A stretch of DNA of 64,000 nt from the human T2T-CHM13v2.0 reference genome, Homo sapiens, in the NCBI RefSeq assembly GCF_009914755.1, contig NC_060941.1. One strand, 5' to 3'. Shown here piece after piece: positions 1-64,000 of the stretch. A program made the position numbers and the translations under genes. How positions within the stretch are numbered: position 1 is the first letter of the stretch; each line of letters opens with the position of its first letter. The notes beneath the pieces are model-generated. The model worked only from the letters and a program-made list of their open reading frames with translations. It searched no databases and had not been told where the DNA came from.

Positions 1-1308
1 TTTCAGATCTAGGTTAGATATCTAAGTCCTCAGAAAATAGCCCAGAACATTTTGAAACCTTTTGTGAAGTTCTTTGATTTTACTTAGAGAATCTTAATCC
101 ACAAGAATTAAGTGATATGGCTTAAATGTCTGTCCAGAGCATAGGGAAACAACTCTAAAATGAAGAAAGGACAAGGGTCAAGAGAGTCTCACGGGACAGA
201 TGAGACTTGTGAGCTGAGGGCCATGGAGAGGAGATGGAGGGCACCAAAGAAGACCTGTTCAGTGTTGGGCAGGCAGAGGAGTGTAGGCAATGCCAAAACA
301 GGACTGGGCACTCACTGCCACCTACATCGTTCTGGGGTCCAAGCCATGTCCTCAACCCTTTACAGGCAACTCTAAACCATGAGGAGCTGGAGACTGGGGA
401 TGACCAGAGGGGAAGATGTTAAGTGCATGGTGTCTTGCTCTGAGTTGTACATGTTGGGGTACCTTGGGTCCCCCAGGGGTTCAGGATGTACAAGAGCAAC
501 TCAACTGCTCACTTGTTGGGGCTGAATGTGCAGAAATGTTTTTGACAGTGAGAGAGGGTGAGATGTTAGTGTTGAAGTCATACGTACAAGGAGAGATCTT
601 CAGATTAACACTTCCACCACAGAGCAGCTCTCTAATGCTGTGCTGCAGCTCCTCTGACCACATGGTGTGATGTAAATGGTCATGCCACAGCGTTCTGGGC
701 AGCACAAGTCACATTTAAACCACACCCTGGGTGAAAAGGACCATTACATCGTGTTAATCGGAGTGCTTCTAAGAAATGCTTAACTCATGAGGAGGACGTC
801 AAGAATTGGTGTTACCAAGAAGCCAAGCTTAGCTGGTACCTTCTATCAAGAACAGATCTATTTGTGAATGGCACCATGGTCATTTCCTCCTATGGAACAG
901 ATATTTCTAGTGTTGTGTTTCCATTGCACAGAAGTGACATGTAAGATGATACCCCAGAATCTTAAGTAGTTCGAGTTGTGTTTGATCCAGACCCAAATGG
1001 ACAGAATGGAATAGGGAAAGTCTGGACTATGGGAATGACAAGAATGATGGGGCCAGGCTTTTAACTGCTGTTTGATTCATTGAACATTCATAGCTCCCTA
1101 CAATATGCCATCATTGGGTTTGACTCTGGGTAATAGACATGAATATGCATGACATATGGGGTGTCTATATAGATCAGGAGCCTTAGATGCCCTTATTTTT
1201 TCACCCAGGAAGCCCACAGCTAGGAAAATATCCTACAGAAATAACCTCACTTATGGAGAAAGTTTTTTGCATACAGATGTTTGGCACAACTTATAACAAT
1301 GAAAAATT

Positions 1309-1598
1309 GGCCAGGTGCAGTGGCTTACACCTGTAATCCTAGCACTTTGGGAGGCCGAGGCAAGCAGATCACCTGAGGTCAGGAGTTCGAGACCAGCCTG
1401 GCCAACATGGTGAAACCTCATCTTCACTAAAAATACAAAAATTAGCTGGGCATAGTGGTGCACGCCTGTAGTTCCAGCTACTCAGGAGGCTGAGGTAGGA
1501 GAATCGCTTGAACCTGGGAAGTGGGGGTTGCATTGACCTGGGATCACACCACTGTACTCCATCCTGGGCAACAGAGTGAGACTCCATCTAAAAAAAAA
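1309..1598 (+). mobile_element. Alu (AluS-type), full length
   Basis: Starts GGCCAGGTGCAGTGGCTTACACCTGTAATCC, dimeric, with an A-tail; GAAAAATT on both flanks (TSD). Confidence 0.95.
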
Positions 1599-1725
1599 GG
1601 AAAAATTGAAACCAACCCACATATGTTACAGTAGTGCATGACAATATTAATGCACTAGGCTTAAGTAAATTAGGCAGTTCTTAAAAATACTGGAATGATT
1701 TGGAAAAGTCTTTTAATATTAAGCA

Positions 1726-2072
1726 CAGTCATATGCTGCATAACAATGCTTTGGTCAATGACAAACTGCATATATTATACAGCGGTGGTCCCATAAGATT
1801 ATAATTCTGTATTTGTACTATACCTTTTCTATGTTTAGATATGTTTAGATATGCAAATACTTAACATTGCATTGCAGTTGCCTACAGTATTCAGTACAGT
1901 GGCATGCTGTACAACTTTGTAGCCTAGGAGCTACAGGCTGTACCATACAGTGAAGGTGTACGGTAGACTACACCATCTAGGTTTGTGTAAGTCTATGATA
2001 TTCCCACAATAACAAAACAGACTAATGACAAGTTCCTCAGATGTATTTTTGTCATTAAGTGATGCATGGCTG
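1726..2072. mobile_element. Tigger3a/MER7-like TcMar DNA transposon (non-autonomous)
   Basis: Terminal inverted repeats CAGTCATATGCTGCATAAC ... TTAAGTGATGCATGGCTG followed by TA; interior GGTGGTCCCATAAGATTATAAT recalled from the consensus. Confidence 0.75.
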
Positions 2073-2769
2073 TATAAATAAAAAAATACAAAATTAAAAC
2101 CTGTATCATGACAACAGTAATGTCTTCCCCCACCAGACACAGTAAGAAGAAGGAAAAAAGCAAATGAGCAAACAGTACTATCATAAGCCTAGAAAAAAAC
2201 TGCACTGGAAAGAAATATACCAAACTGTTTTTTAAAAAAAAAAAGTGGCTAGGTTTGGGTACTAGAATTTTTCCTACCTTCAATGAAATTTTTTTTTCAG
2301 GTTTTGCATCAGAATGCACATATGCCACAATAGGGAATGTAGAAAAAAACTCTCACATTCCTGCCTCCGTTTGCCTGCTGCCTACCCAGCTTTGAGATTC
2401 TAAATGAGTTTTTATTCTTTTCTGTATTTTATGTGTTTTCAAAATTAGCTTTACTGCTTTTTGGTGTAATCTATAGTTCACATAACAAATCATATAAAAA
2501 GCTATTTGAACTAAAAACACTAGTAACATTGCTCTTCCTGTACTCCTATGAGACTCCCTCGTATGCTTGTGGATGAGACATTATGAGGATGTGATGACTG
2601 AGAAAGCAGCGGCCATTTTGGGACCACGAGGTGACAAGCTCAAATAAGAAAAGCCAACAAAATGGTGGGGGAAGGGGAGATGTTTTAAGAAGCCTGAGTT
2701 CTTGATGACACAACTGAGCTGTTAAACAAACTCAGGGAGGACCACCTGTTTAAATTTATTTATTTACCT

Positions 2770-3058
<289 letters not shown>

Positions 3059-3079
3059 TGATGTCCATGGTACATCTAT

Positions 3080-3745
3080 GCTGTTGGAACAGCTGGGGAG
3101 GCTATCAGAAGGTTCTGCTCAATGGGAGAAAGGCTTTATCTAAAGACCTGCCCTTGTGAGAAGGCACCAGCTAACCCAGTCTCAGGGTGACACCAGCATC
3201 TCACCTCCTCTCACTGTGGAAACCATTTCCCCACCAAGGGATCAACTGAAGCATTCTTGCAAATAGCCTGAATCTTTGTGGTGAGCTGAAGCTCTCCTGG
3301 TTTGTGCAATGCACAGCATGACACCAATATCATGATTAAAAAATTTTCCCCTTCAGAGAGGATCAGGAAAAACTAATGGGTACTAGGCTTAATATCTGGG
3401 TGATGAAATAATCTGTATAACAAACTCCCATGACATGAGTTTACCTATGTAACAAGTCTGCACATGTACCCCGAACTTAAAAGTTTAAAAAATGAAAAAA
3501 GAAACAAAATTCCTCCTCAGTCTCCCCAAGTTTATATCTTCTAATACCCCAAGGCTGCCTGTAAAGAGAAGAGATGGCTGAGACCCCAGAAGGAGGCAGC
3601 GGCTACAAGTCCTGAGTTCAGCTCTTCCCGGCAGCCATGGGAGCTCACACTCTGCCCAGCATCCTGGGGACCCCTGCAGTTGCCCTTGCTGTCCTTTTCT
3701 TCACTGAGGCCCTCTGCCCCCAGGCCCGCTGTCCCTTGTGTGAAT
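3080..3745 (+). pseudogene. Relic CCL3-like promoter and pseudo-exon 1 inside CCL18 intron 1
   Basis: 3661-3738 translates ILGTPAVALAVLFFTEALCPQARCPL versus CCL3 [26 protein letters not shown], with the ancestral ATG changed to CTG at 3664. The TATA homolog is GGCTGCCTGTAAAGAG versus CCL3 GGCTGCCTATAAAGAG. Upstream sequence is co-linear with the CCL3 promoter. This fits the known origin of CCL18 by fusion of two MIP-1alpha-like genes. Confidence 0.85.
3357..3505 (+). mobile_element. 5'-truncated L1PA (about PA12-14) 3' end
   Basis: GAGGATCAGGAAAAACTAATGGGTACTAGGCTTAATA...CTGCACATGTACCCCGAACTTAAAAG plus A-tail; imperfect TSD AAAATTTTCCCCTTCAG / AAAATTCCTCCTCAG. Confidence 0.85.
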
Positions 3746-4349
3746 TTGTCTTTTGCTCTTGTGCCCCTACTGTCTGGCCATGGCTTGGACCCCACTGCCC
3801 AAGTCTATCTCTAAGACCTCCAAATACAGAACATCAGAGGGATTTCAGGGACTATTTCCCGAGGAGGATTTTTCTTCCTAAGAGGTTTCAGCAACTCTGT
3901 TCTCCACCTCTGGGAGACAGAGGGAGAGTGAGTCCCATTCTATGGATGAGAAAATGGAGGCCCACGGGGATTTTGACAAGAGGTAGGATCTGGGTCCAAT
4001 TGGTTCTCAGTGGTGTGGCCTTGGCTGTCCTTATGAATTCAGATGGAACTCCCCAAGGAGAGATGGGATGGGAAATAGTTTGCTCAGAAAACTAAATTTC
4101 CAGTAAAGAGACATAGAGACCCAGAACCAAGACAGCCAGAGAATGAGAAATACCAAGAGAAAGATGCAGAAATTAAAATGTCAGGGAAAAGAAGAAATGC
4201 CAGCTTCCTTCTGGATCTCTTTGTCCCTATATCCCCACCCCAAGCGGTGATATCTCCCAGTTCTTCCTGACTCTCAAGGAAAGGGACCAGGAGCAGCTGG
4301 CTTGCCTTGTGAACAATGACTTGGGATCTTTCTGTCCTGTCTCTTGCAG

Positions 4350-4461
4350 TTGGTACCAACAAAGAGCTCTGCTGCCTCGTCTATACCTCCTGGCAGATTC
4401 CACAAAAGTTCATAGTTGACTATTCTGAAACCAGCCCCCAGTGCCCCAAGCCAGGTGTCAT
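4350..4461 (+). CDS. CCL18: C-C motif chemokine 18, exon 2
   Basis: ttgcag|TT GGT ACC AAC...; translates (V)[37 protein letters not shown]; donor AT|gtaagt. Confidence 0.98.
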
Positions 4462-4853
4462 GTAAGTGCCAGTGCTCCTGCCCACCCCTCGGGAGGGAGG
4501 ATGGGAGGTTTGGGGTGAGGTCCCCTCAGAGTACTCAGCTCTCTAAGGCCCATCAAGGTAAAGGACTCCAGGGGAGGCCCCTGCAGTGTTTTGTGACCTG
4601 GCCTGGGGCCTGCAGAGTCCTGAAGGGCCTGCCCCTGGGCAGAGGGAAGAGAGCAGACATGACAACAGGAAGTTTGCTTCCTGAGGAACCCCATCTGAGA
4701 CATTTGGGGAAGGCCTGTGAACCCCGAAGTTAAGGGGAAATTTTACGGGCACGAGGACAGGCCCTGAGATGCCTGGGACAGAGAAGGACGCAGGGGCCAC
4801 AGGATTCCCCTGATGAATTCGTCAGTTCTTAACTCTTCCTCCCTTCTCCACAG

Positions 4854-4944
4854 CCTCCTAACCAAGAGAGGCCGGCAGATCTGTGCTGACCCCAATAAGA
4901 AGTGGGTCCAGAAATACATCAGCGACCTGAAGCTGAATGCCTGA
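4854..4944 (+). CDS. CCL18: C-C motif chemokine 18, exon 3 (coding part)
   Basis: ccacag|C CTC CTA ACC...; [32 protein letters not shown] at 4942-4944. Confidence 0.98.
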
Positions 4945-5353
4945 GGGGCCTGGAAGCTGCGAGGGCCCAGTGAACTTGGTGGGCCCAGGAGGGAACAGGA
5001 GCCTGAGCCAGGGCAATGGCCCTGCCACCCTGGAGGCCACCTCTTCTAAGAGTCCCATCTGCTATGCCCAGCCACATTAACTAACTTTAATCTTAGTTTA
5101 TGCATCATATTTCATTTTGAAATTGATTTCTATTGTTGAGCTGCATTATGAAATTAGTATTTTCTCTGACATCTCATGACATTGTCTTTATCATCCTTTC
5201 CCCTTTCCCTTCAACTCTTCGTACATTCAATGCATGGATCAATCAGTGTGATTAGCTTTCTCAGCAGACATTGTGCCATATGTATCAAATGACAAATCTT
5301 TATTGAATGGTTTTGCTCAGCACCACCTTTTAATATATTGGCAGTACTTATTA

Positions 5354-5359
5354 TATAAA
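5354..5359 (+). terminator. Probable variant poly(A) signal (TATAAA) of CCL18
   Basis: I saw no AATAAA in the first ~450 nt of the 3'UTR; TATAAA is followed ~30 nt later by GT/T-rich sequence (CTGTTGATTTTGTTT). Confidence 0.55.
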
Positions 5360-5893
5360 AGGTAAACCAGCATTCTCACTGTGACGACTCTGTTGATTTT
5401 GTTTCACTAATCGGAATCACAGACTGAGAGGAATTCTGGGGGAGGAGTAGGGAAATATGAAAAGGGGCAGAAACAGCAAGATAGGGACCAAGTACTTCTA
5501 CAGTCATACCAGACATTTCCCTGGAGATACTTTCCTGAAAAGTTGAAACAGACACCATTAGTTTATAAACCATATTGTAACTGAAATGTGATAGAAAAAT
5601 TTTCTACTTAAATGAATATCAAGATGACGCTGCAATGCATATTTACGCACACAAGCTCATTTTCATAAATGAAGCTTTCCTCAGAATGATGGCTAACATC
5701 TGTTGAGGTCTTACCAAGTGCTGGGTTTTGGGCTAAGTACTTATATTAGTAAAAGTCTAGCAAATACTGCCCATAGTCTAGCAAGGACTCCTTACCTGGA
5801 AGTTGCTGAAAGCCTTGGTAATGTTATCTTTGTTCTCCACTCTGCTTTTGGGGAGGATGTTTTCCATGACTATACGAGATGAGGCTTGGGGCT

Positions 5894-6050
5894 GGGTGGC
5901 CAGAGTTAGCAAATAAAAATACAGAATGGATACTATTTTAGTGTAAGTATATCCCATGCAATATTTGGGACCTACTTGTACCAAAAATGATTTGTTCTTT
6001 TTCTGAAACTCGAATTTAACAGGGTATCCTAAATTGTATCTGGCAACCCT
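5894..6050. mobile_element. MER53-like hAT MITE
   Basis: Termini GGGTGGCCAGAGTTAGCAAATAAAAATACAG ... TATCTGGCAACCCT with a quasi-palindromic interior. Confidence 0.75.
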
Positions 6051-6108
6051 CTGAAGAAGGAATACTGCTTATAGAGGTGTCTGTTTCCTGTTGGAGATGT
6101 CTGTTGAT

Positions 6109-6182
6109 TTTGGCTTAAGTGTAGAACAGGGCTTTGGCTTAAGTGTAGAACAGGGCTTTGGCTTAAGTGTGGAACACGGCTT
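6109..6182. repeat. 24-bp tandem repeat x3
   Basis: Unit TTTGGCTTAAGTGTAGAACAGGGC; two perfect copies plus one with 2 mismatches. Confidence 0.95.
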
Positions 6183-6352
6183 CTCAACCTTGAATTCACA
6201 TTAGAATCACTTAGGAGAGCTTTTAAAAATTCTAATGCCAGGTCCTCACCTCCAAAGTTATGAATTTAATTGGATTGATGTGGGGGCCTGGCATCAGTAA
6301 TTTAAAAACTCCCCAGGGGATGTTAATGCACAGCCAAGTTTGAGAACCACTG
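6175..6352. mobile_element. MER5-type hAT-Charlie element
   Basis: TTCTCAACCTT...CATTAGAATCAC...GGAGAGCTTTTAAAAAT...TTTGAGAACCACTG. Confidence 0.75.
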
Positions 6353-6609
6353 TTGGTGTGGGGTCACAGGCTGTTTTTAACCAGCATTAAGGTTTCAGAG
6401 GCACTGCAACTCCGTTCTAATTTTTGAAGGCATCTGATCTAGTTATTTTTGGTTCATTCCATTGGATGGTTAATCATAAGCAGAAAATCTATCAGATACA
6501 GTTATTTCTAGAACTGGGTTTTTAACACGTCTCTTCCAGCACAGCACTGGGAGCTCTGTGGTCATCCCTTCCGCCGCCCACCGGCTCCCCCATTGTATTG
6601 ACTCCACAT

Positions 6610-6625
6610 TGCCCCCTGCTGGTGA
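6610..6625 (-). promoter_or_regulatory. CTCF consensus motif
   Basis: Reverse complement TCACCAGCAGGGGGCA matches the CTCF core CCASYAGRKGGCR. Confidence 0.6.
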
Positions 6626-6706
6626 AACAAGTGCGAAGGTCAGCGTCTTTAGCTCCCTGCCTCTGATGAATACAGCTGCACCTTCACAAAGAGCACAGCT
6701 GTTCAT

Positions 6707-7292
6707 TGTGATGGTTAATGTTACGCGTCAACTGGACTAAGCTAAGGGATACCCAGGTAGCTGATAAACATCATTTCTGAGTGTGTCTGTGTGGTGTTCC
6801 AGAAGAGATTAGCATCAGAAGACTAAAGAAGATCTGCCCTCACCAATGCAGGCAGGCATCATCCAATTCACTGAGGTCCCAAATAGAACAAAAAGGCTGA
6901 GGAAGGGTGACTTTGCTGTCTGCGTTTGAGCTGGGACATCCATCTTCTCCTGCCCTCTGACATCCACGCTTCCGATTCTTGAGCCTTCAGACTCAGACAG
7001 GGACTTGTACCATCACCTACCCTTCTTGACCCCTTCTCAGGTCTGTGAACTTGGACCAGGACTGACAACTTTGGCTGCCCTGGTTCTCAGGCCTTCGGAC
7101 CAAATCACACCACTGGCTTTCCTGGTTCTCCAGCTTGCAGATGGCAGGACTTCTTGGCTTCCGTAATTGTGGGAGCCAATTCCCCTAATAAATATCTCGG
7201 TATTTATATCTATATCAACATTGGTATCCAATCTATATCTATAGAGAGAAATAGCCTACTGTTTCTGTTTTTCTGGATAACTGACTAATACA
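6707..7292 (+). mobile_element. MLT2 (about MLT2D) ERVL solo LTR
   Basis: TGTGATGGTTAAT...GACTAATACA termini; 5-bp TSD TTCAT on both sides. Confidence 0.85.
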
Positions 7293-8188
7293 TTCATTTT
7301 ATCATCAAGATAAATATTTACAATGTGGGATCTGAGAAGGAGGTGGATTTGGCTGCTTCGGGACCTGCTTTCCTGTCCTGCCTAATCTCTCACCTCCTCA
7401 TTTTTGCTTATATTAACATTAGCTTGGACTGGAAAATTCTGCTCTTCTAGTCCTGCAAGCTCCAGATCACAGGATTCTTAATTAGCTTGGTTTTCAGGCA
7501 GCAAGCAGAAAGTACATTTCTTTAAAAAACTACTTTTTTTCCCCTTCTCTGCTATCAGAAGAATCAGTTTCAAAGTAAGTTAATTTCTTTCTTAGTGGGC
7601 CTTACTAAGACTGATGCAAGAAATAGTCTCCAATACCCTGAATTTTCGTTTTTGATAAAACTTTGGCTCGAAGATGGACTTAGAATATATAACAGGCCAT
7701 GGGGGTAACCGGCAATTTTGGTAACTAGAGGTATCCCCACTGACTTTGACCTTAGCTACTGCCTTCAGCCAGTTCCACGTTTGGGGACCCATACTTACAA
7801 CATTGCAGTCTATGTTAGTTAGGGATGGTTTAAGTCACAGTGTCAGAAAAATAACTCAATCTGGCTTAAATGATAAAGGGAACTTATTAGTTCACATAAC
7901 TGAAGCTTCAAGAAATAGAATTAGTTTCAGGCAAAACTTGATTCAGTGGTCCTTGTTTCGCTATGGACTATACATGTCTTTCTGAATTTCTGATCTCCCT
8001 GCATTTGAGAGCTTCATCCTAGAAAGAAGTTACTATATTCATCCTAGTTACTCTATTGGCAGAATAGCTTCCAGAAACTTCCAGAGCAAATTGGGAAGAC
8101 AATGTCTGTATCCTCGTATTTTGAGCCAAGAGCCTGAGTTCCACTTTTATTGGTCTGGCTGGCTTGGATTAAGAGCCCATCTCTTAAC

Positions 8189-8557
8189 CCAGGGGCCAGC
8201 AAACTATGGCCATTGGGCCCAATTTGACCTACTACCTGTTTTTGTATGGCCTGCGAGCTAAGATGTTTTTACATTTTAAGTCATTGAAAACATCCAAAAG
8301 AAGAATATTTTGAGAAATATGAAAATTGTATGAAATTGGAGTTTTAGTGTCCATAAAAAAGTTTTATTGGAATGCAGTTGGGTTTATTTGTTTCTGTATT
8401 GTTTACAGCCCACAGTCTAGCAAGGACTCCTTACCTGGAATGAATCATATTTTCATACGACAAAGCAGAGCTGAGTAGTTGTGAAAGACACTGTATGACC
8501 CACAAAACCTGAAGTAGTTTCCATTTGGTCCTTTACAGAGCAAGTTTGCCAACCTGT
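8189..8557. mobile_element. MER58-type hAT element
   Basis: CAGGGGCCAGCAAACTATGGCC...GCAGAGCTGAGTAGTTGTG...CCTTTACAGAGCAAGTTTGCCAACCTG. Confidence 0.75.
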
Positions 8558-8984
8558 ATCTTAATTCATCTTTGTGGCCAGAGAAGTGGATTTACTGATT
8601 TGTTTCAGCTGATCAATGTCTATAACAAGCAATGTTGATGGGCTGAAAACCACACAGACTACCAGAGGGGTTGCTTTTCCGAAGAATCATGTAAGGATAA
8701 AAGAGAAAGAAAGAGAGAAAGACCTTGGAACCCAACTAGTATCTACCAAATGTATGTAACTTTCTCATATTAATTCTGTCTTTATATGTGAAGATGACCA
8801 ATCCCCTGCCTGTGATTACATCACATCAAGCATGTTCTTCCCAAATTGGGGGTTCAATTCAGACTCTCCTGTTATATGCCAGTTGTCTTAGGGATTTTCT
8901 CACTTTATTCAACACTATACTCAATTTTTACATTAATAATGCAGTAATAATATACCCCTTTGCCATTCTGTATTTTCCTGTATA

Positions 8985-9373
<389 letters not shown>

Positions 9374-10429
9374 CTAGTTCCCAAATCTGAGACTAAGTTT
9401 TCATTATAGACTTTATATTCTAAACTAAGTCACTAACAACTGGGGCCAGACAATCCTTCCAGGGCATTGTAGACATAGGAAGAGGAAAGAAAGTGGCCAG
9501 CCTAGTGGGTTCCACCTTTGTGAAGGAGAGGTCTTTACTTCTAACTGCTCTTGAAGCCCAGTGAAGGGGTCTCCAGAGGGTGACTTGTACAAACTGGAAG
9601 TACCTGCAAACAAGGCAACTCATTTTCCAGTTGGATGTCAGCTTACATGGTGAACCTCATGATTTGCCTGAGCCAAAATGAGCAGGGGAGAAGAAAACAG
9701 GAGATAGGAACCAAAGCAGGGAAAAGGATTGCTGGAGGCTGCTCTCCCACCACATGGAATGAGCTTTCCATTGGCCGAGTGATCCTGTGGAAGGGAGCTG
9801 GGCTCGAGCCATCCTCCCAGTGACACTCCGCAAAGGTTGGGGGAATCACATGTCCCATTTTGTCTGGGAAATGACCCAGTTTATGCCAGTTGTGCCAGCA
9901 TAGTTATTAATAGTAACCCCTTTGAGTCTTAAAGTGCTCATCCTACCAATAGGAGATCCACTGCTTAGCTTACAAGGATCTTAACAGCAGTAGCTGATGG
10001 GGTGGTCTCAGGGCCGCTGTCTACAAAGGCCCCTGGATGTGTGGGCAAGAGGGTGCTGAAAGCCAGTCTGCCCATCACCTGTAAGGTCTTGCACTCACAC
10101 AGGGCTAGGTGTGCTCCATGGTGCTTTTTTGTAACATGCTCAATGGTGTCTTCCAGGCTAGCAAAGGCCCAGGGTATGCTGCCAGTGGTGTGAGCAGAAG
10201 AGAGAGGTGAAAGATGTTGGGCAAGGGTGGGATCTCTCACCTAAGAAACTATGCAGAGAGAGGACCCTCAGGAATGCCCATCTATCCGAGGGAAATATAC
10301 ATGCATTGCCCATAACTTCAATATTTTTTTAAAAGATGCAGGGATAACCTAGCAGTGGGGGCAGGGACTACATCTGTAGGCAGTTAAAAGAATTCTTTCC
10401 CCTCTCTCTTTTAAACATTTAAATTAAAA

Positions 10430-10727
10430 AAAATTCTTTTAGAGACAGGGTCTTGCTCTGTCACCCAGGCTGGAGTACAGTGGTGTGATCACAGCTCACT
10501 GCAGACTAGAACTTCTGGGCTCAAGCGATCCTCCTGCCTCAGCCTCCTGAGTAGCTAGGACTATAGCTGCACACTACAATGCCTGCTAATTAAATTTTTT
10601 TTTTTTTTTGTAGAGACAGGATCTCACTGTGTTGCCCAGGCTGGTCGCCAACTCCTGGCCTCAAGTGTTCCTCTGGCCCTGGCCTCCCAAAGCACTGGGA
10701 TTACAGGTACAAACCACCACAACCAGC
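10430..10727 (-). mobile_element. AluJ
   Basis: AGAGACAGGGTCTTGCTCTGTCACCCAGGCTGG...TGGGCTCAAGCGATCCTCC. Confidence 0.9.
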
Positions 10728-12000
10728 AAAATTTTCTCTTTATATTACCCCACACAGACAACCCCTCTTTCCAACATGCCAGAGGAGTTAAAAAGAGAAG
10801 GAGAGAGGGTATCTCAGAACCAAACTAAAGCTTCATCACACTCCAACTACCAGAGCCTGTTTTGCTCTGGTGAAGGGCGAGGAGAAAGGAAGAAGTAGAA
10901 ATGTTAGTTAAGTCAAATTTAAGATTAGGGTTCTAAACTGAAGGAATTTTAATAACTGGATGTGACCAAAACGTGATAGGATCTCCCCAAGATGTTAAGG
11001 TGGAGCTGATGATTGGAGAACAGTTAAGCATTTTATGTTTATAGTCTATATATAAGTAAGGATAGAATAGGTTGTACCTAGATAACAAACAAACTCCCAG
11101 TGGTCTAACAAGGTAAAAGTTTTCCACTCATACAAAATCTGATGTGGGCTAGATCACTGGATCTCACAATTTAGTTGCATCAGAATCCACTGGTGGGCTT
11201 GTCTAAACACAGATTCCTGGGTTCCACCTGAGACTCTGATTCTACAGGTCTTGGTAAGACTCAAGATTCTGCCTTTCTAATGAGGTTTCAGGTGATCCTG
11301 ATGCTGCTGACCCATGAACTACACTCTGAGCAGTATTGATCCTAGAGCAGCTCTCCTCCAGGTGGTGACTCAGGAATTCAGGCTGCTTCCATCCTGTAGC
11401 TGTAGATTCTGGAATGAGAAAGAAGACAGAAAAGGCATACTGCTTTTAACTGTCTTGGTCCAGAAGTGACATGCTTCACTTAATCTTACAATTCATTGGC
11501 CAAAATTAGCCACAAGAGCCCAATGCAAATGCCATGAAGGGGAACATGTGGACTATTTAGTGAACCCTACTTTGTCTGCCACTTACTCTTAAAAAAGAGG
11601 TTAACCAAGGAAAGAGACCTAGCCAATGTGAACTTGCAGTCTATTAGAATCTTTTGCTTTTCCTTTCCCCCGATTATAATAGGCTGTCAGTTTAGTATTC
11701 ATCTAATACACGAAGGATTTATGCAATATTCATGTTGTTGAGATGTGAAATAAATCCTAGATCTATTTGAAATATTTTAAAGTTCATGGGCCAATGGTGC
11801 CAGTCATCAGATGTTGAGAGGCCTTAGGGGAAGAAAGAATGAGACTCTATGGCTTCACCAAGGCAGAGATGGCTACTATCATGATTCCGGATAATGCCCC
11901 CACACTTGCCCTAGCTGGTTTGCTATGACGGGCTAGAGGAGGAATATCTCAAAATTGGAAGGGAATATAAAATGTTGCATGAGAGAAGCTATTTATGCAG

Positions 12001-12019
12001 GTGTGTTTGTGTGGGTGTG

Positions 12020-12050
<31 letters not shown>
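12001..12050. repeat. (TG)n(AG)n compound microsatellite
   Basis: Seen directly; paralogous to 20163-20227. Confidence 0.9.
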
Positions 12051-12742
12051 TCAAAATGTACTCTTTGGGTCTAGACAGGACATGTTTGTTGCCTTGATCT
12101 CTTCATAGAATGGGTAACATAACAGCAGCGAGCATTCCTGAAGTTCTCTGAACTAGACTGAAATCTGCAAAGCTTGTCCCCTCAATGAGGGACCCAGAGC
12201 AAGTGGTTCAAGAGGACTAAGAGAGAACCAGTTTTTAGTGCAAGGCCCCAGCTTCTCAAATCTTGGTTTTTGAGTTAAAAATCACATACTCATACTTATG
12301 AAAATCAAAGCACAAAGAATGGAAAATGAAAAGTGGAGATCCTCATTTCTTAAAAGTTATGGTTGCCAGGGAAATCACATTTAATAGATTGGGATATATC
12401 ACACACATCAAATGTCCTTCTTATGTTTATGTAAATATATATAGCTTTTACCAAAGCAAAATATTATTATATGTACAGTTATATAATAAATATGTGGTAA
12501 TATAGATATTGGTATAGAGATACACATATGGAATGTATATTCTATATACATAGTTTTACATTAATATCTTAGATACCTTTCATTTCACTATGTATATCCA
12601 CTTCATTCTTTTCAGTAATTTTGTGTTTATTATGTGGTTATACCACGATGGTTTAAACTATTCATCTTTTAAAGAATTTATTTCTATTGGTTGTTTTACA
12701 AACAGAGCTGCAAACAACAGCAATGTGCCAACACTTTGTGTC

Positions 12743-13032
12743 TTTTTTTTTGAGACAGTGTCTCACTCTGCCACCCAGGCTGGAGTGCGGTGGTGCCATC
12801 TCGGCTTACTGAAACCTCTGCCTCCTGGGTTCAAGCAGTTCTTCTGCCTCAGCCTCCCAAGTAGCTGAGATTACAGGCGCCTTCCACCATGCCCGGCTAA
12901 TTTTTGTATTTTAGTAGAGATGAGGTTTCACCGTGTTGGCCAGTCTGGTCTCCAACTCCTGACCTCAAGCTATCCACCTGCCTTGGCCTCCCAAAGAGCA
13001 GGGATTATAGGAGTGAACCACTGCACCTGGCC
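12743..13032 (-). mobile_element. AluS
   Basis: Full Alu, antisense. Confidence 0.95.
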
Positions 13033-13744
13033 CTCCTTTGTTTCTTTAGATAGTGTTTCTTGAAATAGATTCCTAGAAATAAGATTGAAGAGTATGTAAA
13101 TTTTAAATTTTTCTACAGACTGTGTAATTTCTCTTCAAAAATGCCGATTATCAAAATGTCACTTTTTGATACTAAAAAATAGATTGTTTTAAACACACAA
13201 AGTAAGTAGGGCTTATCAAAAAGTTAATATATTTTGCATTTCTCACAAGTATGTTGAATTTCTCCCACTTGCATTTTACAGCAGGAATCCTGACTCAGTC
13301 TAACTTTCTTATACTTAAAAACATAACAGGCCAGAAGTTAGCACACATTTTCTATAGAAGGCCAGATAGTAAATACTGGTGTCTTTGTGGGTTATATCAT
13401 TTCTGTTAGAACAATGTGACTCCACCTTTGTCTTGGGAAAGCTGCAATAGATAATATGTAAAAGGGCAGGAGTGGCTGTGTTTCAACCAAACTTTATTTA
13501 CAAAACAGGGTCATGCTAGATTTGTTCTGAGGACCATAGTTTCTTAACCTCAATCTAGGCAATCCGTCAAATAATTCTGCATTCACAATAGAAGTCTTGT
13601 TGTATATATTGGCTGACTGTCTTTCCTTTCTCTAATGTTAACCACTGATTTTGTGGAGCATGGATTCTAGGGAAATAATACCCAGGTAAGATGTCTATTA
13701 CCATGTGTGTCTTATTTTTAAAAGAGTGGTTAAATTCTTATTGA

Positions 13745-14267
<523 letters not shown>

Positions 14268-14609
14268 TTAACCCTCTGAGCCAACATTTCCTCTTCTATC
14301 AAATGGGAATATTAATAATACTTAGCCCTTGGAGACATTGTTAGAATTTGAAGGACAATGAATAATTTTTAAGAGAGCTTGACCCATGAGAAAAATAAAC
14401 TTAAATGCATGAATATATATATCAAGCATGAATTTACCTAGTGCATATGCATTATACACTGGGTGCATAATATTTTATAAAATAATCCTTGTTTTATAAA
14501 GTAGTGTTTCATTATTTGGGGAGAGGCATTACCGTCATTTCCTTTCTGTTGACTTCCCCTCTTCAGAGTTTTCTACTCTTCCCCTCCCATCCCACCACCT
14601 TGCTTTGTC

Positions 14610-16860
14610 ACAAAACAAAGCCAATAGGATCACCAACAGTTTAAGACTGGTTTACTCAAAACAAATTCATTATTTTACATAGCTGAACATAGAAATGGTA
14701 AATAATGTTCTATAAATATTTGTTGGTTGACAGCTTTGGAACAATGTCCTCTAGAAAAAGCTGAACGTAGCCACCCACCTTGTATGAGAGCCACAAAGAA
14801 TAGCCATGTGCCTGAATATGTGTCAGCCGCTGTGTGACTGGAGGGGCTGAGGAAGGGGCGTAGAGGGTGTTGTGAGGTCCCTTCTGACAAGCAGTCAAGA
14901 ACGCATAGAAATACATTACAAAAATTAAATAGTCTAGATAAGTTGAAATGCATGTTAAGAAGAGTCCCAGAGTGTGGTTGCTTGGGTAGGGGTAGGTTCA
15001 GGAATTGAAGGGACGTCCCTAGGGCCTGGGTCCCTGCTTCCTAATCTGCCACAAACGTAACAGTGTCTTGTTGCTTCCAGGTCACTCAGGGATTTGACTC
15101 TGAGATCAATGATGCACTTGGCACCAGAACTTGGTGGGGTTGGCACAGACATGCCAGCCTCAGCCACTTTCATTCTGGAAGCTGTTAAAAGAGACAGTTA
15201 TAAAAATTGAGGAATCAGCAAGGGAATTCCTGGTCCCATGCTGCCTTCCCATCTCTGTCTTGGCAAGCATAGGGCCTATCCACTTGTTCAAGATTCTTTG
15301 CCCAACCTCAGCTCCCTAGACTTTACCTCAGTGGCTCAGGCGGTCTCCTCAGGCAGCCTCCTCCTGCTAACACTTCCTCCTCTCTTCCCTCTGCCAGGGG
15401 CAGCTCTTCCCTGGTTCCCTGCAGACCCCAGGTCAGGCCAGAAAACACCTCTATGGCCCTTCCCTGTGTCCCACCACCAGATAGGACCTCAAAGGCCTGG
15501 GGTCCCCAGGATGGCCCTCAAACCGACTGGTGCCCTTGCAGGCTGCCACCCTCCAAGTCCTGCTTCTCTCCAGAGATGGGCAGAAGCACCAGCCCTCGCC
15601 TGGCACCAGCAGTGAGTCTCATAATTGCCATTTACCATTTTGCTAGGGGGCTTCTGGGGATCCTAGGAAAAGCAGCAGATGCCTGGGTGCTTGGGGACCT
15701 GGGCATTCTGAGGGAAGGAGCAGCGTGACCCTGAGTCATTTTTCACTGGGGACAAGTGAGCCAACTCCTTCTACCCAGTGATAAAATCAGAAGGAAGTAG
15801 ATGGAGACAGCACTGTTCAGGGGATGATTTGGGGATGAGAAGAACTGGCAGGAAGTTGGAGATTTGGGGGTGAGAAGAACCAGCAGGAAGTTGGGGATTT
15901 CTTGTTTCCCCACTTTTCCCTTCCATTTCTGTTTGAGCCTTAGGTTTGGCCTCCATCTCCCTCTGTAGAAATTGCAGCTAGTTAGATAGTCTGCCTCTTA
16001 TTCCAGCTCTACTGGGGGAACATAATATGGTCTAAGAAGAAATTTTTCCAGCAAGAGGCCATCTCTGCAAATCACCTGTGAGGCAGACCTGTGGCAATTT
16101 TATGACTCAGCTGGCCACCAGGAAGCGATTGTAGCTGGGTTCTGCCCCTTATTGAAACCTACTCAATGTTCTCCTTCACTAAGTAGGACAAGACCGTACC
16201 CTGCCTTTAAGGTTTATAGAATAGAAAGTGAAAACACTTTGGGGAAGAAAATCTTCCTGAACAGATAGCCCAGGGCATTTTGAAAATCCCTTAGGAAGTT
16301 CTCTGTTTCACTTGGGTACCTCTGTCCTTGGACTTTGGCGATGTGGTTTGACCCCAGCCAGAGAGTGCAGGGAACAACAGCAAAAGGCAGGACAAAGACT
16401 GACTCGTGAGAGGAGGCCCAGGAACAGGGGGGCATCGTGAGAGAGGAGGACGTGAGGGCCCAAGAGTGTGAGCAGAAGAGGATAGGACTTGGGCACTCAG
16501 TCACCAGCTGTGGGGTCTGAGCTGTGTCCCCTTCTCTAAAGAGGTAAGCCCTGAGTCATGGGAAGATGGAAACCGGGGCTCATGAGACAGGATGTTTTTT
16601 AAGCACCGTGGTGTCTTGTTGACTTGCACATGCAAGGGGGTCTTGGGTAACCACAGGGCTCAGGGTATTTGCAGGAACAGTTCAAGTGCTCACTTGTCTT
16701 GGGGCTGTTTGTGGGGAAGTGGTTTCCACAGCAACAGGAGGTGAGATATTGGTGTTACCCCAGACCACACTTAGCTACTTCCTTCTCACTAAAGCTCTGT
16801 AGTCATATTTTCCCTGGCAGAGCAGAAACTTCTCTGTTATCCCACAGCTGTTCTAACGGT
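14610..16860 (-). pseudogene. Degenerate CCL3-like CC-chemokine pseudogene (promoter, 3 exons, 3'UTR)
   Basis: Exon 1 relic ~16406-16500 (VLL/fs/LTMPPCSWASS; ATG region deleted; donor GT lost). Exon 2 at 15600-15707 reads HPGICCFS*DPQKPPSKMVNGNYETHCWCQ, with CC-x22-C spacing identical to CCL3. Exon 3 at 15086-15181 reads FQNESG*GWHVCANPTKFW/fs/AKCIIDLRVKS. The 3'UTR has GTTAAGAAGAGTCCCAGAGTGTGG versus CCL3 GTTAAGAAGAGTCCCACAGTGTGG. Both cag acceptors are retained. Confidence 0.9.
15826..15900. repeat. 35-bp tandem duplication containing ETS cores
   Basis: GATTTGGGGATGAGAAGAACTGGCAGGAAGTTGGA / GATTTGGGGGTGAGAAGAACCAGCAGGAAGTTGGG. Confidence 0.9.
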
Positions 16861-19290
16861 GTAGACTTGACTTATGCAATGATGCCAGGAGTCCTGAGCA
16901 GCACAGCCCAACTTCAATCACACACAGATGGACAGAGCTGTATTAGCAAAGCCTGAGCTACTGAGCGATGAGAGTACAGCCAGGCTTTCAGACATCTGTT
17001 CATTCAAGAGAGATATGCGCTAAGCCAAGGACCTAAAGATGTGTTTAATATGGGTGCTAATATGCATAAGGAACCTTGAAATAAATGTTCTTAGCCTTTG
17101 GCCAAGAGGGTCCATGTCTAGGAATCTATTCTCCATAGAAATAAATTCAAATATGGAAAAAATGAACAATGCATAAGTGTATTTGGTCCCCAGCATATTT
17201 ATAGCAACTTAAAATTGGACCCAATTTAAATTGCCTATGATATGGAAATGGCTAAGAAAATTATGGGATCTTCCCTTGATTGGCTATTAGGCAGCCTTTA
17301 CAAACAATGCAGTGACATGAGAAATGCTTATGTTATGGTAAGCTTAAAAAACTCAAGATGCAAATCAGCTTATTTTAATCAGGAGCCACCTAGCATTTGG
17401 GATGTGGTCAATCCCACATAATGTATTTTTGTGGGTGCAGTTCCCAGGAAAGAGGAGGAATAAAAACGGCAAGTATGAAGTGTCTCCTTCGCTTGCAGTC
17501 TCCTTGTCTACCCCTTTGTCCATCCACTATGAAAGGACTCCCTTCTGTTCCTTAATATGGACAATTTCTATTGAGGACTCATTGTTCTAAGAATTGTCTC
17601 ATCTCCTCCTGCATCCTCAGTGCCCGATCTTTGGCTTCTATGAAGGAAGGTGGGTAGTGCTTATGGCAGGGCCAGTTCTACCTTTCTCAGTATGTTCTGG
17701 CGTGGGTATGTAGCCCCATTTTCTAGTGGTTACCTTGACATCATGAAGAGTTTATGTCTCTTTTGCCCTAGATTTGGGCAATAGTCATTCATTGGGCAAC
17801 TGGAAATAACACAAGTCAGCATCTCATTAAAAATAAAGTCATTCAGGAAAGTGGACGACTAATAGTTTCTAATCTAGAGAGCATAGGAGAAGAAATGTTT
17901 ACCACACACAAAGTATTAGTGCCTTTTATATCATCAAGACAAAAATAACAGGAAAAAGACAAACACATTATAGTGAAAACTTGTTTTTCCTGACCAGCAT
18001 CTATTCTGCATGTTCCCTGATGCCAGAAACTCACATTTCTTCAGGGCAAACCCCCTTCCCCACCATTCTCAGGCTTTAAGTTTATGTAAAATTCAGTAAA
18101 CCCAAAGATTCAAGTTATGTGCCTTGATTAACTTAAGCAAATCAATGAAACCCATCCCCATAACCACAGCGACTGGTTAGGAATTCGGTTCCTAAGTCAG
18201 TCAAATCCAAAAGGGCCTAGTGATGTTTTTTCCAATGGGAACACAGACTCACTCTTCCCTGCAGAAAATGAACAAGGATTCATGTACACTGGCAGGTACT
18301 GGCAGCCACCCAGGGCCTCTCACAGGAAAGGGAGATCAGAAAGAGAAGCAAAGAGGACTCATGAGATACCACAGGGCCGCTGAGTCCAGCCTTGCCTGGA
18401 GCTAGGGCCACCTCGATGCCCTATAGTCTTGGAGCCACAAGGTGCATTTACTCAAAGCCTCTTTGAGTTTGGTTTGCTTGTTTGCTTTCTGCCTGGAAAC
18501 TGCCAGCATCCTGAGAGATACGAGATCTGCATCTGTGCAGAGACACAGGGTTTGTTAAAAGTCACAGGCCCTGACTGAAGTGTGGAACTGGCTGAAATGA
18601 GAAAGTAGGAGGTAATTTGGTGAGGACCTTGTGAAATGGAAGTGAGTTTTAAACCTTACATGCATCAGAATTACCTGGAGCCTTGTGAAAACACAGGTTG
18701 CTGGGCCCTAGTCTATTAAGAAAGGAAGTGGGGCTCAGAATATGCATTTCTCCCAAGTTCCCAGGTGATATTCACCATGCTGTCCTGTCTGGGCACTACC
18801 TTTTGCCATACCCATTACAAGGTATTGCACGTGCTGGTTGAACTATGGTCTGTCTTATTTTGGTGCTAAAAGCCTGTGCCAAATACCAAGGCTGCAGCAT
18901 TAAGGAATTTGTTAGAAAAGATTCTGAATATTGGAATTTAGTTGCTGTGTATTATATCAGTAAGGTCCTTTAAGAAAGAGTTTAGGCTACTTTGAAATGG
19001 GCTCATCTGAAATTGAAAAAGAAGAAATGCGACTTGCTAAAAAGGCCCTTCCAGCCTGTTGACTGAGAATCCAGTAATCTGAAGACTGAAAGGGCTGTAA
19101 ATGCAGGATTTTCTACTCTAAGATAAAGTTAGCATGAGCAGAGACAGGAAGATGAGAGACATAATGAGGCCAAGCGTCAAATATTCATCACCTCCACATG
19201 GGCCAAGATGCAGGCAGAGGTCTCTCACCAGGGGCTGGGAGGTCGGGGTGACAATGGTAGTGCAGTCTGTGCTAGAAAGTGCACATCCCC

Positions 19291-19719
<429 letters not shown>

Positions 19720-20161
19720 TCACATTGCCAAAGAAACCATAAGACTGGTTCCAAAAAGTTGCTGATTGCACAATACCTAAGGCAACCTCAGGCTAACTCA
19801 CACAGACAGGAAGTCAGCAGCCTCCAGAAAGCAGATCCTCCACATTGCACATCTCAGATTGTCCATAGAGGACATTCTCCCAGGGAGGAGAGCTAGGGAC
19901 TGCCAGATCAGCTGAACTGCTTAAAAATGCAGTACCCATTCTCCAGTTCCCTATCAGGGGTCTTTGTTCAACTTACTGTTTTTTCATAACACTTGTATTT
20001 AGGGAATGTTGGGCATGATTAAACTTCGTTTAGCTTTGGGTTTCTAGACCTTGAGAAACAATTCAGTGCAGGCAAATATTGTATGCCCCTATATTTTTTC
20101 CTGAAAGCCAATAAAGAAGGAATGATGACACCTTCACTGCGTCTATGGGGACAAAAGCTGC

Positions 20162-20162
<1 letters not shown>

Positions 20163-20227
<65 letters not shown>
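20163..20227. repeat. (TG)n(AG)n compound microsatellite
   Basis: Seen directly. Confidence 0.95.
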
Positions 20228-20228
<1 letters not shown>

Positions 20229-22162
20229 ACAGCCTTGTCAAAAAGACGTGTTTGTTGCTGTACCCTCATTATATGAAAGCCATCATGGCATCAAAACAGT
20301 ATAAGCCAGGTTGAGCTCTATCCTCTCTGCATCAACTCAGAATCCCTACCAGAAAGTGGTTGTGATGGATGGAATATCACCCATCAAAGAATAGGGTAAG
20401 ATGAGACCAGAGAGGTAAGCTATGCAAGCTAATCAGAAAATAACTCAAAGTTTTAAAAGTGCAGAATATAAAAAGGAAAAACCCTCATTCCTAAAAAAAA
20501 AAAAAGCCTCATTTCCTCAAAGAAATCAGTTAGCTATTTGATGTGTATCTTTCCAAATATTTGCCTATGTAAATATATATGTATATATGGCATTTAAAAA
20601 TAAAACAAAATAATATACTTTACAGATAGTTCCATAGCATATGTAGAGAATATATATGCATATACTGAATGTAATTAGGTCTGCCTTTTACATATAATAT
20701 TATGGACACTTTCCACAGTTATAGATGTGTGCTACTTTTTTTTTACTGACTTCAGAATATTCCACTGATGGACATCTTAATCCTCTACTGATTAATCCCC
20801 TACTGATGACTGTTTGCATTTCTTTGCTGTTTGCCAACCACACTGCAAAGAATATCCTCATGTCTACATATCTTATCTTTTGGCAGTGTTTCTATGAAGC
20901 AGATTCCTAGAAATGGGATCAGGTCAAATGGGATGTAGTTCACATAGTATATGCATTTTAATATTTGCTAAGTAGTAGTGTTTATGCTTTAAAGAGTTGG
21001 AACACTACAATTCTAAACATGTTTGGACACAAAAAATAGATTATTTGAAACAAAATGAAATAAGCATAGCTCGTAAAAATTAACACGTTTGGTTTTCACA
21101 CAAATATTTTGAATTTCTCTTTCTTCTGCAAAAAGGACCCTAGCTTAGTATGGATTTCTTGTACAGATAATGCAAACAATCCATCTATTAAATAACTTAC
21201 CTTTCACAGTAAACCTATAGACAGCATCCTGCTCCACACAGAAGCTGATTGTCTTTTCCTTCTCTAACATTAGCTATTTATTTTGTAGAGTGTAGATTCT
21301 AGAGAAATAATGTATAATACACCTGTTGCCATATGCAGAGACTTACCACATTTAGAAAACAGTGGTGAATTCTATTGACAGTGGCTCTCAGTCATTAACA
21401 TGCTATGGAACACCTCATGAGCTTGATAAAAATATCAGTTCCCAGGTCTACACTTAAAGATCCTATTTAAGTGGCTTCAACAATCACTGCTCAAACACTC
21501 TATGTCAACTCAGAATCCTGACAGGAAGTGGTTGCAATGGATAAAGTATCATCTGTTAAAGAATGGGGTAAGATTTGAGTATAGGCGGGTCATACTTTGG
21601 GAAATAACTTGGTCAATGGTTAACAGCATAGTCTGTAGTTCAATAAAAGTCCAGTTTTGGAACACAATTGACCGTTTACGTGCTGTGTAACCTCAGCCAA
21701 GTTGTCTAACCTTTCTGAGCCCTGGGTTACTTTTCTGTCAAGTGGAGGTATTAATAGTACCTAAGCTGTACTATTGCATTGGTAAGATTAAATGAGCAAT
21801 GTATAAAAAGCACTCAGTAGGAGGAGTAAGCCTCAACAATGTAAATAATTGCTATTAAGAGCTTGATTCATCATGAATATGCCCTACAGAATACTCTGCT
21901 TAATGGTGGCCATTCGAGTAGTGAATTCTCCTAGAGCATGCATGTTATGATTTGAGTTATAACATATTCGTAGTTTCAATGTTCCAGAACTGTGTCTCCG
22001 TTGTAAAGTGGATAACTCTGTGGTAGCCCTCCCCATCTCTCCCAATTTCCCTCCATTTCACCTCTTCCTAATCTTTGCCTATGATTCCTCTTAACCAGTG
22101 ATTTTGATTTGCCAGAAAAACAAAACCAAACTCAATACTGGTTTACCTTTTAAAAGAGCATC

Positions 22163-22168
22163 TTTATT
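22163..22168 (-). terminator. CCL3 poly(A) signal AATAAA
   Basis: TTTATT on +, about 390 nt after the CCL3 stop. Confidence 0.9.
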
Positions 22169-22359
22169 ATTTCCCCAGGCCGATCACAGCCCTGAACAAA
22201 AGCATCCGATACACATTTGTCAGTCTGGTGGCTTTGGTGCCATGACTGCCTACACAGGCTGATGACAGCCACTCGGTTGTCACCAGACGCGGTGTGAGGG
22301 AAGGGGGAGGGGACAGGGGAACTCTCAGAGCAAACAATCACAAACACACTGTGAAATCG

Positions 22360-22410
22360 AAAATAAATTACAAAAACTAAATAGTATAAATAAATTAAAA
22401 TTTAAGTTAA
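22360..22410 (-). promoter_or_regulatory. AU-rich element cluster in CCL3 3'UTR
   Basis: Several ATTTA pentamers on the - strand (TAAAT on +). Confidence 0.8.
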
Positions 22411-22557
22411 GAAGAGTCCCACAGTGTGGCTGTTTGGCAACAACCAGTCCATAGAAGAGGTAGCTGTGGAGGTCACACGCATGTTCCCAAGGCTCAGGCT
22501 CCTGCTCCTCCCCACTGGGCCCACCGAGGTCGCTGGGCCTCGAAGCTTCTGGACCCC

Positions 22558-22648
22558 TCAGGCACTCAGCTCCAGGTCGCTGACATATTTCTGGACCCAC
22601 TCCTCACTGGGGTCAGCACAGACCTGCCGGCTTCGCTTGGTTAGGAAG
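22558..22648 (-). CDS. CCL3: C-C motif chemokine 3 (MIP-1alpha/LD78alpha), exon 3
   Basis: cag|C TTC CTA ACC AAG CGA AGC...; [29 protein letters not shown]. Confidence 0.98.
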
Positions 22649-23068
22649 CTGTGGAGAAGGGAGGAAGAGTTAAGCACTGGGGAATCCAGCAGGGGAATCC
22701 TGGGCCCACCATGGCCCCACCATTCTGCTCTCTGTCCTGGGCAGCTCAGGGCTTGCTCCTCTTTCAGGGGCCCCCTGCCTATCTCTGTCTAGAGAGCTTC
22801 TCTCAGTGACTCAGTAGGGGTGGCCCTCAGAGTGTCCCGCTGCCTCCTTCTTCCTGTCCCTTTCCTCTGGGCTGGGGCAGCCCTTCCTGACTCTGTAACA
22901 CATGCCTCACTCCAGCTCCAAGTCAGGTCACACCTCGGAGCCCTGCGTCCTGTATCCCCGATAGGCTCCTGAAGGCTGGGCCTTTCCAGGATAGCCTTCT
23001 GGCCTGTCTCTGCCCCAACCCTGACCCTCCCTACCTCCATAGAGGTGAGCAGGAAGACTGGCACTTAC

Positions 23069-23183
23069 ATGACACCGGGCTTGGAGCACTGGCTGCTCGT
23101 CTCAAAGTAGTCAGCTATGAAATTCTGTGGAATCTGCCGGGAGGTGTAGCTGAAGCAGCAGGCGGTCGGCGTGTCAGCAGCAA
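23069..23183 (-). CDS. CCL3: CCL3 exon 2
   Basis: (L)[38 protein letters not shown]; cag| acceptor and |gtaagt donor. Confidence 0.98.
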
Positions 23184-23871
23184 CTGTGGAGAAAGGAAGA
23201 GAATGAGCCCGAGTCACAGCTCAGAAGAAAAGGCCAGGCAGCTTCTGATCCCCGAGCAGTTGAGGAAGGCAGGCTTGCTCAGACCAAGTGACTGGAAGGC
23301 ATTTGGGCATTTTTGCTGAGAAATGTCTCTTTGTTTCTGTCTGTATCCTTCTTTCTCCTTGACTCTTCATAGTGGGTTCTCTGTTTCTCTGTGTGATCCA
23401 GATACCTGAACGGACTGTTCTCTTATCTCAGTTCTCTTCAGGGAATTTTGTCTGGTTCAAGAAGTCATACCCCAACCCAAGAGAAGCCTTGGACATCTCT
23501 CATAAGACATCCAAGGGACAGAGCTCCTGGGAGACCTAGAGTGAGCTGGAGAGTGAACAACATACCCCACTGGGAAGTAAGCAGCCCTGGATTCTGCCTC
23601 TTGCTAACTGATTCGTTTCGAACCCTGTTTTTCTATCTGTAAAAGGGACTGTAACTCCCCTGCCCCTGCCTAGATTCTCATACCTGGAGACTAGGGGGCT
23701 AAGACCCCTTCTAGAGATAAAAATAAAAGTCTTAAAGAGAAAGACCAAGATGTTTGGCAGCCCTTTAAGAAGTTCTCTTTTCTCTTGGGGGCTTTTAGGC
23801 CACAAGAAAAGATTGATGTGGTCTAACCATGGCCAGAGAGTGGTGATACCCACAACGAAACTCAGACTCAC

Positions 23872-23944
23872 GTGATGCAGAGAACTGGTTGCAGAGAGCC
23901 ATGGTGCAGAGGAGGACAGCAAGGGCAGCAGTGGAGACCTGCAT
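23872..23944 (-). CDS. CCL3: CCL3 exon 1 (signal peptide)
   Basis: MQVSTAALAVLLCTMALCNQFSAS|gtgagt; exons total 73+115+91=279 nt (92 aa). FSASL, KPG and KRS identify CCL3 rather than CCL3L1. Confidence 0.98.
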
Positions 23945-24052
23945 GATTCTGAGCAGGTGACGGAATGTGGGCTCGAGTGTCAGCAGAGCCAAGAAAGGAC
24001 TGACCACTGTCTGCTGCCCGTGTCCTTCTGAAGTCTGAAACCAGCTCTCCTC

Positions 24053-24170
24053 TTTATAGGCAGCCCTGGCGGATGGGGAAATGGAATCTGGGGGTGAGGA
24101 GGGAAATTTTTAAGCGTAGTGATGCTGTCATGCTAAGTTGCACAACTCAGGGTCCCTGGTGACCACAGGG
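24053..24170 (-). promoter_or_regulatory. CCL3 proximal promoter: TATA (24053-24058), kB-like GGGAAATTTT (24101-24110), C/EBP TTGCACAA (24138-24145), RUNX ACCACA (24162-24167)
   Basis: Motifs read directly upstream of exon 1. Confidence 0.8.
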
Positions 24171-24917
24171 GCTCAGGATATCCAAGAATAGCATCTTTGA
24201 GCTATTCTCTAACTCTCAGCTCTCAACTCATGACTTGTTATAGTTTCATAGGGAAATGGTTTCTCCTGTGAGTGTGAAGAGGGGTATATGTCAACCCAAG
24301 GCTATTCTTAGTCAGTCCCTTCTCATAAGAACTGGTCTGTGCATGAACTCTCCAGCCCCATTCCTTCCCACAGAGCTGCAATTCTGCTTCCTCAGCTGCT
24401 ATAACCACAGGGATAGGGTTGATGGGCTGATGCTGTGGAGGGCTGCACAACCCTTCCTCCTCCCAGAGGCAAAGAACTGAATGAAAGCTGGAGGAATAGA
24501 AAGCATGAGGTCATGTTTCAGTCATTTGTCTATTTATTAGTCATGTAGTGACTAGGGCGCTGTGTTAAACGCTAGTTGTGGATCATAAAAATACTTTAGA
24601 GGTGGGTGTCAATATGTCAGGTGCCTAGAAATATCTGTAGCCATTAACCTAGAAAAAGCATTTCTAGGAAAGAGTTCTGTGGAAACAACCCAAATATGGA
24701 GCCATCTTCAAACATAAAGATACCTGACCCAGCATCGTTTATAACTCTAAAATAAACAAAGCTAAATTTTTCTCCATCAGGGAATGATAAATTATCCACT
24801 AGATCATTTATTATTAAGTCTCTAAAATGAATGAAGTGGCATAAATATGCTTATAACATCAGTGGTTAAAAAAAGCAAGATACGACATTATACAAATTCT
24901 ACAAAGTCTGAAGAATT

Positions 24918-25001
24918 GTACAAATATATATATATATTTGTACTATATATACATGTATTTGTACATATACACATATATATTTGTACAAATATATATATAT
25001 T
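24918..25001. repeat. (TA)6 and AT-rich palindromic repeats upstream of CCL3
   Basis: GTACAAATATATATATATATTTGTAC is a perfect palindrome; a second palindrome is ATATATATTTGTACAAATATATAT. Confidence 0.85.
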
Positions 25002-27582
25002 CCTTGCCAACCCTAAGCATGGAAAAAAATACAAAGGCTTGGAAATACATGCCTTAAAGAATGAATAGTTCTTATATTTGTGTGATAGGTCCCTGGGTGA
25101 TTTATTTTCTTATTTTTTTCTTTTTCTGAATTTTTCTCATTTTACTTAGTTAGACTTTATTACCTTCTTGGTCAGCCCACAAATTTATAAACTAATTTTT
25201 AAAAAAACATTTCCAACATCACTGGTTGAAAAATAGGTTGTTGTCAGTTGTTTAATCTGAAAGAAATTATTGATAAATATGCTGAAGTTTCTGTTCAATG
25301 GTTTTGGCCAAAATGAAGTCTTGATTTCCCATTTCTTTGAACCATTTTAAGGATCCTATACTATACTTACATAAATCATGCCAAATTGAAGCAGTTTTTT
25401 ACTTATTCTTTTCAATACATAATTTCAGTGGTGTGGAAGGGTCTCTACCTTCTCAGCCAGATTATATGCTTTTTTTTCTTTTCCATACTTTGTTATTTTA
25501 TTCTTTCACAATCAATCAGCATACCTCATTTTATAATGAGAAATAGATTTAGTTGGTTTTAATGATCTTTGTTTCTGAGATGCCCCTGATCTCGTGGGGG
25601 CAGGTAGAGTGTATGAACAGGTAATTGTAGCATTTAGCCGAAAGTGCTAGGACTCCTAGTAGAAAAAGAAATGAAAGCTCAGAATCCCACGAGGGGAAGA
25701 AGTGACCTTCCACCAGAGGGTTGGGGAAGGCTTCATGGAAGGGATGGAACTTTAGTTGTGTCTGGATAACTGCCCGGGATTTAGGCATCTATAGATGAGT
25801 GCCCAGCTGAGGCAGAGTCCTGAGTGTGACATTGTGGGTTCAGAGGAAAGAGGGGGTGCTTCAGTGGAGCTGCAGAGCAGTGGGGGTGAATATGGATGAT
25901 AAAGCTAAATTGGGACCAAACCAGGACAGGCCTTGTATTCCCCCCAAAGGGGTTAGAGTTGATACATTTGATGCTGGAGAATAACAGAGGACAGAAGCCA
26001 AGTGCGACCATGCCTTTGGAATTCTGTCCTTTCTAAGTGTCTGTAGACTTAGGTCTTTTAATACACATGGGCTCTGTTTCCTTCCCACCCCAATGATGGC
26101 TAGTGCCAGTCTTGAGGGAGGAGAAGCAGAAGCAAGATCAGGGGCCGTGGTAGGTTTCACCGGAGCTTTGGCATCCATGTATCTTCCCCTATTGCTACCA
26201 ATTCCAAATAAAGGTATCTCTGCCACTTGTATCATTAGAAACCTACATCACAGGCAATGCCTCCTTCTCACCCCACCCTCTGCCTCCCAGCTCTCAGTGA
26301 TACCCAGAATTGCATTCCCTCACTCACTTCTTAGGGGAACCCCCTCCATACTCGTGATTCCATTTCTGAGAGCTGGCTTCTGTGAGTTGTGGAGAGTGAG
26401 AAAAGGAAATGGAAACTGCTGAATCAGTCAGTGTTCTGATAAGGGACATCTTCTATCTCTGTCATTACAGCACCGTGTGTTATAATTAGTTATCTATGTA
26501 ATTTGCTCTTCAAAAATCTAGACCATGCCCTGTTGATTTTATTTTAGTTTCTTTTTCTCAAGAAATTTATAGTTTAATAAAGGCAATGTGGGAGTTTGGA
26601 AACAAATTTTTATTTCGCGCTAATGATAGATTAGCAACTACACAAATTTTAGTTCACAATATGTAATTTTTATTGAGTGATCACCATGTGCTGATTTCCA
26701 TAATAGGGATTCACGTTTGAACTGTCTTCAAAACAACCCTATGATTTAGTTACCAGTATACTTTCTCAGTTGAATAGGTGAAGAAACCAAAGTAAATAGA
26801 GGTTAAGCAATTTTCCGAAGGCCGTAAAGCTGATGACTAGCAGAGCAGGGATTCAAATCCAGGTAGTCTGACTCTAGGTACCACACGCTACACGTCCTGT
26901 ACCACAACTTATTATGTTTGATCCTCACAACACTCCTATAATGGTAGATTTTTTAGAGTGTCTTCTCAGATTGTAAACCAACTCCAGACCATGTCTTGTT
27001 GGTTGATTTAAACCAAATCCTAGCACATGATGATTTTAACATGATGAGCCTCGTGACCTAGTCTCTATCTCTTATTATTGTGTTCTTTATAATAAAGATG
27101 ATTTATTGAATATATAATTCTATCTCAGTGTTTATATATTTGTAAGACTTTCTCTATCAATCCCCAAACCAGGAACTATCCCTTTGCCATGTGTTTTGCT
27201 TGGATTGAAATATAGTTACATGCACAGCATGTGCTTAATTTATATACATTGAATGAATAATATAAGGGAGATGTAGGACGGGGTTGAGTTGGGAGGGTCT
27301 TAGACATTTCCTAGGTGGTAAATTGATGTTCCCAGTTGAAATGACGTACCCATGGTCATGTGGATGGAATTGGTCAGTTTTATATTCCACTATCTGTGTT
27401 AGCTACCAGTGTATCTCCAGTGATAATCACAATGCTTGACATATAGTGAAGCATAATAGCTATTTGATGAATAAATAAATCACTGATTTGACTAACAATA
27501 TGTGTTATGCCTGAACTCTCACTATGGAGTTGAAATACTAATGGGAAAGGTAGGATAAGAAAGGCCATGGTGAGTGGAAACG

Positions 27583-27720
27583 GGGAGAGAATCAGGAAAA
27601 ATAACTAATGGGTACTAGACTTAATACCTGGGTGATGAAATCACTTGTACACCAAACCCCCATGACACAAGTTTACGTATGTAACAAACCTGCATGTGCA
27701 TCCCTGAACTTAAAATAAAA
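27583..27720 (+). mobile_element. L1PA (about PA12-14) 3' end fragment with (CA)n tail
   Basis: ATCAGGAAAAATAACTAATGGGTACTAG...CCCTGAACTTAAAATAAAA. Confidence 0.85.
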
Positions 27721-27828
27721 CAAACACACACATACACACACACACACACACAGAATCAGGAGAGAGAGTCAGAAGTGTGATGGGTCTCCATAGCCAAGGA
27801 AGAATCTTTAAATAAAATGAGAATTGAA

Positions 27829-28120
27829 GTGGGGCATGGTGGTTCACGCCTGCAATCCCAGCACTTTTGGAGGCCGAGGTGGGTGGATCACCTGAGGCCA
27901 GGAGTTTGAGACCAGCCTGGCCAACGTGGTGAAACCCATCTCTACTAAAAATACAAAAAATTAGCCAGGCGTGTTGGCACATGCTTGTAGTCCCAGGTAC
28001 TTGGGAGGCTGAGGCAGGAGAATCACCAGAACCTGGGAGGTTGTAGTGAGCCAAGATCGCACCACTGCGACCAGCCTGGGTGATAGAGCGAGACTCTGTT
28101 TCAAAAAAAAAAAAAAAAAA
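27829..28120 (+). mobile_element. AluS
   Basis: Full Alu with poly(A). Confidence 0.95.
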
Positions 28121-28220
28121 TAGAATTGAGTGTCGTGATAAAGATGCAATTAGAAAGAGAAATGTAAACTTATATAAAGAAGTTTTCAGTAACTTGATCT
28201 AAAAGGTTATGATTTGCTTT

Positions 28221-28390
28221 AAAAAGAAAGGAAGGAAGGAAAGAAAGAAAGAGAAAGAAAGGAGAAAGAGAAAGAAAGAAGAAAGAAAGAGAGAGAAAGA
28301 AAGAAGAAAGAGAGAAAGGAAGAAAAAAGAAAGAAAGCAAAAGAAAGAAAGAGAGAGAAAAAGAAAAAAGAAAGAAAGAGAGAAAGAAAG
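28221..28390. repeat. GA-rich low-complexity (GAAA/GGAA) tract
   Basis: Seen directly. Confidence 0.95.
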
Positions 28391-29325
28391 ACCATGGTGT
28401 CACAGTCTTGATCTTTGGGAAACTGACCACCCAAGATTCCTTAGGTGGTGGTGACAGAAAGTAGCCAGCAGTCAACACCATGGACCCTTCAGCATGGAGG
28501 GATTTGATTTGTGTCCCAGCGTTCTGGCTCATTTCAGCCTCTGCGAGGCCCCACCTCAGTCCAGCAGAGCGTCCCAGTCCGCAGTGCGGGGAATCCTGGC
28601 TGGGCAGTTTGTCCTCTGCGGCGTCTTTGCCTTGCACTGCTCAGCTTGCCTCCCCACTGCGTGCTGCTGCCCGTGCTCTCTAGTGCGGCGCATTGCTTTC
28701 CTTCAGATTCTGGCCCCGAGGCCCCACTTCCCCAAGTGTCACCCTCTGCTATCTCCTTTGGCAGCAGGCACCCCAGGGATGCGTTCACTGATGATGACAC
28801 CCTCTTTGGCCCAGCTTTGGCCTCCTTTCCTCATATGTGGTCTGCGTGGTCAGGTTGCAGCAGGTGTGGGCCCCACCTTTCATGCAGGCAGAAGCAGCAG
28901 CCTGGAGTCCCCTGTCTAGTATCTTAGACAGACAATGTCTCATTGACACAGCCCCTTCTTTCTGCAGCCAGCCCTTTGTTTCCTGTCCTGAGTCCTTGTT
29001 ATTTTCTCTAGCCATTTCTTGCATGTGTGCAGTAGGTCAGGGCGTATGTCTTGGTACTGGATCTGATCCCTCTCCCGGTCCCTTGCCCCTTCTTCCATAT
29101 TCTCTATGCAATAAAAAGTGCCTCTTCCTATCAATATTCCAAGCCGGAAAGTTGAGAGTCACCCTTGTCTCCTCTTTCTCTATCATTTCCTATACCTATT
29201 CAATCACCAACTCTAGTCTACATTCAATTTTACGTGCATCTGTCTCTCACCATTCCCACTGCCTCTGTCTTAGGTCAGGTTCTTATGGTTTCTCACCATG
29301 ACAACTAGAAGATGGTCTTAGCAAC

Positions 29326-29612
<287 letters not shown>

Positions 29613-29902
29613 CCAAGACAAGGTCTCATTCTGTGGCCCAGGCTGGAGTGCAGTGACTCGATCTTGGCTCACCGCAACCTTGGCCTCCCAGGCTCAAGCA
29701 ATTCTTGTGCCTCAGCCTTCCTAGCAGCTGTGATTACAGGCATGTGCCACCATGCCCTGCTAATTTTTTTGTATTTTTCGTGGAGATGGGGTTTCACCAT
29801 GTTGGCCAGGCTGGTCTTGAACTCCTGGCCTCAAGTGATCTGCCTGCTTCGGCCTCCCAAAGTGCTGGGATTGATTATAGGAGTGAGTCACCACGCCTGG
29901 CC
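29613..29902 (-). mobile_element. Alu (J/S)
   Basis: Alu body, antisense. Confidence 0.9.
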
Positions 29903-30324
29903 TAGTTTTGTCTCTTTTTAATCTATCCCACCACACAGCATCCAACATAATTTTGCTAAAGCTCAAATCAGTCTCTGTTTCTCTCCTTTTAAAATCTTGC
30001 AAACATTCTACATTGCTTCTGGCATGAAATGGAAGCTTCTCTGTAACCTGACCCCTGTCTACCTCTTTGGCCTTGTGGCTTGCCAAGTTGAGACTTCCTG
30101 AAAACCAAGACAGCCTATTTGCACTACCTGTGGTTCCTTAAATGTGCAGCTTTCTTCCCTGCTTTTAATGAAGGAGGTGTTGACTTGGTAGAGCACAGTT
30201 TCCCCTTCTTGTAAGCCACAAGGCAGAGTGTAATACTACAAAAGTGGGCACATCCCATGACAGCTGCAGGGATTAATATTTAGAACAATTAAGGAAAAAC
30301 ACTACATCATTCCCCAAATTTTCT

Positions 30325-30664
<340 letters not shown>

Positions 30665-30819
30665 TAAGGAAAAGAGGAAATCCATGGATCTTGCTGTTCA
30701 AAGACATGCAAAATGCAAAACAGAAAAGACATTTTACATTAGAATAACAGAAACTTTGGCTGTTGTGCTTTTAACATAAATTTATAATACAGCACACTTC
30801 CCTTTTGTGATTTATTCAT

Positions 30820-31050
30820 GCTCTAGAGCCAGACTTCTTGGCTTCAGCTTCAAATCTGTTGTATGTCAGCTGTGTGTTTTCCCATAGGTTACGTACCTCT
30901 CTGTGCTTCAGTTTCTTCGTGTGTGAAAGGGGATAGTTACAGCACTTACCTCAGAGGGCCACTGTGAGGATTAAATGCATTAATATCTATGAAAGGCAGA
31001 GAACATTACTGGTTCATAAAAAGTGCTGTGTTAAGTGCTATCTACTATTA
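30820..31050 (+). mobile_element. MIR
   Basis: CCTCTCTGTGCTTCAGTTTCTTCGTGTGTGAAAGGGGATAG...GTGAGGATTAAATG core. Confidence 0.7.
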
Positions 31051-31515
31051 TTACTATTACTATTTTATTATTATTGCAATATTTCAATATATCCATTTTA
31101 CATCAAAAACAAGTGCAGGTCTCTTGTTCTTTGCCTGGATACCCCTGTGCCTGTCTTTGCCTGGCTAATCTCAGTTCAACCTACAATAGAGAAAAGTTAG
31201 AGCAACATAAATGGACTGATGTGAATAGCAGAGTGATTAAATACAACTTTTGGTATATCTATGCAATAAAATACCATGCATATATTCATGCCATTTTTGA
31301 GTAATATTTAAGTTTGTAATGACACAGAAGAAGATTAAGTAACAATAATAAGATACACTGGTTCATAAAAGACTATTAAGTACCAATAATAAAATATAAA
31401 ACTAGGTACAGAATGATAGGGCAATTTTAATTTTCTTATTTATGCCTCCCTATATTTTCTCAATTTTGTACAATGACCATGTATATTTTCTATAAAAGAA
31501 AACCAAACTAATATA

Positions 31516-31814
31516 ATTTTTTTTTTTTTTTGAGACAGTGTCTCACTCTGTCACCCAGGCTGGAGTGCAGTGGCGCGATCTCGGCTCACTGGAATCTCCA
31601 CCTCCCAGATTCAAGAGATTCTCTTGCTTCAGCCTCCTGAGTAGCTGGGACTACAGGCATGTGCCACCATGCCAAGCTAAGTTTTTGTATTTTTAGTAGA
31701 GATGGGGTTTCACTATGTTGGCCAGGCTGTTCTCAAACTCCTGACCTCAGATGATCTACCCACCTCGGCCTCCCAAAGTGCTGAGATTATAGGCATGAGC
31801 CACCATGCCTGGCC
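31516..31814 (-). mobile_element. AluS
   Basis: Full Alu, antisense. Confidence 0.95.
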
Positions 31815-34549
31815 TATAAATTTTTTTCAAAAAAAAAAATTCAGGTCTCACATTTTTTGGAGGCCTTCTTTAACACTACACTACCACCATCTAAAGTGCA
31901 TACCCTCACCCTCAGACACAATGCCTGTCACACAGTAGTTACTCAATAAAGCTTTACTGAATTATGTTCATCTCTTGCTGGAGTATTCCCTATGACCTGC
32001 ATGGAAAGAGGCCAGAAACAATTTGAAGGAAGATGCTTCACAAGGAATACTGAAAGTTTTCTTGACCTCATGAATGCTGGTGAGGCTTTATCCCTCTCTC
32101 AGGAATTTAGCATTGCCTGAAGTTCCTGACCTCTGCCTTTCACAAGCAAGAGCAGGTTGTGGCAGGCGACGAAGGTCCATTTCCATGGTAAGAAGCGTGG
32201 GGCTGGCCAGCTCCGTAGTCAGAGTGTGACAGTCACTGATGAGCTGCTCCAACCAGCTCATTGTCCTACAGATTTCATCCTGAAGAATTCTGCACTCTGG
32301 ATAATTGTGTATTTGTTTCTTCAATTCACAATCCAGCTTCTGCTCCCATTTCCTCCAAAGTGACTTGGACACCATATTGGCAAAACTACAGGATTTGCCT
32401 CTTCTTGGTTTATTATCTTGGCAAAATGACCCTATGTTCCAGCTCCCCTTGGGTTTCCAGTCTCCACATTTGCCCTCCAGGGGTTCTCTAGTTCTATGCA
32501 TCCCACCTCCTAGAGGCTACCTCTTGGCCCCAACACCCAGTGGTCTCCTCAACACTCTAGGAGAAGCCAGGATGTCCAGATTGACTGAGTGTGTTATGAT
32601 CAGAGATTGCCTCTATGTGTAATCTCAGAGGCTCATACCTGTAGAGGGACTCTGGTCATCACTGAACTGGGAGTTGAAGACCCTGGGTCTTGACATGCAT
32701 CCTGTGTGACCTTGATCGGGTCTTTTCACTTCTCTAGGTTTTGCTTTCCTCTTCTGTACCGTGGCAAAACAGATTGGGATCAGGTAAAACCACAGGCCAT
32801 GGATATACTGAGGAAAATGAAAAAATACCAGGACATTTTCAAGGTCATGTTACTGCTGTGGCTGCTGGGCCTGTCTGCAGCCTGGGAGGTTGAGGACAAC
32901 ATGACAAGACAAATGTAAAAATGCCCAGAATGGAGTTATGAATATAGTGGTGGTCAAGGATGTGGAGGGGGAACCTCTAAATGACCACAAGTGAGGGGGA
33001 AAGAAGGGCTTCCCTGCTCAGGGTGAGGGGGTGGACCTCTGAATGGAGCTCCCTGGAACCAAGGATGACCCTTGCTGTCACTTCTTGCAACCCTGAGCTA
33101 AAAACAGTTGAGTCCAAGAATAGTATCCATTGTGATAAAACTACTGGATGCGTGGGTTGAGGGTGGGGGAGAAGGGGAAGTACCACACTATCAGGGCTGA
33201 GGAATCACCTTTTGGGTGGAATGTCAGAACACCCAGTTCATTCATACTTGGTTTACTCATTTGGCTATATAGGGGTCCACATCTTGAGTCCATGTTACTC
33301 ATCACATTCCCTCCATGGAGATAAGCATAAACAGTTTCTGCATCAAGGAGCTCACTTTCTAGTTGGGGAGGCAACCACAGGAATAGATAAATATGTCATA
33401 GGTGGTAAGAAGAAATAGTTCAGGAGACTGTAGGAGCACAGTGAAGGATACAGAGTTTACTTGGGAAAGAGGTCAGGAAAGTTTCTCTAGGGAAGATGGG
33501 AATCTTTTTTGTCATGTATCTGAGAGTCATTTGTTATCATTGATTATTGGCTCTCCTTGGCTTTCCAGTCTCCACATTTGCCCTCCAGGAGTTCTAAATG
33601 GCACCAGTGCCTAAATCTTGGGGTGGGGGAAGTTAATATGGCTAAACGAAATGATACAAGTCCTTTTTACTCTCAGTGTGGACTTCCACTGGTGCAGACA
33701 TAGTATTGTTGTTAGGATCTTCATGAAGATCTCTCAAAACCTTTTACCCCCATGAGCCAAAGATCAGATCAAGGCGAGGAAACAAAAGTCAACAGACAAA
33801 CTCATTGTATGGCTCAGTGATGACTAATCACCCATTTTATCAATCATTATTCTCCTGAAGCCCCAGAACAGGCTTCCTCCTAACCCCTCCACCCTGCTCA
33901 TTCAGACAGCTGCTTTAGTGGGGATTGAGACTTAACTTGAAACTACTCATCTACAGCTAATAGACAGCCTTCTCCATCCTTCAGCCTTCCTGACACTTTG
34001 TTTCTTCCTCTGACATGACACTTAGCTTATTCCTCCTCATGGGATAGTTATTTCTGTCACTGTCAATGCCATCACTAGACATGGAACTCTTCGAGGGCAG
34101 GGATGGGGCTTCATTCAGCTCTGTCTGCCCTGGCAAAGAGCAGATGGTTAGTACATTGGGTTGAATAAAAATGTCATAGATAACGAAGTCTGTGTTAATC
34201 CAGAGGACATGAGACACATTCTGCTTCCCTTAAAGTGAGGTCCTCGATGCATGAAGATGAAACTGCACCAACTAGGAAAGGCCAGGAGAGGTACTAACAC
34301 ATCTGCTATCAGGGAACTCGGAACATTACAGCTGGGGGCGAGGGTCTTGGAGAAGATCAGAACATTTGAAAAAAGAGCTGTACAAAGAAAAGGGGGAGAG
34401 AACAGATGAGAGAAGTGCAGCTTGTGTGTGCGGGTGGGGAGTGAGGGAGAGTGCTGAGGCAGGATGACCTTGTACTTTATTTAATGACCCTGAAGTACCC
34501 CAGGATGCTGCTCCAACCTCTCCTATGGCTCCCAGATGCTGTGGGTCCC

Positions 34550-34928
34550 TTTTTTTCTTAACTTGTATTTTAGGTTCAGGGGTACATGTGCAGGTTTGTT
34601 ATATAGGTAAGTTGTGTGTTGCGGGGGGTTTGGTGTACAGATTATTTCATCACCCAGGTAATAAGCATAGTACCCAATAGGTAGTTTTTTTTATCCTCAC
34701 CCTCCTCCCACCCTTCACCCTTAAGTAGGCCCTGGTGCCTGCTGTTCCCTTCTTTGTGTCCATGTGTACTCAATGTTTAGCTTCCACTTATAAGTGAGAA
34801 CATGCAGTATTTGGTTTTCTGTTCCTGTGTTAGTTCGCTTAAGATAATGGCCTCCAGCTCCATCCATGTTGCTGCAAAGGGCATGATCTTGTTCTTTTTT
34901 TTTTTTTTATGACTGAGAAGTATTCCAT

Positions 34929-34964
<36 letters not shown>

Positions 34965-36028
34965 AAATTTTTTTTATCCAGTCTACCATCAGTGGGCATT
35001 TAGGTTGATTCCATGTCTTTGCTATTGTGAATACTGTTGCGATGAACATACATGTGCACATGTCTTTATGGTAGAATGATTTATATTCCTTTGGGTATAT
35101 ACCCAATAATGGGATTGCTGGGTTGAATGGTAATTCTGTTTTAAGTTCTTTGAGAAATCGCCAAACTGCTTCCCACAATGGCTGAACTAATTTACATTCC
35201 CACCAGCAGTGTATAAGTGTTCCTTTTCTCCACAGCCTCACCAACATCTGTTATTTTTTGACTTTTTAAAAATAGCCATCCTGACTGGTTTGAGATGGTA
35301 TCTCATTGTGGTTTTAATTTGCATTTCTCTAATGATTAGTGGTGCTGAGCATTTTTTGTATGTTTCTTGGCCGCGTGTATGTCTTCTTTTGAAATGTGTC
35401 TGTTTATGTTCAATGCCCACGTTTTAACGGAGTTGTTTGTTTTTTGCTTGTACATGTGTTTAAATTCCCTATAGATTCTGGATATTAGACCTTTGTGAGA
35501 TACATAGTTTGTAAATATTTTCTCCCATTCTGTAGGTTATCTCTTTACTCTGCTGATAATTTCTTTTGCTGTGCAGAAGCTCTTTAGTTTAATTAGATCC
35601 CATTTGTCAGTTTTTGGTTTTGTTGTGATTTGTTTTTGGCATCTTCATCATGAAATATCTGCCAGATCCTATGCCCAGAATCATATTGTCTAGGTTATCT
35701 TACAGGTATCATATTTTTATAGTTTTATATTTTAGGTTTTACATTTAAGTCTTCAACCCATTGTGAGTTGATTTTTACAGATGGTGTAAGGAAGGGGTCC
35801 AGTTTCAATCTTTTGCATACAGCTAGCCAGTTATCCCAGTACCATTTATTGACTGGGAAGTCCTTTCCCTGTTGCTTGTTTTTGTTAACTTTGTCAAAGT
35901 TCGGATGGTTGCAGGTATGCAGCATTATTTCTGAGCTCTCTATTTTGTTCTATTGGTCTATGAGTCTGTTTTTGTACCAAAGCCATGCTGTTTTGGTTAC
36001 TGCAGCCCTGTGGTATAGTTTGAAGTCA
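34550..36028 (-). mobile_element. 5'-truncated L1PA (about PA15-16)
   Basis: ORF2 C-terminal peptide ([13 protein letters not shown]...WNQPKCP) on - at 34777-35247 plus L1 3'UTR; TSD-like TGGGTCCCTTTTTT / TGGCTCCCTTTTTT. Confidence 0.9.
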
Positions 36029-36364
36029 TGGCTCCCTTTTTTTACTCTTCTTTTTTCTTTCTCAGAGAAGAGCAGGTAACAATGTGGGGTTAAAGGTGAG
36101 CAGGTGGGTTAGAGTAGTGGAGCTAAAGGCAGATAGAGGTCTTGATCCAATTATCCTCATTCCCTTCATTTGTCCAACCTTGCACACTCCTGTATGCAGG
36201 GCCTTTGTAAGCTTCACCTTCTGTACAGGTGCCCAGCAACTGTCAAACCAGCCAGGGCTTAACATGAGCATGGGCATTCCCTATGGACTGGCTGGGACAC
36301 ACCCACATCCTTAGATTACACATTTTGCCTGTAACATAGATAAACTAATTACTAGGTATATAAT

Positions 36365-36678
36365 TCTGTTTCGTTTTGTTTTGCTTTGTTTTGTTTTTGG
36401 GACAGGGTCTCATTCTGTCAAACAAGCGGGAGTGCAGTGGCACAATCACCACTCACTGCAGCCTGGACTTTTCTGGGCTCAGGTGATCTTCCCACCTCAG
36501 CCTACTGAGCAGCTGGGACTACAGGTGTGTATCACCACTCCCAGCCAAAATATTTTTTTATAGAGACAGTGTTTCACCATGTTGCCCAGTCTGGTATCGA
36601 ACTTCTGGGCTCAAGCTATCTGCCTGCCTTGACCTCCCAAAGTGCTGGGATTACAGGTGTGAGGCCCTGTACCCAGCT
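36365..36678 (-). mobile_element. AluJ
   Basis: Diverged Alu with (GTTTT)n tail. Confidence 0.9.
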
Positions 36679-36949
36679 CAATCCTGTTTTTATACTAGAA
36701 GAACATTCTCTATCTGGGTCTTCCAAACTTGATTCTTACTGGTTAATTTGTCCTGTTCTTTTGCTGGTCCAAGAAAATATCCTGAAATCTTTATTTCTTC
36801 TCCGTTTCCTCCTTGTCCTAGGACAGACTAGCCCTATCCCCTTCCTGAATTAAGTCCAAATATAGTCAGTCTTTGAGTGTGGAATAGCTCCTAGCAGTCT
36901 ATCAGTCAACGGGTTCTCTTTGTGGTCACATTCTATGTTTATTCAGGAG

Positions 36950-37200
36950 ACTACAGCATGGAAAGAAAATGGACTTTGGAGTCAGGTGAATCTTGATTCA
37001 AATCTTGGCAGTGCCATTCATCAGCTCTGTGGCATTGAGCGCATCAGTGGACCACTCTCTGATCCCCAATTGCCTTGTCTGTAAAATGAGATTAGACACC
37101 CCTGCTCAAGATTATGGTAGGATTATATATAATGTGTGTAACACAGCTTTTCCAGTGCCTGGTACAAGGTAAGTGTCCAATAAGAAGTTACAAATGTTCC
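36950..37200 (+). mobile_element. MIR
   Basis: GGACTTTGGAGTCAGG...TTCAAATCTTGGC...TCTGTAAAATGAG...CAGTGCCTGGTACA. Confidence 0.7.
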
Positions 37201-37607
37201 TGAGCCACCCTACTGGGTCCCTCCTCACATCCAATGCTGGACTCTTCATGCCCAAGGAAACATATAAGGCACAAAAGTCAGTGGCACTCAGCTCAGCAGA
37301 AGAAGGCACAGGAAGGGGATGGGGGAGTCCTGGCTCCCACTTTGTTCTTGGGGTCAGGCTTGTGGCCAGCCTGGAAAGACTGACATGAACCCTCCAGCAT
37401 CTGAGGGTGCCAACCACCAAGAGCAGCACAGTTCTTGTCTACAAGCCACTTGTAGCAGGTGTGAACATTTCATCTTTTCCTCTGGGGTTTGCAACTCTCT
37501 CCCCAGTCTCGGTCACTGCCTTTGGCTGTACCACTTCCCTTTTCTTCTCGCCTGCACCTCCCTCATCTTTCCTCTATGATGACATCGCCCTGGGGAAGAG
37601 AAGCTGA

Positions 37608-37719
37608 GAGGAACTCCTCACTCAGCTAGCTTCAGGAGCATGACGTCATCTCTACCATGGAAATTCCACTCACTCTCCTGTGCCCCCACATTTGTCCTAG
37701 GCCTCAGAGTCCCTATAAA
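37608..37719 (+). promoter_or_regulatory. CCL4 proximal promoter: ETS GAGGAA (37608), CRE TGACGTCA (37641-37648), kB/NFAT-like TGGAAATTCCA (37658-37668), TATAAA (37714-37719)
   Basis: Motifs read directly, 100-210 nt upstream of the ATG. Confidence 0.85.
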
Positions 37720-37820
37720 GAGAGATTCCCAAGTCAGTATCAGCACAGGACACAGCTGGGTTCTGAAGCTTCTGAGTTCTGCAGCCTCACCTCTGAGAAA
37801 ACCTCTTTTCCACCAATACC

Positions 37821-37896
37821 ATGAAGCTCTGCGTGACTGTCCTGTCTCTCCTCATGCTAGTAGCTGCCTTCTGCTCTCCAGCGCTCTCAGCACCAA
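37821..37896 (+). CDS. CCL4: C-C motif chemokine 4 (MIP-1beta), exon 1
   Basis: MKLCVTVLSLLMLVAAFCSPALSAP + A|gtaagt. Confidence 0.98.
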
Positions 37897-38442
37897 GTAA
37901 GTCTACTTTTGCAGCTGCTATTTCGAGTCAAGGTGTAGGCAGAGTCCTTTTTTCTAGTCATGGCTGGCAAACAGTGGGATCTGGGGATGGGACAAAAGGC
38001 AGCTAGGAAGATTGCCATGTAGTCTGCTGCTAAATGTAGAGTCTAGTAGATATTCAATAACATTCAAGTTCCTATTTTCTTAAGAATTAGCAACCAGCAG
38101 AGGAAAACGATGGGCTGGAAGTCAGACTGTTGAATTGGCTCTGCCTTTAATTATTTGTTCAAGCAAGCCCCTGTCCCTCTCTGTGCCTTGGTTTCCCCAT
38201 CTGTCATATGAAGGGAGTGCGATGTGTTCTGAGACTGAATCCAGTTCCAATCTTCTAGATTTCTTTCTCGTTCTTCTCTGAAGATCCACTATTCAAAATA
38301 AGACTCCTGCTCATGTTAGGTGGGAATGGATATTTGGGGTTCTGGTAGCTCCACAGGGATGCTCAATGAAGATGCAAAATTAGAAGTCAAAATAAACAGC
38401 TCCCACGGGCAGTGTTGATCTCACCCTGGCCTTTCCTTTCAG

Positions 38443-38557
38443 TGGGCTCAGACCCTCCCACCGCCTGCTGCTTTTCTTACACCGCGAGGAAGCTTCCTCG
38501 CAACTTTGTGGTAGATTACTATGAGACCAGCAGCCTCTGCTCCCAGCCAGCTGTGGT
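38443..38557 (+). CDS. CCL4: CCL4 exon 2
   Basis: ttcag|TG GGC TCA GAC...; (M)[38 protein letters not shown]; GT|gtgagt. Confidence 0.98.
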
Positions 38558-39139
38558 GTGAGTATCAACCCCTGGGCTGCCCTGGGAGGCAAGGGTGAGG
38601 GCTGGATTTTAAAAGAGGGCCTGTTTTGGGGAGGGGGTGATTGAGCGTTGGGGAGGCAGCTCCCAGGGCTGAAGCCTTCCCTGAGAGCAGTGAGGACACA
38701 GGTCATGAACTCACTTTTCAAGTGCTGAAGGCGGCAGAGTGGGAGCCGAGAGAGAAGGAGGTTGCTGGGGAGGAAGTTATTCAGAGGACAGGGAAGCAGG
38801 GGAAGGCAGACAGGTCCCATGAGATATGGACCGATTCCTTAAACCGTGCTAGAAAGACATGTGGAAAAGTCACTGCCAGGCTGGCAGGGAATGGGGAGAT
38901 CTATTCATATTGATTGCAATGCCCCTTGGTTCCTAATCTGGGCAACTCCTGGGGCCCACAGCTAAATCCAGTGGGTGGAAGTTACAGGGAGTCTGCTTCC
39001 AGTGCTGCTCCAGGAAGGATCCCATCCACCAGAGCTGCCCCACATGGACCATGGTCAGGCAGAGGAAGATGCAAAGGATAAAGCCAGATGACCTCAAAGG
39101 TCTCATGAGATTCTAATCTGTCCGCTCCTTGTTCTACAG

Positions 39140-39227
39140 ATTCCAAACCAAAAGAAGCAAGCAAGTCTGTGCTGATCCCAGTGAATCCTGGGTCCAGGAG
39201 TACGTGTATGACCTGGAACTGAACTGA
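39140..39227 (+). CDS. CCL4: CCL4 exon 3
   Basis: tacag|A TTC CAA ACC...; [28 protein letters not shown]; exons total 76+115+88=279 nt. Ser70 (KRS) and the intact AG acceptor indicate CCL4, not CCL4L1/L2. Confidence 0.98.
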
Positions 39228-39505
39228 GCTGCTCAGAGACAGGAAGTCTTCAGGGAAGGTCACCTGAGCCCGGATGCTTCTCCATGAGACACATCTCCTC
39301 CATACTCAGGACTCCTCTCCGCAGTTCCTGTCCCTTCTCTTAATTTAATCTTTTTTATGTGCCGTGTTATTGTATTAGGTGTCATTTCCATTATTTATAT
39401 TAGTTTAGCCAAAGGATAAGTGTCCCCTATGGGGATGGTCCACTGTCACTGTTTCTCTGCTGTTGCAAATACATGGATAACACATTTGATTCTGTGTGTT
39501 TTCAT

Positions 39506-39524
39506 AATAAAACTTTAAAATAAA
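39506..39524 (+). terminator. Tandem AATAAA poly(A) signals of CCL4
   Basis: AATAAA at 39506-39511 and 39519-39524. Confidence 0.9.
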
Positions 39525-40894
39525 ATGCAGACAGTTTCTTTGTGATTTTAATTTGATTTGGGGGTAAAAGGAATTGCCTGGTACCATTGGGAGGGACAAA
39601 CTACAGTTTCCCAAAACAGTAAGAATGAGCAATTGCTGAGTCCTTAATATGAGCTCTGGGCTGAACACTCTTAATACACGATCTCACTGCGTACTTTCAA
39701 CAAGGGTTTTAACACCCTTATGAACTAGGGACTGTTGCACCGAGTTTCACAGTTAAGGAAACAGAGGCACAGAGAGGTGAAGTGACTTGCTGAAGCTTGT
39801 AGGCCTGCTTGGGGAGTGTCATGAAAGAATGCCCCAGAAAAGGAGGTTATCATTTCAACATCTTGTGGGGGGAGTTGTAAAGAGGGGAAGCAGCACAGCA
39901 AAGGCGGAAGAAGAGTGAGAAGAGTGACTTCATCATCTTATTATTATAACATTGGGAAAGTCATCTTGCCTTATTAGACCTCGGTGTTCACAAGTGTGAA
40001 ATGGGGATAATATTAACCACTTCGAAGGGCTGTTATAAGGTGATGTATAAAGCACCCATCATAGGACCAGGCACCTGGAAGTTTCTCTCCTTCCCTCTCT
40101 GAGCTTCAGCCTTTTCACTTAAAATGGACCTAGCAATTGTCAGGATCATCATGAGGATTAGATTAGTTAGTTGACAGATCAGCACTCTAAATCCCAATCT
40201 ACTGTGAAGTGTTGTCATGAGGACAGCAGGATGGAGGTTTTGTTTGGAAGTGTTGCAGGAGTAACCTAAAGCCACTTCTACTTAATTATCCTTCAATCAG
40301 AACTGCCTATTCCATGGGTCAGACACAACACAACTCTGAAGTAGAATTACATGCACAATAAAGCCTGATCCATGGGACACAGACTCGTAGTCTACTAAAG
40401 CTAAAAGGAAAGTTTAGACCATCTGGTCCAACCCTCTCATTTTATGGAAACTGAGGGCCAAGGCCTGGGAAGTAACTTGCCACGTGCCACTCAGCGAGTG
40501 CATAGCAGAGCAGGAGCCTGGCCAATGCCAGCTCCCAGGCTCGGGCCCTTTCCTGCACACCTTCCCTAGTGACGCATCTCTGTGGTCCTCAAAAGGGAGA
40601 CCGGTTGAGTAAGAACAAGGCGGAGACTATCTTGAAAATCATTTGAGTGTTCTTAGTCCTATGCAAAAGCAGAATTGGGGCCCTGCACTTCTCTGGGGTC
40701 AACAGACACAATTCCCTTCCTTGTCCTGCCCTTAGTCACCCTCATCATTCCAGAGCCCCAGTGGAAACTTCTTTCAGATTCTGCGGGGACTGAGAGAAGG
40801 AGGTTAGGGGGCAGAGCTGATCCAAAACAGGTGTAGGAAGAGGCTAGCAGCAAAGAATGTGCCTGGCCATAGTTTCTGCTTTCATTTGCCTAGA

Positions 40895-41110
40895 TCTGAG
40901 CTGTCTAATATGTTAGCCACTGGCCAAAGTGGCTATTTACGTTTTCATTACATTTAATTAAAATGAAATAAAATTTAAAATTCAGTTCCTGAGTCACACT
41001 AGTCACATTTCAAGTGCTCAGTAGCTCCATGTGGCTAGCTCCCATGTTAGACAGCACGGATTATGGGCTTTCTGTCCATCATTGCAGAAAGTTCTGTTGG
41101 AGAGCAGTCT
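40895..41110. mobile_element. MER3/MER33-like hAT element
   Basis: GCTGTCTAATATGTTAGCCAC...CACATTTCAAGTGCTCAGTAGC...CAGAAAGTTCTGTTGGA. Confidence 0.65.
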
Positions 41111-41273
41111 CCTAGAATGTTCTCAGAGCCTAAAGAAAGTGAAGGGAAGGGGAGTTGGGATGGCCTGTAAGATTAGAGTGTGGATTTTGAGAAAGATATG
41201 CAATTCTATTCTGAGGCGACGGGATGGGAGAGAGAATGGATGACTCCAGGCCAGAGACAAGGTATAGATCACT

Positions 41274-41750
41274 ACGGTAGCTGAATAATGGCCCCCGAGG
41301 TGCACACATCCTATTCCTCAGAACCTGTGAATGTCACTTTTATAGCAAAATGGACTTTGGAGATATGATCAAGTTAAGAATCTTGAGATGAGTGATTACC
41401 TTGAATTATTTGGTCAGGCCCTAAATGCAGTTGTAAGTGTCCTTATAAGGGGGAGGAAGAGAAGAATTTGGTAATAGAGGAGAAGATAGCAATGTGACAA
41501 CAGAAGCAAGATGCTATGCTGCTGGCTTGGAAGATGGAGGAAGAGGCCAGGAGCCAAGAAGTGTTAGGATGCAGCTCTAGAAGCTGCAAATGGCAAGGAA
41601 ATTTTTCCTCCCCTAGAGCCTCCAAAGGGAGTGTGGCTTAGTGAAACTAATTTCAGACTTCTCACCTCCAGAACTTTAAGAGAATAAATATGTGGTTATA
41701 AGATGTTAAGTGTGTGGTAATTTTTTACAGCAGCAATAGGAACAAATACA
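41274..41750 (+). mobile_element. MLT1 (about MLT1D) MaLR solo LTR
   Basis: GAATAATGGCCCC...CAGAACCTGTGAATG...CCCCTAGAGCCTCCA...CAGCAGCAATAGGAACAAATACA. Confidence 0.8.
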
Positions 41751-43037
41751 ACCACCAACTGACGCGTCACTGATAGCGGCCCCCAATAGCTCAGTGTGGC
41801 AGGAAAGGGAGCATTCTAGAGGGTGAGCCAAACCTCCCTGCAGGAGGAACCCAGGGTGAGAGGGACACACCTCAAGGAGATGAACTATAATGAGGAGAGG
41901 CATCCCAAGAGGAGATCTGCTTCAGCAACTGAGTTCTGGGGCTGAGGCTTGATCCAGGGTCCAAGACCCTTAGGAAGCATGCCTCTTCTTGAGACATCTA
42001 GGGTGCTCTGAGGGGTCCTGGATTCCTGTCCGGGAAAGAATCCATCCTCTCATCTGTCAGATGCAGCCCAGAGCAGAGCCATGACCTGTCTCTGGTTCAT
42101 TGTTGAGCAGGCAAGGTCAGGGCCAGAATCTGGGTCTTCTCCCTCACGATGGAGTCCCTTTCCCAATCCTCCCTGCCCCTCAGCTAATGGAAAGGGAGGA
42201 GCTCAGCTCCACAGAGGCAAGACCACCAGGGAAGGCTGCAGGAGGCCTGGGCAGCCTCATGAAGAAATGCTTCACCAGCAATTACAAACAGCAGAATGGA
42301 ATCCTCGAAGTGGGGCAATGTGGGACTTCACCTGTTGCACAATATGAGACTGTTTTTTTCCTTTCTCCTCTTTTCATACAACTTCCTTTTCTCACCCTGG
42401 GCCCAGAGAGCTGGAATCTGCTTACTTGACGTTCCATTTGAGGTTTCTCCAGGTTTCCGGGTGGGGACAGAAGCCAGAACAGATGAAGCAGGACACTCGA
42501 AAGGAACTATGGATTATGGAGCAACTTCTAGGCATCCGGCCTGTTTTCCTACTCCTTGCAGTGCCCACCTCCCCCAGCTCACTCTCCAGATGGGAGTCCA
42601 TTTCCTTATGTACATGTTCCTTTAGGACATGTTCATGCAAACATGTCCTCATCCCCCTATCCCACCTCAACCTGGAACCCTCCATCATGCTCCCATTGAC
42701 ACAGGCATTTTCCTCCAAGGAGGCCAGGAGCCGAGCAAGCAGAGGCAGGGATCAAGGGAGCAAGATGAGCTGAGGATGGTGACATAGCCACAGTTCTTCC
42801 TGGAGGCTGAGACCAGAGACCAGGTGGCAGTCCTGTGCTGCAGTCTGCATTCACCCTTTACAGACTTGAGGGTCTTGGCGCCCTCTCTTTCCCACTTATC
42901 TCTACCTGTTCTCCCTTCTAAACTCCTTCTCTCTTGGGTTCCCACTGAGTCTAGCATACAGGAAAATGGAAGAAAAGAATTGAGAGACAAAATCATGGCA
43001 CATTTTTCTACCTTTTAATAAGTTTCATTTTTGGATA

Positions 43038-43661
<624 letters not shown>

Positions 43662-44062
43662 TACGATAAGTGTGTAAAATATATATATTCAGAAGGAATC
43701 AGAAAATCAAAATTAATGTCTCTCAGGGAAGATGGGCTTGATGGGACTTGATGGAGGATGGTCTGGGAGACTATCCCCTTCTACGGAAACATTCCCTACT
43801 AGGAGACCAGCACAGCTGCAGGGAAATAATTTCTTCAGGCAGTGTTAGCAGCTTCTAAATCTCGGGACCCTATGTCCCTGGGCTCCTCAAGGAGATGTTT
43901 GTTATTTACAGTGACTCCTGATTCATTTCCTTAGGGGGTCCTCTCTTCCTTCAGCTAGGGACTTGAAGGGGAAAAGTGCCAGCATTTACCAAGCTCCTTA
44001 AAGCGCCAGGTGCTATACTGCTATGAGTTTCATATATAGTCTTTTTTAATCCTTGCAAAATC

Positions 44063-44359
44063 TCAGGTATGGTGGCATGTGCCTGTAGTCCCAGCTACAT
44101 GGGAGGCTGAGGCAGGAAGATTGCTTGAGCCCAGGAGTTCTGGGCTACAGTGCACTATGCCAATTGGTGTCCACACTAAGCTCGGCATTAACATTGTGAT
44201 CTCCTGGTAGCAGGGGACTACCAGGTTGCCTTAAGAGGGGTGATCCGGCCCAGGTCAGAAATGGAGCAGGTCAAAACTCGCATGCTGATTAGTAGTGGGA
44301 TCGTGCCTGTGAATAGCCACCGCATTTCCACCTGGGAAACATAGTGAGACCCTGTCTCT
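44063..44359 (+). pseudogene. Processed 7SL (SRP RNA) pseudogene inserted into a MIR
   Basis: Alu-like 5' end followed by the 7SL S-domain (GTGTCCACACTAAG...CCAGGTTGCCTTAAG...CCGGCCCAGGTCAGAAATGGAGCAGGTCAAAACTC...AGTAGTGGGATCG) and an A-rich tail. Confidence 0.9.
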
Positions 44360-44949
44360 GGGGAAAACAAAAAACAAAAAACAAAAACAACAACAACTAC
44401 AACGACAAAAAACCTAAGGTAGATATTATTATTCCCATTTTAAAGATGAGAAAACCAAGGCTCTGAAAGGTCTAGAGGTAGATCCACAGTGTGAGGACAC
44501 TGGTATGTGTAATCTTTGCAGACCTATTTGATTTATATTAGCTCTTCTTTTCTGTAACCTGCCTAAACAGGTCTACCTTGGCATAGTAAACCTCTTTGCC
44601 TTCCATCCTACCTTTCTATATCTCCTTGATTTGGAAGGTTGGAAGGGCTTGTCTTGTTCTCCCCCTTCATTTCTTGAAAAGAGTGAATCCCTGAATCTTT
44701 CAAGCTGTCTGTAGAGGAAGTTATTATATCTGTGACTCCAGATGAAGTCTGCAGATTCAAGGCCCTACCCACCCATTAGAACTTCTGACAGATGAGCGCC
44801 CACCAAGGAGTTTGATATCATGCACTTAATGGTTTTTAAATTAATAATTTTTGAATAGATAACAGTAGACATTATATACAATTCAAAAGGCATAAAAAGA
44901 TACCCAACCAGAAAGTAAATCTCCCTCCTAGCTCTGTCACCAAAATATC

Positions 44950-47900
44950 TGTTACCCAGGGTAATGTCTATGTGACCTAGGTAAATTTCTACGCCACTTT
45001 AACTCTGCTTATCTTCAGAAAACAGGATGCCTGAGGTCCAAAGTTCCCCCTCGGGACCAACAGACTAAGACTGCTGGGGTCTAAGATGGCAGCTCACTTG
45101 ACCTCCGATGAACTTGTAACTTCATTATAATCTAATGTCCATGCTAAATGACACTCCCACCAGCACCATGACAATTGACAATCTCCATGACAACAACTGA
45201 AGAAACCATAAGAGGACCAAAAGAAAGGCAAGAACTCCAATTCCAAGAAGCTCTCCACCCATTCTCAGAAAATACATGAATATTCCTCCCCCTGCTTTTA
45301 ATGCCCAACCCCTTCATTAAATATATCCTATTATCTGTGATTTCCCGGCTCTCTGAGCTAAGAAGTTGATTTGTGAGCCAGGCTCCTGCTTCTCAGTTCC
45401 CTGGCTGTGATGTTAATCAATGTCAACTTGATTGGATTGAGGGATACAAAGTATTAATCCTGGTTGTGTCTGTGTGGGTGTTGCCAAAAGAGATTAACAT
45501 TTGAGTCAGTGGGCTGGGGGAGGCAGATCCACTCTTAATCTGGTGGACACAATCTAATCAGCTTCCAGCTAATATAAAGCAGCCAGAAAAACATGAAAAG
45601 GAGAGCTGGGCCTAGCCTCCCAGCCTACATCTTTCTCCCATGCTGGATGTTTCCTTGTGATCGTGTAAGTTAACACTTAATAAATCTCCCCTCTCTCTCT
45701 ATATATATATCCTATGAGTTCTGTCCCTCTAAGAGAACCCTGACTAATACAGATTTTGGTACCAGGAGTGGTTCTAGAGAAACAGAATATTAAGGATTGA
45801 GTTCTTTCGTTGGTTTTGGGGTTTCTGGAATTGGCTGCTTAATATGGTTAGACCCCAAAATGCTAAGGACTGTATGTCTAATAGTATGGAGAAGACTGAT
45901 AGTCCTTGGTGTGAACGGTTTAGATAGTTAGGCAAAATAAATGCATTTGACACTCCTGATTTCACTGCTCATGAGAGGCAAGGAGTTTAGTGACTCTATA
46001 CATAATACCTTTGACCATATGCGGAGAACCAAGGAACATAATGAAGCTGGTTGGTTGCTCTTAAGTTCAGTATACAAAGTGTTGAAAGAAAATGATGAAC
46101 TCAGGGATTGTCTCCCGGCTTCAGAAATAGATACTAAGCTTCAAATCTGCTAAGATTGCCCTGAGTGAGAACCTTATCTCCTGTACAGAAAGAGCTGAAA
46201 TTGTAGAAAAACAGACACAAGCTTTTATCATGCAAGTGGCTGACCTGCAACAAAAGGGGCATGCACAGCCTCACCAGGTGTCTATTGTTAAAGTGGGGGC
46301 ATTGATTGGAAAAGAATAGGACCCTGCAACTTGGAATGGGGAAATGTGGGAGCACCCAGATGAAGCTGGGGACACTGAGTTTGTAAACTCTGATGAACCT
46401 TTTTTGCCAGAAGGAACAGCTTCCCAATCCCCAGTAGTGGCAACATCCGCTCCCTGACCCATGCTGCCATCAGCCTTTCCACCTTTGTCCACAGATAAAC
46501 CCTGTGCTGCCTGAGGCAACAGTGATGGCCTCCCCTGAGGCAGTTGCCAGGCAAAGTAATGTTGATTCCCCTCAGGAGCCACACCCAACACCCCTGTTTG
46601 CTGGCCCACTACATTGATGACAGTCTAGACATGTAACTACACTAAATTCTGGTCCATTACACTGATGACAGTCTAGACCTGTAACTAAAGTCCCAGTGGG
46701 CCCCTGGAAGTGAGATTGAGAGTGTGACCCATGAGGAGGTGCATGGCACTTCAAAAGAACTGTTTGAGTTCTCTAATTTATAAAAACAGCAATCTGGAGA
46801 ACAGGCATGGGAATGGATGTTAAGGGTATGGGGTAATGGTGGAAGGAACATAGAGTTGGATCAGGCTGAATTTATTGATTTGGGCCCACTAAGTAGGGAT
46901 TCTGCATTTAATGTTGCAGATTGGGGAGTTACAAAAGATTCTAATAGTTTATTTGCTTGGTTAGCTGAAATATGGAATAAAAGATGGCCCACTGTGAGCC
47001 AGCTGGAAATGCCTGATCTCTCCTGGTTTAATGTAGAGGAAGGGATCCAAAGGCTTAGGGAGATTGGGATGGTGGAGTGGATTAGTCACTTTAGACCTAA
47101 TCATCCCAGTGGGAAGGGTCCAGAAATTAACATGTCTCCTGGTGCCTGGTATGCACCAATTGACTTGGCAAATGCTTTTTCTCCATTCCTGTCCATAAGG
47201 CCCACCAGAAGCAATTTGCTTTCAACTGGCAAGGCCAGCAATATACCTTTACTGTCCTACCTCAGGGGTATATCAACTCTCCGGTTTTGTGTCATAATCT
47301 TATTCAGAGAGACCTTGAACACTTTTTGCTTCTGCAAGATATCACACTGGTCCATTACAATGATGACATTATGATGACTAGATCCAGTGAACAAGAAGTA
47401 GCAAACACACTGGACTTATTGGTGAGACATTTGCATGCCAGAGGATGGGAAATAAATCTGACTAAAATTCAGGGAACTTCTACCTCAGTAAAATTTCTAG
47501 GGGTCCAGTGGTGTGGGGCCTGTCGAGATATTCCTTCTAAGGTAAAGGATAAGTTGCTGCATTTGGCCCCTCCTACAACCGAGAAAGAGGCACAAAGCCT
47601 AGTGGGCCTGTTTGGATTTTGGAGGCAACACATTTGGGAGTGTTACTCTGGCCCATTTATTGAGTGACCCGAAAGGCTGCCAGTTCTGAGTGGGATCCAG
47701 AACAGGAGAAGGCTCTGCAATAGGTCCAGGCTGCTGTGCAAGCTGCTCTGCCACTTGGACCATATGACACAGCAAATCCAATGGTGCTTGAGGTGTCAGT
47801 GGTAGATAAGGATGCTGTTTGGAGCCTTTGGCAGGTTCCCATAGGTGAATCACAGCAGAGGCCTCCAGGATTTTGGAGCAAGTCCCTGCCATCTTGTTCA

Positions 47901-50373
47901 GATAACTACTCTCCTTTTGAGAGACAGCTCTTGGCCTGTTACTGGGCTTTGGTGGAAACTGAACGTTTGACTATGGGTCATCAAGTCACCATGTGACCTG
48001 AACTACCTGTCATGAACTGGGTGTTTTCCAACCCATCTAGCCACAAAGTGGGTCATGCACAGCAGCATTCCATCATCAAATGGAAGTGGTATATATGTGA
48101 TCGGGCTTGAGCAGGTCCTGAAGGCCAAGTAAGTTACATGAGGACATGGCTCAAATGCCCATGGTCTCCACTCCTGCCACTCTGCCTTCTCTCCCCCAGC
48201 CTGCACCGATGGGCCTATGATCAGTTGACAGAGTAAGAGAAGACTAGGGCCAGGTTCACAGATGGTTCCACACGATATGCAGGCGCCACCAGAAAGTGGA
48301 CAGCTGCAGCACTACAGCCCCTTTCTAGGACATCCCTGAAGGAGAGCAGTGAAGGGAAATGTTCCCAGTGGGCAGAACTTCGAGCAGTGCACTTTACATG
48401 AAATGAGAAATGGTCAGGTGTGCGATTATATACTGATTCATGGGCTGTAGCCAATGACTTGGCTGGATGGTCAGGGACTTGGAAGAAGAATGATTGGAAA
48501 ATTGGTGACAAAGAAATTTGAGGAAGAAGTACGTAGATGGACCTCTCCGAGTGGTCAAAAACTGTGAAGATATTTGTATCCCCTGTGAGTGCTCACCAAC
48601 AGGTGACCTCAGTGGAGGAGGAGTTTAATAATCAAGTGGATAGGATGACCCATTCTGTGGACACTACTCAGCCTCTTTCCCCAGCCACCCCTGTCATCGC
48701 CCAATAGACCCATGAACAAAGTGGCCATGGTGGCAGGGATGGAGGTTATACATGGGCTCAGCAAGATGGACTTCCACTCACCAAGACTGACCCGGCTATG
48801 GCCACTGCTGAGTGCCCAATTTGCCAACAGAAGAGACCAACACTGAGCCCTCGATATGGCACCATTCCTCAGGGTGATCAGCCAGCCACCTGGTGGCAAG
48901 TTGATTATATTGGACCTTTTCCATCATGGAAAGGGCAGAGGTTTGTTCTCACTAGAATGGCACTTACTCCTGATATGGGTTTGCCTATCCTGTATGCAAT
49001 GCTTCTGCCAAGACTACCATCCACGGACTCACAAAATGCATTACCCACCGTCATGGCATTCCAAACAGCATTGTCTCTGACCAAGGCACTCACTTTGCGG
49101 TTAAGGAAGTGGGGCAGTGGGCTCATGCTCATGGAATTCACTGGTCTTACCATGTTCCCCATCATCCTGAAGCAGCTGGATTGATAGAATGGTGGAATGG
49201 CCTTTTGGAGTCACAATTACAATGCCAAATAAGTGACAATAGTTTGCAGGGTTGGGGCAACAGCCAATCCAGGCAGGACTACAAATGACTCAGACCCTTC
49301 AGGAATGAAGGTTTGGGTCACTCCACTGGAAAAAAAAACAAAAACAAAAACACGACCTACTGAGGTGCTTGCTGAAGGCAAAGGGAATGCAGAATGGGTA
49401 GTAGAGGAAGGTAGTCATCAATACCAGCTATGATCACAAGACCAGCTGCAGAAATGAGCACTGTAACTGTCATGAGCATTTCCTCCTTCTTTTGTTAAAA
49501 ACATGTTTGTGCATGTATAGACTTGTACGAAGAAAATATCTTAATTTTATTTCCTTTTCCTTTATTATGTGACATAATATTTATTGGCTTCATATCAGCA
49601 TTTAAGTATTGTTCACTTTATGTAATAGTATTTGGGTTGGTATTGGTGCCTTTCCAGTTGTACAATGGATAGTTGTATTATGTTACATGTAATTATGACC
49701 TCATTATTGTCTTTATTTGAAGATTATGTATGATCTCAGGAGATGTGTATGGGTTCAGGTTGACAAGGGGTGGACTTGTGATGGTTAATACTGAGTGTCA
49801 ACTTGATTGGATTGAGGGTTACAAAGTATTAATCCTGGGTGTGCCTGTGGGTGTTGCCAAAAGAAATTAACACTTGAGTCAGTGCACTGGGGAAGGCAGA
49901 TCCACCCTTAATCTGGTGGGTACAATCTAATCAGCTGCCAGTGAATATAAAGCAGGCAGAAAAATGTGAAAAGGAGAGATGGACCTAGCCTCACAGCCTA
50001 CATCTTTCTCCCATGCTGGATGCTTCCTGCCTTTGAACATCGGACTCCAAGTTCTTCAGTCTGGGGACTTGGACTGGCCCTTCTTGCTCCTCAGCTTGCA
50101 GACAGCCTATTGTGGGACCTCGTGATCATGTAAGTTGATACTTAATAAATTCCCTTTATATCTGTCTATCTCTCTATCTATCTATCTCTCTATCTATCAT
50201 CTATCTATCATCTATCCTATTAGTTCTGTCCCTCTAAGAGAACCCTGACTAATACAGTGGCCATGGAATAAAGCCTGCACTACTTGACACTCACTTTTGG
50301 TTTTGTATATTGGCTTCACAGCACTAAACGGGGAAAGACTCCATTTGTATGGGGACTGGCTTTGTTGGTAACA
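44950..50373 (+). mobile_element. ERV1-class solo LTR (44950-45405 + 50257-50373) split by HERV-L
   Basis: TGTTAC...GTAACA termini, 4-bp TSD TATC on both sides, AATAAA in the distal half. Confidence 0.75.
45406..50256 (+). mobile_element. HERV-L provirus, internally deleted, with MLT2A LTRs (45406-45751 and 49777-50256)
   Basis: Paired TGTGATG...GACTAATACA LTRs; TSD CTGGC/GTGGC; PBS TGGTACCAGGAGTGG; broken gag (WDNGGRNIELDQAEFIDLG-like), RT (LVHYNDD, KFLGVQW), RNase H and integrase (CPICQQ...WQVDYIGP). Confidence 0.95.
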
Positions 50374-52904
50374 TATCCATTTCCCTTTCCTAGAAGCAAT
50401 GAATAATTGCTACCACTATTTTATGAACACATCTGGAGATTCCACAGCCTTTTAGAAGTGTCAGAGAATGGAACAACAAATGCAATAACAAGGATTGCCC
50501 AAATGATCAGGGCCTTAGGCTTCTAGCCTTTATCCTGAAAGTGCTTTAGCCCTCTCCTCCTAGAGGCCTAGATTTACAAAGCTCTTGACAGCTGTGCTCT
50601 GGGACAAATTGAATTCTGACATAAAACACTTTCTTGAGATTTGAAAATGCTACCTTTTCTCCCCTTTACTCTGTTCCCTAAACAAGGGGTTGCTGGAAAC
50701 ATCCTTGGTAAGTTTCATAAGATTGTCTGTTTCATATGATGCTTATAAATTTCATAGTCAATGACTTTGTTGTGCAAAAAAAAATGTAACTTTATTTTCT
50801 CCATAATTAAACTTAGCTTTTCAATCTCGATTTCTTTTGGTGGCAGAAATTTAATCTGACCAACAAGGTAAACAAAGTTTCTTGCTGCTGTTTTTTTTTC
50901 CAACTGAGAATCTTCCGTCTCCCATCCTTCTTCCTCTTCTCTCCTCCAGCTCTTCCCAGGGTCCCTCTGCATTCTGGAAGGCTGGAGAGTGATTGAGCAG
51001 TCAGGAGATGCAGGATTCTCACTCATGATTGACCCTGACCCCTGCTAGCCACTGATGAGGTGCATTTCAACTTTCTGGTCACTGCCGGCTCACTTGTCCT
51101 GCCATGTCCTCCTGGGTCAGGGCTGTGACTCTGTCCCCTTTGTCCCACCCTAAGCTTCTCTGAGCCTTCCAGGCCAGGGGCTACTTGGAAAGACTGGTGG
51201 TGTTCCCAGGCACACCTCCCTCCTGCTCCCCTGCACCTACAGTCCTCCCTCTTCCCAGGCAGGATGGACGCCCTATTGGGGTCATTCTCAGATGTCTAGC
51301 TTTCTGGCTCACATCTTTCACTTTATTCTCCCATGAATGTCTATCTGATTTTCTCTCAGTATGTGGGAAGCTAGTTCTTAAAAATTATCATTAATTCAAA
51401 AAATGCATATATTACTAATGGTATCATCCTTATCCCCATTGTCTTTGGGGGTTTAACCTTAGGAGCACCTTCTCCCTCCCACACTCAGATCCTTTCCTCT
51501 CAAAAAGTCCAGATCCTGAAATGCACTTTCAGAATGATTATGTCTGTTATGAGTTAAAAAAAAAAAAAAAAAAAAAAAGAGTACTGAGGAACTCAACTGA
51601 CTTGTTTGTTTAAACTCTATTCACCCTCCCCTGCAGGCAGTGAGCATGGATGATGATGATTGCTGGCAAAACAGGGGAGTGGTAGTGAAGGTTAGAAAGC
51701 CAGGGACTGGGGACACTTGTGCTGCCAGGGTGTTCTCTGAGCAATGATGCTGCTTGTGGTGAATTCCCATTCACCTCCAGAATGGGTTTCTGGCTTTGCT
51801 GAGAAAGGCTTTTATTGGGTGTCATTAGTAATTCTGTCAAAGGTGGTGGGGAGGCGGGGAAACTTCCCATGCTAAGAATCAAATCAAGAAACCCTTTCTG
51901 GGGAATAATGAGAGCCACGTTCTTTCTAATGTGATATGAAAGCACTGAATATTTGTTACTGCTTTTACAGAAATGATTAATTCTCAATCTATGTCAGAGA
52001 GATTCTCAGTGCTGATTTTCAGATGATGGCATTGGGAAATAGGCATCACTGCATGAAGTTGCTACCCCTTGTGCAGGCCTCCCTGGTGGCCTGTGTCATT
52101 GTCTTGGGCTTCAACTGCTAGATTGTGAACTGCCCCCCACCCCCCCCACCCCCAGGGGTGGATCAGGAGCTGGAAGGCAGGGTCTGCAGGGTGGCCGTGG
52201 AGAGGGGTGTGGTGCAGCTGAAAAGGAATAAGCTCCAGGGAGGGCAGGAAAAGCAATGAGATCAGCTCAGCCAAATCTAGTCCAGCCACAGCTTTTAGCT
52301 GGAGAGCATTGACAAGCTGTCCCAGGATTAAAAGGGGGTTTTGTGAAGAACATCACTTGGGTGAGAGGCTCATAGGCATCCTGCAAGACCAGCTAAAGGC
52401 TACATAGGAATTACAGCAAGCTGCAGCAGGATGGCCTCCAGTTTCAGAAGGGCCACGCCAACTTGGAGAGCGATGCATCTGACCCAGTACATTGACTGAA
52501 CGAAGGAGGCAAAGGAGCTATGTGAGGAGCCCACAGAAGAGGTCACCAAAAAGGGAAATGAAGCTGTAGCTTCCAGACACCTGAGTGGAAAAAAAGACCA
52601 GAGTCAGCAGCTCCAAGCCAAAAATAGAACACAAGCTCTCTTTCAAGTAAGGTGACAGTGGTGCTTGTTTATTCTTGAGTATAATTTTGTGTGAAAAAAA
52701 GCAGCCTGTAGGAAGAGTCCCTCTTCCACTGTGAAGGAGAGGCTGGTTGCAGGTAGAGAACTCTGTCTGGGTTCCCTCTGGAGTTCTCCTCTTCTCCACA
52801 CATGGGGTAGAGCGCTGTTTCCAGCCTGTTATTCCTATTCTCACTGGTACCCACTGAATGACTATGTACTGTGCACTCCCGATTCTGACAATCAATGGTC
52901 TAGA

Positions 52905-53429
52905 ACAGCAGTCCCCAGGCCCAGGCCACAGATTGGTACTGGTCCATGACCTGTTACGAACCGAGCCACACAGCAGAAGGTGAGTGGTGGGCGAGTGAGA
53001 AGCTTCATCTGTATTTACAGCCACTCCCCATTGCTGACATTACCGCCTGAGCTCCGCCTCCTGTCAGGTCAGCCACAGCATTAGATTCTCATACAAGTGC
53101 AAACCCTATTGTGAACTGCGCATGCCAGGGATCCAGGTTGCACGCTCCTTATGAGAACCTAATGCCTGATGATCTGTCACTGTCTCCCATCACTCACAGA
53201 TGGGACCATCAAGTTGCAGGAAAACAAGCTCAGGGCTCCCACTGATTCTACATTATGGTGAGTCGTATAATTATTTCATTATATATTACAATGTAACAAT
53301 AATAGAAATAAAGTGCACAATAAATGTAATGCACTTGAATCATCCTGACACAATCCCCCATCCCTTAATCAGTGGATAAATTGTCTTCCATGAACCCTGT
53401 CCCTAGTGCCAAAAAGGTTGGAACCATTG
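52905..53429. mobile_element. MER1A-like hAT-Charlie element
   Basis: CAGCAGTCCCC...GAGCTCCGCCTCCTGTCAG...GTGCCAAAAAGGTTGG. Confidence 0.8.
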
Positions 53430-53444
53430 GCCAAGAGCACTGAC

Positions 53445-53890
53445 TTTTTTTTCTTTTATTTCAGTAGCTTTTGGGATACCAGTGGTTTTTGTTACATGGA
53501 TGAATTATAAAGTGGCAAAATCTGAGATTTTAGTGCGCCTGTCACCTGAGTAGTGTATCTTGTACCTAATGTGTAGTTTTTTTTCCCTAGCCCCCCCTCA
53601 TCCTTCACCTTTTGAGTCTCTAAAGTGCATTATATCACCCGTTTGCCTTTGCATACTCAAAGCTTAGCTCTCACTTATAAGTGAGAACATACGGTTTTTG
53701 GCTTTCTTCTCCTGTGTTAATTCATTTAGAATAATGGCCTTCAGCTACACCCAACTTGCTGCAAAAGACATTATTTTGTTCTTTTTTATGGCTGAGTAGT
53801 ATTCCATGGTGTATATATACCACGTTTTCTTTATCCACTCATTGGTCGATGGGCACTTAGGTTGGTTCTACATGTTAGCAATTGTGAATT
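53445..53890 (-). mobile_element. L1PB-type 3' fragment
   Basis: GTTACATGGATGAATT...CACTTATAAGTGAGAACATACGG...GATGGGCACTTAGGTTGG. Confidence 0.8.
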
Positions 53891-53899
53891 ACAGAGCAC

Positions 53900-55720
53900 T
53901 GTTAACACAGACATTATTAGCAAGAGTTTTAAACAAGTCTAAATACAAAGCTGTTTGTGCAAGATATTTTTAAAAGGCTACGTGTATAATAACCCTGTCA
54001 TTTTAGTGTACTATTAAGTTATTTAGTATAATAGTGCAATATTAAGTTATTTGTAATTTGAAGATTTCTGATCTATACATACTTTGCTTCCTATGTGTGG
54101 GCAAAGCAAAATATGCTCTATTAAGTACATATTGCCAAGAAAAGCCATGAGTGTATTAGGCTTTTGATAAAAATGGGCCAAAAATGGGAATGCTTGCCAC
54201 AGAGCACAGTGAGGGAGGGAGAGCATTGTGAGATGGATTTGTTGTGGAGAGATCTATGCCTACTTTACTAATAGAATAAAAGAAAGTTAATTTCTATTGA
54301 TGGATTTATACAGTGTTACAAATCGGGAATGTTTAGAAAGGCAAGAGGAATACAATGATTGTTTTTGCCATGGTTTACACATTTAGCTTGTGGTAAATGA
54401 CTCACAAAACTGATTTAAAAATCAAAGGTTGATGTTAATTTTGAAAATGACTATTTACGACACGGGCAAAGACTTCATGACTAAAACACCAAAAGCAGTT
54501 GCAACAAAAACCAAAATTGACAAATGGAATCTAATTAAACTAAAGAGCTTCTGCACAGCAAAGGAAACTATCATTAGAGTGAAAAGGCAACCTACAGAAT
54601 GGGAGAAAATTTTTGCAATCTATCTCTCTGACAAAGTTCTAATATTCAGAATCTACAAAGAACTCAAACAAATTTACAAGAAAAAAACAAAAAACCCCAT
54701 CAAAAAGTGGGTGAAGGATATGAACAAACACTTCTCAAAAGAAGACATTTATGAAGCCAACAAACATATGAAAAAAGCTCATCATCAGTGCTCATTAGAG
54801 AAATGCGAATCAAAACCACAATGAGATACCATCTCACACCAGTTAGAATGGTGATCATTAAAAAGTCAAGAAACAATAGATGCTGGCGAGGCTGTGGAGA
54901 AATAGGAACACTTTTACACTGCTGGTGGGAGTGTAAATCAGTTCAACCATTGTGGAAGACAGTGTGGCGATTCCTCAAGGGTCTAGAACCAGAAATACCA
55001 TTTGACCCAGCAATTCCATTACTGGGTACATGCCCGAAGGATTATAAATCATTCTACTATAAAGACACATGCACACATATGTTTGTTGCAGCACTATGTA
55101 CAATAGCAAAGACATGGAACCAACCCAAATTGCCATCAACGATAGAAGGGATAAAGAAAATGTGGCATATAAACACCCTGGAATACTACTCAGCCATAAA
55201 AAATGAGTTCATGTCCTTTACAGGGACGTGGATGAAGCTGGAAACCATCATCCTCAGCAAACTAACACAGGAACAGAAAACCAAACACCTCATGTTCTCA
55301 CTTGTACGTGGGAGTTGAACAGTGAGAACACATGGACACAGGGAGGGGAACATCACACACCAGGGCCTGTTAGTCGGTGGGAGGCAAGGGGAGAGAGCAT
55401 TAGGACAAGTATCTAATGCATGCTGGGCTTAAAACCTAGTGGATGGGTTGATAGATGCAGCAAACCACCATGGCACATGTATACTTGTGTAACAAACCTG
55501 GACATTCTGCACATGTATCCCAGAACTTAAAGTAAAATAATAATAATTAAAAAAAAAAAGAAAATGACTATTTAATCATAGTTCCCAATGAAAACAATGA
55601 CATTTGGTTTGACTTGAGTTGGTTTCGAAGATTTACAGTAAATAGGCTCTTACCACTTGTGAATGACTGGCAAGTTTGCACTAATGACTTTCTTCCAATG
55701 AGGCTCTCTACAGGAAAAGT
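53900..55720 (-). mobile_element. Charlie1-like DNA transposon fragment split by L1PA
   Basis: AT-rich transposase-like sequence continuing on both sides of the L1 TSD; family recalled from memory. Confidence 0.5.
54458..55559 (+). mobile_element. 5'-truncated L1PA (about PA7-8)
   Basis: ORF2 C-terminal peptides ([11 protein letters not shown]...; HCWWECK...), 3'UTR and poly(A); 15-bp TSD GAAAATGACTATTTA. Confidence 0.95.
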
Positions 55721-55990
55721 GGAAGGATCCACGCAGTTTGAGATGCAGGGGCCTCTCTGGGCTTCAGAGAGGAAATGGAGCCCAGAGAAGTTATGGAGCA
55801 TCCAGTTGGTGAGCTGTAGCACCGGGATTCACAGCAGGCTGTGCCACCTCCCTGTGCCCTGTGACCACTGAGAGCAGGCCCTGTTTGCACGCATGTGGCG
55901 ATCTCCAATTTCAGTGTTCTCCCTGTGATATCTCTTTACCCAGTCACTAGGATTTAATGTTTCCACTCAGAAAAGGCAACTGAAGAAGAG

Positions 55991-56433
55991 TGTATTAGTG
56001 AGGGTTCTCTAGAGGGACAGAACTAATGGAATAGCTATATATATAAAGAAGAGTATATTCAATATTAACTCAAATGATCACAAGGTCCCACAATAGGCCA
56101 TCTGCAGGCTGAGAAGCAAGGAGAGACAGTCTGAGTTCTGAAACTGAAGAACTTGGAGTCTGATGTTCAAGGGCAGGAAGCATCCAGCATGGGAGAAAGA
56201 TGTAGGCTGGGAGGCTAGGCCAGTCTCTCTTTTCACATTTTCTGCCTGCTCATATTCTAGCCATGCTGGCAGCTGATTAGATTGTGCCCACCCAGGTTAA
56301 GGGTGGGTCTGCCTTTCCCAGCCTACTGACTCAAATCTTTATCTCCTTTGGCAACACCCTCCCAGACACACCCAGGATCGATACTTTGTATCCTTCAATC
56401 CAATCAAGTTGACCCTCAGTATTAACCGTCACA
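55991..56433 (-). mobile_element. MLT2A-type solo LTR
   Basis: Reverse complement of the HERV-L LTR; TSD AAGAG on both sides. Confidence 0.9.
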
Positions 56434-58184
56434 AAGAGTACGAATGCAGCTCTATAAAATTTTCTCTAAATCCTTTTCCAGCCTCCTTTTGTGTCCCAGT
56501 CTTGGGGATGATATGAATTCTGTCTTGCTTTCCAATTAATAATGTCTCTATTCATCTCATGTTTAATTAGTGCACATGGAGTTACTGAGAAATAAAATAC
56601 GCTGTTAGTTCAACTAAAAAAAAAAAAAAGAAAGTAGGAGAGTGAGAGAAATATTACCTGGCACATGCTTTAAGTAACACAGAAAGGCAAACAGCCCCAC
56701 CTGTGTTAAAGGACTTCCTTGGGCAGATCTTTGCCATCTGACTTTTTAAATTTCACTGTCTCTGACCTTTCAAAGTCTCATGCTGGGTGACACTATATCT
56801 TGGTGCCCATCCTCACTTTCTCATGAAACAGGACAAAGATGTAATCTGATCAACATCTGGGGCTGGTGTGCAGTTAGGCGTTGGAAGGATTTGACAGGAA
56901 TAGGAAGTGATTATCTGCAATATAAAATTCCAGGAAAAATAGAATTCCAGCATATTCAGGAGTCTAAACACAGAAGCCATTGCATGCCTAAGGTCCCACA
57001 AGCCAGCCTGAAAAAAAAGCAATGAAACTTTGATGGCTCCAGATATGAAGGATGAGGTTTGTGGACTGAGGACATCCAGGGATTCCCAACGTCTGCTCAG
57101 TCTTCTCTTAATTTTTTATACATGTGTGACGGCTGCTGTGGATACCTAGCCCTTTCAAATGATATGTTATAAGACCTTGCCAAATGCCCAAATTTGTGAT
57201 TGTCAGCAGAGCTCTGGAAATCTTTTAATGGGAACACTGTTTTGTTTTTCACAAAGAAATAGAGCTTTTATGAAGTCGGTAGAGCGTCTGCTCATTCCCG
57301 CATGCAGGAACAGCATCTGGGAGCTTTACCCAAACCCCAGCCTTGGAGATTCCACATCAGTGGGCCTGAGGTGGGCTTGAAGCATTTGTAAGGTGTGGAC
57401 TTCCTTTGAGCTTCAGTTTCTTCATTTGTGACATGGGGATTCCAATGGAAATGACCCCACAGGCTAGCAGGGCTTCAGGGAGATGACAGGTATAAAATGC
57501 AAGCCGGGGGCCTAACCTACAAGTGCATACTTAACAAAAGTCAACTGTTGTCATTATCATTCCCTCCTTAGCAATACTGCAGCTAAGTGATTGAAATGCA
57601 TGCCTCAGCAAAACTATCACAGGCCATGAATACCCTATGCTGCATATTGGAAACTGCAAATGCTGGAGAAGCAAACGCCAGGTGCTATTGTCTTACACAG
57701 TTTCTGCTAATTAATTTCTTTATCTAATTGTTGTGAGAGTTATTTGCTCGATATTCGCAATTGGGGTAGGTCTTAAGCCTACTCCCTTTTCCAGGGGGGA
57801 AAGGGAAGTAGCTTTCAAGAATACAAAGCAAGAAATAGTCCACTAAAAATTTAACTTGGGAAAGCAAGGTAATAAATATATTGGGCTAATGTGTGAGAAA
57901 TCGGTGTCTCCTTCACTGTGGGTGGAAGTGTAAGTTGATGTAGTCTTTCTGGAGAACAACTTGGCAATATCTTCCCACTGTACAGTAGGTACATCCTTTC
58001 TATTTTCACATATAGGCATTCTGGGGAAATACTGATGTATATAGACAAAGAAGCATGCATGAAATCATCAGTATAGTATTGTTTGTGATAGCAAAAAGAC
58101 TAGAAGCCACCTAAATGTGCAAGAATTGGAGCTTGGATAAATAAAATATGAGCCATTCATATGATGGGATTTTTAGATAACAGG

Positions 58185-58475
58185 GTTTTTTTGAGATGGG
58201 GTCTTGCTCTGTTGTTGCTCAGACTGGAGTGCAGTGGCATGATCATGGCTCACATAGCCTCGACCTCCCAGGCTCAAATGATCTTCCCATTTGAGCCTCT
58301 CAAGTAGCTGGGACAGGCGTGCCACCATGCCCAGCTAATTTTTAAATTTTTTGTAGAGATGGTGTCTCACTATGTTGCCCTCATGGCTGGTTTTGAACTC
58401 CTGGGCTCAGGCAGTCCTCCTGCTTCATCTTCCCAAAATGCTGGGATGATAGGCATGAGTCACCACACTGAGCTG
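58185..58475 (-). mobile_element. AluJ within an old L1M fragment
   Basis: Diverged Alu; flanks 57880-58780 resemble an L1M 3' end. Confidence 0.8.
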
Positions 58476-59039
58476 GCACTTATTTTTTTAAAAAGGAAAA
58501 AAAAGACACTACCCTGGAAAGTTCTCCAAGATATAACATTAAATAAATAAAGCAAAATAATACATATAACTTCATTTATGCAAAAAAAGTAAATATTTGT
58601 ATACACACATGTGTGCATGTAAAAGCATAGGAAAAGGCCTTAGAAAAACACACAGCAAACTGCTAATACTGATAATATTAACGACCTCCCAGTAGGTCAT
58701 TCTGCATGTCTATATTGTTTGAATTGTTCATCACACGAGTTCATTGATGTGTTTCTTGTATAAAAATTAACTTTTAAAGATTATGTTACCTAAGTTAACA
58801 TGATCCTATTTAGGTCACTTTTAGAGAGGGGCATGGGAGCCCTCCCCTGGCTGACAGTGCTCCAGAGGGTCCTCCTGCAGGCTCTTTGGGGCTGTTCTGC
58901 CTGGCCCCACTCCCTCACCAAGGCCAGGCTACTCATCAGCCTAGAATCCAGGCAGCCACTTTGCAGTTGGATTTGGGCTTGCCCTTTGCTGTCCTCTGTG
59001 CTGTCTGGGGACATTGCCCTCCGTCCTGTACTGCGTTGC

Positions 59040-60022
59040 TGACACAGGATTTTTCAGAGCTGCGTAGCCAGCTGGAGACCTCCATGGCTGGTGATACCCC
59101 TGCCTGGGCCTCACTTGGCCCCGGGCTCACCACAGGAGCTACCTCACCCACTCGGCCCAGCAGGCTGTGCTTGGCTTGTGCTCCTGCTTGGATCCTGTGC
59201 TCACCGCAGGATCCACACTAAGCCTGCAGGTGGGCTTGGCTTGCCACAACCTGCTTCCACCTTGGGCACCAATGTCTGGCTGAGAGGAATGCAATGGTGC
59301 ATGAATGGGGATGCGAGCAACCCTAAAGCCCCAGAGGGAGTGTTACAGCAGGCTAACAGCTCTTTTAGTCCCATTGTCCCACTCCAATCCATGGCTCCAG
59401 GGCTGGCCTGGCTCCAGCACTGCTTCCTGTCACATGGGGCGGTTGCCTTCCACCAGCAGAGGGCAGAGAACCACAGTGTTATAGCCTTTGTTGTACTTGC
59501 ATTTGGCAGGTCCCAAGTTCTTGTCCCACATCCAAGAAGAATGAGGTTATGCTGACAACCAAAGGATGAGGAGAGTTTTATTGAGTGACAGCTCTCAGCA
59601 AAGAGAGGACCTAAGAGGGCAGTCCCCTCTCCAAAGTTGGATGGTCTCTTCCTGACTGAAGGTGGGCAGTCCCCCAGTGTGGCTGAGTCCAAGGCTTTTA
59701 TGGGCTCAGAATGGGGTAGTGTGTGCTGATTGGTTTGTGAGTATGCAAGAAAGGCTAAAACAAAGGCACCACTCAAAGGTGGGCACAGCAGTGTAAAAAA
59801 TCAATTAGGGAAGTGTAGGTATATGTAAAATAGGTGAAGGGTGGGGATCAATTAGAGGAAAGTGTGCCAAATGGGAAGAGAGGTTCCCAATCTGGTCTAT
59901 GGATTTATCTAAGACTCGTAGCTTGGCTTTCAGGCTTTAAACCGTCTCTGGTTTGAAGACAGGGTTTCACTGGGGACCCACCCCTGTCTGCCTAGGGATT
60001 TGTCTGCCTCCTGTAGCTATCA
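59040..60022 (-). mobile_element. MER50-like ERV1 solo LTR
   Basis: The - strand starts TGATAGCTACAGGAGGCAGACAAATCCCTAGGCAGACAGGGG and ends CCTGTGTCA; TSD TTGC/CTGC. Confidence 0.75.
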
Positions 60023-60129
60023 CTGCTCCATCTCCAGGTGCCCTGGTCCCTTCTTCAGACTGAGTCATCCTTCCTGGGTGCTTGCAAATTTAGCACCTCC
60101 AAAGATTCTGAGATGCCAATGTGAACTAA

Positions 60130-60592
<463 letters not shown>

Positions 60593-61389
60593 TCACCTCC
60601 TTTGACTGTCATTGGGGTTTTACCTCCACATCTCTTTCACTGAGATTCTGTAATTTGGGTAGGAGAGAGGGCAGGCATCCTACTCAGGCTTGTGTGGAAC
60701 ATTTAGTGTTCTTCTCTTGTTATTTTGTTCACTCTTTAGCTCACTGAAGCAGCATTTCCTCTAGGAACCTCTGAGTACAAAGCAGAGGTCAGAGACCACC
60801 AGGCATCAGGGTAGACTCTGTCTCTCAACCTTCTAGGCCCTCAGCCAGCTTGCAACCTTTGAACACCCATCTTCTCAGGGAGTGACTTCACTACCCACCT
60901 GTTACTGCCCCTGCAGTTAAGCGGCAGCCCGAATTTCATACCTGCATAGGGATCTCAGCTGGGGGGTTGGTCAGCGGCTTCCAAGCACACTTTCAACATC
61001 TCTCCCAGAAGCTCTTCAAATCCTCTTGTCACTGAACCTCCAGGAGGCCCCAGATGGCCCCCAGCACACTACACCTGGCTTCATAGCTTACGCATTCACT
61101 CTGATTTTCTAAATGACACAGAGACGATTCATTTCTTTGGCCACTTTTCCTAAAGGTACCAGGAACATCCATGCCTTGTTGGGATTAGCAAAGTGCTAAA
61201 AAGTGTTCTTAAATGTCTCATGTTTGGCGATTACATCTCCAAGAAACCACTACTGTAATTAGAGAGAAACCAGCTGTGAGATAGAACAGGAACTGGCTCA
61301 CCTGGGGGCACTCCCTGGAGACCTCGTATTTGTGTATACTTCCTGCCCTACTGTTTCTGCTCTGCCTTCCTTTCTGGTGACATTGAGGG

Positions 61390-61512
61390 TACAAATTGTT
61401 CCAGGTGTGTGCAGCACATCAAAGCCTAACTGGAAGAAGGCACAGTCTTCATTTTGGTGGCTTTTATCACCATGAGGATGAGGTGACCTGTGCTCACAGT
61501 CCTCCTTTCAGG
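61390..61512 (+). pseudogene. Putative relic exon 1 of a WFDC17/WFDC18 (Expi)-type WAP gene
   Basis: 61439 onward reads GTVFILVAFITM/fs/EVTCAHSPPFR, resembling the recalled mouse Wfdc18 signal MKTATVFVLVALIFM. The ATG is lost (AAC-TGGAAG), and a degenerate TATA TACAAAT lies at 61390. Confidence 0.55.
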
Positions 61513-62736
61513 ATCGAGGGGAGCAGAGAAGTTTCCAGGCCGAGCCGTAGGCCTGGGGATCATCTGACACAGAGGCAGGCTGTGTCCCCACTGCATTCAT
61601 CAGACCCACTTCCTTTGACCTACAAGAGGGATCACCCTGCATTTTCCATCCTTCTCATCAGATTGGGTTGGGTCTGACCGAAGTTGGATGTGGAGAGTAG
61701 GGTCACTCCTCTAGGTGGGGGATGTGCCCTCCATGTGGGAATCCAAGAGGGAGCAGCTCTGAGGTGAACACAAGGTATGTGCAGGGTGGGAAGATGGCTT
61801 GCTCTGAGCAGAGATTTTATAATATCTTCTTATGAGATGGAAAGAAGGGGGTTATGACAACGCAAATTTCATTCCTGCCAAGACTCTACAGACTTCAGAG
61901 TAGAGAGAATATTCTCCCAAGGGCCAGACTGTGAAAATGGGGAACTTAGAGTGAGAGTGGAATTGAAGAAGCTGAGGGAAGAACACAGAAGCGTGAAGGA
62001 AGAAATGGGACTCCTGCTGACAGTGAGGGCTCCTCATTGGCCAGCAGATCAGCATGCTGGTATTGCTGGTCTCTCCAGCCCACCATGACGTTATCGCATC
62101 ATTCTGACTCTGCAGGACAGGCACAGCTGCTGTCTTCCTTACAGCCGAAGTCTTCCTCGGACTTAGTGAGGAAGGAACAGAGCACAACCAAAAAGCTTTC
62201 CATCTTATAACCCAATGTCCTATGTCTTGCTCTATTTGGTTCATTAAATCTGATTCATCCAGACTATCTTGTGAAGTTTGTATCTTTCTTTGACATCAGT
62301 TATGATCCTCAGATGTCTTGGAAGCCCCCAGGAGCTCATGCTCCCCTGGAGATAGCAGCTTCTGTGGCTACTCAAATGTAATTTAGGGGAAAGGCTAAAA
62401 TAAGTGAAGTCCTTACTTGTGCCCTTCCTGGCAATTTTGATGGGGGATGGGGCATACCACAGAACAGCCCAGCCTCTGTCTGTGGTACCCTGAGGCTTTC
62501 CTGCTCCAGGCTTTAGTGCCCCTTCCTATGCCAAAACAAACATGCCAGGATTTCTCCCCAGGATTGCTCACAATCTTTATAGCCACTGTTCGGGGTTCCA
62601 GGGAATATCCAAAGAAGCTATGAGTAACCTCATGACGATGGAAGTAGAGTGGCCTTGCTAACTGCTGACCTCCTTCTCCAGGAGGAACGGTTACACCTGC
62701 AGTTGACTCTAGCTTTAACGGCTGAGAGAATAAACA

Positions 62737-64000
62737 CAGGCACACCTCATTTTATTGCTACCTCACTTTGTTGCACTTCACAGATACTGCACTTTTTTAC
62801 AAATTGAAGGTTTGTGGCAACCTTGCATTGAGCAAGTCCATCAGTACTATTTTTTCCCAACAGCATGTGTTTACTCTGTGTCTCCAGTAATTCTCTCAAT
62901 ATTTCAAATTTTTCATTACTATTATGTGTTATGGTGGTCTGGGGTTAGTGATCTTTGATGTTATTATTGTAATTGTTTTGGGGTATCACAAACCATGCTC
63001 ATGTAAGACAGTGTACTTAACCCATAAATGCTGTGTGTGTTCTGACTGCTCCACACACCAGCTGTTCTCCCATCTCTCCCCTTCTCCTCAGACCTCCTTA
63101 TTCCCTTAAACACAAAAATATTGAAATGAGGCCAATGAATAACCCTACAATGACCTCTAAGTGTTCAAGTGAAAGGAAGAGTCTCACATCTCTTACTTTA
63201 AATCAAAAGTTAGAAATGCATAAGCTTACTGAAGAAGGCATGTTGAAAGCTGAGACAGGCTGAAAGCTAAGCCTCTTGCACCTGAGAGTCAAGTTGTGAA
63301 TGCAAAGGAAAAGTTCCTGAAGGAAATTAAAAGTGTTACTCCAGTGAATATACAAATGATACAAAAGCAAAGCAGTCTTAACTGCTGATATGGAGGAAGT
63401 TCGAGTGTCCTGGATAGAAGATCAAACCAGCCACAACATTCCCTTAAGCCAAAACCTAATCAAAGCCCTACCTGTCTTCAACTCTGTCAAGGCTGAGAGA
63501 AGTAAGGAGGCTGCAGAAGATAAGTTTGAAGCCAGCAGAGATTGGCTCATGAGGTTTAAGGAAAGAAGATAGAGATGTACAAGTCGTGTCCATAACATAA
63601 AAGTGCAAGGTGAAACAGTAAGTGCTGATGGAGAAGCTGCAGCAAGTTATTCAGAACATCTGGCTAAGATCATTGATGAAGGTGGCTATACTAAAGAACA
63701 GATTTTCAGTGAAGACAAAAGAGCCTTCTGTTGGAAGAAGATGCAATCTAGGAATATTTTATTGCTAGAAAGAACTCAATGCCTGGCCTCAAAACTTCAA
63801 AGAATAGGCTGACTCTTGCTAAGAGCTAATGCAGCTGGTGACTTTAAGTTAAAGCCAGTGCTCATTTAGCATTTCACAAATCCTAGGAGCCTTAAGAATT
63901 ATCCTAAATCTACTCTGCCCATGCTCTAAAAATGGAAAAATAAAGCCTAAACTACATCACATCTGTTGACATCATGATTCACTGAATATTTTAAGCCCGC
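62737..64000 (+). mobile_element. Tigger1 DNA transposon 5' part (runs off the window)
   Basis: 5' end CAGGCACACCTCATTTTATTGC; broken transposase MTSKCSSERKSLTSLTLNQKLEM...[14 protein letters not shown]...KIIDEGGYT. Confidence 0.9.

What the first reader, a model, noticed from the sequence alone, without database searches (positions are those of the whole stretch)
14610..16860. Hidden three-exon CCL3-like chemokine pseudogene between CCL18 and CCL3
Seen: on the - strand, a full CC-chemokine architecture is co-linear with CCL3, covering promoter, exon 1 (~16406-16500), exon 2 (15600-15707), exon 3 (15086-15181), introns and 3'UTR. Exon 2 reads PGICCFS*DPQKPPSKMVNGNYETHCWC with exact CC-x22-C spacing, and exon 3 reads F....VCANPTKFW/AKCIIDLRVKS. 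Lesions seen: ATG region deleted, TATA lost, exon-1 GT deleted, Tyr->TAG at 15663-15665, exon-2 donor GT->GC, a TGA and frameshifts in exon 3. Knowledge: the CCL3 pseudogene I know of (CCL3L2/LD78gamma) is a near-identical truncated copy, whereas this one is far more diverged. I do not recall an annotated gene here, but I cannot check. Inference: an ancient lost member of the MIP-1alpha family that may be intact in other mammals.
Basis: partly seen in the sequence, partly recalled or inferred. Interest (0 to 1): 0.8.

Follow-up and report, generated by a model that had tools for sequence, protein, structure and literature searches.

The report
Old broken CCL3-like chemokine gene copy
This stretch is a real but long-dead duplicate of the CCL3 chemokine gene, apparently already drawn as a pseudogene on published maps of the human chemokine cluster, so it is an ordinary evolutionary relic.

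Summary
On the minus strand, window ~16800-14650 is co-linear with CCL3 and with the CCL18 exon 2-3 half, from promoter to 3'UTR. Co-linear BLAST chains score 342 and 409 bits; the best of 100 dinucleotide shuffles reached 113 and 93.

It is an unprocessed pseudogene, because promoter and both introns are homologous. CDS-equivalent columns are as diverged from CCL3 (55% identity) as non-coding columns (55%), whereas CCL3-CCL18 keep 78% in coding columns. So no coding constraint is left.

The genome holds four copies. Three lie in the CCL3L segmental duplication and are ~95.5% identical to the window copy. All share the disabling lesions, except that the three have GT where the window has GC at the exon-2 donor.

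It is not new. Shibata et al. 2013 (PMC3749542, Fig. [quoted passage not shown] 2003. This is the only chemokine-like relic I found between CCL18 and CCL3. RefSeq does not list it.

Whether an intact orthologue survives in other mammals could not be tested. Interest is low.

The parts
16513..16800 (-). Promoter-equivalent. The TATA-equivalent at 16540-16535 reads TTTAGA.
   Evidence: blastn: CCL3 24181-24062 matches 16668-16547 at 68%. CCL18 intron-1 promoter relic 3156-3237 matches 16789-16708 at 78%, E 4e-11. Alignment.
16406..16512 (-). Exon-1 equivalent. The ATG-equivalent reads TTG (16463-16461) and is followed by a ~14-nt gap. The donor GT is lost through a 2-nt deletion at 16405.
   Evidence: MAFFT alignment. 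Placement rests on co-linearity between the promoter HSP and the intron-1 HSPs 16367-16340 and 16316-16288. Identity inside the exon is only about 50%.
15708..16405 (-). Intron-1 equivalent. It holds a 35-nt tandem duplication at 15826-15900, and the acceptor AG is kept at 15709-15708.
   Evidence: TRF.
15600..15707 (-). Exon-2 equivalent (108 nt). CC codons at 15677-15672, TAG in place of Tyr at 15665-15663, third Cys at 15605-15603, and a 14-nt deletion near the 3' end. The donor-equivalent at 15599-15598 reads GC.
   Evidence: Alignment; translations. The TAG is shared by 4 of 4 genomic copies. The donor is GC in 1 of 4 copies and GT in 3 of 4.
15182..15599 (-). Intron-2 equivalent. The acceptor AG is kept at 15183-15182.
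   Evidence: CCL18 intron 2 (4569-4687) matches 15466-15346 at 74%, E 1.4e-10. CCL3 22887-22850 matches 15410-15373.
15086..15181 (-). Exon-3 coding equivalent. Premature TGA at 15162-15160, fourth Cys at 15147-15145, a 6-nt insertion, a 2-nt deletion and a 1-nt insertion. The original stop position is kept at 15088-15086.
   Evidence: Alignment. CCL18 exon 3 (4868-4957) matches 15161-15073 at 70%. The TGA and the frameshifts are shared by 4 of 4 copies.
14651..15085 (-). 3'UTR equivalent. The block 14985-14909 is 84% identical to the CCL3 3'UTR. The poly(A)-signal equivalent reads AATGAA at about 14671-14666.
   Evidence: blastn E 1.7e-19; alignment.
13164..14650 (-). Downstream flank that still belongs to the ancient duplication. 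It is interrupted by an Alu at about 13740-14065.
   Evidence: CCL3 flank 21763-21675 matches 14324-14236. CCL3 flank 21119-21022 matches 13264-13164. Alu family hits.

Best explanation
This is an ancient unprocessed (DNA-duplicated) pseudogene of the CCL3/CCL18 (MIP-1alpha) branch of the CC chemokines.

A tandem duplication copied at least 3.6 kb: promoter, three exons, two introns, 3'UTR and about 1.4 kb of downstream flank. The copy then lost its TATA box, start codon, both splice donors, reading frame and poly(A) signal. It has since drifted without coding constraint, so it makes no chemokine.

Much later it was carried along when the CCL3-CCL4 block was segmentally duplicated. Each CCL3L unit therefore has its own copy about 6 kb downstream of its CCL3-like gene.

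Shown: the homology, the lesions, the absence of coding constraint, the four copies and the shared lesions. Inferred: the order of events and the rough ages.
For: - Homology is co-linear over promoter, introns, exons and UTR, and lies far above shuffled controls.
- Intron and promoter homology excludes a retrocopy.
- There are disabling lesions at every functional signal.
- No chemokine ORF exists. Of the 8 ATG ORFs of at least 50 aa overlapping the region, none is the chemokine frame.
- In 246 CDS-equivalent gap-free columns, identity to CCL3 is 0.549 and to CCL18 0.573. In 1871 non-coding columns the values are the same, 0.552 and 0.572. CCL3-CCL18 have 0.780 coding against 0.622 non-coding.
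- Four copies lie on chr17 of this assembly. The three in the segmental duplication are 99.5-99.7% identical to each other and 95.5-95.7% identical to the window copy.
- TAG, TGA, the frameshifts, the missing ATG and the missing TATA are shared by 4 of 4 copies, so inactivation predates the segmental duplication.
- The literature places a CCL3-ps beside CCL18 (PMC3749542 passages).
Against: - Protein-level searches do not recognise it. Pfam IL8 gave 0 hits for the exon-2 and exon-3 read-throughs, and the tblastn exon-2 row had E 7. Family assignment therefore rests on DNA co-linearity and the cysteine spacing.
- Trees do not resolve where it branches. Bootstrap was 52% in the two 4-taxon trees and 33-65% in the 7-taxon 5'-region tree.
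- One 77-nt 3'UTR block is 84% identical to CCL3, while flanking aligned columns are 53-57% identical. Pure neutral drift does not predict this. I read it as an old short gene-conversion tract, which is an inference and was not tested.
- Transcription and regulatory activity were not testable here.
Confidence: 0.93

Rival explanations
1. The relic is dead as a gene but has been reused. It could act as a regulatory element for CCL3/CCL18, or, in the segmental-duplication copies, as a source of exons for transcripts of the truncated CCL3P1 (CCL3L2) gene.
For: - The three duplicated copies keep AG and GT around the exon-2 equivalent.
- One copy (chr17:37360403-37362658) lies about 4.6 kb upstream of the 5'-truncated CCL3 copy on the same strand. 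That truncated copy's homology to the window ends at 23210.
- PMC2628739 (passages) reports that CCL3L2 transcripts start from two novel upstream exons, whose positions I could not find.
- The 84% 3'UTR block stands out from its surroundings.
Against: - All three frames of the exon-2 equivalent carry stops in 4 of 4 copies.
- Differences between the window copy and the duplicated copies are no rarer in the exon equivalents (7 differences in 210 nt, my count) than overall (about 4.4%).
- The hub's RefSeq table lists no functional element here.
- No expression data were available.
Confidence: 0.08
2. The resemblance is chance, or comes from a shared interspersed repeat, and not from gene duplication.
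For: Protein-level scores are insignificant. Identity in most aligned columns is only about 55%.
Against: - Chain scores of 342 and 409 bits exceed 100 of 100 shuffles, whose maxima were 113 and 93.
- HSPs have E values of 1e-10 to 1e-19 and are strictly co-linear across about 2.4 kb.
- NCBI masks no repeat of 100 nt or more inside 14610-16860 (hub table).
- In the own-genome search, 9 of 9 matches were the four copies, the four CCL3/CCL3L 3'UTRs and CCL18.
Confidence: 0.01
3. It is a processed (retrotransposed) chemokine pseudogene.
For: None found.
Against: The promoter, intron 1 and intron 2 are homologous to those of CCL3 and CCL18, and both acceptor AGs are in place.
Confidence: 0

Closest known systems
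'CCL3-ps' beside CCL18 on maps of the human MIP region (Nomiyama et al. 2003, J Interferon Cytokine Res 23:37, as cited in the Fig. 4 legend of Shibata et al. 2013, PMC3749542)
   Same: It is a CCL3-derived pseudogene flanking CCL18 in the 17q12 CC cluster. The candidate is the only chemokine-like relic I found between CCL18 and CCL3.
   Different: Identity with the published item is inferred from position only. The figure itself is not held, and the 2003 paper is not in the library. I saw no published coordinates, lesion list or copy count.
CCL3P1 (formerly CCL3L2 / LD78gamma)
   Same: It is a non-coding CCL3-family copy in the same cluster.
   Different: CCL3P1 is a recent 5'-truncated copy. 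Its homology to the window ends at 23210, just upstream of exon 2, and it is about 93% identical to CCL3 DNA. The candidate is full length, about 55% identical, and much older.
CCL18 (PARC), reported to be a fusion of two MIP-1alpha-like genes (Tasaki et al. 1999, seen only as cited in PMC3749542 and PMC7663205)
   Same: It appears to come from the same set of similarly diverged CCL3-like duplications. Its intron 1 carries a dead exon 1 (3652-3723) with the ATG-equivalent changed, much as the candidate's is. Non-coding identity to the candidate is 57%.
   Different: CCL18 keeps working exons 2 and 3 and lies on the opposite strand. The candidate has no working exon.
CCL3 (MIP-1alpha)
   Same: Same strand, same three-exon layout, same cysteine spacing, and a co-linear promoter-to-3'UTR alignment.
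   Different: CCL3 is intact, and each of its exons scores as a Pfam IL8 match. The candidate's exon read-throughs do not.

Membership tests
CC chemokine gene (Pfam IL8, PF00048; CCL3/CCL18 branch) | Three-exon gene layout co-linear with family members, including the introns | tested here: met
   Chain scores of 342 and 409 bits against shuffle maxima of 113 and 93.
CC chemokine gene (Pfam IL8, PF00048; CCL3/CCL18 branch) | Four-cysteine pattern: adjacent CC, a third Cys 22 residues later, and a fourth Cys in exon 3 | tested here: met
   CC at 15677-15672, third Cys at 15605-15603, fourth Cys at 15147-15145. This holds only in a reading that passes a TAG and a TGA.
CC chemokine gene (Pfam IL8, PF00048; CCL3/CCL18 branch) | Profile-HMM match of the encoded domain | tested here: not met
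   0 families at E<=10 for the exon-2 and exon-3 read-throughs with X at the stops. The CCL3 exon controls gave E 4.5e-9 and 4.1e-8.
CC chemokine gene (Pfam IL8, PF00048; CCL3/CCL18 branch) | Intact start codon, signal peptide, open frame and splice donors | tested here: not met
   ATG reads TTG with a ~14-nt gap after it. There are TAG and TGA stops and frameshifts. The exon-1 donor is deleted and the exon-2 donor reads GC.
Unprocessed (duplicated) pseudogene | Homology extends into the promoter and introns of the parent family | tested here: met
   Promoter, intron-1 and intron-2 HSPs.
Unprocessed (duplicated) pseudogene | No coding constraint: exon-equivalents are as diverged as non-coding sequence | tested here: met
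   Identity 0.549/0.573 in CDS-equivalent columns against 0.552/0.572 in non-CDS columns. The CCL3-CCL18 control gave 0.780 against 0.622.
Unprocessed (duplicated) pseudogene | No transcript or protein product | not testable with these tools
   No expression data are reachable here.
Processed pseudogene (retrocopy) | Introns absent, poly(A) tail, unrelated flanks | tested here: not met
   Both introns are present and homologous, and the flanks are homologous to the CCL3 flanks.

The most novel reading that the evidence does not exclude
The relic marks a separate, old paralogue of the CCL3 family, one that branched off at or before the CCL3/CCL18 split, and not a recent dead copy of CCL3. A true orthologue may survive as an intact, expressed chemokine gene at the syntenic position in some non-primate or basal primate lineage. 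Humans would then have lost a chemokine that other mammals still use.
Probability: 0.15. Interest if true: 0.35.

Novelty: already known. Interest (0 to 1): 0.15.

Why it matters
It matters little for biology. It is one more relic of the repeated birth and death of CCL3-like genes in the 17q12 cluster, a process already described in the chemokine-evolution literature.

It has three practical uses:
- RefSeq does not list it, so it could be added as four pseudogene copies.
- The copies sit inside the copy-number-variable CCL3L units. They offer extra paralogue-specific markers, such as the GC/GT donor difference, for telling the CCL3 locus from CCL3L units.
- The relic can confuse exon-level homology searches.

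If an intact orthologue exists elsewhere, it would add a lineage-specific chemokine loss to the human list.

Tried and rejected
- Protein-level detection failed. Exon-wise tblastn gave only an E 7 row for exon 2 (the output was cut, so the CCL3 exon 2/3 rows were not seen). Pfam gave nothing. Protein similarity alone cannot carry the call.
- Branching order could not be placed. 4-taxon ML trees on 1665 gap-free columns and on 1422 non-coding columns gave conflicting topologies, each with 52% bootstrap. A 7-taxon tree of the 5' regions had supports of 33-65%.
- I considered a model in which a convergent pair (CCL18-half plus candidate) was duplicated in tandem, making the inverted relic in CCL18 intron 1 the candidate's sister. 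BLAST sums favoured it: 153 bits to the candidate against 45 bits to CCL3. In the multiple alignment, however, that relic is closer to CCL3 (0.628) than to the candidate (0.578), and the tree is unresolved. I dropped the model.
- I gave no absolute date for the old duplication. K2P of 0.66-0.73 on forced global alignments is near saturation.
- Literature was only partly reachable. Nomiyama 2003, Schutyser 2005, Shostakovich-Koretskaya 2009, Colobran 2010 and Zlotnik 2006 are not held. PMC3568907 and PMC3342878 say nothing about this relic. The supplement of PMC3749542 lists only guinea-pig Ccl3 a/c names for the terms searched.

Full report
**What is there**

I read window 17000-14500 on the minus strand. 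I compared it with the three annotated chemokine genes of the window.

Pairwise blastn of the CCL3 gene with flanks against the candidate gave a strictly co-linear series of matches:
- CCL3 promoter 24181-24062 with 16668-16547 (68%).
- Two intron-1 pieces, 23842-23815 with 16367-16340 and 23789-23762 with 16316-16288.
- Intron 2, 22887-22850 with 15410-15373.
- The intron-2/exon-3 junction, 22708-22608 with 15238-15135 (69%).
- 3'UTR 22437-22361 with 14985-14909 (84%, E 1.7e-19).
- Downstream flank 21763-21675 with 14324-14236.
- The offsets run smoothly from 7513 to 7439.

Searching the candidate against the whole window added matches to the CCL18 locus in gene orientation:
- 3156-3237 with 16789-16708 (78%, E 4e-11).
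- CCL18 intron 2 (4569-4687) with 15466-15346 (74%, E 1.4e-10).
- CCL18 exon 3 (4868-4957) with 15161-15073 (70%).

**Control**

The best co-linear chain scores 341.7 bits against CCL3 and 408.7 bits against the CCL18 exon 2-3 half. One hundred dinucleotide-preserving shuffles of the candidate gave means of 50.1 and 48.5 and maxima of 112.7 and 93.4. The own-genome search returned 9 matches. All 9 are copies of the element itself, CCL3/CCL3L 3'UTRs or CCL18 intron 2. The hub's table shows no masked repeat of 100 nt or more inside 14610-16860. The homology is therefore real and is not due to a repeat family.

**Anatomy and lesions**

A four-way MAFFT alignment of the candidate, CCL3, the CCL18 exon 2-3 half and CCL4 places the features as follows.
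- Exon-1 equivalent at ~16512-16406. The TATA-equivalent (TATAAA in CCL3) reads TTTAGA at 16540-16535. The ATG-equivalent reads TTG at 16463-16461 and is followed by a ~14-nt gap. Two bases are missing at the donor, so no GT remains.
- Exon-2 equivalent at 15707-15600. The acceptor AG is kept. The Tyr codon after CCFS reads TAG at 15665-15663, and 14 nt are deleted near the 3' end. The donor-equivalent reads GC.
- Exon-3 coding equivalent at 15181-15086. The acceptor AG is kept. A CGA-equivalent reads TGA at 15162-15160. A 6-nt insertion, a 2-nt deletion and a 1-nt insertion break the frame. The original stop position is preserved.
- The poly(A)-signal equivalent reads AATGAA.
- None of the 8 ATG ORFs of at least 50 aa in the region is the chemokine frame.

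**What the protein level says**

On its own it says very little. The exon-2 reading matched CCL18 exon 2 at 27% over 26 residues with E 7 (that output was cut, and I did not see the CCL3 exon 2/3 rows). Pfam's IL8 model found nothing in the exon-2 and exon-3 read-throughs with X at the stops. The corresponding single exons of CCL3 scored E 4.5e-9 and 4.1e-8. The call therefore rests on DNA co-linearity, splice-site positions and cysteine spacing.

**Kind of pseudogene and constraint**

Homologous promoter and introns make it an unprocessed, DNA-duplicated copy. Identities over the 2117 columns free of gaps in the candidate, CCL3 and the CCL18 half:

| Pair | 246 CDS-equivalent columns | 1871 non-coding columns |
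|---|---|---|
| Candidate - CCL3 | 0.549 | 0.552 |
| Candidate - CCL18 half | 0.573 | 0.572 |
| CCL3 - CCL18 half | 0.780 | 0.622 |

The two live genes show coding constraint and the candidate shows none. CCL4, an older paralogue, is 0.42-0.46 identical to all three in non-coding columns. That figure serves as a near-baseline.

The candidate is slightly more distant from CCL3 and CCL18 than they are from each other. However, the ML trees do not resolve the order (52% bootstrap). I therefore call it a member of the CCL3/CCL18 branch that split at about the time of, or somewhat before, the CCL3/CCL18 split. K2P values of 0.66-0.73 are near saturation on forced alignments, and I give no absolute date.

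**Copies**

The assembly holds four copies on chr17: the window copy and three at 37134907-37137148, 37346862-37349117 and 37360403-37362658.
- The three are 99.5-99.7% identical to each other and 95.5-95.7% identical to the window copy over about 5 kb.
- Each lies about 8 kb below the 3'UTR match of a CCL3-like gene.
- The duplicated homology with the window starts at about window 12523. The relic therefore sits near the proximal edge of the CCL3L-CCL4L duplication unit.
- The missing ATG and TATA, the TAG, the TGA and the frameshifts are shared by 4 of 4 copies. Only the exon-2 donor differs, GC in the window copy and GT in the other three.
- Inactivation therefore predates the segmental duplication. 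With a primate rate of roughly 1e-9 per site per year (recalled, not computed here), 4.4% divergence suggests an age of the order of 20 million years. This is a rough inference.

**An unexplained detail**

The 77-nt 3'UTR block is 84% identical to CCL3, while the neighbouring aligned columns are 53-57% identical. CCL3-CCL18 and CCL3-CCL4 are only 57% and 47% identical in the same columns. A generally conserved UTR element would be shared by the live paralogues. I therefore favour an old short gene-conversion tract between CCL3 and the relic. This is an inference and was not tested.

**What is known**

I ran three full-text searches:
- 48 papers held the terms and 20 were listed.
- 8 papers held the terms and 7 were listed.
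- 36 papers held the terms and 25 were listed.

Only one paper uses 'CCL3-ps': Shibata et al. 2013 (PMC3749542). I read passages of it. The Fig. [quoted passage not shown] 2003. [quoted passage not shown]

The 2003 paper is not held, and figures are not held. The identification of the candidate with the right-hand CCL3-ps therefore rests on position. In one search the interval between CCL18 and CCL3 gave, apart from Alu hits, only the candidate and three short flank matches (13164-13264, 20332-20402, 8404-8440). RefSeq, as given by the hub, has no gene row for it. It lies inside intron 2 of the plus-strand lncRNA CCL3-AS1. I could not look up GENCODE or HGNC.

**Verdict**

The element is a real, correctly described and long-dead CCL3/CCL18-family pseudogene. 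It is apparently already on published cluster maps, though it is missing from RefSeq. The new details here are the lesion catalogue, the lack of constraint, the four copies and the one copy-specific donor difference. Whether an intact orthologue exists in other mammals remains open, because no other mammalian genome could be reached.

Noticed in passing
window 1-573, continuing upstream to about -231 (locus L013), minus strand, inside CCL18 intron 1: An inverted CCL3-like 5' half (promoter, exon-1 equivalent and part of intron 1). It is co-linear with the candidate: 573-300 with 16756-16484, 85-37 with 16313-16265, and -150..-231 with 16073-15993. It also matches the CCL3 promoter (495-279 with 24187-23975, 66%). 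If real, a third CCL3-like gene fragment lies inside the 'two-gene fusion' that made CCL18. Its closest relative is unresolved. I could not check whether Tasaki et al. 1999 describe it.
   Followed up: partly
upstream of the window, loci L011-L013: about -7227..-8201, and about -24484..-25213 (window coordinates, minus strand): More CCL3-like relics lie on the far side of CCL18. Exon-1 and exon-2 equivalents are at -7227..-7283 and -8039..-8201. An intron-2/exon-3 equivalent is at -24484..-25213, beside lncRNA LOC105371746. They may be one gene split by about 16 kb of inserted DNA, or two relics. They are probably the left-hand 'CCL3-ps' of the literature.
   Followed up: partly
window 3506-3723 (+), and -1024..-986 (+) in L013: The dead exon 1 and promoter of the second CCL18 half lie in CCL18 intron 1 (CCL3 24110-23885 at 66%, with the ATG-equivalent changed). 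An exon-2 remnant of the first half lies about 650 nt downstream of CCL18 exon 1. Both fit the published fusion model.
   Followed up: partly
chr17:37344719-37373000 of the same assembly (L014-L016): Two tandem units lie 13.5 kb apart. The first ends at the equivalent of window 23210 and so holds a CCL3 copy with exons 2-3 but no exon 1 (presumably CCL3P1/CCL3L2). The second is complete. A copy of the relic lies about 4.6 kb upstream of the truncated gene on the same strand, with AG and GT kept around its exon-2 equivalent. PMC2628739 reports two novel upstream exons for CCL3L2, whose positions I could not find. Whether they fall in this relic copy is an open lead.
   Followed up: partly
window about 12523: This is the proximal edge of the homology between the CCL3 locus and the three CCL3L duplication units. 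Identity is 88-90% over 12523-14062 (Alu-rich) against about 95% over the relic.
   Followed up: no
window 14909-14985 (-) and 22361-22437 (-): A 77-nt 3'UTR block is 84% identical between the relic and CCL3, and is sharply bounded by 53-57% flanks. It may be an old gene-conversion tract.
   Followed up: partly
window 15826-15900: A 35-nt unit is repeated 2.1 times (90% matches) inside the relic's intron-1 equivalent.
   Followed up: no
window 20332-20402 and 21505-21574: There is a short 80% match (71 nt, same orientation) between two places in the CCL3 downstream flank, about 1.2 kb apart. Its nature was not examined.
   Followed up: no
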